Source of the DNA: Octopus vulgaris
Taxonomy: Eukaryota
Length of the DNA stretch: 64,000 nucleotides
Direction of reading: 5' to 3'
Assembly: GCA_951406725.2 (NCBI GenBank)
Contig: OX597825.1
Coordinates: 58,404,001 to 58,468,000 of the forward strand
The position numbers and the translations under genes were made by a program. This document shows, in pieces, positions 1-64,000 of this stretch; position 1 is the stretch's first letter; every line of letters starts with the position of its first letter. The notes below the pieces were generated by a model. It was not told the origin of the DNA and made no database searches. It worked only from the letters and a program-made list of their open reading frames with translations.

Positions 1-346
1 CTGTATCATGCGCGGGGACATAGAAATAATCGGATTGAATACCCGATTGCGCAGTTAAACCTTTGGGAGTGAAGGACTCCTAGCCTTTGTCAGGGCATCC
101 TTCTAGAAGAAGGTAACTCAGGTAACTGGGATAACTCCGACATAAAACCTGCGGCTCAGTGGTTACCGATGATGTTGACTTGTTCTTCTGTTCGGATTAT
201 GGCTGCTGTTGCTTAGTGAGTGGGATTGACTCAGTGCACAGCCTTTCCTCACTTAAAAAAATATCTTCATGCACAGGCATTGCAAGATAACAACATTGAT
301 TAAGCTTCGTGCAATGGCCATACTCGATAACGAGGGGGCAGCCACC

Positions 347-547
347 ATGTAGGTATGTATGTATGTATGTATGTATGTATGTATGTATGTATGTATGTAT
401 GTATGTATGTATGTATGTATGTATGTATGTATGTATGTATGTATGTGTGTGTGTGTATGTATGTATGTATGTATGTATGTATGTATGTATGTATGCATGG
501 ATAGAAGATTGATACATACATAAATAGGTGGATAGATAGATAGATAA

Positions 548-612
<65 letters not shown>

Positions 613-621
613 ATCTATCTA

Positions 622-660
<39 letters not shown>

Positions 661-739
661 GCCTGTCTGTCTATCTGCCTGTTTGTCTTTCTATCTATCT
701 GCTTGTGTATCTGCCTGTCTGTCAGTATATTTATCTCTC

Positions 740-794
<55 letters not shown>

Positions 795-840
795 ATGTGT
801 GTGTGCTTGTGTGTGCTTGTGTGTGTGTGTGTGTGTGTGC
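347..840. repeat. Compound microsatellite block (TATG)n/(TATC)n/(TCTG)n/(TG)n
   Basis: Directly visible tandem tetra- and dinucleotide repeats; these generate the YIHT/YVCM/VCVC ORFs in the track. Confidence 0.95.
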
Positions 841-845
841 ATATA

Positions 846-1105
846 TGGGTACAGGCCGTCACAAAACGTAAACAACAGGAAATACGAAGACAAACTTTTT
901 TTGCGAACAAGACAAGTAACATACAGAACGAGCCTTCATCAGTTGTCAGCTGATTATCTACTCCACGTTTCGAGCAATTCACGACATTATGTGCCTTCGA
1001 GAAAACAGTTGCTCCCGCAAACCAAAATAAAATTTGGGATTTTGCGGAGGGTCAAAGTTGGTAACAAAAACAGGACAGTGAAACAAATACTGAGGGCTAC
1101 TAAGC
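846..1105. repeat. Dispersed non-coding repeat (second copy at ~46178-46475)
   Basis: GGGTACAGG.CGTCAC...CTTCATCA.TTG...AAAACAGTTGCTC...GGGATTTTG.GGAGG.TCAAA.TTGGTAAC...CAGGACAGTGAAA is shared with 46178-46475. Confidence 0.7.
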
Positions 1106-1919
1106 CAGGCGGGGTAAGAAAGCGAAAGCTGAAGAATATTCTTTGACAGGAGAAAAGTAAGATGGTATCGTATTTGTGTGTCTGATCTTACAGTCTGAGT
1201 CATGAAGTTTGCAATTTTCATGTTTACATTGAAATTTGTGATTTAAATTGGTTGTTTGAAGTATACTGTAGTTTGAACTTATGGTTTCGTGTAGGTGAAG
1301 GGAGTTTTTCTTTCTTTCTGGTGTTGTAATATTTTCTGAGAATTTGTGGTTAGTTGTAAATAGATGCTGGGTTCTGGTTTTTAGAGTCTTTTTATAACTT
1401 ACACATTCAGTATTCAAATTCTATAGCTGAGAGATGTGTAGTGTAAGAGATAGGGAGATTGAGTGGAAAATGTAAAAGAAAAGAGAGAGAGTTGGGGGGA
1501 GTCGTATTAAAACAGTCAGAAACAAGTGTCGTACGACACGAAAGTTGTATGGCACACAAGCATGACTCTTTCTTATCGGTTGACTTTCGATGTACAGCAA
1601 GGAACCACCGCAACATTATAATACTGTACACAAAATAAAATTAGATAGGAGACAACCGTTAGTTGACAGTTTTATATAGAATTGCTTCCCAAAATAAGAA
1701 GAATAATTACAGAAGCCTTACAAAGAGTAAAATACAAACGAAAAATTAACACACAGCTACATCATTCGTAAAATTGATAATGATATCAATCAAGACTTAA
1801 TCGTTGTACAATTTTAAAACCGAGTGTAGACAATTTATAACATCGCCCCATGATTTTTTGTGTGAGATACTGCTAAGCATGCGAACAACATGATATTGTT
1901 ACTATCACTCCATTTCGAT

Positions 1920-2560
1920 TATGGTTTAAGGAAAGTCTTCGGCAAGACTTCCGGCCGTCACACCCCACCACCAAAAAAAAACCACCCTTAAAAAAAATTT
2001 TTTTCGACACAAACCCCACTCTTCGGCTACGGGGAATACGAATCTGCCAAAAAATTGGCAAAAATTGACATTTTAAAATTACCATCCACCCCACCCCCAT
2101 TTCCTTCATTTCTTACTTTTTTTAGAAATTTGTCTTTTTTTTCAAAATATGCGGAAAAATACGGAGATTATGATTCTGAAAAAAAATTTCCAAAAATTTT
2201 TGTAAAATCTTTTTTTTAAGAATATTTTTTTTTCTAAATATGCGGAAAAATACGGACATTATGGATTCGGACAAAATTTCAAAACATTTCTGTGGTTACG
2301 GGTAAGATTGGGGATTTAGGGTTAGGGTTAGGGGGTTAGGGTTAGTGTTGAGGAAAAAATCCAAAATTGAAGAATTTGGGGGAAGGGGGGGGGGGAAATT
2401 TATCAATGCCGATTTTTGGCAGTTTTCCGGAACCCCCGTATCCGAAAACGGAGATTTTTGGCAAAGAAAGAAAAAATTTTAAAAATTATAACAAATTTGG
2501 AAATAAGTGTGTGTGTGGGGGGGGGGGGGGCGGAGAAGTCTTTCCAAGTCTTCAATTACT
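1920..2560. mobile_element. Probable non-autonomous DNA element with terminal hairpin and internal TTAGGG-like repeats
   Basis: Hairpin GGAAAGTCTT-CGGC-AAGACTTCC near 1930, similar GAAGTCTTTCCAAGTCTTC near 2535, an internal ~90-bp duplication (2145/2235) and GGTTAG repeats at 2318-2345. Confidence 0.4.
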
Positions 2561-3034
2561 AATAAAATATTGGAAGTAAGAACAAGAATTAAGATAAAAG
2601 CTAATAAGGAAAAAAGTATCGAGCATAGCTGTGTTTTTAAAGCAACACATACGAAAGAAAATCTATTCCTATTCATACACGCCCACGCACCTCCATATAT
2701 GGTTACATTCTTATAGCTACAAGAAAATAATTCACTTTACATATACCAATATACTCTATGGTTTGTATCGAGTGCCGTCGTCTTCATTCGGGTCAACGCA
2801 GTGTAGTTTCTATACAAGCATGCGCGCGCGCGCACGCACACACACACGTATGTATTTATGTACGTATATATGTATGTGTTACATTTATAATAAAAGAATT
2901 AAATATCTACAGTGACATGGTTCCGGGTTCAGTCCCACTGCATTCCACCTTGGGCAAGTGTCTTCTGCTATACCCTCAGGCCGACCAGAGCCTTGTGAGT
3001 AGATTTGGTATATAGAAACTGAAAGAAGCCCATC

Positions 3035-3073
<39 letters not shown>

Positions 3074-3639
3074 AAAAATAAAAGATGTATAAGAAAAACC
3101 GCATTATTTATGGGATGACCCAACACACTCACGCACACACACACACACATATAAAGAGAGAGAGAGAGAGAGAGAGAAGAAAGATAGATAGACAGAGGCG
3201 GAAAGAGAGAAAAGAAAGAGGAAGACAAGAAAGATTTAAAATAACACGCAATTTTCAGTCAGTGCCCTTTTCACATGTTTATATGTAAACAACACGCGCG
3301 CGCGCATATAATACTGTGTCTTAAAAATTGCATTGATTGAGATCTCTGTTTACGAATCACTATTTTTGTCATTATAACTATTTAATTTAAGCCTCATAAT
3401 TTGAGGTGGTCATGCGAAGTTATGTTGCTTTGGTGTTGTGGTTAGCACAGTAATGCGTGTTACAGCGTTCAAAACTAGCAGGCAATGGTACAACCTTTCT
3501 TCTTCACGCGCGCGCACACACACACACACATAGACACACAAACACATGTCTCAAATTTATCTGTCAATAAAGCACGAAGTTTTAATGGACAATATCTTCA
3601 CCACCGTCTTCTATCACATCTTGAAAACTTCACAGAAAT

Positions 3640-5150
3640 ACTGGGTTCAAATTTTGGCACAAGGCCAGCAATTTTTAGGCAAGGGATAAGTCGATAGCAT
3701 CGACCCCCGTACTCAACTGGTACTTATTCTATTGACTCCGAAATGATGAACGGCAAAGTCGATCGCGGTGGTATTTGAACTCAGACCGTAAAGTCAGAAG
3801 AAACGTCGCGGAACGTTTTTCCCGGCGCGGTAACGATTCTGTCAGGTCGTTTACGTAAATATTAGTTTCAAATTTTGGCACAAGGCCAGCAATTTCGGAG
3901 GAGTGGGTAAGTCAATTACATCGATTCCAGTATTCAACGGATAATAAGGCGGCGAGCTGGCAGAATCGTTAGCACGCCGTGCGAAATGCGTAGCCGTATT
4001 TCGTCTGCCGTCAGGTTCTGAGTTCATATTCCGCCGAGGTCGACTTTGCCTTTCATCCTTTCAGGGTCGATAAATTAACTACCAGTTACGTACTGAGGTC
4101 GATGTAATCGACTTAATCCGTTTGTCTGTCCTTGTTTGTCCTCTCTGGGTTTAGCCCCTTGTGGGTAGTAAAGAAATTGGTATTTTGTCTGTTTTTATGT
4201 TCGGGGTTCAAACTCTGCCGAGGTCGACTTTGCCTTTCATCTTTTCAGGGTCGATAAATTAAGTACCAGTTACGCACTGGGGTCGATGTAATCGACTTAA
4301 TCCATTTGTCTATCCTTGTTTGTACCCTCTATGTTTAGCCCCTTGTGGGCAATAAAGAAATAAGAAACGTTAGCACGCCGGGCGAAATGCTTAGCGGTAT
4401 TTCGTCTGTCTTTATGTTCTGAATTCAAATTCCGCCGAGCTGGACTTTGCTTTTCATCCTTTCGGAGTCGATAAATTAAGTACCAGTTGAGTGCTGGGGT
4501 CGATCTAATCGACTGGCCCCTTTCCCCCAAAATTTCGGGCCTTGTGTCTAGAATAGAAAAGAGTATTCAACAGATACTTATTTTAACGACCCCCCCCAAA
4601 AGATAAAAGTAAAGTCGACCTCGGCGGAATTTACTTAGTTCAAATTGCGCCGCGGTCACCTTTGTCTCTTATCTTTCCGGGGTCGTTAAAATAAGTACCA
4701 GTTGAGCATTGGGTCGATGTAATCGACTTACCCCTCCTCTGAACGGTTCGTTAAAGACGGACGAAATGCTGCTAAGCATTTTGTCCGGCGTGCTAACAGT
4801 TTTGCCAGTACGTTCACAGAAATATTGATTTCAAAGTTTGACACAAGGCTAGCAAGTTCAGGGGAGGGGTAAGTCGATTACATCGACCCCAGTGCTCAAC
4901 TGGTACTTATTTTAATGACCTCGAGAAGATAAAAGGCAAGGTCAACATCGGCAGAATTTGAACTCGGAACGTAAAGACGGACGAAATGCCGCTAAGCATT
5001 TTGTCCGGCGTGCTAACAGTTTTGCAAGCACGTGGCCCTAGTTCATAGGCATGTTAAAACGACTACAGTTACATATCCGCTACTTTATTTTATCGACCCC
5101 AGAAAGAAGAAAAGTAAAGTTGATTTCGATAGGGTTCGAACTCTGAAAGT
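3640..5150. mobile_element. Cluster of nested tRNA-derived SINEs (family A), both orientations
   Basis: Repeated GGCGAGCTGGCAGAA..GTTAGCACGCC / GAGTTCAAATTCCGCCGAGGTCGACTTTGCCTTTCATCCTTTCGGGGTCGATAAATTAAGTACCAG; A- and B-box-like heads; the central domain resembles the Meta/Sauria-SINE domain. Confidence 0.85.
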
Positions 5151-5187
5151 AAATGTCCTTTATTACATTCATAACGATTCATTAAAT

Positions 5188-5746
5188 CAGTGTTTCTCAA
5201 CTTTTTTTCTTTACCTAGGGACCCCTTAGATTCCTATTTTACTCAAATGAACCTTCTTAGCCACTCGATGTTTAAAAAAATTATATATAATTAAATATTA
5301 TTAGTAACTATCACCGTGATCACTGTGACCGACCAGGCTATCAGATGTTGCTACCCATCGCTGGTCACAATGCGCTTCGCATTGTTTCAGCCTTCAAATG
5401 ATGCCACCCCGCTGGCTAAATGAGCAGGCCAACAGAAGAAAGAGTGAGAGAAAGTTGTGGCGAAAGAGTACAGCAGGGATCGCCACCACCTCCTGCCGGA
5501 GCCTCGTGGAGCTTTAGGTGTTTTCGTTCAATAAACACTCACAACACCCGGTCTGGGAATCGAAGCCGCGATCCTACGACCGCGAATCCGCTGCCCTAAC
5601 CACTGGGCCATTGCGCCTTCACATTAGTAACTATATATATTAAAAAAAAAAAAAATTAAGATAATTTGTGTATTGTACGAATATAAGCAATTTATTGGAG
5701 ATAAATTTTTACAAAATCTTATATGGACCTCGGCTAAGAACCACTG
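5188..5746. mobile_element. hAT (Charlie-like) MITE interrupted by a SINE
   Basis: Ends CAGTGTTTCTCAA...TAAGAACCACTG; degenerate 8-bp flanks CATTAAAT/CTCTAAAT; related to the copies at 14495 and 38004. Confidence 0.65.
5312..5622 (-). mobile_element. tRNA-derived SINE with target-site duplication
   Basis: Reverse strand starts GTGAAGGCGCAATGGCCCAGTGGTTAGGGCAGCGG...TTCGATTCCC (A/B boxes); 12-bp TSD ATTAGTAACTAT at 5300-5311 and 5623-5634. Confidence 0.9.
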
Positions 5747-8394
5747 CTCTAAATGAATATTTTGAATAACGAACGGTTTTCTAAAGAAAATTAAACTCGC
5801 ATAACGAGCTGAAATTTGATCTTCGAACCTAGAGCAGACTTCACACGCGTATTAGTGACAGAGAGCCCATTCGCTTAACGAACTGAAATTTGAATAACAA
5901 AACATAAGTGCAGTACGTATGCGTATGAATGACTGGGAGAGCTTATACAAGCGGTTCGTTAACGTTCATGTACGCGTTTCATGTAGCTTGAAATTTTTCA
6001 TATTCTATGTAGAAAAAATTAATAATTCCCTCATTTTTTAAAAACTAAAAGCATAACCAGGGATCGACAGAAGCAAGGCAAAGGAAATATCGCATGTGCA
6101 CATATACATACATACATACATACATACATACATACATACATACATACATACATTTACATGCACACACATACATGTGTGTGTGTGTGTGTGTGTGTGTATG
6201 CGTTTACTATTGATGGATGAACAAGTAAAACATCCTTTAACGCCTTTACATGAAGTTTTAGCCGAGAACAGATTACTCCTGTATGCATACATACACACAT
6301 ACATACATACATACATACATACATACATACATACATACATACATACATACATACATACATACATACATACATACATACAGAGCTAATCGTAAGTCCGTTA
6401 ATCGTTAATTAACGAAGTTAACATTTTCGTAAACGATTTAGTTTGTAAGTTAACTTTGAAAATCATTATCGGACTAATTAACTTCCGTTAAATTTAGCTT
6501 CCGTTAACTCAAGTCCATAAACCCCAAAATTTCATAAAAACCAGTAAAAGTTTTAAAGTTTCTATTGTTGTCAGATTGTCTTACCATATTTAATATCATA
6601 CGCGTCATTCTTTCAATCCCGATATAGCACAACTTATTATTATAAATAACTTGTAGGACCTCATTTGGCCTTGTCTGGATTTGAAACCAAATCCACCCGC
6701 TTGTTGCTTACAGAGACAGCGGGAAATTTCTTTGTCCTGTCAAGAGGGAACAGTGATTGATGTGTTTCCAGTTGATCCGTGATCTCGCTGAGGTGGATGT
6801 CAACAGTGAAAATATTGACTTCCATAAAGTAGAAAAAATAAATGGAAGGAAAAAATTTGGTAAATATTTCGGTGTGAACGCAAACAGCTGTTACGTGATA
6901 GCAGGACATGCTAGAAATAGCAGCCAAATTTTTCCTTTTCTGGAAAAAGGAGCCACTTACGCGTGATTTCGATGTCACATTCGTTGAAAGCGTGCAAGAT
7001 AACCAGAAAACGAAAAAAAAAAATCGCGAAACAAAACTCCTTCGGTGGGAAACTTCGAAGTCCCCACCACCACTCCCACCTTTCTTTTCCAGAAAAAGGT
7101 AGCTTGCGGCGGGTTTGGATGTCAGATACTTTGAATGCACCCGAAAAAAAAATTATGGAAAAAATTATTCCACACCGAAATATTTACTGAAAGAAGAAAA
7201 TCTTGTACCGATTATACCTGTATTTTAATTAATTCAAATTAATGTACCTTATCCTGAAAAGCGGCAAAATTTTTGTCGGTTGCTATCTGGGATAATTTTA
7301 GTAACAAATCAAACATAAGATTCATAAGAATTTCAATTTTAGTGTTTATCCATAATGTTATTGCTTTTACCTGCTCATAAAAGCCAAATTTACTCAGCAA
7401 GATCAGCTTAAATTACATAACTATAAACCAGTGGTATATAAAGCACCTTCTGACAAAATTTCTAATCTGTATGTAGAAAATTTACAAAGTTACAACCAAA
7501 TATTGTGGACATCCCTCTTGAACCTGAATAATTCAAAATAACGTGAACAAATAAGCATTACATTTGACAGATTAATCTGAACACTAAAGATGTTTTTAGG
7601 TGGTTTTTTTTTCGTACACATAACACGGCTTCGCTCGACTAGGACTACACGTGTGCTACTTTGACATCATCATTCCATAAAATTTGTTTATGGGGAGAAA
7701 AATATTGAAAATATCAATAGATTGTGTGAGTGAGAAAGAAACGAGGAGGGAGGTTTTGGGATGTGGTTGAAACAATAGCCAGATCTCCCTTAAATCACAC
7801 ATTTTTCCTCTGAAATTATTAACAATTTTTTAAAACCGAAAATGTTTCTCTCATGGGTTTTAAGTGTGTAGTGTGTGTGTGTGTGTGGGGGGGGGGGGAG
7901 AAATTGTCAAAATCGTTTCAGACTGGGGTGGTGAGGAGATGGTGGGAGTGAAAAGAAATTTCAAAACTTTCTGCTTTTTTTCGTGGAAAACGCCTCCCAT
8001 CATTCTGAAGACTTTGGTGAAAAACACTGGAAAAAGTCCCCGTCAAAACGGAGAAATTCCAAATTATGTGGGCCGTCTGATCCGAAACTCCATTTCCAGA
8101 ACTCCACCCCCTCGCCCCCTTCCAACAATTTGGTATACAAATTTCTTTGTAATCGTAATCTACACCGTTTGAAAGAGCGTGATATGAAAGCTGGAGAGAG
8201 AGAGGGAGAGAGGGAGAGAGAGAGAGAGTGAGAGGGGATAAGAAAAAAGAATGAATTTGGCTTAATCACAAATATGGTTGTTATAGGATTAAGTTTCTTC
8301 CATTCATGTGCGTAATGTCATAAGTATATGTGTATACATCTTAAAAGAGTAAACCGTTGATCTAAATCATTCCTTTTTTAAAGGTGATAGCGTG

Positions 8395-8437
<43 letters not shown>

Positions 8438-8674
8438 TACACGAATTGGCTTTGTAAACTGATTGAAAGCGGGCGCATGTGTATCCCTGAATGACAGGTG
8501 TATTAATGTTATCATCCCACTGCCACTCCATATTTGTCGTTTACCCTTCCTGTTTTACCCTTCCCTGATATCAGTCTCTATCTATACCACCTCATTTCCC
8601 TTACACTAACACTCTTGCAGCCTTCTCATTTTATCCCAAAATAGCCTACTACTCAATCACTACAATCTTATAAG

Positions 8675-8712
<38 letters not shown>

Positions 8713-8714
<2 letters not shown>

Positions 8715-9224
8715 GTAAATCCTCGAGTATAATCCGCATTTCCCCCCAAAAATTTAAAGGTCAAAATCTCTAGTGCGTACTATATACGAGGTTAAAAATG
8801 AAAAATATTGTCTAAGCAATGTCCGAGTCTCTATTTGCTGTCCGGCAATGTTTATTCAGACGCATTTTGTGATGTCCGGCGTGAAAATACCTTAGCTAAG
8901 CCTGAAAGCAATGAAGTCATAAAAGAATCATCCATAACTTGCAGTAACATTTATTAAAACAAAAGTATTCAGAACACAGAATAACATGTAACAAAAGCAA
9001 TTTGCAAACATATTTACATTCCCATATAGCAGTTAAGAACATCACTATTACTGTATTACGCATGCACGGAAGTGTTTGTTCGACTAGGCGCTGCTGGCTT
9101 AATTACGCATGACTCAAGTTAGAGAAGGGGTGCGTATTATACACAAGGTTTACGTTTTTCAGAGGTACAGCCTCCTAAAAATCCCCTGCGTATTATACTC
9201 AATGGCGGACTCGAAGATTTACGG
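8713..9224. mobile_element. Non-autonomous Tc1/mariner-superfamily (pogo/Tc2-like) element
   Basis: TIRs CCGTAAATCCTCGAG / CTCGAAGATTTACGG (14/15 match) with TA on both sides; internal subterminal GTGCGTA.TATA.ACGAGG repeats. Confidence 0.8.
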
Positions 9225-10064
9225 TAAATGTTTTCGCCAGTGTCTTCAACGTACGCTCGCTATTCCCAGTAGCTTCTCTCTGTTGATGCCACCAAAAATG
9301 AACAACATTATTGTTAAAGGCGTGAAGTTGTAAGGATTTTTTTGGGACTGTAATTGATGAGGAAGGAATGAGCAACGTCCGTGTCTCGTGTGTGAATTTT
9401 CCGTTTGTTCCTTTGTTGTGCTTCTGTTTGATTTTTGGAACACACACACACACACACAATGTACATACATACGTACTCTTCAAGCAATATTTTGTCCGAC
9501 GCACTAATGAATCTGCCAACCCACCGCTGTGCTAATGTTAGAAATCCTTCTAAATAGTTGCCATTGCCGAGACGTTGGTGCGGCAGAATCGATAGCGTTG
9601 TTGACAAAATATACTTCGAGGTGTGTAGTTACTTGACTTCTACGACCCCAGTTCAAATCCAGTTATATTTCAGTAAAAAGTAAAATCGATAAAACAAGTG
9701 CATACTGGTGCTACTATAGTCCTGAGCTAGTCAAATCAGCTGTACTTCATACTGTTCCTCGAAATAAATTTGGTTTCTTGGTGATGTTCAACATAAACTT
9801 TTGCTGTTTTATCTTTTTATGGCTTAAAACTAGAGAGAGGGGGAAGGAGAGAGAGAGAGAGAGAAAGAGAGGCAATTCCTTTGAACCGCGTTAGGGCCTC
9901 CGATACTATTAGAAGGAAATGGTGAGGAAGTAACCTCAGACAGGAAATCTAGCAGAGTGCTTGCAACATTTAGGATCATGGTGTTAAATCATTTGGAAAT
10001 GGATTAAATCATCCACTCAGTCATTGTATCAGTCAATCAATTAATCTATCTATCTATCTATCTA

Positions 10065-10281
10065 CGAGGAATTACTGAAAAATTTCTGGCTTTAAGGGTA
10101 TCGCAAAAGACCTAGGAGGAGACCCAACATTCCGAGTTCTTTAAACGGGGCTTAGAAAAACAGAAGGACCGCTGCAATAAGTGTGCGAATCTGAGAGAGG
10201 AATATGTTGAGTAAAATCATAATTAACTGATCTTCCTATATTTTCTTTTACACAAAGCCAGGAACTTTTCAGTGCTGCACG
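10065..10281 (+). mobile_element. Mariner-type MITE (copies at 16924-17120 and 54015-54229)
   Basis: TA-flanked; TIR consensus CGAGGGGGTGCTGAAAAGTTCCTGGCT; internal sequence shared by the three copies. Confidence 0.8.
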
Positions 10282-10387
10282 TACGAGAAGGTACTGCATG
10301 TGTGTGTGTGTGTGTGTGTGCGTGCGTGTGTGTGTGTGTGCGTACATATGTGTACACACATATATACACACATACATGCATCTCTGT

Positions 10388-10434
<47 letters not shown>

Positions 10435-10435
10435 C

Positions 10436-10466
<31 letters not shown>

Positions 10467-10467
10467 C

Positions 10468-10516
<49 letters not shown>

Positions 10517-11752
10517 ATCTATCTATCTATCTATCCGTCTGTCCGTCCGTCTGTCTATGTATGTATGTATGTATGTATGTATGTATGTATGTATGTATGT
10601 ATGTATGTATGTATGTATGTATGTATGTATGTATGTATGTATGTCTATTTGTTGTTTAGCTCCAGGACAGCTGGTGTTACAGACGCTCGAGCGGTTAACA
10701 ATCTCATATTTTATTTCAGGCATAGTGTATCTGGGACTCCATCACTCAATATAGCCTTTTTTCTGTATAAGACGATAGGATGTGATGAATCGACGGCGAT
10801 TTAGCTGTTATTTCTAACAGACCGAGTGATAGTCCAACGCTTCTCTCTCCCTGGCTCGTCATTAATATTGTTGTTGTAGTGATGCTGGTTGCTTTTGTTA
10901 TCTTGTTGCTGTATCTACGTTTTCAGTCACAACCATTTCCTACCACTGCAGTTACTATTATTGTTGCTACTACTGCTGCTGCTGCTTCTACTACTACTAC
11001 TACTACTACTACAACTACTACAACTACTACTACTGCTACTGCTGCTGTTGTTGTTTAGTTCGCAGTTTCTGCAACCACTACAGTTGTTGCATCTATCTGT
11101 TCGTCTCACTGCCACCCACTTGCTCTTTCCTCTCCCACCACACCTCATTCTGCCCCTGCTCTTCTACTCACTCTTATTCCTCCTCCTCCTCATCCTCATT
11201 TTCTTCCCTACCATTTCTGTCATTCCCTTTATTTTCCTCCTCCTCCTCCTTCTCATTTTCTTCCCTACCATTTCTGTCATTCCCTTTATTTTCCTCTTCT
11301 CCTCTGTTATCGTCACTGTACCTTCTACTCATACCACCACCCGCATCATTCTCTCCACCACCGCCACCGCTACTATTCTCTCCTCCCCCCACCTCTACTA
11401 CCACCACTGTTTCAATACCCCCCCCCAACGTCTCCCCCGCCACTACCACCACAGCCATCTGCAATGGAAGCGCTACCACGGTTAAAGCCATAGTCCTTAT
11501 TATTGTTGTTGTTCTCATTGTGGTCATAGTAATTTGTTGTTGTCCATCTTATTATTATTACTGCTGTTATTGTCGTTCGTTCGTTCGTCTTGGTCGTTCC
11601 GTGGTTGCAACAGGATTAAAAAAATATATATGTATAAACACAAACATATATACGTTTAAACGGATATATATAACTACATATACACACCTGTATATATTGC
11701 TGTCCATCCATACACGGAAGTTTACATACACACACAGACGCAAACACATTAT

Positions 11753-11793
<41 letters not shown>

Positions 11794-12131
11794 CACATAC
11801 GGATAGACAGACATTACAAGACGAATACTGAATGAAATAAAGACACAAAATTTTTAAGAAACCCCAGAAAACCTCAGAAAACCAAGACTAACTACAGGTA
11901 GACACAGACAGAAAGACGGGGTCAAACAGACGTATGTGTACACAGATTAAAAAATATATACAGACGAACAGACAGAGGGACAAGCTGAGAGATGTGCAAT
12001 GGAAAAGATAGAGAGATAAAGTGAGAAACGTATCAGTGAGAGAGAGAGAGAAAAAGAGAAAGAGAGAGAGTAGTACTAAAACAGTCAGACTGACTGACAG
12101 ACACACAAAAAGCGTGTGACGGTGAGGACAC

Positions 12132-12249
12132 ATGTCGCTGGAGTTACCAGTGTATGGTTTGATCTGGGGACCGTGGTGTCACACCCTAGCATGGCTGTTA
12201 TGGACTTTACAGTTGATTCTATCCACCAGCTGGGTGTCTGCTGCTTCAG
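12132..12249 (+). CDS. Putative first coding exon of a secreted or cell-surface protein (signal peptide)
   Basis: The ATG is preceded by an in-frame TGA (12123-25). It translates as MSLELPVYGLIWGPWCHTLAWLLWTLQLILSTSWVSAAS, with a hydrophobic core and a small-residue V-S-A/A-A-S end. It stops at a consensus donor CAG|GTAAGT in phase 1 and is complex unique sequence amid repeats. Confidence 0.65.
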
Positions 12250-12289
12250 GTAAGTGGGTGCTTCGTTATTGCTTACAACGGTGTTGATG

Positions 12290-14460
12290 GTATTATAGCA
12301 TGGTGGACATTTTGAGGGGTTGTTTGTTGTATAGTGTTGGTGTGATGTGGAGTGGTGTGTAGGGGTGTTTGTGTAGTGTAGTGTTAGAGTGGTGCAGTGT
12401 TGTAGTGCATAGTGAGTGTGTTGGTATGATGTAGTATGGTAATTAGTTGTTTGTGTGATGTAGCGTGGTGTAGAGACGGACTTGTGATGGAGCACAGATG
12501 TGTTGTAGTGTAGTGTGGGCGAGTTGTGGTATAGTATGGATGTATTGTTACATAGCGGGATATTGTAGTGGTTCTGTAGTGTTACAGTGTAGTGGTGTAC
12601 GTATTGTATGTAGTACAATCTTTCAATTAAAAAAAAAACTACAAAGGTGTGATTTAAGAAAGAATTGGTTGCTATTTCTAACAGGTCCAGTAACCATGTA
12701 AAGGTGTATGTATTGGTATAGCTTTTTGGTGAAGGTTGTGGTACAATGTGTTGTGTTGCGTAATGGTGCAGTGCATTGTAGTATGGTATGTAGCGGTATG
12801 GCTTGGTGTGTAGTACTGTGATATGTGAGTATGTGTATGTTGTGACGTGTTATGCAGTTGTATAGCATGTGATATAGTACAATGTGGTGTTATTTGTTCT
12901 GGTATCTGATACTGTGGTTTAGTGTCAGATATAGTGTGAAGCCATGTAGTGGTAGGATAAGCTAAATGGTATTGTTTGCACAATGGATTAAGTGCGGTAT
13001 CACGTTTTAATTCAATGAAGGCGTGTGGCTGAGTGGTTAAGGTATTCGACTGGGGTTCGTAAGGTCGCGAGTTCGATGCCCGGCGGCGCTTTGCATCCTT
13101 GAGCAAGACACTTTATTTCACATTGCTCCAGTCCACTCAGTTGTTACCTTGAGTGTCACGCTGAGTCTCCCCTGAGAACTACGTTAAGGGTATGCGTATC
13201 TGTGGAGTGTTCAGCCGCTTGCACGTTAATTTCACGAGCAGGCTGTTCCGTTGGTCGGATCAGCAGGAAGACTCGTCGTCGTAACCGACGGAGTACCAGT
13301 TATACGTTTTAGTGCATTGGTGTCATGATATAGTGCAGTGCTGTCGTGTCTCTTCGGTAGTGTACGATGTCCTAGTGCAAGTGATATAGTATGGAGCTTG
13401 ATGCATAACGTATGTGCGCTTGTGTATTGTAGTGGTGTGGTGAAGTTCGATAGAGTGGAGTGTGGTTGTATGTGGTGTAATAATAGTACTTTGCTAGCTG
13501 ATGGTTTGTCGTGCAGTGTGATGCAGTATGACATAGGTATAGTTTAGAGTGGTGTGTGAAGAAATGTGGAGTGGCATGATGTGACCGAATAGTACGACAG
13601 GTGTGAAATGTTGTAGCGCAGTGTCTCTTGGTCTTATGATAAGGATGTTGTATTGTGTGAATGGGATGGAAGTATTTTATAATATACGCTGACATTTTAT
13701 AGTGTAGGTTTGTATGAGTAGTGCATTTGTATAGTGTGTTTATTTGTGAGTAGGGTGTGTGTGTATGTGAATGGGATGATGCGTATAGTCTGTATGTGTG
13801 TATATGTGTAGTGGTAGGATATGGTAGGCGAATGGTGAGTGTAGGTATATATATCGTAGTATTATAGCAGGATGTTGTGTAGTGGCCTCGAGGAGGGAAC
13901 AAATGTGATAGGATTTGATTCATGCGAATGGTGGAATGTAGTAAAATGAATGTTGGTCTTGCTGATGCTTGTTAGCTTTACATGAAAGGCAATCCAGCTA
14001 TGGCCATCTACTCATTTTGTTCGTATAAGACTACGTTGTCTAATGTATATGAGTGTTGTATAGCGTAGTACACAAGTCATCGCACAACACTATTATGACC
14101 AGCTGTATCAACATAAAGCAACATGGTACAACATTAAATTACACCATACATCACAACACAAAACGACATCACTTTACAACAGTACCCATCACACAACAAA
14201 ACATAAAACCACCACACAAACTAAAAACAATACTACTCCACAAAGTAAATACACACCATACAACACCATATAACAAACACCACTACACAATAAACACCAA
14301 CACCTCACTACGCAACAAACTCAACATCATACCACATAAACAATTTCATATTAACAAACAATCACATACCACAGAACAAATACAACACCATGACACAATG
14401 CCGCGTTACAATATCCAATGCTACAACACCACATAACAAACACAACTCTATATTACATTA
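12290..14460. repeat. Long degenerate GTAGT/GTGTG low-complexity tract, followed by its complement-like CA-rich tract
   Basis: G/T-rich on + from 12290 to ~13950, then A/C-rich (ACACCAC/ACAAC) at ~14090-14460. Confidence 0.75.
13018..13298 (+). mobile_element. tRNA-derived SINE
   Basis: GGCGTGTGGCTGAGTGGTTAAGG...GAGTTCGATGCCC head, CCTTGAGCAAGACACTT CORE-like domain; 3' half shared with 25084-25467. Confidence 0.85.
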
Positions 14461-14494
14461 TACAACATTATACCTTAAACACTAAAGTCTACAC

Positions 14495-14785
14495 CTGTGA
14501 TTCTCAACGGGGGCCCATATGATCCTTGGGGTCCGTATGAACCTCAAGGACCCATATGATCCCCAGAGGTCTCTAATAGGTTGTTAAAATTTATGTGCAA
14601 TAAATTGGTCATACTTTTACAATACACAAAATATTTTAACAATTTTTAAAATATAATTCCTTATAATATTTACTTATAAAAATATAATAGGATTTTTTAA
14701 AAAGCATCAAATGGCTATAAGGGTCTACCTGAATGAAATAGAAATCAGAGGTATCCAGAGGTAAAAAGATGAATGAGAATCCCTG
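14495..14785. mobile_element. hAT (Charlie-like) MITE
   Basis: Ends CTGTGATTCTCA...TGAGAATCCCTG; perfect 8-bp TSD GTCTACAC (14487-94 and 14786-93). Confidence 0.85.
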
Positions 14786-15237
14786 GTCTACACCCTAGCA
14801 TCTATATCTATATATGTATATATACCGCCCTCTCTCATATAGCACATGGTACGACACACGCTATGAAAACTGTGCCATACAAATAATAAGAAAAAGTTAA
14901 TGGATCCTCCGTTAATTACCATGATTAATAATACTGTTTTTCGATCAAATGAAGTGTCCAATCATTTAATTAGTGTCGGTGATTGAGCAGTCTTCCAAAC
15001 ACGTGTACCCGTACTGCAATCTTCAGATACAATCAGTGGGACACAATTTAACGCAGTGTCACAAGGTGTGATATTTAAATTGCAGGTACAGGCCATTCGA
15101 TGGACTTAGGGCGATCCTATGGCGGCTCTGGTAAAAAACATTCAAGTTGCTATGCAGTATAGATCGAACCCTAGACATCATGATTTGAGAAGCGAACTTC
15201 TTAACTACTCCGCATATACACAAGTATATGCACTATT

Positions 15238-15351
<114 letters not shown>

Positions 15352-15881
15352 AAGATGAGCTCATATTAGTATCCACATACATATGTATATATATATGTGT
15401 GTGTGTATAGATACACATGCATATATATATACACACATTTATATACACGCATATATATATATACGCATATATTCATGAATATATATATTCATATATATAG
15501 ACATACATAGTTATGTTTATGTACATATACGTGTATGTATACATAGGCGTATATATATATATATATATCAAAATAGGCATGGATATCCTAATTGCTTATT
15601 TTGATTGTAATCACCTCATTTTGAATTATATGGATAATACCATACTAAATTCTGGTGCCTTTAACCCAAGTACCATATTCAACTGAATCTATCTATATAC
15701 ATACATACATACATATATATATATATAAACATATACATGTATGTATTGATGTAATTCTACACACTTAAATAATAAATGGCACCCGTATTCTCTATTTCTC
15801 AATTGAAATACACAAGTTTTACATAACCATATCTAAACACATGCCTCTTCACATACGCACTTAGGTACATACACTCATAAG

Positions 15882-15922
<41 letters not shown>

Positions 15923-15934
15923 ATATATGTGTAA

Positions 15935-16300
15935 GCGCTGGTGTGGCTGTGTGGTTCCGGGTTCAGTCCCACTGCGTGGCACCTTGGGCAAGTGTCTTCT
16001 ACTATAGTCTCGGGCCGACCAAAGCCTTGTGAGTGGATTTAGTAGACGGAAACTGAAAGAAGCCCGTCGATAGATGTATGTGTGTTTATATGTTTGTTTG
16101 TCTGTGTTTGTCCCCCCCCCAACATCGCTTGACAACCAGTGCTGGTGTGTTTACGTCCCTGTACTGTAGCGGTTCGGCAAAAAAGACTGATAGAATAAGT
16201 ACTAGGCTTACAAAGGACTAAGTCCTACAGTCGATTTGCTCGACTAAAGGCGGTGCTCCAGCATGGCCACAATCAAATGACTGAAAAAGTAAAAAAAGAA
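15935..16300 (+). mobile_element. CORE-type SINE (family B)
   Basis: GGTTCCGGGTTCAGTCCCACTGCGTGGCACCTTGGGCAAGTGTCTTC...GGTGCTCCAGCATGGCC..AAATGACTGAAA; many copies in the window. Confidence 0.85.
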
Positions 16301-16543
16301 AAGAATAAAGAATAAAGAAATATATATAATATAATATAATATAATATAATATAATATATATATATATATATATATGGAGCGGACTGAGAGTATTAAGGGA
16401 CCTCGGGCATAGCTCTTCACCGGGCCCCTTAGCATTGATATCAAAGAGAGTTAACATGTAGAGTACGGGCCCTCGGGCAGTGCCCCATTGATCGACGGCT
16501 TCGTCCAGCCCTGCTGCATACCAATCTCTCCCTCTATGTCTCT

Positions 16544-16597
<54 letters not shown>

Positions 16598-16635
16598 ATG
16601 ATCTTATATAAACAATGGTCAGGTGCACAACTCGT

Positions 16636-17120
<485 letters not shown>

Positions 17121-17384
17121 TATGTGTGTGTGTTACCTCGCTCCTGCGTTTGTATATACCTCATCAAAATATCACCTGCATTTTCAAGCACACATTAAGT
17201 AGAAATCAACGCACTGGCACAAATATATACTAGCAGAGAGATGTATATTATAGAAATATTTAGGAAAAAATATATACACATACACTTACACAGATAGAGT
17301 TGTATAACCATAGATATGCAGCTAGACAACTAGTCCCTCATACATGTAACTACACACATACTCTCTTTACTCTTTACTCTTTAC

Positions 17385-18215
17385 TCTTTTACTTGTTTCA
17401 GTCATTTGACTGCGGCCATGCTGGAGCACCGCCTTTAGTCGAGCAAATCGACCCCGGGACTTATTCTTTGTAAGCCCAGTGCTTATTCTATCGGTCTCTT
17501 TTGCCGAACCGCTAAGTTACGGGGACGTAAACACACCAGCATCGGTTGTCAAGCAATGCTAGGGGGACAAACACAGACACACAAATACACACACACACAT
17601 ATACACACATATATATATATATATATATATACGACAGGCTTCTTTCAGTTTCCGTCTACCAAATCCACTCACAAGGCATTGGTCGGCCCGGGGCTATAGT
17701 AGAAGACACTTGCCCAAGATGCCACGCAGTGGGACTGAACCCGGAACCATGTGGTTGGTTAGCAAGCTACTTACCACACAGCCACTCCTGCGCTTATATA
17801 TACATATTCCATAATTCTTTTACTTGTTTCATATTCCATAATTCTTTTACTTGTTTCAGTTTTGACTGCAACCGTGCACCGCCTTTACTCGAAGAAATCG
17901 ACCCCAGGACTTATTCTTTTTAAACCTAGTACTTATTCTATTGGTCGCTTTTGCCGAACCGCTAAGTTACGGGGACGTAAGCACAACAATATCGGTTGTC
18001 GAGTTACGGTGGAGGACAAACAGACTCACACACACAAATATACATACGTATCTACATATACAACGGGCTTCTTTCAGTTTCCGTCTACCAAATCCACTCA
18101 CAAGACTTCTGCCGGCCCGAGGGCTATAGGAGAAGACACTTGCCAAGGTGCCACGCAGTAGGACTGAACCCGTAACCATGTGGTTAGGAAGCAAGCTTCT
18201 TACCTCACAACCATT
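17385..18215 (-). mobile_element. Two tandem CORE-type SINEs (family B)
   Basis: Two reverse-complement copies (17385-17793 and ~17840-18215) of the family at 42706 and 60104. Confidence 0.85.
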
Positions 18216-18702
18216 ATATATATATATATAGACACATATCTCATCATTATGTATATCAGTTCCTATATACAAAATTAAACTATAATTTAATTACATGTGT
18301 ATGTATGTGTCTATATATATATATATATAGTTTTTCCAGATATCCTGTGATATACCCACATCATCAGTAATATTTCCTGGGGTCATGAGGTGTTTCGGGT
18401 CTTTCAGTAATCAGGCACTGTCACCGAGTTGACCCAGCCAGGGTTTGGTTTAAGCTGTAGCTTGTCTCCAGTTTGCGCTACCCTGGGTAACACAACACTA
18501 CCCCTGCCAAGGTTTATACCACCTGATCCACGGCAGCCCTAAAGCAACTTTTGCTACCCCCATAGCCAAGAAGATTGTTTTTCACAGCGTACAGGCCATT
18601 GTGATGTGTTATTTTTATTTCTTAGTATTTTCTTATTTTTTAGTAATAATGCTAACAGTATTTGTATCAATTACTGTTACCTATCAAACTTTAAAAGTTA
18701 TG

Positions 18703-18793
<91 letters not shown>

Positions 18794-18864
18794 TGTATGT
18801 TTGTATGTATGAATGCATGCGTAGTCTGTAGGCATGTATTGTACATTATACACGTGCATATGCA

Positions 18865-18895
<31 letters not shown>

Positions 18896-18951
18896 ATACA
18901 TGTGCGTGTGTGTATATTTGTATATATGTTTGTGTGTGTATGTGTATATGT

Positions 18952-18995
<44 letters not shown>

Positions 18996-19719
18996 TTGTG
19001 TGTGTTTTATGTACAACTTGCACGACGGGACACCTTCATCAGAAGCCTTTCCGCTGACTGGCCATCATAACTATCTTCATATCTTCCGATATGTTACCGC
19101 CAGCGGTCCTGAATTAATGATGCTACCAGGGAATGTCCGGGATCTTTTGACCTACACTGTTGCATGCATTTCCCGTGATCCATGCAACCACTATAGTAAA
19201 CTTACTGCTGTTCTAATCATTCCAAACAAGCAGCAAATATCTTGTTTGCTTGCTGATAATTCATACCTTGCTCTCAACTTTGGCTTCATTTTCTCTCTGC
19301 CTCTGTCTGTCTATCTCAAATAATCCCATTCTACATCCAGGACGAAGCGTTTGATGCACTTCCTAAGTCTAAGGTCATTCAGGTAAGAATCCGTGGATCT
19401 TACCCATAAACCTCACGTCATCCCACCTCTACCGGAAGCACTGTAGACTGCTATCGAGCGTGTCCACACGATTTCCAAAGGTTTGTCTTCATAATTTAGG
19501 GTTTTACTCGTCCGCTCCATTTTGCCCTTTCAACACCACGCCACCCCGACTCGAATTTTGTTTTGCTTGTTAAGTCAGACTAACATAAAGGTCAATGTGT
19601 TTACTTTGTTATTGCAATATGGTTATGTGGTTGGGTAGCTAGAACGTTCTCTTCGAATCTCTTTACATTACCCAGTCATCAATACTGTGCCATGCATGCA
19701 TATATGTGTGTGTATGTGT

Positions 19720-19865
19720 GTTCTCCTATGTTTCCGACGAAGAGCTCCGCTCGAAACGTCAAACCCTCCTTCTTCCCTTCTTTCCTGAGCGTCCAATAAT
19801 ACTCTATTTGTTCCACCTCCTTGCGTTGTTGTGTTTTTTTTGTTTTTGTTTTCTTGTTTGGATTA

Positions 19866-19868
<3 letters not shown>
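19720..19868 (+). mobile_element. Penelope-like pLTR remnant with minimal hammerhead-like motif (19730-19764)
   Basis: GTTT-CCGACGA-A-GAGC(TCC)GCTC-GAAAC-GTC-AAAC; ends GTTTGGATTAA followed by (TA)n; copies at 23985 and 45410. Confidence 0.6.
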
Positions 19869-19934
<66 letters not shown>

Positions 19935-20543
19935 TGTGTATTTATGTAGGTATATGTATGAATGGTTATATATATATATATTCTTTTATTCTTTTACATG
20001 TTTCAGCATTGAAGCGAATTTATATATACAGTGTACCACCGCTTATTCGCGGAACTAATAATTGTTCACGGAAACCCCCGCATATTCGCGGAATCGTAAA
20101 CATCGTCCGCGATTTTTATAGCTTTCTTCGTGGCAATATATATATATTTTCCACACTTTTTGAAGCTAAATCATTATTAACAATATACCGTATTCGCCGG
20201 CTTACTGGACGCCACTTCGCAGCTGAAGCCACTTCTGATTAGAATAGTCGTGTATCATTGCGTTTGATTGTTTTAGATACAAGTACACTATATCTTGTAT
20301 CTCCTACTCCTGCTTTTAATCAAAGCTTTCTAATTACTACAACGACATCTATCTATATTTTACACATACACACTTCCTCTCCCTCTCTCGCTGTATTTGT
20401 CTCTCAACATCTCATTGCAGTGAAAGCACACACACACACACACACACATATATATAATGTATATATATATATGTATATTTATACACATGCATACAGTGTA
20501 TAGCACCAGTATTATTTGGGCTAGCGATGGCAGATCAAAGATA

Positions 20544-21831
20544 TAAGGTCATCCCATAAGTTCTGTTCGATTTTACCTTTTTAAAATTGAATGAAATTTA
20601 ATAGTATTTAAGAATGTCTAATGGAATTTTAAATTATTTTTATGCATTTGTTGTGTACATTTAAACTAATTAAATATTATATTACAGAATAATAGAATTT
20701 AAATTTCTTCCATTAAAACCCTTTCTAACATGGAAGTATCCAAAGAGCATTTATGGCACATAATGCTTTATGAGTACAAAAAAGAAAACTCTGGAGCTGA
20801 AGCGACTCGAAACATACACTTAGTTTATGGGAAAGAATGCTTGAATGAAAGAACTTGCAGAAGATGGTTTGCAAAACTTAGAAGTGCAGATTTCAGCCTT
20901 GAAGATGAAGAACGAACAGGACGTCCAGTTGAGTTTGATGATAAGCTCCTTGAGGCATTACTTGAAGAAAATCCTGCATTATCAGTTGAAGAATTGGCAA
21001 TAAAGCTTAGTTCAAACCATACAACTGTTCATCGTCATCTTCAACAACTTGGAAAAGTTCATAAACTTGGAAAATGGGTGCTTCATGAATTGTCCGAAAG
21101 CAACCGCAAATCCCGAGTTGACATCTGCCCTTCTCTCCATTCTCGCGAACTCATTTCACCCTTTTTGTATAGACTTGTGACTGGTGACGAAAAATGGATC
21201 TTCTATCGAAATGTTAAACGTCGTAAACAGTGGCTTGGTAAAAGGGAAAATGCTCAACCACAACCGAGAAGGGAACTTCATGGGAAAAAGGTTCTTCTCT
21301 CTATCTGGTGGGATTGCAAAGGAGTAATTCACTTTGAATTGTTACCACCTAATGCAACAATCAATGCTCAAGTCTACTGTCAGCAATTAGAACGTTTGAA
21401 CCAAGCTTTGAAGAAAACAAGACCCGCTTTAGTGAATCGAAAAGGAATGATGCTTCATCAGGACAATGCGTGACCCCACACTGCAAAGGTCACATCACAG
21501 AAGATCAAAGGGCTTGGTTTGGAAAAAATTCCTCATCCATCCTATTCTCCCGACCTTGCTCCTTCAAACTACCATTTGTTTCATAGTTTACACATTCATC
21601 TGTGGGGCATAACTTTCGCAAGCCAGGAGGAGATTGAAACTGACATCAGAGTTCTTCTCTTTGAAACCAAAAGAGTTTTACATTGATGGGATTAAAAAGT
21701 TTGGAAATAGATGGAAGGAAGTCATAGATAATCAGGGAAAGTACATTGATGATTAAATTTCAATTAAATATAACATTTCATCACTTGTTTTCTTTATGGA
21801 AAATTCGGACAGAACTTATGGGATGACCTGA
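20544..21831 (+). mobile_element. Full-length mariner (DD34D) transposon, copy 1, 1288 bp
   Basis: 27-bp TIRs TAAGGTCATCCCATAAGTTCTGTTCGA / TCGGACAGAACTTATGGGATGACCTGA; TA target duplication. Confidence 0.95.
20730..21756 (+). pseudogene. Mariner transposase pseudogene (copy 1)
   Basis: HTH region, WVLHEL, VTGDEKW and HQDNA motifs, then a CGA>TGA stop at 21471-73; SPDLAPSN (third catalytic D>N); 2-bp deletion near 21645. Confidence 0.95.
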
Positions 21832-22184
21832 TATATACAACACAAGACTGAATGTTAATTTTATACCAGCGCTTTTTTTAAAATCATCGCTACATTTGAT
21901 CATACACTGTCCATTTCAACAGGGCAATTTTTATGGTTGTGATCCAATATAGCCTCATTGAAATTAGGTTTCTAGTGGTAATACGAACTAAATTTTTCAA
22001 AACCATGATTACTTTTAATATCTGCGCAATTTCCCATTGGTGATATGCGCATATTAAACAAAAAGAAGGTTTTGTAGGTTTTTTTGTGTGTGTGTGTGTG
22101 TGGGGGGGGGGACTGCGTCCAGTAGCTATCTCAAATATTTTGTTGAGTGCCGTGTTTTTCGTAGCGTGTTATTAAAGCCCTAAG

Positions 22185-23840
22185 ATGCCGCCCAAACGCG
22201 CTACACCTTTTAAGCGCCAGAAAAAGGTTATGATGCTCCATGATAAGGCACAACGGCTGGATATGTTCCGGGAAGGTAAAAGTTATGTTGCAGTAAGTCG
22301 CTATTATGTTGTCAATGAAAACACCATACGCTACATATGAACGAGGTGGCGATCAGGACTCCCGTAGTAGTAAGTTTTTGTGAAAGTACCAAATAGTGAG
22401 AAATAAGCATTTCGTCAGGATGGAATCTGCCTTGGCATTATGGATCAGTGACTACAAGAAGAAAAACATCCCCTTGAGCGGTAACATCATTCGCGATAAA
22501 GCGCTGAAGTTACTAGCTGTTCGACAGAGGATACGGCATAGAAGGCACCGAAGAACAGCAACCAAGACCATTGACAACACTGGAGCTTGAATATTCTCAA
22601 GCCAGCAAAGGATGGTTTGATCGTTTACAGAAACGGTTTAAAATAAAGTGTGTTTCTCTACGCGGAGAGACAGCATCAGCCGACTAAGAAGTTGCCGAGA
22701 AGTACCTCGAGACCTTCAGGCAGATCATCGAGGACAAGGGATACAAGCCGGAACAGGTTTTCAATATGGACGAGACTAGCTTTTTCTGGAAGAAGATGCC
22801 TTCCAGAAAGTACATCATGAAGGACGAAGCCAGAGCCCCAGGATTTAAGGCACATAAGGACTGAGTGACACTAATATGTGGCTATGCTGCTGGTTTCATG
22901 ATGAAACCAGGATTTATCCGCAAGTCCGCGAACCCGAGGGCCTTCAAAAATACGAATAAAAACCTGCTACCTGTCTACTGGATGCACAACCTCAAGACCT
23001 GAATTACCAACAGTCTAACTTTTAATTGGTTCCATCAGTGCCTTATTCCTCAAGCCAATGAATACCTTTACAATCTATGTATGGAATTCAAGGTGTTGAT
23101 TATTATGGATAATGCTGGTGGTCACTCTTCGGATTTGAATCACGAGGGAGTCCAAGTCGAGTTCCTCCCTGCCAATAACACTTCCCTCTTTGAGCCTATG
23201 GATCAAGGCGTGATCCGTGCTGTCAAGGCACTTTACACTCGGAACTCTCCAACACCTTGTGGATGCAATGGGTTCGGACGAGAATTTCAAGTTATAGGAG
23301 TACTGGCGTAACTTCACGATTGCAGCGTGACTGTCAGTCATCCACGCTGCTCTTAAAAACATGAAAAAAGAAACCCTCATCGCATGCTGGAAGATGTGGC
23401 CAGAGTGGGTCCAGGACTACGAGGGCTTCTCACATGAAGATAGTCAGCACGAGGCTAACAACAATGCAGTGAAAATTGGAAAAGGTACTTGGTGGCGAAG
23501 GTTTTGACGACATCACGCTGAAACCCTGACAGAGGAAGATTTGTTGGAATTAACGAAGTCTGCCAGCGAAGAGGAGGAAGTGCCAGATCCAGAGGAATAG
23601 GAGAATGAGGTGGGCCTGGCAAGGGAAGGGGAAGCATGGGATCACTATATGGTTCGGTCTCACCAATTTAAAAATGCCATCGATGCTGCTACGCGGACAT
23701 ATAAAACTGTCCTCACCGCCATGAAAAAACAACGACAGCGACTTCCCATCACAATGTGCCTCAAGCCCACCAAGAAAACCTTGCACAAAGATACATCCCT
23801 TAAAACACCCGAAGAAGAGGCGTCACCTGAAGAGCTTTAA
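22185..23840 (+). pseudogene. Tigger/pogo-family transposase pseudogene (CENP-B HTH + DDE_1, DD30D)
   Basis: Fragments MPPKR..KRQKKVM, ASKGWFDR, YKPEQVFNMDETSFFWKKMP, KVLIIMDNAGGH and FLPANNTSLFEPMDQGVI; multiple stops and frameshifts. Confidence 0.92.
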
Positions 23841-23984
23841 AGCTTCTTTGCTGTGCAATCATTACCTTCATTATTTTCATCATCATCGTCTTAAATCAAT
23901 ATCATTCACTTTTGGTGAATAACTGTACATTTTACTTTATTTTTTTATTAAATTATTATTATTTACTATATATATATATATATA

Positions 23985-24182
23985 TCTCGTGAGCACCGCC
24001 AGCAATTTCTTTTCCTCTGTCTTCCCTTCTCGCGATCTTTCCTTCTCCTTTGTTTCCGACGAAGAGCTCCGCTCGAAACGTTAAACCCTCCTTCTTCCCT
24101 TCTTTCCTGAGCGTCGAATAATACTTCATTTGTTCCACGTCCTCGCGTTGCTGTGTTTTTTTGTGTTTTCCTGTTTGGATTA

Positions 24183-24187
<5 letters not shown>
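23985..24187 (+). mobile_element. Penelope-like pLTR remnant with minimal hammerhead-like motif (24052-24086)
   Basis: GTTT-CCGACGA-A-GAGC(TCC)GCTC-GAAAC-GTT-AAAC; (TA)n on both sides; inserted in the Tigger 3' region. Confidence 0.6.
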
Positions 24188-24245
<58 letters not shown>

Positions 24246-24523
24246 CGTCATATTTTGACATTTATAGGCATTTTTGTGGACCACGTCCAATATTCGCAGT
24301 TTTTCACTATTCGCGGGTGGTCCAGGAACGTAACCCCCGCGAATACCGAGGGACTACTGTACATATATACACACACATACAAGTTCAACATTTATATACA
24401 CACACACACACACATATATACATACACACATGCACTTTCAAATTTATATACGTATACTATACTTCGACGCACACACGCCCTCAAAAGTGTACGTCTGTCT
24501 GTCTGTCTCTGTCTCTCTCTTTC

Positions 24524-24586
<63 letters not shown>

Positions 24587-25083
24587 CCATCTATCTATTT
24601 GTCCATCTGTCTATCTATCTATCTTTGTGTTTGTCCCCGACCACCACTTGACAACCGGTGTTGGTATGTTTACGTCCCTGTGTGGTTCAGCAAAAGAGAC
24701 TGATAGAATAAGTATAAGGCTTAAAAATAAAATAGGTACTGCGAGGTCGATTCGTTCGACTAAAAAGATGTGTCTGTCTGTCCGTCTGTCCATCCATCCA
24801 TCTCTTTCTCTCATTCTCTCTCTATCTCTCTGTTTATCTATCTACCTATCTATCTGTCTGTATCTAAATTTTCGAGGACTAGGGAAATTTTTTTTATCAG
24901 TATGGAAGTAATGCAAGTTTGATAGTATTAAGACGACAACTCTCTGTTGCTACTCCGATTTTCATGATTCTTCGCTGATATCAGCAAAGAACTGCAGAAC
25001 TACATGTTGCATCGGAGAGCCGTCTCTGCACTGCATGCGTGTGTGTGTGTGTTTGCATACATGCATGTTTATGTTATGTACAA

Positions 25084-25467
25084 GTGGAGGCGCAATGGCC
25101 CAATGGTTAGGGCAGCGGACTCGCGGTCGTAGGATCACGGTTTCGATTCCCAGACCGGGCGTTGTGAGTGTTTATTGAGCGAAAACACCTAAAGCTCCAC
25201 GAGGCTCCGGCAGGGATGGTGGTGATCCCTGCTGTACTCTTTCACCACAACTTTCTCTCACTCTTACTTCCTGTTTCTGTTGCGCCTGTATTTCAAAGGG
25301 CCAGCCTTGTCACTCTCTGTGTCACGCTGAATATCCCCGAGAACTACGTTAAGGGTACACGTGTCTGTGGAGTGCTCAGCCACTTACACGTTAATTTCAC
25401 GAGCAGGCTGTTCCGTTGATCGGATCAATCGGAACCCTCGTCGTCGTAACCGACGGAGTGCTTCCAA
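25084..25467 (+). mobile_element. tRNA-derived SINE with 13-bp TSD
   Basis: GGAGGCGCAATGGCCCAATGGTTAGG...GTTTCGATTCCC head; TSD ATGTTATGTACAA at 25071-83 and 25468-80. Confidence 0.9.
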
Positions 25468-26067
25468 ATGTTATGTACAATTTTCACTAAGAAACTCATA
25501 CTAGAAGTGCCGAGTAGGGATTGCAACGATTTCGTTTATCCATCGATTGTATCGTTCCTGCTATCAGTGCCGAGTAGTATTGATGCTAACAGGCAATGCC
25601 CGGGTTCTTTAGTGCACACTATAGGACAATTTTTGTTTTGTTATCTATACAGCTACCCCGCCAAACCGTGTACAACTGTACCCACCCCATACACACACCA
25701 ATTGTTTTGTTTTACTAAACGCTAAAGCAGAGGTTCCCAACCGTATTTTTCTTCTCCCACAGACCGGGGAATCACGTGAATAACAGAACAGATTAAGGTG
25801 CATAATATATATTTCAATTATTACATCATCATCGTCAGTATCATCATCATCGTCAACATTTAACATCCGTTTTCCATGCTGGGATGGGTTGGACGGCTCG
25901 ACAGGAACTAGTAAGGCCTGGGGTGGCACCATTTACCATAGTCCGTTTTGGCTTGGTTTCTACGGCTGGATGCCCTTCCTGACGCACACCACTTCACAGA
26001 GTGTACTGGGTGCTTTTTACATGGCACCAGTACCAATTACATATATAATACATACGTACATACATAC

Positions 26068-26117
<50 letters not shown>

Positions 26118-26399
26118 ACAATTGAGGGTAAAATTAATTAATTAATCAATTTCACCAAGTGTTCAGTATGTAAAAGGACCATTTAAGGCGAATTCAAAAT
26201 ATTACATTATATAATTAGGGCTTAGTAAAATAAATTACTTTGCCACATACTGAACTTAGTAGAAATAGCAGCCAAAAAATTTTTTTTTTTCTTAGCATTT
26301 CTACTACTTAAAGAAAATTTCTCTCAGATAATGTTTACTCCAGACAGCTCACGAAGGTTTGGGGGTAAATACAGAAAAATATCACAAGTACATAGATCG

Positions 26400-26462
26400 T
26401 TTGAGTACGTCAACGTTTCAAGATTAGCCAAATAAAATCAGCATTTCTTTCGTCAGCTCAAA
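26400..26462 (-). ncRNA. Type I hammerhead ribozyme (predicted)
   Basis: Reverse complement of the 27155-27217 motif. Confidence 0.75.
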
Positions 26463-27154
26463 ATTTCTTAATTTGGATTTGGAAACACTAAAAAGAAGGA
26501 ACTTTACCTATCAGCGAACTTGTCGCTTCAGATGAACCACTCCAACTAACAGTGTCTACAAATTCAAAATGCGCAGGCGTAAAATTCTGCACTCCCCATT
26601 CCACCCACGTGGTCTATCTAGCAAACATTATATTTTAACCGCGAGAACCGAGGCAGTATGACCGAGAGAAATGAATTATAATATCAACAATTGAGGGTAA
26701 AATTAATTAATTAATCAATTTCACCAAGTGTTCAGTACGTAAAAGGACCATTTAAGGCGAATTCAAAATATTACATTATATAATTAGGGCTTAGTAAAAT
26801 AAATTACTTTGCCACATACTGAACTTAGTAGAAATAGCAGCCAAAAAAATTTTTTTTTCTTAGCATTTCTACTATTTAAATTAATTAAATTAATTCTACT
26901 AATTAATTAATTAATTTTACCCTCAATTGTTGATATTATAATTCATTTCTCTCGGTCATACTGCCTCGGTTCTCGCGGTTAAAATATAATGTTTGCTAGA
27001 TAGACCACGTGGGTGGAATGGGGAGTGCAGAATTTTACGCCTGCGCATTTTGAATTTGTTGACACTGTTAGTTGGAGTGGTTCATCTGAAGCGACAAGTT
27101 CGCTGATAGGTAAAGTTCCTTCTTTTTAGTGTTTCCAAATCCAAATTAAGAAAT

Positions 27155-27217
27155 TTTGAGCTGACGAAAGAAATGCTGATTTTATTTGGCTAATCTTGAA
27201 ACGTTGACGTACTCAAA
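27155..27217 (+). ncRNA. Type I hammerhead ribozyme (predicted)
   Basis: Stem I TTTGAG/CTCAAA; core CTGACGA; stem II AAGA...TCTT (extended by GCTGA/TTGGC); GAAA; stem III ACG-TTGA-CGT; cleavage triplet GTA (cut after 27211). Confidence 0.8.
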
Positions 27218-27477
27218 CGATCTATGTACTTGTGATATTTTTCTGTATTTACCCCCAAACCTTCGTGAGCCGTCTGGAGTAAACATTATCTGAGAGAAAT
27301 TTTTTTAAGTAGTAGAAATGCTAAGAAAAAAAAATTTTTTTGGCTGCTATTTCTACTAAGTTCAGTATGTGGCAAAGTAATTTATTTTACTAAGCCCTAA
27401 TTATATATATATATATATATATATATACACTCACACACTCACACACATGCACCTATATATATACATATATATATGCA

Positions 27478-27543
27478 TAGTTCGGTATAGTCCCCTCAGC
27501 TCCAAGTTAGGTGAACTTGGAGCTGTGCGAACTATACCGAACT
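27478..27543. repeat. Short hairpin
   Basis: AGTTCGGTATAGT..CAGCTCCAAGTT-AGGTG-AACTTGGAGCTG..ACTATACCGAACT. Confidence 0.75.
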
Positions 27544-27604
27544 GGCCAGGTACCTCAATTTAAGTACCTAATTCAACTGAATCTTAATTATATTTTATAT
27601 ATAT

Positions 27605-27659
<55 letters not shown>

Positions 27660-27759
27660 ACTACATTGTCGTTAGGGAATTCCAAGTTAACTCGCTGACG
27701 ATATAATTTGAAAATGGGATTCCTTTACAGTGTAAACTTCATATAATTAAGGTATCTTC

Positions 27760-27842
27760 GGCTTGATGAGTAGCAAATGGAGTACCCCTCGTTGAGTAAT
27801 TATTACTTCCGAGGATATACTAACTAGGAAACATATGTAGCC
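27760..27842 (+). ncRNA. Degenerate hammerhead-like motif with long stem II, within an inverted repeat (27825-27940)
   Basis: GGC-TTGATGA-GTAG...(CCTCG..AGTAAT/ATTACT..CGAGG)...CTAG-GAAAC-ATAT-GTA-GCC; palindromic stem III ACATATGT; the 3' part is repeated in inverted form at 27889-27940. Confidence 0.5.
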
Positions 27843-27939
27843 TGGATTTTACCTGCTCCACTTCATCAATTTGGATACACACACACACCAAATTGAAGGA
27901 GTGGGGCAGGTAAAATTCAGGCTACATATGTTTCCGTAG

Positions 27940-27988
<49 letters not shown>

Positions 27989-29338
27989 AAAAGATATAAG
28001 GAAAGATATAAATGATGCGAACGCATTGTGACCACGATAGTCATTCATTACATATTTCTTTATTGTAGTAAAATCAAATTAGCTTGCAGCTGTTTTCGAT
28101 AATCATTATAGGTTCATTCATTCATTGGTTTACTCAATCGGTCCATTGGTCGATTGAGAAAAGTTGAATGACCTTAAAGAATTGAAGCTATCCTCATTAG
28201 AGTTATGGTATTATGTTGAAAACGAGGCAAAACAATGATGAATAAGTGAATCCGGTATGGGAAGGGGAACGAAAAGAGGTGAATAAGTTTAAGGTGACTG
28301 AAAGAGAAATCACTAGAAAAAGGGAAAGAGAAGTGGTGTACTGGAAGAGGAAGAAAGAACAAAGAGGGAAAGGAAGAGACAGAAGAGAAGAGGTGAGACA
28401 CGAGATGGAAGAATGAAGACAGAAAGAGATATGTGATAGCCAGAAATCAAAGAGGGAACGGTAATAAAAACATTAGTGGCTTTAGTGTGTGTTATTGGGT
28501 CATCACACTCAAAATCATATTGTCTTCAGGTCAAATACTATCCAGACAGAGTACTGAATTTTCATAAAAACAAAATGAAGGGTAACAATATGAAAGGTGG
28601 AGAAAGTTATAACAAAAGTGGATAGTAGATAGAAGGAAAATATTAGGCTAAAAATTAAATAAAACAAAATTAAATTAAATTAAATAGCAATAAAATCAAA
28701 ATAAAAATTAAATCGGAAAACTTGTTATCCTTTAGGCATTATACCCATCTCGACCATTGTCTGTCACTATTGAATTAAAGTTATCTAGGAATTATTACAG
28801 AAATGTTTACAGTGTATCACCAATTCTTGTCTCCGGGTAATTATGTTACCCTCTGATTAAAGTATTTGGGGTGACTCGTTCGTTATATTTCATACGGTAT
28901 AGCTCTTTCTAAAATCAACCATTATAATTCATATTTAATTTCGTTGTCTCTCTAAGTCACCATATTAGCTTGCTAAGTGAAGTCGAATTTTCTTTATTTT
29001 TGTGTTTAATTGACGAGATGTGGTTGTAATAATGAAACTTAATGGTCGTTGCGCAACATCCTATGTAATAGTTTTATAAAGGATTACAACCAGGCATTTG
29101 TAGACTATGTTCTTCTCAAAACTGTTTATTTAAAGGGCACTCCTTTCTTCCTCTGAAGTCACAACTTTGTCGTTCTTATTCCTACCAACTGCGGTTATGA
29201 TTTCTTCTTTTTTATATGTAATTTTGTTAGTCTTGTTTACACGCAAAACCCTCACAACAACACACATTCATACACATACAAACATACACTCTTTCTTTTG
29301 TCCTGTACTGTCCATAATATTTTTCCTAATGTAAAGAA

Positions 29339-29380
<42 letters not shown>

Positions 29381-29666
29381 TACCATTATTATTATTGTTA
29401 TTTTACCTGTATAGTTACTATTGTTATCATTTCCACTTCTGTTGTAGTTGCAATTGTTATTATTGCTATCACCATTGATACTATCGCATCTGATTGCAAA
29501 GTTATTTATTCTGCTGTTGCTTTTGAAACTGGCTTTCCTGCTCCCATTCCTCCCATCGCTGTACTCGATATACGTAACTGAGGCAGTATTTGATTAGTAA
29601 TATTTATAGTACGAATGACTACAATATTAATAATAATAATAATAATGATAATAATAATAATAATAA

Positions 29667-30035
29667 CGTGGAACCTGAAGACTAAAACAATACCTGTTGT
29701 CATAGGTGCCCTGGGAATGATAGCAAAAGGGGCTGATTGCTACCTAACTCAGAAACCAGGAAACCCCAAAATGGCAGAAATTCAAAAGATAGTGCTCATG
29801 GGAACTGCTCATATCCTACGCAAAATACCTTCTATGTAATCTCAAGTTTTAAAACAAAGCATAATTTTCGTATGTTTTTTTAGGCATTCACTAGTACAAC
29901 ACTAAGTACAAAACCAAATATATGGCACCCTAGGCATAACACCAACATGAACTTCCAACATGTTGTCTCTTGAGGTCTCTGGGTGAGATTTGGAGCCAGC
30001 TTGTGCAAATGTAAAGCAAAAGTCAAACATAGAAT

Positions 30036-30037
<2 letters not shown>
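29667..30037 (+). mobile_element. 3' end of R4/Dong-type non-LTR retrotransposon inserted in (TAA)n
   Basis: WNLKTKTIPVVIGALGMI...IQKIVLMGTAHILRK* is the typical C-terminus of RLE-bearing R4/Dong ORFs; (TAA)n on both flanks. Confidence 0.85.
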
Positions 30038-30070
<33 letters not shown>

Positions 30071-30160
30071 TAACCACACTGGTGGTAGTAATAAGAATGA
30101 CAAAATCAGTTGTAACTTCAGAGGAGGAAAGGGGTTTCCTTTTAATATGTATGTATGTGT

Positions 30161-30497
30161 GAAGGCGCATGGATCAGTGGTTTGAGCGTCGAGCTTACGA
30201 TCGTGAGGTTGTGAGCTCGAATCCCAGAACGGGCTGCGTGTTGTGTTCTTGAGCAAGACACTTTATTTCACGTTGCTCCAGTTCATTCAGCTGTAGAAAA
30301 GAGTTGCGACGTCACTGTTGCCAAGCTGTATCGGCTGTTGCCTTTCCCTTGGATAACATCTGTGGTGTGGAGAGGGGAGGCCGATATGCATGGACGACTG
30401 CTCGCCTTCCACAAACAACTTTGCCCGGACTTGTGCGTGGGAGGGTAACTTTCTAGGTGCAATCCCATGGTCAGTGTCGTGACCAAAGAAGGTCTCT
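30161..30497 (+). mobile_element. tRNA-derived SINE (family C; copies at 47642-47980 + and 49665-49997 -)
   Basis: GAAGGCGCATGGATCAGTGG...CTCGAATCCC head, TTCTTGAGCAAGACACTT domain, tail GGGAGGGTAACTTTCTAGGTGCAATCCC. Confidence 0.88.
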
Positions 30498-30581
30498 GAA
30501 TGTATGTTTGTATGCATGCATACATATATACATGCTTGTTGGATGTATATATGTAGATATAAGTGTATATATATGTAGTAA

Positions 30582-30812
30582 GGCGGCGAGCTGGCAGAAA
30601 CGTTAGCACGCCGGGCGAAATGCGTAGCCGTATTTCGTCTGCCGTTACGTTCTGAGTTCAAATCCCGCCGAGGTCGACTTTGCCTTTCATCCTTTCGGGG
30701 TCGATAAATTAAGTACCAGTTACGCACTGGGGTCGATGTAATCGACTCAATCCGTTAGTCTGTCCTTGTTTGTCCCCTCTATGTTCAGCCCCTTGTGGGT
30801 AATAAAGAAACA
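30582..30812 (+). mobile_element. tRNA-derived SINE (family A)
   Basis: Near-identical to the unit at 3948-4175. Confidence 0.9.
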
Positions 30813-30853
30813 GATATAAGTGTGTGTGTGTGTATGTGTGCGTGTATATATGC

Positions 30854-30887
<34 letters not shown>

Positions 30888-31196
30888 AACAAAAACGCAA
30901 TAGAGAACATTACAACGTTCGGACAAGAGAAACAATAATTAGAAGGCCAAGCAAAAAAAAGACGGTTCATTCGTGGATTTCTTTTATCTCTTATTTATTC
31001 ATTAGACTGCAGCCATGTTGAGGCATCACCTTGAAGAATTTTAATCGAACGAATCGACCTCAGTACTTACTTTTAAAAAAATCCCCTGGTACTTATTCTA
31101 TCGGTAAAATAAGAACAGTAATAAACGAGTGTAAAACGAATATATAGTGCGTGTATTTATTTGGCAAGAAAGAAAAATGACCGTCCCGAAATATCT

Positions 31197-31326
31197 ATAT
31201 TTAGATGAAGTTGAATATATGTCTGGTCATAGAGTGGCCAATGGTTTCGCATCCATAAAGAGGTTAACTTTTTAGACGACTCGTCAGACTCCAATGACGG
31301 ACATATACTTCACTTCATCCAAATAC
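31197..31326 (-). ncRNA. Hammerhead-like fold capping a ~35-bp hairpin (cleavage-site U mutated)
   Basis: Minus strand: long stem I ...GTCATTGGAGT-CTGACGA-stem II G(T)CGTCTA..TGGATGC-GAAAC-CATTG-GCC-ACTCTATGAC...; the triplet is GCC rather than GUC. Confidence 0.6.
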
Positions 31327-31403
31327 ATTACTGCTCTGGCTTTTAGAGTGTACTTCTTTTTCGGATATATGATTCACTGGCGATGTGTGTGTGTGTGTTT
31401 TCG

Positions 31404-31574
31404 ACAGAAAATAAAGGAATTCTTGAACGCAGAACGGTTGTGAAAACAGCTTAGAAAATTGGATAAATAAATAACCTTAGAAGACGAAAATTAAAAATTT
31501 TCTATGGGTGTTTACCTGATTTTGTAAGCTGTTTTTACATCCTTTCTGCATTCGAGAATTCCTTTATTTTCTGT
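31404..31574. repeat. Imperfect inverted repeat (~55-bp arms)
   Basis: ACAGAAAATAAAGGAATTCTTGAACGCAGAA...AAACAGCTTA vs TAAGCTGTTT...TTCTGCATTCGAGAATTCCTTTATTTTCTGT. Confidence 0.8.
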
Positions 31575-31682
31575 AGAATATCAACTCACTCGGCACTTCT
31601 AAGTTTGTCTACAATACACACACTTACATATATATATATAAACATATACATATATACATTTGTTCCACACACACACACACAG

Positions 31683-31747
<65 letters not shown>

Positions 31748-31782
31748 ACAAAGTTATTTTTTTACACAGGGGTAGGAATATA

Positions 31783-33066
31783 TCAGGTCATCTCATAAGT
31801 TCTGTCCGAATTTTCCATAAAGAAAACAAGTGATGAAATGTTATATTTAATTGAAATTTAATCATCAATGTACCTTCCCTGATTATCTATGACTTCCTTC
31901 CATCTATTTACAAGCTTTTTAATCCCATCAATGTAAAACTCTTTTGGTTTCAAAGAGAACTCTGAAATGTCAGTTTCAACCTCCTCCTGGCTTACGAAAC
32001 CTATATCCACCAAATAACTCTGTAAACTACGAAACAAATAGTAGTCTGAAGGAGCAAGGTCAGGAGAATAAAGTGGATGGGGAATTTTTTCCCAACCAAG
32101 CCCTTTGATCTTCTGTGATGTGATCTTTGCAGTGTGGGGTCGCGCATTATCCTGATGAAGCATCACTCCTTTTCGATTCACTAAAGCGGGTCTTGTTTTC
32201 TTCAAAGCTTGGTTCAAACGTTCTAATTGCTGACAATAGACTTGCGCATTGATTGTTGCATTAGGTGGTAACACTTCAAAGTGAATTACTCCTTTGCAAT
32301 CCCACCAGATAGAGAGAAGAACCTTTTTCCCATGAAGTTCTCTTCTCAGTTGTGGTTGAGCTTTTCTCCTTTTACCAAGCCACTGTTTACGACGTTTAAC
32401 ATTTCGATAGAAGATCCATTTTTCGTCACCAGTCACAAGTCTATCCAAAAAGAGTGAAATGAGTTCGCGAGAATGGAGAGAAGAGCAGATGTCAACTCGG
32501 TATTTACGGTTGCTTTCGGACAATTCATGAAGCACCCATTTTCCAAGTTTATGAACTTTTCCAAGTTGTTGAAGATGACGATGAACATCTGTATGGTTTG
32601 AACTAAGCTTTATTGACAATTCTTCAACTGATAATGCAGGATTTTCTTCAAGTAATGCCTCAAAGAGCTTATCATCAAACTCAACTGGACGTCCTGTTCG
32701 ATCTTCATCTTCAAGGCTGAAATCTCCACTTCTGAATTTTGCAAACCAACTTCTGCAAGTTCTTTCATTCAAGCATTCTTTCCCATAAACTGAGTGTATG
32801 TTTCGAGTTGCTTCGGCTGCAAAGTTTCCTTTTTTTGTACTCAAAGCATTATGTGCCTCAAATGCTCTTTGGATACTTCCATGTTAGAAAGGGTTTTAAT
32901 GGAAGAAATTTAAATTCTATTATTCTTGTAAAATAATATTTAATTAGTTTAAATGTACACAAATGCATAAAAATAATTTTAAATTCCATTAGACATTCTA
33001 AAATACTATTAAATTTCATTCAATTTTAAAAAGGTAAAATCGGACAGAACTTATGGGATGACCTGA
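31783..33066 (-). mobile_element. Full-length mariner (DD34D) transposon, copy 2, 1284 bp
   Basis: TA-TCAGGTCATCTCATAAGTTCTGTCCGA ... TCGGACAGAACTTATGGGATGACCTGA-TA; same family as copy 1. Confidence 0.95.
31858..32882 (-). pseudogene. Mariner transposase, N-terminally frameshifted (copy 2)
   Basis: The true ATG is at 32882 (MEVSKEHLRHIML). A 2-bp deletion and +1 A near 32830-32845 break the frame. The downstream 328-codon frame is open with VTGDEKW, HQDNARPH and YSPDLAPSDY (D,D34D intact). Confidence 0.93.
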
Positions 33067-33077
33067 TAAGAAAAATA

Positions 33078-33412
33078 GGTTGAAAATGCACAGAGAATAG
33101 TTAAAATATTTTGTATTAGTCTATCTAAAGCTTTAACCGGTTTCACAGTTTACACTGATTTTCAAAAGGTTCAAATAGAAAGACGTGGCTTACGTCGCAG
33201 CTGTCTTGCTTCTGACTATTGTTTGAAGTTTGCCTTGTTTCTGCAGGGTGTTCATGGCGAACTTCAAACACTATTCAGAAGCAAGACAGCTGCGGCATAA
33301 GCCATGTCTTTCTATTTGAACTTTTTGAAAATCAGTGTAGACTGTGAAACCGGTTAAAGCTTTAAATAGACTAATAAAAAATATTTTAATTGTTCTCAGT
33401 GCATTTCCAACT
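33078..33412. repeat. Long inverted repeat (~157-bp arms, ~21-bp loop), probable inverted Penelope-like pLTRs with degenerate hammerheads
   Basis: Arms 33078-33234 and 33256-33412. The + arm reads CTTT-TTGAAAA-T-CAGT(GTAG)ACTG-T-GAAAC-CG-GTT-AAAG followed by AATAAA; the other arm carries a near-identical motif. Confidence 0.75.
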
Positions 33413-33616
33413 TGTATATTTTTTCCTGTATATATTGTCGGTAAAACATAAATCCGAAAATGAAGCACAATCTAAGTTATAGAGCAGTATATTATATACA
33501 TAAAGTTCGATAAGGCCGGTTTATGGGTTACCCTGCTTTTCACGTTCATAAAGCGCTTAGCTTTACAGCATATCATCAGATCCCAAACCTGTTGGTTTGG
33601 CTTCTCTAGCGATCGG

Positions 33617-33681
<65 letters not shown>

Positions 33682-33694
33682 CGATCGATCGTTA

Positions 33695-33741
<47 letters not shown>

Positions 33742-34056
33742 CTAAACCTCGCTAAGATAAATATTTCAATTAACCTGAAGATTGACTGTAACCATAACTC
33801 GAATTATTACGAATTGTACAGCCATGAAACGATCGTAGTATTTTACACTTTATCTTTTATTAAACTTTTAATACTTTTGATATATATTTAAAATAATATA
33901 AATTAATTAATTTTATGTATTGGCTTATGTTTTTCATTGTTTGATTTGCCTAATAGTGGTTTTATCTCTAATTTAATATAATATAATATATTTTACTATA
34001 AAATTGGATTTAATCCTAAATCTGATTTTTCCCTGTAAGTTTGGATTTATTCCCTA

Positions 34057-34098
<42 letters not shown>

Positions 34099-34378
34099 CG
34101 TACATACATAAGCATGTAAGTGTATATGATGAAACGCGCGGCCATAGGCATGAAGAAGCCTTAACCGATAGATCTATACACGAATGATAGAAGCTCGAAT
34201 CATCATAATACATGTTTAATTAAAGATATGGAAATGTCTAGCAAATACTTTTTTATGTCAATATAGCATTAGCTTCGCATGTCTGCTATGACCGTACAGT
34301 GTTTACTTCTACTGGATAGTGTGATTTCTATGTACAGATGTGTTTGGGTACATGGTTTTACGTAGATTATACATACGC

Positions 34379-34459
<81 letters not shown>

Positions 34460-34461
<2 letters not shown>

Positions 34462-35303
34462 GATGGTGCGATGAATATACTGTCGTCTAAATTACGCAAA
34501 AATGAAAATAATACTGACACCGCATTTTTACAGATATATTTACCAAAATTACATAAAGATATCTTGAAATACTAAAGAGTAATTTTATTCAATAAAATTG
34601 CCATTGGAATCTCTTGCAACTATTCTGGGGGGTCTCTTTGTTTAAGTTGGTGAATACTGCCATAATTCTTGCCTTCAGTTCATCATTGGTGTTACAAGGA
34701 GTTTTGTTGGTCTCTCGCTCAATTGCACCCACAGATAATAATGAAGGCGGTTGTAGTCTGGGGAATTAGGTGACCAGATGTGGGGGGTGATGTGGTCGCA
34801 GAAATTGTCTGACAGCCATGACTAGGTTCTCCTGTTTCTGTGATATGGTGCAGAGTCCTGTTACCAGACATCGGGCCTTCCAGTAGCTACCCTCTTGACC
34901 CAGGGCAGCACTACCTCTTCCAGTCACTTGATGTCGTCCTCCGTGTTGAGTCTGAGACGTGTGGGAAGATAAACGGACGCATAACGTTGCCATCACTAGT
35001 GATCACTCCAAACGCCATGATGTTGACTGGTTGTTCGATTTTTATCACTCTCGGTACATATCCTTAGATTGACACCCAAGCACTCTGAAATGTTCGTATT
35101 GGATCTTCCGGCGCGAATGCCAAGCAGTACAGCGTGTCGTTTCTAAATTTGTGGCACAGTGAATTGCGTCATGGTGTTGTTTTTCTCACAGGCGGTGCTC
35201 AACTGACCCTACTATACTGTGTAGCCGAGAAAATCAAAAACAAACAATGCACATGCATGAAATTAAAAATATAAAATGGCGACAAGTTAGCCATCGCACC
35301 CTG
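34460..35303 (-). mobile_element. Internally deleted DD37D (maT-type) Tc1/mariner relic
   Basis: Minus-strand translation W*QDSAPYH...HIWSPNSPDYNRLHYYLW, with 37 residues between the second and third catalytic positions; TIR CAGGGTGCGATGGCTAACTTGTCG at 35303 and a degenerate match at 34460. Confidence 0.8.
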
Positions 35304-35401
35304 TATATATATACATGTATGTATGTATGTATGTATGTATGTATGTATGTATGTATGTATGTATGTATGTATGTATGTATGTATGTATAAGAATACATGC
35401 A

Positions 35402-35483
<82 letters not shown>

Positions 35484-35674
35484 AATATATATTATATGCG
35501 TGCGTGCGTGCGCGCATTCTCTCGTTTATATTCGTTTCATTCTGTCATCCCGGAGTAAATTTTTTTTCCTCTTGTCATGCTTTAGTGGATTATATCGCTC
35601 ATAATGACTGTTTTAGTCTGGAACTTTTTTATTGATCTGTTTATATCGTAACATTAAGTCAGGATATATAATGG

Positions 35675-35723
<49 letters not shown>

Positions 35724-35959
35724 TATATTGCATAAAAAAAGAGACAGTAGAACAAAAGAAATTATTGGCTTTCAAACTAAACGCCAGATGTCATTTATAT
35801 TTTGTTCCTCTACATTATGAGTTCAAATCCTGCCGCAGTTGATTTTATGTCGTATTCCTGCAGGGTCTGTTCTCCATTTATCAGTCATATACTGAGAATC
35901 CGTTAAGTGTTTGCATCACTAATCTGCAACAAATCTATGCATTTCTTCTAAAGAGGATA

Positions 35960-36570
35960 TGTATGTTTGTTGCCTTCTGTTTTTAATTATTTGAATTCTT
36001 ACCAAAAGAAGCTGGTTTCTAAATTGTTACAAAGCTCCGTTATTGGAGTTAGATAAGAAAAACAATATCACATTTTAAACTTGAAGAAAGGCTTGCATAT
36101 CTGTACTGTTCCACTTACAAATTGCATTTGTAATGTGCGAGTTAGTTGGTTGATTTCTTTTTCTGAAAACCCTAGCTTATACTTAGATTGTCATTTAGGC
36201 ATTTACTCACGAAACCATACGATTCAATTATCATTGGTTTTAATGTAGATTTATAATCTGTATACAGAAGCAGAGGTTTCAAAGCAGTTGTCCATAGTTA
36301 TCTTCTTTCTCTTTGATTTTCAAAGAGATACTCACATCAGCAGGACAGCTGACCTCTGTAACGGTACATGCTTTTTCTTAGGCGTCCCAAATAACAATAT
36401 CCGGCCTGTTTTGTTTACAACAGTATTCCTTGTGTTGATGCCTGTGTATGTATTCATTAACAGGGGGATTCTTTATTTATTTTAGGACAGTCTGTTTTCC
36501 GAATGGCATTCTATATTGCTTTAACGATTACGTCGTATCGCACAGGGAGGTAGTACCTTGATGACTATGT
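35960..36570 (-). mobile_element. 3' fragment of restriction-like-endonuclease (R2/R4-group) LINE
   Basis: Minus strand: SSRYYLPVRYD..., RPDIVIWD*EKACTVTEVSCPADVSISLKIKEKEDNY (PD..D..E RLE motif), then ...LQMQFVSGTVQICKPFFKFKM*; flanked by (TATG)n. Confidence 0.8.
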
Positions 36571-37306
36571 ATGTATGTATGTATGTATGTATGTATGCAG
36601 GACCGGATTCAAACCATTAGAGGCCCTGAGCACTTCAATTTCGGGGTCCCCTTATACCCAAGAACTAAAATTTTGGAAAATTACCAAATATAGATATCAA
36701 ATCACATAGTGGTTGTTGCTGTTCCAAATGCACGATGTGTGCGTGTGTGTGTGTGTGTGTGTGTGGATGGAGGGAACACACATTTAAAAGACATGGATTT
36801 CTAAATTTCTTTTGAAAAGTCTCCCTTTAATTGTTTTGCAATGTATGAAAAATAAAAAAAAATAAAAAAGAAGGAAAAATCCCGACAAAATGGGAGAAAT
36901 TCCAGTGCTTAATTGATATATTATTTTATCAATCCTGAAAGCATGAAAAGCAAAGTTGACCTTGGCAGAATTTGAACTCAGAACATAAAGACGGACGAAA
37001 TGCTGCTAAGCATTTTGCCCATGTTCTAACGATTTTGCCAGTTCACCGCTTTTTATTATTAATAATCGGTAGGAGTTAAAGTGACTCAAGGGTGCAGAGT
37101 TTCGTGTACGGACCATTATCAAACACATACACACGCACGCAACACATACATCACGTATTGTACTGTTTGTCTAACACATACAAACACTACACACCTTAAT
37201 ACACAAATCAAGAAATGGAATCTCTATACGGTTGGCTAAGACGTTAGAAATAGCTGAAGGCTTGTCTTTAAAGCATGTAAGGGCACGTTAGAAAAAGATA
37301 GTTTTA

Positions 37307-37705
37307 AACTTGCAGTATCGCCCGACGTTGCTCGGGTTTGTTTCGACCCTTTAGAATTGGAATTTTTGAAAAGTAAAATTTTGCATTATGTAGCTTGCTA
37401 TTCTCTTTAAGTGAACATTTTTCTGGTTGAAATACACCGAAAAATGGCGACACAGCAGTCAAAAAATCGTAAAAAATAGGGATTTTCATAGAAAAGAAAA
37501 AAAGCATCTTTTTGATGTAAATAATTTTTGGTCTTAACATAGTCCGATTTGAATTTTTTCTTCTACGAAAGGAAGAGCAAGCCTTCTTCTATCATACTCT
37601 CAATTTTGGTCAACTTGCGCCGCAGGGTCTCGGAGGAGACAGAGTTAGTTGAAGGCTACCAAACCTGCCATACACAGACAACTTCAGCTTTATAGATAGA
37701 GAGAT
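37307..37705 (+). mobile_element. Non-autonomous Helitron/Helentron-like repeat
   Basis: Starts ACTTGCAGTATCGCCCGACGTTGCTCGGG (5' hairpin) and ends ACAGACAACTTCAGCTTTATAGATAGAGAGAT; interrupts an older repeat. Confidence 0.6.
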
Positions 37706-38003
37706 AAGCTTAAAGGAGATGGTCATAGCTGGAATGCTTTTGATCTTAAGTCTGCCCGATCACACCTGACTAGTGTTAAACAAAATATATATAAAAAAAA
37801 AACGAACATAAAGTCATGAGATTATGTGGTCATTGAAGATGCTAGAAATAAGTCAAATTTTCAAATCATACTGTATTCTTTGGAAAAAATGATACAGTAT
37901 TGTCTCAATAAATCACGGAGTGGGCACGGATAGAATGCCTTTGGTGTAGTCGATCAAGGGGCTAAATAATAATAACAGCTACACTAGAGAAAATCATCTC
38001 AAT

Positions 38004-38349
38004 CAGGGGTTCTCAAACATTTTTCTTTTATCTACGGACCCCTTTGATTACTATTTTATTCTGGTGCTCCCGCCATCCAGCCATTTGCTGTTTAAAAACT
38101 AGTTTTATAGAAATTTCTTTCAAATTCCTATTCTGTTTTTCACATATTGACTTGTGTAAGTTGAACTATGTAAATTGTCAGAGAGAGAAACCTCGCCGTT
38201 TCTTGCAATACAGACCAATACATCAAAAGCAAAATTTTTCAGGGGCCCTTAAAATATTATCGTGGATCCTCAATTTACTACGTTGTTGTGTGAACCCCTC
38301 AATCTTATATGGATTCGCAGGGGCCATAGATCCTGGTTGAAAACCGTTG
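38004..38349. mobile_element. hAT (Charlie-like) MITE
   Basis: CAGGGGTTCTCAA...TTGAAAACCGTTG; 8-bp TSD ATCTCAAT/ATCTAAAT (7/8). Confidence 0.8.
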
Positions 38350-38590
38350 ATCTAAATTGTATGATCATTTTTATGTGGTTACTCTGGATGCACTCAATAG
38401 CAGCCAAATCCCCCTCACCACCATCAATCTCATTCCTATATCTTAAATAAGAAACACCTATTTAGATTCATGTAGTCATAGATACACCTTAGTTAGAAAA
38501 GAGAGACAAAAGACGGGATGGTCACGACTGGAACACCTTTTAATCACAGGTCTGCTCATTCTGGGATAAGCTGGGGATGAATAACAATAG

Positions 38591-38632
<42 letters not shown>

Positions 38633-39396
38633 GTACTACTACGACTACTACTACGACTACGACAACGTCATCATAGACCATCATGATACATTGTGGGACA
38701 TGGACGTCTTGAAGTGATCTCTCAAAAATTATTTTGAGTGATCACTTCTTGGAGTGAAATAACAATCCAAGATTTTCCTCAAACCCCACTTTACCGTATT
38801 ACAAAATAAATAAATAAAATAAAATAAAATAATTTGGATTGTCATAACTGGAAAGCTAAGACTGTTCAGTGACTAACAACAAGAAATTTGTTAAAAATAT
38901 CGGAAACCACCGGGAATGTCCGAAGTGAGACAATCGGAATTTGTTAGCAATTAGCTGTGACAGGTGGACCTCGACTTTGTAATCGCCTTGTCACCAGCAT
39001 TCCAACACACACACACACACAGATCTCTTTATCTCTTCTTTCTGAGTTATTGGAATTTTCTTTCTTATTCTTCCTCGCTTCACAAGTTCATTTTTCTTTC
39101 TATTTCTCAATCGCTGTTTACGTTTTGTCTCTTTCTTTCCTTGTCATTTGTCCATTCCTACAATCTCTCTCTTCCAATTCGTCTTACCTTCTTTCTCATA
39201 CCTTCTCACCCCCACCTCATTCTGTTAGTTTCACTTTCATTATCATTTTATCCCACTTCTTCCCTGCACCGAGCTCCCTTATCTCATATCCCATTCTCAC
39301 TTCTCTTTCTTTCGTTGCCACTCCTTTCTCTCCCTGTTTATATATTCGTTTCTCCTCTTCCTTTTCAATTCAATGCGTTGTCATTCTCTTTCGATG

Positions 39397-39449
<53 letters not shown>

Positions 39450-39451
39450 AC

Positions 39452-39596
<145 letters not shown>

Positions 39597-39628
39597 CCTA
39601 TCTCTCTCTCTATCTATCTATCTATCTA

Positions 39629-39661
<33 letters not shown>

Positions 39662-39767
39662 ATCCATCCATATATCTATCTGTTCATCCATTCATCCGTC
39701 TGTCTGTCTATCTGTCTGTCTTTGCCTATCTATCTATTTTTCTATCTATCTATCTATCTATCTATCT

Positions 39768-40586
39768 GGCTCGAGAAACACGGGGCCGACCTGCCCGAGA
39801 TGCGGTCAGAGCGACGAAACCGTTCTGCACGCACTCGTTCAGTGTCCAACAATTTCCGACCTGTGGGCTTATGTCGAACAACTGCTGTCACGTGTGGGAC
39901 GAGTCGGTTTATCAGCTGAGTCTATCGTCAATATTGTCACGCCTCCTTCCTTCAAACGGGAAGGAAGAGCTATTTTCATCATCCTTGTGGCTATGGCGAA
40001 AGAATGTATCTGGTGGACGCGTCTGAAAGGATTGGAGACAAACACTTTCCTCTCTGGTCAATCTCTCATCAACTTCTTCAAGTACCACTTGAAAAGGAAA
40101 GTGAGAGTAGAGAGGCAAGTTTTGTCTAGCGAATGTTTTAAAAAAAGATGGGTGAATGTAGCAAGAATGGCACGTATGAATGACGAAGCCACCTTGAGCA
40201 TAGTCCTATGAACCCAGAAATCGAAAACAGAGAGTTGCTTATTTGCAAAAAGAAATATAAAATGTGACATCATTGACCGAGGTTACCGTGGTCTTTTCCG
40301 TAGGCTTTTCTTTGCACGGGTAAACCTCACCTGTCCTCCCCTTTACACTTCATATTGACATTTCTGTGATAACGATCCCTATTGATCAATTTTTTTCCTC
40401 CCCCCTTTTTTTTTAAACCCCCCTTTTTTTTGTCCTCTTTCTCTCCTTTTACGATCCCTTTTGTATCGAAACCCCCCCTTCCTTTTTTTTTTTTTTTTTT
40501 TTTTTTCTTTCTTAAACCTTCAAAAGAAAAGCTCTACCTTGTAATTTGTTCTATCTGTGTGCAGCCCTGTGTGGCTAATAAAGAAA
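39768..40586 (+). mobile_element. 5'-truncated L1/Tx1-clade LINE (CCHC zinc-finger C-terminus + 3' UTR) in (TATC)n
   Basis: Open frame [19 protein letters not shown]...AKECIWWTR...FKKRW to a stop at 40211; C/T-rich UTR ending AATAAAGAAA; (TATC)n on both sides. Confidence 0.88.
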
Positions 40587-40588
40587 CA

Positions 40589-40651
<63 letters not shown>

Positions 40652-41230
40652 GCGCCTGTCTATCTTGCTAACTATCTTTCTGTCTAACTACATATCTGCC
40701 TGTCTAACGATCTATCTGTTTATCTCTCTCTGTCTATCTGTTAGTCTAACTCTGTCTCTGTCCCCGCCAGTCTGTCTACCCGTCTTCTTCATTTATCTAT
40801 CTTTCTAACAGCGAGTATCTATCTATCTACCTACCTGTCAGTTCATCCATCTATCTACATTGTCTCCGTCCATCCATCCATCCATCCATCCAGGATTACC
40901 TCTGTGCTACAACGTGCGCGCGCGCGCGCGCGTGTGTATGTGCGCGCGCGCGCGAGTGCATATGTGAACATGGTATTTCTCACTGTTCTACGCCTCTCTT
41001 TCTCTCTAACATATCATTTTGTCTCTTTTACGCATCTCTTTCTCCCCCGACCACCTCTCTGCAGTATGTTATGTCACAGTCTCCCGCCTCCGCTTTCCAG
41101 CTTGAAAAGAATTTACCGCCCGTCCCTCCCTTCTAACTTTCTTCTTTTCCACTTTCCTTTCGGAATTCTCATCAATCATTTTTTTACGACGTTCGATCTT
41201 ACAACACACACACACACACACACACACTCA

Positions 41231-41261
<31 letters not shown>

Positions 41262-41334
41262 TCTCTCTCTCTCTCTCTCACTTACTCACGCACACATACG
41301 CGCACATTTTCTCACTTGCATTTACACCCACTCT

Positions 41335-41380
<46 letters not shown>

Positions 41381-41804
41381 CACTTACTCATGCGCACGCA
41401 CGCACGCACACATACGCGCACATTTTTTCACTTGCATTTACATCCACTCTCATTTACACACACTCACACATGTGACTTGTCATCCTGGATGGTCAAAGGT
41501 TGGGTATCTGTTCTCAGAGAAATAAACGTTTGATAGAATTGCTGAGTACTCTGTGTGTACACATATACATAAAACCCAGATTTAAATTAAGAGAGGTTCC
41601 AAGTAATTGGTTATTCTACATAAGAAGCCCCTCCCAAAAGACCTACGGCAGTGTCAAAGATACCATACTCTTTGACCCTTAGATTTTGGCCCTTAGATTT
41701 TGGCCCTTAGATGTCCCTTAGATTTTGGACCCTAGACGCTAGTGTTCCAGACTTTATTCAAATGCAGCCCTGTACATGCATACACCCACACGCACACACA
41801 CACG

Positions 41805-41859
<55 letters not shown>

Positions 41860-41984
41860 CACATACATACATACATCGTTTATTTAAAACAGTCTGGTAG
41901 ATTTTTTAAATTCTGGAGTAGCTTAACTACTGCACTCTATGTTTGTATTGAGGACTCCTTCAGATTGTTACCCCAACAACGTAT

Positions 41985-42505
41985 GTCATCATCATCATTA
42001 ACACCTGCTTTTCATGCTGGCATGGGTCATACGGTTTAACTGTAACTGGTAAGTCAGAGAGCTGCACCAAGTTCCAGTCTGATTTGGCATGGTTTCTATG
42101 GCTGGATTCCCTTCCTAATGTCAACTATGTGTACATAAAAAGCACCATTCGAGCATGGTTGATGCCAGTGCTGCTCGACTGGTCCTGTGCCAGTGGCACG
42201 TTAAAAGCACCATTCAAGCATGATCATTGCCAGTGCCACCTGACTGGCTCCCGTGCTGGTGGCATGTAAAGAGCACCATTCAAGCGTGGCCAATGCCAGT
42301 ACTGCCTGACTGACCCTTGTACCGGTGGCACGTAAAAAGCACCCATTACACTATCGGAGTGGTTGGCATTAGGAAGGGCATCCAGTTGTAGAAATTTTGT
42401 CAGATTGGATTGGAGCCTGGTACAGCTTTCTGGCTTGCCAGCCCTCAGTCAAACTGACCAACCCATGCCAGCATGGAAAGCAGATGTTAAATGATGATGA
42501 TGATG
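41985..42505. mobile_element. Two opposed copies of an RTE-tail SINE-like family (family D)
   Basis: GGCATTAGGAAGGGCATCCAG...CCCATGCCAGCATGGAAAGC..(GAT)n tail; internal GGTGGCACGTAAAAAGCACC repeats; further copies near 25850, 46790, 48350, 51110, 54470, 58510 and 63020. Confidence 0.8.
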
Positions 42506-42705
42506 ATATATATATATATACATACATACACACACACATGTATATATATTTTTGTATGTGTGAATGTATATATGCATACATACACACACAGAAATCTCTC
42601 TTTCTCTCTCTCTCTCTCTCTACACACACATGCACACAGGGGAAATGGCTTATAATCAAGGAATCAGAGATTAAATTATCAATTGGTTACTTTTATCAAC
42701 ATTAG

Positions 42706-43115
42706 ACGCAGGAGTGGCTGTGTAGTAAGTAGCTTGCTTATCAACCACATGGTTCCGGGTTCAGTCCCACTGCGTGGCATCTTGGGCAAGTGTCTTCTGC
42801 TATAGCCTCAGGCCGACCAATGCCTTGTGAGTGGATTTGGTAGACGGAAACTGAAAGAAGCCTGTCGTATATATGTATATATGTATATGTATGTATGTGT
42901 ATGTATATGTTTGTGTATCTGTGTTTGTCCCCCCACCATCGCCTGACAACCGATGCTGGTGTGTTTACGTCCCCGTCACTTAGCGGTTCGGCAAAAAGAG
43001 ATCGATAGAATAAGTACTGGGCTTACAAAGAATAAGTCCCGGGGTCGATTTGCTCGACTAAAGGTGGTGCTCCAGCATGGCCGCAGTCAAATGACTGAAA
43101 CGAGTAAAAGAGAGA
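42706..43115 (+). mobile_element. Full-length CORE-type SINE (family B)
   Basis: GCAGGAGTGGCTGTGTAGTAAG...GGGTTCAGTCCC...CTTGGGCAAGT...AAATGACTGAAACGAGTAAAAG. Confidence 0.9.
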
Positions 43116-43392
43116 GAGATTAGTGTGTTGAAAACTATTTAAAAAGAATTAAAAATTATTCATTTACTAGAATCAATGCACCTAATATTGTTATAATTCT
43201 GAAGCAAACAGCTACATAGCCACTGTAGTCACTAATGTAAAACCGTGATAGTCATAGCATCATCATATGTGTGTGAGGTGATGGTGAGATAGTGTAATGT
43301 ATATTAGTAAGGGAGTGAATAAAATACTGGTGTGAGAAGTTTGGTCAGTGGGGCTGGTGATATTGGTGTATGTGTGTATTGGAATCTATTTA

Positions 43393-43827
43393 TTACGCCC
43401 GACACCACTGGGAGGTGGCCCTCGAAGTCACTGGAAATGGAGATCTCCAGGTTCAAATTCTTGAACGGCTCCTTTAGTGGCTGCCAATATGAGCAGAAGT
43501 AGTGGGGAGAGCATGCTAGTCATGTATTGAGAGGGATTTGCGGGGGTTGAAACACTGTGTAACACGATTTTTGTCCTTGGGTAGCAACTGTTATTTCCCG
43601 TTTGCTGATCCCTAGAAAGTATGAAAAATGGCTAATATTTCTTTAAAATTTTGCTTTTGTTATAGTTATTCAACCCCCGCAAATCCCTCTCGATACATGG
43701 CTAGCATGCTCTCCCCACTACTTCTGCTCATATTGGCAGCCACTAAAAGAGCCGTTCAAGAATTTGAACCCGGAGATCTCCATTTCCAGCGACTTCGAGG
43801 GCCACCTTCCAGTGGTGTCGGGCGTAA
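43393..43827. mobile_element. Foldback MITE with ~158-bp GC-rich inverted arms
   Basis: 43393-43551 is the near-perfect reverse complement of 43668-43827; termini TTACGCCCGACACC/GGTGTCGGGCGTAA. Confidence 0.85.
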
Positions 43828-44364
43828 ACGAAGAGCCCTCGACTACAACAAGACAACCAAAGTTTTTTTTTTCCAAAGTCTGGAGTCTCCAGCCCCTAAG
43901 CCCTAGACCATTACCTAATTGCCCTTACCCATCTTGTTGCTTAACAACAACAACAGCCACTCAGGGACATGCTCAAGTGGTTAAGGTCAAGCAGCTGACA
44001 AGCAAATCTGTGGTATTGAGCAGAATATTTGCTATAACGATATTTCTGCTTCAGTAACTCAGTGCTGAATCTGTCTAAAATGTAATGGAAAATAGATCAG
44101 TTTCAAAACGTTGATGTCCAGGTCACAAAAGCAAAGTTTGAAGAGAATAGCTGTCATTTCTTTTGATTTCTAGATAGAGGCAAATAAGAAATAACACTTA
44201 ATGACTAAAGACAACAAAATTAATTTGAATAAATGTAAGAACTTGTTATTGTTAACAAATTAGTGAGTTGCATTCATTATTTTTATTTAATATGAATGAA
44301 GAATTTTTCTATTCATCAGAATCAGGGGCACATATATTGTTACAGCCTCTGCTTAATGTTATCT

Positions 44365-44740
44365 ATAACATCTGGAATGAGAAAGTGTTTGGGGAGCTGT
44401 GAAATGTGGTTAGCATGGATGAACAAAGTGTCTAATGAAGAAGTGATGACCTGGGCTGTGGTAAATAGGAGACGGCTTTGTGATATAAGGGCCAAATGAC
44501 TGAGATTTCTTGGACATGTGATGAGGAAAGAGGGTCTGGAGAATTTAGCGATGACTGGAAAGATAGGAGGGGAAGAAACGATGGAAGAAAACGGATGATA
44601 TGGATGTCAAGCTTAAGAAACTGATTGGAAGAAAGCGGCATTAAACATTGGCAAGTAGAACTTTAAAAGATAAAAAAAAGAACTGAATATTGTGGCTGGG
44701 CAAGATCACTTATGTATTACATTTTGGACATCATACCTAA
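44365..44740 (+). mobile_element. RTE-clade LINE 3' fragment
   Basis: WMNKVSNEEVM...LRFLGHVMRKEGLENLAMTGKIGG is typical of RTE/BovB C-termini; stops present. Confidence 0.75.
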
Positions 44741-45198
44741 AAACAAAAACAAATGTTATCGGTGAATTATTATGGAAAATGCTCCACAAAAAGTGGTTTC
44801 CTTGCTATATCAATTTATAAAATGTGTTAGCTGTTTTTTTACTGCTCTCTTTCTGTCTCTCTCTCTCTTTCTCTGTTATGCTGGAAGGAGAAAGTGGTGT
44901 TTGTCCTGAGAAAAGTGTGAGAGAGAAAGAATGTGTTATAAAAGAGAGGTAGATTTGATAGATAAACAGATAAGTGGGACACTGACAGAGTTAGAGGCAG
45001 AAAAAGAGAGAGTGTAGAAGGTGTGTGTAGAATATAGGATGGGATGGAAGAAGGAGTGAGAGTAGAAGAGATAGAGCAAGTAAGAGAGGAAGGATGATAA
45101 GAACAAAAATAGAAAATTAGAGAGGTGATGTGATAAAACAACAGGCATACAGAGACAGGGAGAGAGAGCATATGTATGACAGAGGGAATGATAGAGGT

Positions 45199-45235
<37 letters not shown>

Positions 45236-45409
45236 TTTGTGTACGAAATTGAAGTGATAGGGCAAGATGTTGGGAAATGAAGAGGCTGGAAGCACATTTT
45301 CTTTGAAAGATAAAAAGTGACATAATATATTTATTTTATGAAGCACTCTTAAAGGTTTTGCATGAAAACATTTTTTTTCATATATATGTGTGTGTATATA
45401 TATATATAT

Positions 45410-45995
45410 GTGACCTCGTCTGTACCACTAGCGATTTTTTCCCCCTGTCTTCCCTTCTCGGGATCTTTCCTTCTCCTATGTTTCCGACAAAGAACTCCGC
45501 TCGAAATGTCAAACCCTCCTTCTTCCCTTCTTTCCTGAGCGTCCAATAATACTTTATTTGTTCCACGTCCTTGCGTTGTTTTTTTGTTTTTGTTTTCTTG
45601 TTTGGATTAACTATATATATATATATATATATATACATATATGTGTGGGATTGGTGATGCAAGCAGGAAAATAGAATTCAACACATGAGTGCATTATATG
45701 TTTTTATTAATAAACAGCTGAACTTACAGAGTGACTCAGGGGCTGAGAGAGTTTTGTGCTGCTTTTTCCTGTTGTCGTTTCTCTCCATCTGCTCTTGCTT
45801 GCCTCTCTCTCCTTCCCTTTCTTTAAACCTTTTTTTATTTTCTCTCCCTGTTTATTTCTGTGTTCCTTTCTGTCAAAGAGCATAGGCTTGAAATGTAAAA
45901 GACTTTCTCACTTCCTGTTCTGACCATTAAACTAATACATCTGTTTGTTGTTTACATACCCGTCTTTGCCTTTTGTTTTTTTGTAAATTCTCACT
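45410..45995 (+). mobile_element. Two adjacent (TA)n-bounded pLTR-like remnants with decayed hammerhead motifs (45480-45514, 45866-45901)
   Basis: Homologous to 23985-24187 and 16678-16826 respectively. Confidence 0.55.
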
Positions 45996-46713
45996 ATATA
46001 TATATATATATATATACTCACACATATACGTTTTCATATACCCATCTCACTGTCTGTATGTATGTGTGTGCGTGTGTGCTTATATATATTTGTATAATAT
46101 ACATAATATATATATGCATATATATATATATATACGTATATGTACATACTTCTATACGTATATATACATGCATATGTGGGTACAGGACATCACGAAACAT
46201 GTACAAAAATTGCGAAGTATGAGTACATGGAATATGAACTATTTTTTTGAACAGCAAAAAACACAAAAGGAAAACAAGACACAACACCAAAAAACGACTC
46301 TTCATCAATTGTTGGCTGTTTTTCTACTCTCATATTTTGAGCATTTAACAAGATATGCTTTTGATAAAACAGTTGCTCTCACAAAGCAAATTGAATAAAA
46401 TTAGGGATTTTGTGGAGGTTCAAAATTGGTAACACAAGCAGGACAGTGAAAACAAACAGGAAGGGCTGCTAGCCGAAATGAGGTTGTGGTGGCAAACCCG
46501 TAAATCAAGCTTGGACAAGTGACAGACAAGAACACGTCTTCCTTGATCCAGCTACAATGGAGAGAAAGAAAGAAACACAAGTTAGGAGAAGAAAGGTGGT
46601 CAATGGTTATGTGGGAGCCACTTGAGCAAGGGAGGAAGGGTGAGGGAGAGAGAGAGAATGACACGCAGAGAATTGTGAAGGGGAGAGGAAAAAATTGGAG
46701 ATAGGATAAGTGA

Positions 46714-46788
<75 letters not shown>

Positions 46789-48774
46789 GTCCACTCTGTA
46801 AAATGGTTGGCATTAGGAAGACATGCAGTTGTAAAAATCATGCCAAAGCAGACAATGGAGCTTGGTGCAGTCCTCTGGCTTACCAGCTCCTGTCAAACCA
46901 ACCAACCAACACAAGCATGGAAAATGGATGTTGCATGATAATGATGATAATATACATGCACACACACACACACATGCATATGCATCTACACATATTTCAA
47001 TAGACTGCTCTCATGCTTATTTCCCTTTGCATATGCTTACTCTTCTCTGCTGGAAACCACCAGCTTTACTCACCTTTCATTTGTCATTGCAGCAATCATC
47101 ATCTTTGAGAATCCTATACTGTATTTTTGTTTTTAATTGTTTTCTTTCTTCTCTCCTATCTTGACAAAGGACAACTCAACATCAACATCATCTTTTTCCT
47201 TCATAGTATAATGACAGTATTTTACTCCAGTTTTTTGCTTTGTTCATGTCTTAACCTCAATTTATATTAATAAGTCTTAGTTACATATTTTACTATGTAG
47301 TGTCTGAAATCTAATTCTACTGCAAGATATCTAACAATGTTATTATATGCAACCTTATTGCTATTTCTAATTTTATTGTATTATCTTACTTCAATGTTTC
47401 ATCCAAGTCTCCTGGGTGATACCTAAGTTTATGAGATGTGTGTATGTGTGGGTGATATCCATTTTTACTGTGTTATCCAATTTTATGGTGCTATCATATT
47501 TCATTGTGATATCTAATATTTACTGTATGACATTTAACTTCACTGTGTTATTTAAAATTACTGTGATATCTCAAACTTTCTTCTGATATCTACATTCACT
47601 GCAACATCTAAGTGTATTTTAATAGCTGTAATTTTTATGTGTGAAGGTGCATGACTCCGGGGTTAGAGCATCAGGCTCACAGTCATGACAGAGTAAGTTC
47701 AATTCCCAGACTGAGCTGTGTGTTGTGTTCTTGAGCAAGACATTTTATCTCACATTTCTCCAGTTCACTCAGCTGTAGAAATGGGTTGCGACATCACTGG
47801 TGCGAAGCTGTATCAGCCTTTGCTTTTCCTTTGGACAACATCAGTGGCATGGAGAGGGGAGACTGGTATGCATGGGCGACTGCTGGTCTTCTATAAACAA
47901 CCTTGCCCAGACTTGTGCCTGGGAGGGTAACTTTCTAGGTGCAATCCCATGGTCATTCATGACTGAAATGGGTCTTTACTCTTTGCGCAAACTTTATGTA
48001 CCTTTAATGTGTAGAAAGAAGTCATTGACTTCTTTCAGTTTCCGTCTACCAAATCCACTCACAAGGCTTTGGTTAGTCCGAGGCTATAGCAGAAGACACC
48101 TGCCCAGGGTGCCACGCAGTGGTACTGAACCCAGAACCATGTGGTTGGTAAGCAAGCTACTTACCACACAGCCACTCCTTGCTCATAACCTTATGATCAC
48201 AAGTCGAATACCCTAACCACTTAGCCACATGCCTTCACAATCTTAAATACACTATGAAGAAAGACTAAATAGTGTGGTCATTGTTCATATGTTGTTGATC
48301 ATAGGTCTTCTGGATGAAGACTGACCCTGAGTTAAACTGTAACAACTAGGATCATCATCATCGTTTAACGTCCGCTTTCCCTGCTGGCATGGGTTGGACG
48401 GTTTGACTGGGACTGACGAACCAGATGGCTGCACCAGACTCCAATCTGATCTGGCAGAGTTTCTACAGCTGGATGCCCTTCCTAATGCCAACCACTCCGA
48501 GAGTGTAATGGGTGCTTTTACGTGCCACCAGCACGAGGGCCAGTCAAGCAGTACTGGCAATAGCCATGCTCAAAAGGTGCATTTTATGTGCCACCTGCAC
48601 AGGAGCCAGTCCAGCAGCACTGGCAACAACCTAGCTCGAGTGTTTTTTCACGTGCCCCCAGCACAAGTACTAGTAAGGCGACGCAGGTAACAATCATGCT
48701 CGAATGGTGTTTTTAACGTACCATTGGCATCATCTGTAAGATAATACTGTACCAGTAAATATCCAGCAAGTCTG

Positions 48775-51700
48775 CGCCTGGAAGTAGTCTACATTTCTGG
48801 ATTTTCTGGTTTTATGGAGATAGCCTGAATACATACTTAAACTGTAAAATAGACTATGAAAAGTAAAGAACTAATTCTATTTACCAGATTAAAATTAATA
48901 TATTTCTGAAGCAGAGTCTATTTGATATCTATGAATCCACTAAAAATTCTTAAAATATATCATAATACACCATGTATACAGTATAATGTATATAAGATGA
49001 ACATTAAATGAAGGAAAGTAAAGGATATGATTTTATTTAACAGATATAGGTACAAATTAATACACTTTTAAAGCAGAGTATGTTTAATCTTTATCAGTCT
49101 CCATAAAAAAATTAAAGTACAAAACTATTTTTAATATAGCTTATATAAATCAAGTGGAGGTGCATGGCTTAGTGGTTAGGATGTTGAACTCATGATCGTA
49201 AGGTTGTGGTTTCGATTCCTGGACTGGGCGATATGTTTTATTCTTGAGAAAAACAATTCATTTTCACGTTGCTCCAGTCCACTCAGCTGGCAAAAATGAG
49301 TAATCCTGAAACGGACCAGTGTCCGGTCCAGGTGGGGAATTTCTAAACCACTGAAACTGGGAAACCAGCCCTTATGTGTCTGGCATGGCTTGAGAAGGAA
49401 CTTTTATTTATATAAATCAAAAGACTTCAAAAACAGGGTCTGTTTCTTTGATATAGAATACAGTATATTGTACACTGTTGCACAACATTTACAGATTTCT
49501 GGAAATTCTGGATTTCTGAAAGGAGGATAAGATATTCATAACTGTACCATCAATGCTGTCACCACCATATTAAGTCTTAAGTAATGGACATTCATCAGTT
49601 TTGGTGATCTGATCTTTGAATTAACATGCAGGTGGCTGAGTATTCCTCAGACATATGCTGAGTCCCCCTTCGGTCATGACTGACTGTGGGATTGCACCTA
49701 GAAAGTTACCCTCCCAGGCACAAGTCCAGGCAAGGTTGTTTATGGAAGACCAGCAGTCGCCCAGGCATACCGGCTTCCCCTCTCCGTGGCACCAGTGTTT
49801 TATCCAAGGGAAAGGCAAAGGCCGATACAGGTTGGCACCAGTGATGTCGCAATTCATTTCTACAGCTGAGTGAACTGGAGCAACGTGAAATAAAGTGTCT
49901 TGCTCCAGAACACAACACACAGCCCGGTCTGGGATTCGAACTCACAACATCACGATCGTAAGCTCGACGTTCTAACCACTGAGCCATGTGCCTTCAGACA
50001 TATGTACCTTTAATATAATGCCTAGGCAGAATGAGTGTAACTCAATGTAACAAGGCTCGAGTTATTATAGCTGTGATACACAGTTTCTATCCACCTTCCA
50101 TCAGGTGAACTAGTTAATCATTTGCCCTTGCTGTCTCCACGTCAACTTACTAACACTAAAAAATAAAACTACTTTGGCACCACTACAACAATGATACCAC
50201 CACCACCACTACTGCTGGTGTTGCTGCTGCTACCAACAGCAGCAAAAATAAAGACCACCACAAATACAAACACAGACAATAGCAGCTACTCTACAAAAGA
50301 AGAAAAAAAATCATGATGCACAGCAATTGTATAATAAACTCCATTATCTCAACTAGTGCTACCTCCATCACCACCACCACCACCACCACCACAATTACCT
50401 TACCACTACAATTACCATCACCACCTATAGCAACAACAAACAATATTATTATTATTATTATTGTTATTATTATTATTATTATTCTTAATAATAATAATAA
50501 TAATAATGATGATGATGATGATGAGAAGGCATTTAGAAGACATCAATTGAAACTAGATACTTGATTCCATAGACTAAATGAAGACATTCTACAAAATTCT
50601 ATACAGCGGAAAAGAAAACGTTGCCATTTAAAAGACATATGATATTCCATCTGCAATAGAAATTAGGCAATTAAAGACCTAATCAAGGGAAATAAATATG
50701 TTAATGCAAAGTTCTGATTACTTCAGAGAATTGTTGTTATTTATAGCATGGCTGTTTCATGAAAATTACTTTGATATCGGACAAACATCCACATTGCTAT
50801 ACAGATGTATGACTATGCATTTATTACAATGTGTTTTGTTAGTTTAAATAGAAATGACATTGGGTACAGACAAGGCTATGTGGTTAAGAAGTTTGCTTCC
50901 CAACCACATGGTTTCAGGTTCAGTCCTACTGTGTGGTACTTTAGGCTAGTGTCTTCAATTGTAGTCTAGGCTAAGCCAAAACTGGATTTGGTCAACTGAG
51001 ACTGAAAGAAGGCTCTTGTGTATATATGTATATATATCTGTGTGTGTGTGTGTGTGCATGTGTATAGGTGTGTGAGTGTGTCTATGTTTGTATCTCTTTC
51101 TCTTGACATTGTATCATCATCATCATCATCATCATTGTTTAACATCTGCTTTCCATGCTAGCATGAGTTGGACGATTTGACTGAGGTCTGGCGAACCAGA
51201 TGGCTGCACCTGACTCCAATCTGATCTGGCAGAGTTTCTACAACTGGATGCCCTTCCTAATGCCAATTGTAAATTGTGTGGCTGTAAATTAGTGTGGCTA
51301 TCATACAAGCCATATCTGCATCTCCTGTTTTCTAACATGTCTGGCAATGAGGAAATATTACCTTACATGGCAGCAGGAAGGGAATCTGACTGTTGAAAAA
51401 TCTACTTCAATAAATTCCATCCAACCCATACAAGCATGGAAAAGTGGACATTAAAAAAATGATGATGATGATTCTTGCAATCTTTATAGGTAGGTCTTCA
51501 TTGAATGAGGGATTGAGTACTTGAGAAAAGTCATGATATGAAGTGAGTGGGGAAGATGAGAGTGGAGAAAGGAAATGGGAAAGGTTACGACAACTAGGAA
51601 ATAGGCAGGGAGAAAAAACAGCATCAGTCATTAGAAATAATAATAATTATTGTATATGGCTCAGTGGTTAGAGTGTCAAGCTTACGATTGTGAGGTTGTG

Positions 51701-52645
51701 AGCTCGAATCCCAGACCGGGCTGCATGTTGTGTTCTTGAGCAAGGCAAACTTGAGCCTGGAAGTTGTCTGGATTTCTGGATTTTCCAGTTTTCTGGAGAC
51801 AGTCTAGATATATACTCTTTTACTCATTTCAGTCATTTGACTGTGGCCATGCTGGAGCACTGCCTTTAGTCGAGCAAATCAATCTCAGGACTTATTCTTT
51901 GTAAGCCTAGTTCTTATTCTATCGGTCTCTTTTGCTGAACCACTAAGTTACGGGGACATAAACACACCAGCATCAGTTGTCAAGCGATGTTGGGGGGACA
52001 AACACAGACACACAAACATACACACACATACATAAATACATATATATATATATATATACACACACACGATGGGCTTCTTTCAGTTTCAGTCTACCAAATC
52101 CACTCACAAGGCTTTGGTCGCCCGAAGGCTATAGTAGAAGACACTTGCCCAAGGATGCTATGCAGTGGGACTGAACCCGGAACCATGTGGTTCGTAAGCA
52201 AGCTACTTACCACACAGCTACTCCTACGCCTATAAAAATATAAAATAAACTATGAAAACTAAAGAGCTAAATTGTATTTAACAGATTTAGATTAATATAC
52301 TTCTAAAGCAGGGTCTGTTTAATGTCTATTAATCCATTTGAAATTCTTAAAACATATCATAATGTACCTCGTATACAGTATATTATTTTAATATTTGTAA
52401 GATAAAAATTAAATGAAGAAATGTAAAGAACATGATTTATTTAATAGAAACATGTACAAATTGATATACTTTTTAGGCAGAGTATGTTTGATATATATTA
52501 ATCTACATTAAAAAAATTAAGAACAAGACTATTTTTAACACATCTTGTGTAAATTAAACAATTTCAAAAAACAGGGTCTGTGTACTCAATACAGGGTACA
52601 GTGTATTGCATGATTTTGCACAGTATTTCCAGATTTCTGGAAGCC
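48775..52645 (+). repeat. Two diverged copies of an AT-rich element (48775-49520; 51755-52645), each interrupted by a different SINE
   Basis: Shared CCTGGAAGT.GTCT..ATTTCTGGATTTTC...CTATGAAAA.TAAAGA.CTAA...AAAACAGGGTCTGT...CAGATTTCTGGAA; the SINE at 49154-49407 has TSD TTATATAAATCAA. Confidence 0.7.
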
Positions 52646-53641
52646 ATAGATGTTTGTTATTGTATATGCATACAAGACTGGAAATTTGTGTGCATCTGAT
52701 CAAACTGAATCCTGTAAAAGACTGGTATTGGTTTTCATAAATGCTGGAATTTTTAAGGTAAAATTCAAACTTATAAGTTTTGCAAAGTTACATACAGTTG
52801 TACAGGAAAAAAAAAAAAATGAAGCAAAATAGAAGAATGAATAGAAGTACACCTGTCTACTAAATGGATACACAAAGTATCATTTAAACATTTGTTACCT
52901 GGGAAGTTTTTTTCAAACTGAGCAAGTCTCACTTCAAAATTATTCTACCATCTCGCTAGATCTTAGCTTTGATCAACAACCAAAGGCTGTTTATAGTTAG
53001 AAACCGTGACACATGCCTTCATTCTTTAAATTTCTGATTCAGAATCAAACAAATTTTTCTTATCAGTGATATAGTATTTAATTACGAAAATTTGTCTGTG
53101 AAGCCAAGTGATAAAGGCATGTGTGTTAGTATGGATCTGTCTGTCTGTCGGTCTATCTGTCTGTTTGTCTATCTATCTATCCATCCATCCATCCATGCAT
53201 GCATGCTTGCATCCTTGTATGTGTGTGTGTATATGTGTATGTCTATAAGTGTGTGTATATACATACATCTATTCATGGATGCATGTATGAATGAATGATA
53301 ATGTGTGACTATAATAACCCTAGTCCTGAATAAAGTACACTTCAACTCCTAAAGGTGAAGATTTTAAATAGATGATTGCAACAACAGTTCTATTGTTTTA
53401 CTCCTACTAGCTCAGTACACTTGCAGTGATGAAGTCATGGGAGTGAAACAAGAGTACTCTGTTTAGAACACACACATGTATATATATGTATTTATATACC
53501 TCTCTATGTATGTATATATATGTGTGTGTGTGTGAGTGAGTATTTTATTAAAATGGTGAATCCAACAAAAGACGTTTGTTTTGTTTCAAAGAAGTTAGGT
53601 AATTCCGGGATTTATGTTTGTATATATGTATGAATAGATGC

Positions 53642-53685
<44 letters not shown>

Positions 53686-53727
53686 GTGTGTATATATCTC
53701 TATCTATCTATCTATCTATCTATCATG

Positions 53728-53768
<41 letters not shown>

Positions 53769-53816
53769 GTGTGTATATATCTATATCTATCTATCTATCT
53801 ATCTATCTATCATGTA

Positions 53817-53861
<45 letters not shown>

Positions 53862-54014
53862 TAATAATATAGGGTGAAATTAATTAATTTGGAATAATCA
53901 TTAATTTCACCAAGTAGATTTCGGCATCTAAAAGCCCCATTCGAGGAAGGTTTAAGTAATACTAAGTAATTAAGGGTTTAGCAACGATTTGCCTCACCAC
54001 ATGCCACACATGCA

Positions 54015-54229
54015 CGAGGGGGTATTGAAAACTTCCTGGCTTTCATTAAAAGAAATTACAGGAGGATCAGTTAATTATGATTTTATTTAACATATTTCCC
54101 TCTCAGATTCATCCTCATATTGCAGCAGTCCTTCAGTTTTTCTAAGCCCTATAAAAGAATATGGGAGGTTGAACTTCTAGCCAGGCTTTTCGCTATACCT
54201 TTAAAGCCTGGAACTTTTCAACACCCCTG
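54015..54229 (-). mobile_element. Mariner-type MITE
   Basis: Reverse-oriented copy of the 10065/16924 family with the same TIRs. Confidence 0.8.
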
Positions 54230-57200
54230 ATATATATATGACTGTCTATCTGTCTGTTATCTATTTCTATCTGTCTGTCTGTCTGTCTCCCCCCCTCTCT
54301 CTCTCTATCTATCTGTATATATATATATACACACACACACTGAAAGCTGATCTCAAAATGCTGAACCTTACAAAAGAGATGACTGAGGACCAAGGTATGT
54401 GGTGCATTGCTGTATTTGAGAACACCTATCCACTGCAACAGAATTGAGATTCTAAAATCAAGATATCACATAAAAAGCATTGGTGTGGGTGCTGGTACCA
54501 TGTAAAAAGCACTAGTGATGGTGCCACGTAAAAAGCACCCAGTACACTCTATAAAGTAGTTGGCAATAGGAAGGGCATCCAGCCATAGAAATCAAACCAA
54601 AACAGACTATAGAACCTGGTGCAGCCCCTACCCTTACCAGTTCCTGTCAGCTGTCCAACCCATGCCAGTATGGAAAACAAATGTTGATGATGTTGATGAT
54701 GAGGATGACTAGGAATGAGGTTAGTTGATTATATTAACTCCAGTGTTCAGCTGGATCTTACTTCATAAACCCTGAAAGTTCAAATTTTGCCTTTCACCTT
54801 GAAAGGAGGAAAGGCAGAATTTTAACTCAGAAGATAAAGACAACTGAAATATGCTACTAAGCTTTTTGTCTTGGCGTGCTAACCACTCTGCCAGTTCACC
54901 ATCCTGATCAGTTCCATAATAATGTGTATATATTCTTTTCTGCTAAAGGCGCAAGGCCCAAAATTTTTGGGGAGGGGGCCAGTCAATTAGATCAATCCCT
55001 GTACACAACTGGTACTTAATTGTTTGACCCTGAAAGGATGAAAGACAAAGTTGACCTCGGCAGAATTTGAACTCAGAACATAATGGCAGACAAAATACTG
55101 CTAAGCATTTCACTCGGCATGCTAACATTTCTGCCAACTCACTGCCTTAATAATGTGTATATATTATACAAGCAGAAGTGTGACTGTGTGGACAAGAAAT
55201 TCACTTTGCAACCATGTGGTTTCACATTCAGTCCTACTGCACCACACCTTGGATAAGTGTCCACTACTTTAGCTCCAAGCCACCCCATGTCCTGTGAGTG
55301 AATTCGGTAGAAGTAAATGGTGTTGAAACCCATTGTGTGTGTGGGTGGGTGTAGATGTGTGTGTATGCACATGTACATTTTTGCTCTTATTTCCCTAATG
55401 CTTGACAACCAGTTTTGACTTGTTTACAATGTTATAATTTGGCAGTTTGGCAAGAAGACAACAATAGTATAAGTACTAGACTTGAAAAATCAATTCTTTT
55501 ATTCTTTTATTTGTTTCAGTCATTTGACTGCGACCATTTTGGAGCACCACCTTTAAGGGTTTTTTAGTCAAAGAAATCGACACCAGAACTTATTCTTTGT
55601 AAGCCTAGTACTTGTTATGTTGGTCTCTTTTGCTGAACTGCCAAGTTACAGGGATGTGAACACACTAACATCGGTTGTCAAGTGATGGTTGGGGACAAAC
55701 ACAGACACAAATACATGCACTCATAAATATATACACATATACAATGGGCTTCTCTCAGTTTCTGTGTACCAAATCCACTCACAAAGCTTTGGTTGGCCTG
55801 AGGCTGTAGTAGAAGACACTTGCGCAAGGTACCGCATAGAGGGACTGAACCCAGAACCATGTTGTTGGTAAACAAGCTTCTTACCACAAAGTGACGCCTA
55901 CTGAACAATATTCAATAAAACAGCAAACATAGTATTAAAACAATTTAAGAAAAACAAAATTGTAACAAAATAAAAATGTGTATGTATATGTACATATATA
56001 GGTATATTTAAATGTGTATGTGTGTTGTGGCTGTGTGGTAAGAAGTTTGCTTCCCAACCACATGTCCATGGGTTCAGTCCCACTACATGACACTTGGGGC
56101 ATGTGTCTTCTACTATTGCCTCAAGCCGGCCAAAGCCTTGTGACTAGATTTGGTAGACAGGAACTGAAAGAAGCCTGCAATGTGTGTGTGTGTGTTTGTC
56201 CTCCACCACCACTTTTGCGCTATTTTGGGCACAATCAGGCTTAATTATTACAATAATAATAATCATCATTGTAAATAATTATACCAACTTAAATAGTGGA
56301 ACTTCATTTGAGCAGAAAAATAAATGAGAAAGCAAGAGAAAAAGAGAAAATAAGGCAATACCAATTGTTACATGTTAACCCACTGAAAAATTTAGTTATA
56401 CAATTTGAATTGTTGTAATAGTTAGTGGTACGTATCTGTCTACGGGGTGGGGGGAAGGCTACTACTGGTGTAAGTTAAATATATAATAACTGTATGAGTA
56501 ATCTGGTTAGGTCATAAAGTAAAAAGTAAAAATACCGGGAATTACAAAACTTAAAATGATAACAGTTAACCATAATTTATTTATCGGTAATTACCTAATC
56601 GATGAGCATAATTAATTTAAATGAAGGGCCTTTCAAAACCATAAATGTTGATTAATTAAACTTGGAGGCAAACTATAATATGCATTGACTGCTCCTGTTA
56701 TCACTTGCACAAAATAAAAAAAAATGTAACTTTGGCTGGTTTCTGACAGCAATTTCCTTGTTTTCTAAGTGTCCTGAAGCAGGTGTGTTGTGTCTTGAAA
56801 TGATTGATCTTCTTAAGGTTGAAGGTTATCAATGCCCTAAAATGTTGAAGGCTCACCCTGCATGGACATTGGCTAAATATACTGTGGATGAATATTTTTC
56901 TTCCATGCTTTACGGAAATAAATAGAACACTCCAAGTTTTTTTCCCATTCCTGTCATCTGTTTTTTTTTTTGTCATACTGATTTACAATTTGTGTTAGTC
57001 AAAAAATAATGAATTTCCCAGAGTTTGTTCTTTTGTACTAGTAACAGGAATCAGTTTAATCAACTTTCCCCTTCCCTTTTAATTGCTGGCCTTGTACCTA
57101 AGCATTGGGCAACGTGCCTTGCAGTATAGAGTTATGACCCATTACATTCTCAGTTCAATCCCAATGAGGCTAGCTTTACCTTTCATCTCTATGGGAGTAA

Positions 57201-57779
57201 TAAAATAAAGCACCAGTAATGTACTGGGTCACTTTAATCCATTGTCCCTCCCCACAACTTGTTGGCCTTGTGCCTAAATGAAAAATCCTTATTTAAAATT
57301 TTTTAGGCTGCCACCCTTGATTTTTTTAAAAACCAGAATTAGTTTAGTTTATATATCCTATTTATTTTATAACATATGGTATTACTCGAAATGTTCTTTT
57401 TTTTGTCATATATATATATAAAGTTTTTAATGTAAAATAAAATTATTATTAGATTCTCCAGCTGTTGTATCAAGCTTAGAATAAAATTTCACTGGAGATA
57501 GATTAGCAAAATTTAATAAGAGGGGCAGGTTGGAATAAAAGCAGTAGTGGTGATGGTGGGGATCTTAAAAATTAACAAGTGGGGTGGTGTGGGAATAAAA
57601 GTAGGGGTGTGGTAAAAATCTGAAAAATTAATAAGTGGGGGAAATGGAAAAAATCTGAAAAATTTATATGTGCTAGCGATTATTCAAGACCCCAGAGTAT
57701 ATATAATTACTATGATTTATCATTATTGTATATATATATATATATATACATATAACTGTATAATAATAATAATAATAAT

Positions 57780-57819
<40 letters not shown>

Positions 57820-57906
57820 CTGTATAATAATATATCATAATATTTATTATCTGATTTGAAGCAACACATACACACACAGATACAGACACACACACACATA
57901 TATATA

Positions 57907-58085
57907 CAGAGTGTGATTTGTAAATTGTTGCCATTTCATATTTTTAATTTCATGCTTGCACATTATTTTTGATTTTGTTGACTACACAGTATAGTAGGGT
58001 CAGTTGGGCACCATCCGTGAGAAAAACAGCACCATGATGTAATTCACTCTGCCAGAAATTTGGAAACGATATGCTGTACTGCTTG
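57907..58085 (+). mobile_element. 5' fragment of the DD37D element
   Basis: Reverse complement of ~35120-35303 (ACAGTATAGTAGGGTCAGTTG...GTGAGAAAAAC). Confidence 0.75.
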
Positions 58086-58199
58086 ACAAAATTAAGTGTT
58101 AAATTAAACATTAAATTAAACATTAAAAATTAAAAATTATAAATTATACATTATAATTATGAATTAATATACATATATCAAATTTATAAAGTCAAGTAT

Positions 58200-58387
58200 A
58201 TGTTAGTTAGTTAGTTAATTTGGCTCAAAAGCAAATAGCAAGGCCATGTAGGGGGACATGGAGTTAAGTACAGGGTGGTGTTCATGTAAAGAGTTCAGGC
58301 CACTTGAGGTCCAGGGAGGCTTTGAACAAAGCGGTCATCGGCATCTTCACCATCTCATCTGGCAGCTTGTTCCACGGATCCGCAACA
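58200..58387 (-). mobile_element. CR1-clade LINE 3' end
   Basis: Minus strand VADPWNKLPDEMVKMPMTALFKASLD (WNxLP..FK..LD motif) with an (AACT)n tail. Confidence 0.75.
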
Positions 58388-60103
58388 ATATAATGTCAAA
58401 TACAAAATATAAAATGAAATTATACATCAGAATAAAAATGTCTGTAATTAAGTGTGAAGAATAACATGAAAAGAGCTGGTACATATCCTCCTTTTATGGA
58501 AGAAATTGTGTTTTTATGTGCCACCTGCACAGGAGCCAGTCCAGCGGCACTGGCAACGACCTTGCTCGAATGTTGTTTTCCATGTGCCACCAACACAAGT
58601 GCCAGTAAGGCGACACTGGTAATGATCTCACTTGAATGGTGTGTTATTACGTGCCACCAGCATGGGAGCCAGTTAGCAGTCCTGGCAATTATCACACTCG
58701 GATGGTGCTCTTAGCACTCCATTGGCACGGATGTCAGTCATGCGGTGTTGTCATCGAATTTGATTTCGATTTCAATTTCACTTGCCTCAACAGATGTATG
58801 TAACTATGTGTGTATGTCTTTGTGTTTGTACCCCCATCACCACAACTGGTGTTGTTGTGCTTTTGTCCCCAGTTTGGCAAAAGAGTCTGATAGAATAAGT
58901 ACTAGGCTTAAGAAATAAATCCTGGTGTCGATTTGTTTGATTAAACTCCTTCAAAGCAGTGCTCCAACATGGTCACTGTCAAATGACTCAAACAAGTGAA
59001 AGAATAAAAGCATAAATAAATGATATAGAGCTCAGTGCATTAGTTTACCCAGGGGCCTATAATGATGCCTTTGATATTATCAGCACTTCCAATGAGAAGG
59101 CTCTGAATTATTGAAATTGGTTCACCTTTGACCATCTGATTTGCAAAAAATGCAAAATTAACCCTCTAGCATTTAAATTGACCATATCTAGCCCAAATAT
59201 TGGTTTCAAATTTTGGCACAAGGCCAGCAATTTCGTGGTGGTGGGGGATAAGCCAATTACATCGACCCCAGTGTTCAACTGGTACTTATTTTTATCAACT
59301 CTGAAAGGATGAAAGGCAAAGTCAACCATGGCAAAATGTGAACACAGAACATAAAGATGGATAAAATGCAGCTAAGCAGTACATCCTGCATGCTAATGAC
59401 TCTGCCAGCTCACCACCTTATCTAGCCCAAATAATGTACCTGTTTTATGCTTAAACCAGCCAGATCTGGCCTCTTACTCCTACTGTATAATATCATTCCA
59501 AAAATAAACAATTACATGATTGAAAAAAATTAAGCTATGTGATAATACATGATTAATTGAAAACAATGAAAAGCAAGCATTTATATTCAAAGAGTAATTT
59601 GAATACTAAAGGGTTAAATATAATTTAATTACTAGTTAAACTAACATGGAGATGTCTGTTAATCTTCCATTAAGTATGTATGTGTCCTATAAAAGAGTGC
59701 TTCAGTGAAAACATGCTTTAGAACATTAGCTCATTGAAGCTATAGCACTTGCTTTATGGTTTCATCATATTTTAATGCTAAGACAATCAATAAGATCTCA
59801 GTCAAACCGTAATAAAGCATATGGAAATGAAGACAATAAAAAGTTTTTTTTATAAAATCACCAATTTTTATGGTGCATTGCACCAAGCAGTTGTTATCTA
59901 TAAAAACCTTTACCTCAGCTTGTCACATCGATCTTGTACGATACCGCAGTGAGGATAAAGAACAATAAACAGGTCTAAATGTTTTTGTTCTGTTACTGTT
60001 AGAAAGAAACCTACATCACCCAATGCAGAACCGGTTAATCAGCCAACCCCCACATTTCGATTTTTCATTTGAATCTTTTAGTGAACTTGAAAGAATAGAA
60101 GTA

Positions 60104-60510
60104 GGTGCAGGAGTGTCTGTGTGGTAAGTAGCTTGCTAACAAACCACATGGTTCCGGGTTCAGTCCCACTGCGTGGCATCTTGGGCAAGTGTTTTCTGTT
60201 ATAGCCCCGGGCCGACCAATGCCTTGTGAGTCGATTTGGTAGACGGAAACTGAAAGAAGCCTGTCGTATATATGTATATATATATATATATATGTGTGTA
60301 TGTGTGTGTTTGTGTGTCTGTGTTTGTTCCCCTAGTATTGCTTGACAACCGATGCTGGTGTGTTTACGTCCCCGTCACTTAGCGGTTCGGCAAAAGAGAC
60401 CGATAGAATAAGTACTGGGCTTACAAAGAATAAGTCCCGGGGTTGATTTGCTCGACTAAAAGCAGTGCTCCAGCATGGCCACTGTCAAATGACTGAAACA
60501 AGTAAAAAGA
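60104..60510 (+). mobile_element. Full-length CORE-type SINE (family B)
   Basis: Close match to 42706-43115. Confidence 0.9.
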
Positions 60511-61015
60511 AAAAGAAAGAAACAAAAAAAGAAATCCAGTTTCATGTTCCAGTGGTAGCTTTTTTTTTTAAACTTCACATAAATCTATAATGTCCTCCAG
60601 AAATTCAGGATTCAAGACAATTATGTTATCTCATATATATATATTAGCTCACAGTCTTGTTTAGAAATTTTTCATCTTAAATATTATATTATGATTTTCA
60701 ATTCTTTTAAAACCCCCAATAAATACTTTACTTCCTTGTTAGACTGTCCTTCTGTAGTCACATAACTGAGCCTATGTTTTGATTTTTTTGTGATCTGAGG
60801 TTATCTATCAATAAGTCACTGTTGACTTACTAGAGACTTTGTTGGTCAGTGCTGACCATGCATCTGCACACATGTTTAGGCCTGTGCATGATTTTTAGAG
60901 GAATACCAGTTGTTGCCCATTCATGTGATCATTTCCTCTCCTATTTATGTTGCCAATGTTTATCAAAGGGATAGCCACTGACTTGGGACAATACCACTTG
61001 GTACTTGTATCATTG

Positions 61016-61325
61016 TGGAGGTGCAATGGCCCAGTGGTTAGGGCAGCAAACTCGTGGTTGGAGGATCACTGTTTCGATTCTCAGACCGGGCATTATGTGT
61101 GTTTATTGAGTGAAAACACCTAAAGTTCCACGAGGCTCTGGCAGGGGGTGATGGCGACCCCTATTGTACTCTTTCACCCCAACTTTCTCTCACTCTTTCT
61201 TCCTGTTTCTTGTGTAATGCTGTGATGGACTGGCATCCCATCCAGCTGGGGGGAACACATATGCTACAGGAACTGGGAAACTGGGCCCATGAGCCTGGCT
61301 AGGCTTGAAAAGGGCGCATAAATAA
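61016..61325 (+). mobile_element. tRNA-derived SINE with V-domain-like 3' part
   Basis: Same head as 25084, followed by GATGGACTGGCATCCCATCCAG...GGAACTGGG. Confidence 0.75.
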
Positions 61326-62060
61326 ACTAGTATCTTTGCAGGCCATTGCAAATGTTGCTGTCAGAACACAAAGCGCAGTAACTTACCACAAGGCATCTTG
61401 CCTGACCCTCTAACAGTTTTGATTATGCACTGCCCTGAGATTCAAGGGCTTTTTTTCTGGTTTTTTTTTTGTTTTATTTTTATAATTCCAGCATGTAGGC
61501 AGAATTTTGTGCATTGAACAAAATGCTTAGCAGTATTTATTTCTGTTTCTTATATGATGAACTTAAATCCTACTGACCCCAATTTTACTTTTCATCCTTT
61601 TAGGTTGATAAAATAGAGTACCAGTCATATAGTGGGATCAGTGTAATTGCCTTGCCTTCTCCCCTCAAAACTGCTAGCCGCTTGCTAAAATTAAAAAGAA
61701 TCATAATTCCATTCTCATCTAGGTTCTCTTAAGGAATATTAAATCAGCTTCACTGCTTGATTTGTGCATCATTTTATCAACCCTGGAAGAATGATAGTGA
61801 AAAGTTAGCTACAGAGGGATGTGAGGTGCTGGAACGAATACTATGAGGCATTTATTTGATGCTCTAATGATTTTGTCAATCAACTTGCGAAAGTGATTTA
61901 CAAAAATAGATAGAAAAATACATCAATGGTGTTGTTTAAGTTGTTTAACCAGCAAGAGGAGGAGAATAGTGATGCAGTTTAAGAGTAATTACTTCATATT
62001 AAATTATCGCCTGGTTTTGCTCCAATCACATAAGATGAACTCCAGTACTGACTGTTTGAG

Positions 62061-62120
<60 letters not shown>

Positions 62121-62820
62121 ATTGAATGGGGAACTGATCTGCTAGACTAGTTCAGGACAGATGAAAAACCAATGCATGGCTTAACAATACGCATGGATTA
62201 TGGAAACTATAAATTAGTTCGAGCAATACTGAGAGAAGGAAGAAGAATTCTTATAGACAATGACTTGTGTTCAAAATCGATAACATTGTCCGATTTTTTT
62301 TATTCTTAAGAAAAATTCTTTGGAATTAAATAGTCACAATTTCTTGTTAGTTTTCATTGTGAAGAAAGCAAGGAGAGGTCAAAGAAATGGAATATATTAT
62401 ACCAAGATAATGTCATTAACACTCATATTTTATTATAGAAAAAGAAATTTTAATACATATTATCTTTATTACATTGAGCAGTAAATTTCTCCAAATAATA
62501 CCATATTCATATGTTGCATCAGTTATGGAATTGAATGCATATGATATTGGAATATTTTTGTTGATAGTATGTAAACTGAATTGCAAACACACTCACACAC
62601 ACATGTTACTGTAATTCAGTTCATGCGTACAGAGTACATTTGTGGAAGGTCACTGGTCCCGTAATATCTGAAGATCTACTCTCACAAGACTTGTCTTGTT
62701 GAGTCACTGTTTTAATAAATACATTTGCCCTAATTGAGTGCTTTGGCCTTAAACTTTGGTTCTCCCTGGCTTTTGAAGTAAGAACATACAATTACCCCTC
62801 ACACACAAACACACAAAGAC

Positions 62821-62910
<90 letters not shown>

Positions 62911-63339
62911 CATTTAACGTCAGATGATAGACAGATACGCACACACACATATATTTATACATATAGATGTGCATGTATACAAACACATGAGTGTGTGTGT
63001 ATACATACATACATACATACTAGTGCCACATAAAAAGCATTCATGTCAGTGCTGTGTAAAAGCACCCAGTGCACTCTGTAAAGTGGTTGGTGTTAGGAAG
63101 GGCATCCAGCTGTAGAAACCATGCCAAAACAAACACGGAGCCTGAATAGTCCTTCAGCTGGTCAGCTCCTATCAAACCATCTAACCCATACCAGCATGGA
63201 AAATGGATGTTAAGTGATGATGATGATATATATATATATAACACTGCCAGATCAGACTGGGCCTGAAGCAGCCTTCTGGCTTCACAGACCCCAGTTGAAC
63301 CATCCAACCCATGCTAGCATGGAAAGCGGACGTTAAATG

Positions 63340-63371
<32 letters not shown>

Positions 63372-64000
63372 ATATATATATATATATAAAATGTCTATCT
63401 GCAACATGGGAAAGTGGAGTTGTTGATAGGAATATAAGCAAAAGTTAGTGCATGACATGTGTATTTTGTTCAGTAGCAATGATACTGGGTACCTATTCTC
63501 CACAGGCTATCATAATACATATATTCTCTCCACAGACTATTAGAAGAAATAAGGTGTGGTAGGGCAACAAACAGCAATTAAATGGCGCCTCAGGGTTTCC
63601 TCTCAGATTTACGAGTATCATTAATTTACCTTGTTTAAACATTGTATACTAAATTTACATTTCTGAATGTACGTCTTGTTGTTCTCAAACACAAACACGT
63701 TAATTACGTTTTCTAGTTTCAACTATTTCATGTTCAGTTCTGTTTCAAAGTTTATTTTTGCGTTTCACTTTCTCTTCTTATTTTTGTTTCCTTTTGGCTT
63801 TTGGAAATGTTAATACTTTATGTAATTTGTGTCAGTTTTATTCGACATCTGGTACTGTAATCCTGGCAGCTCAATAGGTCTGAGGTATTTCAGAATTATC
63901 TAGTAAAAGAAATGGAAAACTAAATAAAACTAAAGAAAGACGAATAAAACGATGGCTGCCATCTTTATTTTATTTTATTTCTATTAACATGAGTATGATA

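Follow-up and report, generated by a model that had tools for sequence, protein, structure and literature searches.

The element described here is one young copy of a protein-free repeat with a predicted self-cutting RNA, located in a 64,000-nucleotide stretch of the Octopus vulgaris genome (contig OX597825.1, here C12, positions 58,404,001 to 58,468,000; hereafter the window). The family to which it belongs behaves as a non-autonomous element of Penelope type rather than as an autonomous one: no Penelope ORF was matched in the window, and none was found in a pLTR position in 168 element records. Its copies carry two fixed 3′ ends, distributed almost strictly one to each inverted arm, and we are confident that they represent a non-autonomous retroelement mobilized by Penelope machinery. 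The complete explanation, namely that a non-coding hammerhead repeat, parasitic on Penelope, is likely copied from a small RNA circle and inserted from two sites, is the one towards which we lean.

Structure of the element and of its relatives

A reading made from the letters alone (the sequence-only reading) had described a 569-bp unit, a partial direct repeat of about 197 bp, an AT-rich junction and an inverted copy of about 505 bp embedded in (TA)n, and every one of its coordinates was confirmed (table 1). The two arms are joined 5′ to 5′, i.e. head-to-head, with TA tracts adjoining both 3′ ends, and the window copy is a typical ‘ab’ insertion, composed of one arm ending at site a and one ending at site b. 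Comparison of the junction filler with the unit gave no match. The unit is non-coding (GC 0.337): as noticed from the sequence, it holds no long frame, no ORF of at least 150 aa overlapping the window element and stops being present throughout all six frames of the unit.

Table 1. Features of the element in the window. Unit positions (u) are those of the reverse complement of 26112-26680, i.e. the ribozyme-sense strand.
Feature	Position in window	Strand	Identity or basis
Left (TA)n-type target tract	26041..26115	.	Tandem Repeats Finder and sequence reading
Full 569-nt unit u1-569, left arm; 3′ end at 26112 = fixed site b	26112..26680	-	
Conserved 3′ module u375-569: hairpins, then sites a and b	26112..26306	-	subfamily conservation
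Predicted long rod u49-375, ribozyme close to tip	26306..26632	-	fold prediction
Type I hammerhead motif, left arm, identical to that of the right arm; predicted cut 26406/26405	26400..26462	-	
5′-truncated upstream tandem unit u369-569 (partial direct repeat)	26681..26880	-	98%
A/T-rich filler, about 21 nt, at the head-to-head junction; short echoes of both arm ends	26881..26901	.	sequence reading
Inverted right arm, u535-569 (26902-26936) then u1-473 (26937-27407); 3′ end at about 27407 = fixed site a	26902..27407	+	99%
Type I hammerhead motif, right arm; predicted cut 27211/27212	27155..27217	+	
Right (TA)n target tract	27402..27427	.	Tandem Repeats Finder

The two 63-nt hammerhead motifs of the window are identical in sequence and, read by hand, each consists of a 6-bp stem I, CUGACGA, a bulged stem II, GAAA, a 3-bp stem III and GUA, which upholds the claim of a complete type I hammerhead motif in each orientation. 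The proposed check against hammerhead models turned out negative, no hammerhead family of Rfam being matched at the gathering score or at E ≤ 10. Taken in isolation, the 63-mer folds no better than shuffled sequences (z −0.88) and its minimum-energy fold buries the core, although the active fold costs only 0.4 kcal/mol more (−9.2 versus −9.6 kcal/mol). Stem III is a 10-nt self-complementary stretch, for which pairing between two units is predicted at −10.8 kcal/mol; in tandem repeats, motifs with a short palindromic helix III are described as functioning in dimeric form (Cervera and de la Pena 2014, PMC4209133).

A pattern made of the core plus stem III matched the genome 366 times, against none for the reversed control, so that the hammerhead pattern occurs above chance, and the motif recurs at unit spacing within arrays. 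Moreover, an intact core is found inside different stems in two more distant families, with units of 562 and approximately 602 nt, which were reached through the 3′ module with no use of the ribozyme, indicating that the ribozyme is maintained. This core, kept while stems I-III changed, argues for selection on the predicted cleavage. A core-conservation figure of 1 change in 1,756 is circular, most loci having been chosen by their core, and was not used. Hammerhead-like motifs unrelated to the family were also met, some as inverted pairs (L035, L038/L065, L039, L137, L139, L140, L143, L241 and L245), and the genome holds many hammerhead-like families.

Folded as a circle, the 569-nt unit is predicted to be unusually stable (z −7.0 versus 60 shuffles, 66% of positions paired), with −154 kcal/mol for the sense and −112 kcal/mol for the antisense strand. 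Three further units treated likewise gave z −6.7, −8.8 and −6.9 (25 shuffles each), and all four folded families are more stable than their own antisense strands. Among 102 consensus pairs, 14 change on both sides (essentially between two lineages), and the pairs of the rod predicted from the window are kept in sisters at 20/41, 21/39, 18/37 and 19/43, versus approximately 14 expected (p 0.01-0.14), paired positions diverging as quickly as unpaired ones. We regard the covariation of this putative rod as real but modest.

The recent activity suggested by the sequence-only reading is borne out by the 366 exact ribozyme matches in the 2.8-Gb host genome and by a family identity of approximately 98%. 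Indeed, a DNA search yielded 1,988 candidates, and the 40 that were scored are all 97-100% identical across the unit. Copies range from monomers to 12-mers on many contigs, the units lying head-to-tail with nothing between them. A sister pattern (2,314 matches versus 4 for its control) revealed subfamilies with units of 545-564 nt, which align with the window unit along its whole length at 73-79%; their arrays include 11 identical 546-nt units (the ends of this array not both readable), nine nearly identical 545-nt units and, more generally, near-perfect 10-12-mers. The clade thus delimited has units of 545-569 nt, and colinearity over the full unit holds among subfamilies 67-79% identical. 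A tail motif gave 3,949 genome matches versus none for the control.

The more distant relatives were reached by searches with two distant relatives of the 3′ module. The 562-nt family (L255-L268) is 67% identical over most of the unit, with the same core in re-sequenced stems and the same two 3′ ends, whereas the family of approximately 602 nt (L240-L253, e.g. L240:1095-1697) shares only u388-564, at about 68%, and has a different hammerhead with a long stem II. A short 3′ piece of the latter lies in the window itself (53863-53984, minus strand), which also contains two mariner-type transposase frames (20703-21473, plus strand, and 31858-32883, minus strand; Pfam Transposase_1 and HTH_48) and a weak zf-RVT match below the cut-off (38961-40211, plus strand).

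Insertion footprint and template

The insertion footprint was established on the loci of the first 100 of the 366 listed matches (contigs C1-C3 and the start of C4), i.e. 71 records, two listed C4 loci being absent. The removal of L079, a near-identical duplicate of L077 together with its flanks, and of L186, which gave no match at 85%, left 69 loci. Two 3′ sites were defined, site a by a bin at u470-490 and site b by a bin at u565-569, placed at u473-482 and u569, respectively. From the 115 arms of these loci, 56 end at site a, 49 at site b and 10 elsewhere. The two sites are approximately 90 nt apart, for a tail of 87-96 nt, and about 98 of the 105 a or b ends adjoin (TA)n, as counted by eye. 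Target-site duplications are unreadable inside TA tracts. The 5′ ends, for their part, are scattered over the unit. The proposed examination of copies for circular permutation thus led to the opposite result: with 105 of 115 arms ending at two fixed sites, the copies are not free circular permutations, and this reading was rejected.

Head-to-head pairs were found in 40 of the 69 loci, for a total of 41 pairs: 32 ab, one bb, no aa and eight with one eroded end. The ab combination therefore makes up 32 of the 33 scorable pairs (p 4e-9 versus an even draw), and no tail-to-tail pair was reported among the 69 loci. A second set of 41 sister or tail-selected loci, with seven mini-element loci left out and a bias towards b arms caused by the tail selection, gave ab for 25 of 28 pairs, and its lone bb is cut by the locus edge. 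On the 5′ side of four apparent single-arm insertions (L097, L098, L156 and L166), 6-12 nt of a b arm are still present, which implies that two-ended priming is commoner than blast shows.

This pattern of two fixed ends, with one arm per site, is the Penelope ‘tail’ footprint. Partial tandems, an inverted 5′-truncated copy, a tail of 30-40 bp often at one end and a bias towards microsatellites are given as hallmarks of Penelope-like elements (Craig 2021, PMC8557442), and head-to-head junctions with the tail on one of the inverted pLTRs are described by Arkhipova (2013, PMC3846280). In vitro, purified Penelope protein is reported to cut and extend both strands of AT-rich DNA, and to start at two internal RNA sites which delimit the tail, a dimer being predicted (Frangieh 2024, PMC11167929). 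An ORF-bearing Penelope-like family of the octopus genome itself (781 aa, RT and GIY-YIG) likewise ends at two 3′ positions within (TA)n, separated by 40 nt, one of each being present in inverted pieces at locus L043. The sequence-only reading of a recently active, non-coding hammerhead retroelement with a Penelope-type tandem and inverted structure is supported.

As the source of the paired arms, classical twin priming on a single linear RNA was discarded: 5′ ends would then break at a constant point close to site a, whereas they are scattered. By eye, no pile-up of arm lengths was evident at 87 or 482 nt, the mark expected of a collision between two polymerases.

A ribozyme-less mini element of approximately 225 bp was observed among the tail-motif loci. 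It is two-armed, with a b arm of u498-569 and an a arm of u341-482, and occurs at L215 (1866-2085 and 2266-2485), L217:3343-3562, L222:538-750, L228:498-717, L230:3318-3536 and L235:504-728, and partially in L220. Its junction and flanking microsatellite are the same in 7 of 35 tail-motif loci, which indicates that one old insertion product was itself amplified as a unit.

The relationship between the arms was analysed on 85 loci (the 69 footprint loci and 16 from the DNA search). Divergence per 100 sites is 0.77 between opposite arms and 0.62 between tandem units, versus 1.99 between different loci, and 14 variants present in at most two loci are common to both arms. A comparison at 28 family polymorphisms gave the same state in 67 of 74 cases for arms and in 100 of 110 for tandem units, versus 13% for different loci. 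Among the 17 disagreements, 11 fall in two chimeric loci, with two haplotypes between arms in L165 and between tandem units in L170; these chimeras may reflect template switching or two RNAs in one event, and one template per insertion is thus not an absolute rule. In all probability, both arms are copied from one template lineage. Concordance speaks for one lineage rather than strictly one molecule, as the same picture could arise from gene conversion or from a pair of transcripts made at an unsampled donor locus.

Concerning the nature of this template, a cut linear monomer would stop the cDNA at u276. Of 114 5′ ends, just 2 fall within 5 nt of this cut, a number that chance alone would give (approximately 2 expected), and the sequence at the cut is unaltered in 132 of the 138 pieces that cross it. 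A ribozyme-cut linear monomer was rejected on the absence of a pile-up of 5′ ends at the cut which, together with the seamless cut sites, points to either a ligated circle or an uncut multimer. The sequence-only reading had ascribed the window's greater-than-unit-length, circularly permuted copy to reverse transcription around a circle. The length does fit, and arms beyond unit length are frequent (23 of 56 a arms exceed 482 nt and 19 of 49 b arms exceed 569 nt, in a sample conditioned on the ribozyme); however, an uncut multimer accounts for them equally, so that a longer-than-unit copy alone is no evidence for a circle, and the permutation gives way to the fixed 3′ ends.

A ribozyme-made circle seems to us slightly the better supposition for the template. 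The same two-site Penelope-type insertion could also have used an uncut linear multimeric transcript, the hammerhead being a passenger or acting on 5′ ends or late, a scheme that we consider possible but rather unlikely. It accounts for the seamless cut sites and for the lack of a pile-up of 5′ ends no less than a circle would, long arrays are available as donors, and the predicted monomer fold buries the hammerhead core. Furthermore, the ribozyme is reported to be dispensable for insertion in vitro, where uncut RNA was the main substrate, ribozyme mutants retained normal insertion and the cut site was neither the start nor the end of any read (Frangieh 2024, PMC11167929), and cleavage was obtained for only 1 of 9 predicted dimers by Li, Clavereau and Pollet (2026, bioRxiv 10.64898/2026.07.22.740005). 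Nevertheless, 5′ truncation of an uncut multimer should shorten arrays at each generation, yet arms exceed unit length and near-perfect 10-12-mers exist. The intact core where all stems have changed also speaks for selection on cleavage, and the related retrozymes of mussel, coral and axolotl are described as accumulating as circles (PMC7229834).

The unit is present in 19 of 24 listed public runs, 14 of these 19 being only guessed to be RNA. These are assembled contigs, in which a circle junction is identical to tandem genomic sequence and ends, strand and circle are unreadable. On the ribozyme strand, A>G changes are biased in two of four guessed-RNA runs (16 versus 2 and 7 versus 1) and unbiased in the other two; in a second comparison, one of three runs is biased (6 versus 1), and a large, probably genomic run gave 4 versus 1. 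We conclude nothing on RNA editing from these figures. A fixing of RNA edits in genomic copies was not supported, shared variants being A>G in 23 cases versus T>C in 40, and rare shared variants 7 versus 7.

The conserved 3′ module and the partner enzyme

Conservation is strongly uneven along the unit. When the window unit is set against two sisters, identity reaches 89-97% over u401-569 but 61-71% over u1-200, and this 3′ module is also the portion common to the 562-nt and approximately 602-nt families. Its predicted consensus fold includes one hairpin, a long stem within which site a lies, and another hairpin that precedes site b; of its 37 pairs, 5 are altered at both positions, with a covariation energy term of about zero. 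In all three families, sites a and b each lie, by eye, 5-20 nt of A/U-rich sequence past a hairpin closed by GG...CC, which suggests that two like sites may serve two enzyme subunits. Conserved across families with different ribozymes, the module of approximately 190 nt is likely the region at which a reverse transcriptase docks and starts.

A Penelope enzyme acting as partner is what we infer from the footprint, and the search for a Penelope RT sharing the ends of the unit, as had been proposed, produced no candidate in the portion sampled. Scoring 150 of 6,136 candidates from a GIY-YIG family search gave 70 Penelope-ORF records, of Neptune-like families, and a second Penelope-like protein query gave 42 records of a very young 6.2-kb family, some of the records overlapping. 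Neither the unit (blastn) nor the module profile matched the pLTRs of these 70 and 42 records, and the unit showed no homology to the Neptune-like and 6.2-kb families sampled, the former from this small part of the 6,136 candidates. Matches of unit or module near Penelope-ORF records are separate small insertions, none at the 3′ ends of those elements. No Penelope ORF was matched in the window, nor in 35 stretches around tail-motif matches of contig C1 (32 without and three with a listed ribozyme nearby). Distant relatives of the module were also tried as a path to the partner, and led to further non-coding ribozyme families rather than to ORFs.

These searches bear on a second alternative, according to which the units are solo pLTRs or 3′ fragments of an unsampled ORF-bearing Penelope-like element. 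In its favour, Penelope-like elements ordinarily show a partial tandem, an inverted 5′-truncated copy, a tail and a preference for microsatellites (PMC8557442, PMC3846280), and only part of the Penelope families of this genome was sampled (150 of 6,136 GIY-YIG candidates). The sequence-only reading had itself considered that the element would be an ordinary pLTR if all copies were simply termini of an ORF-bearing Penelope element, with fixed ends and no circular RNA. Fixed ends are present but do not by themselves make it an ordinary pLTR, and the unit is not the terminus of an ORF-bearing element at any sampled locus: pieces of a Penelope ORF lie near 8 of 168 element records (some of them overlapping), none in an ORF-then-pLTR arrangement (six read, two judged by coordinates). 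In addition, as many as 12 units adjoin one another directly, subfamilies at 67-79% identity align colinearly from one end of the unit to the other, and the motif in the ORF-bearing 6.2-kb family is short, of minimal type and unrelated in sequence. We therefore hold solo pLTRs to be improbable.

Weakest of all, and very improbable in our opinion, is an assembly artefact, or fold-back or satellite amplification at the DNA level without an RNA stage: near-perfect inverted repeats in (TA)n are indeed error-prone in assembly, but dozens of loci whose flanks are unrelated show the identical build, 32 of 33 independent pairs end at the same two fixed sites although their junctions and flanks differ, private substitutions distinguish the arms, and fold stability specific to one strand is not expected from DNA palindromes.

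The ORF-bearing families met during these searches deserve a brief description. The 6.2-kb Penelope-like family (L269-L310, e.g. L299-L301) forms very young tandem units with a 3′ region of approximately 3 kb and a (TA)n target, and has many identical open frames of 884-1008 aa; its hammerhead motif has a CCGACGA core, and the copies read have only one 3′ end. Pieces related to its 3′ part occur in the window at 19727-19845, 24039-24190 and 45467-45610. The 781-aa family, young as well (L061:430-5672, L063 and L043), is one that we take to be Neptune-like from a linker Cys motif. It possesses a second, upstream open frame of 359-378 aa and tandem repeats in the 3′ region, and a motif scan detected no hammerhead in its pLTR. 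Finally, at L160:576-2223, the diverged end of a Penelope ORF is joined approximately 40 nt past its stop, with no TA spacer, to an antisense arm of the element, a junction that is probably a later deletion between neighbours.

Proposed cycle and comparison with known systems

The cycle that we favour, built on a circular template, would comprise four steps. Tandem copies would be transcribed, and their hammerheads, which the self-complementary stem III likely brings together in pairs, would cut out a monomer of approximately 569 nt. Ligation would turn this monomer into a circle, where the ribozyme would be kept silent by an alternative fold. The 3′ module would then be bound by a Penelope-like RT/GIY-YIG protein supplied from another locus, probably in dimeric form, and this protein would cut both strands of a (TA)n tract. 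In a third step, of which the footprint is observed and the enzymology presumed, a single template would be primed twice, by one DNA end at site b (u569) and by the second DNA end at site a (u473-482), the cDNAs running over a variable distance, often past unit length. The two cDNAs would finally be joined 5′ to 5′, giving the head-to-head insertion with one a and one b end that is seen as the product, whereas extension of one end only would give a single arm.

A broader reading is more tentative, and we would call it doubtful at present. The module of approximately 190 nt, with its two hairpin-plus-template sites, might be portable, letting a dimeric Penelope RT prime both ends of a break on one circle, and circles of 545-569, 562 and approximately 602 nt might have kept or swapped it. 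If so, there would be a lineage of modular circular parasites that no longer resemble the pLTR of the enzyme they use, and the long-puzzling inverted pLTR and tail of Penelope would be explained by the two-armed product. Should the module work in trans, it would constitute a cargo-independent signal for two-ended insertion.

The family bears on two questions, namely which enzyme spreads animal retrozymes, and how Penelope makes head-to-head inverted copies and tails, a point called unresolved in PMC8557442. Short, young and abundant, it provides footprints that can be counted (one arm per site, one haplotype and no stop at the ribozyme cut), and its 3′ module is a small candidate RNA substrate for Penelope protein in vitro.

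The closest parallels among known systems are the animal non-LTR retrozymes (PMC7229834; bioRxiv 10.64898/2026.07.22.740005), every sequence-level feature of which is found in the element, with cleavage and circles predicted. As described for these, it is a low-GC (34%) non-coding tandem with a type I hammerhead per unit, dispersed as monomers to multimers, predicted to be highly self-paired and co-occurring with Penelope-like elements. The unit of 545-569 nt is longer than the 170-400-nt retrozyme circles shown experimentally, and within the 51-972 bp given by Li et al. Cleavage and circles have been shown for published animal retrozymes, whereas here cleavage is predicted and the circle presumed. 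Conversely, the fixed ends and two-armed insertions observed here do not figure in the accounts of animal retrozymes considered (PMC7229834; Li et al. 2026). Xenopus retrozymes are reported to be homologous to pLTRs (Li et al. 2026), whereas the octopus unit has no homology to the partners sampled.

With EN+ Penelope-like elements (PMC8557442, PMC3846280, PMC11167929), the family shares partial tandems, a head-to-head 5′-truncated inverted copy, an optional tail, microsatellite targeting and a hammerhead in the repeat. Unlike them, it has no ORF, and its tail measures approximately 87-96 nt instead of 30-40. The tail of EN+ elements is described as ‘often’ or ‘optionally’ at one end, whereas a near-strict rule of one arm each (32 of 33) applies here, and stems I and III are full where a minimal ribozyme is given as typical of metazoan pLTRs (PMC4209133). 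Chlamys elements, e.g. MRC1 (PMC8557442), are similarly non-coding Penelope-type parasites with pLTRs and multicopy head-to-tail insertions; however, they are algal, generally resemble the autonomous family at their 3′ end and belong to a clade described as mostly without canonical hammerheads.

Our literature search retrieved no description of the family or of the one-arm-per-site rule, although the supplements of PMC4209133, PMC8557442, PMC13282606 and the preprint may list the family or its partner; the main text of the 2026 octopus repeat annotation, as far as consulted, mentions neither ribozyme nor hammerhead (PMC13282606). A Penelope origin of animal retrozymes was proposed earlier (PMC7229834) and is reported to have phylogenetic support in vertebrates and frogs (bioRxiv 10.64898/2026.07.22.740005). 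Retrozymes as a kind of element are already known from these two studies, and the octopus family is a further member.
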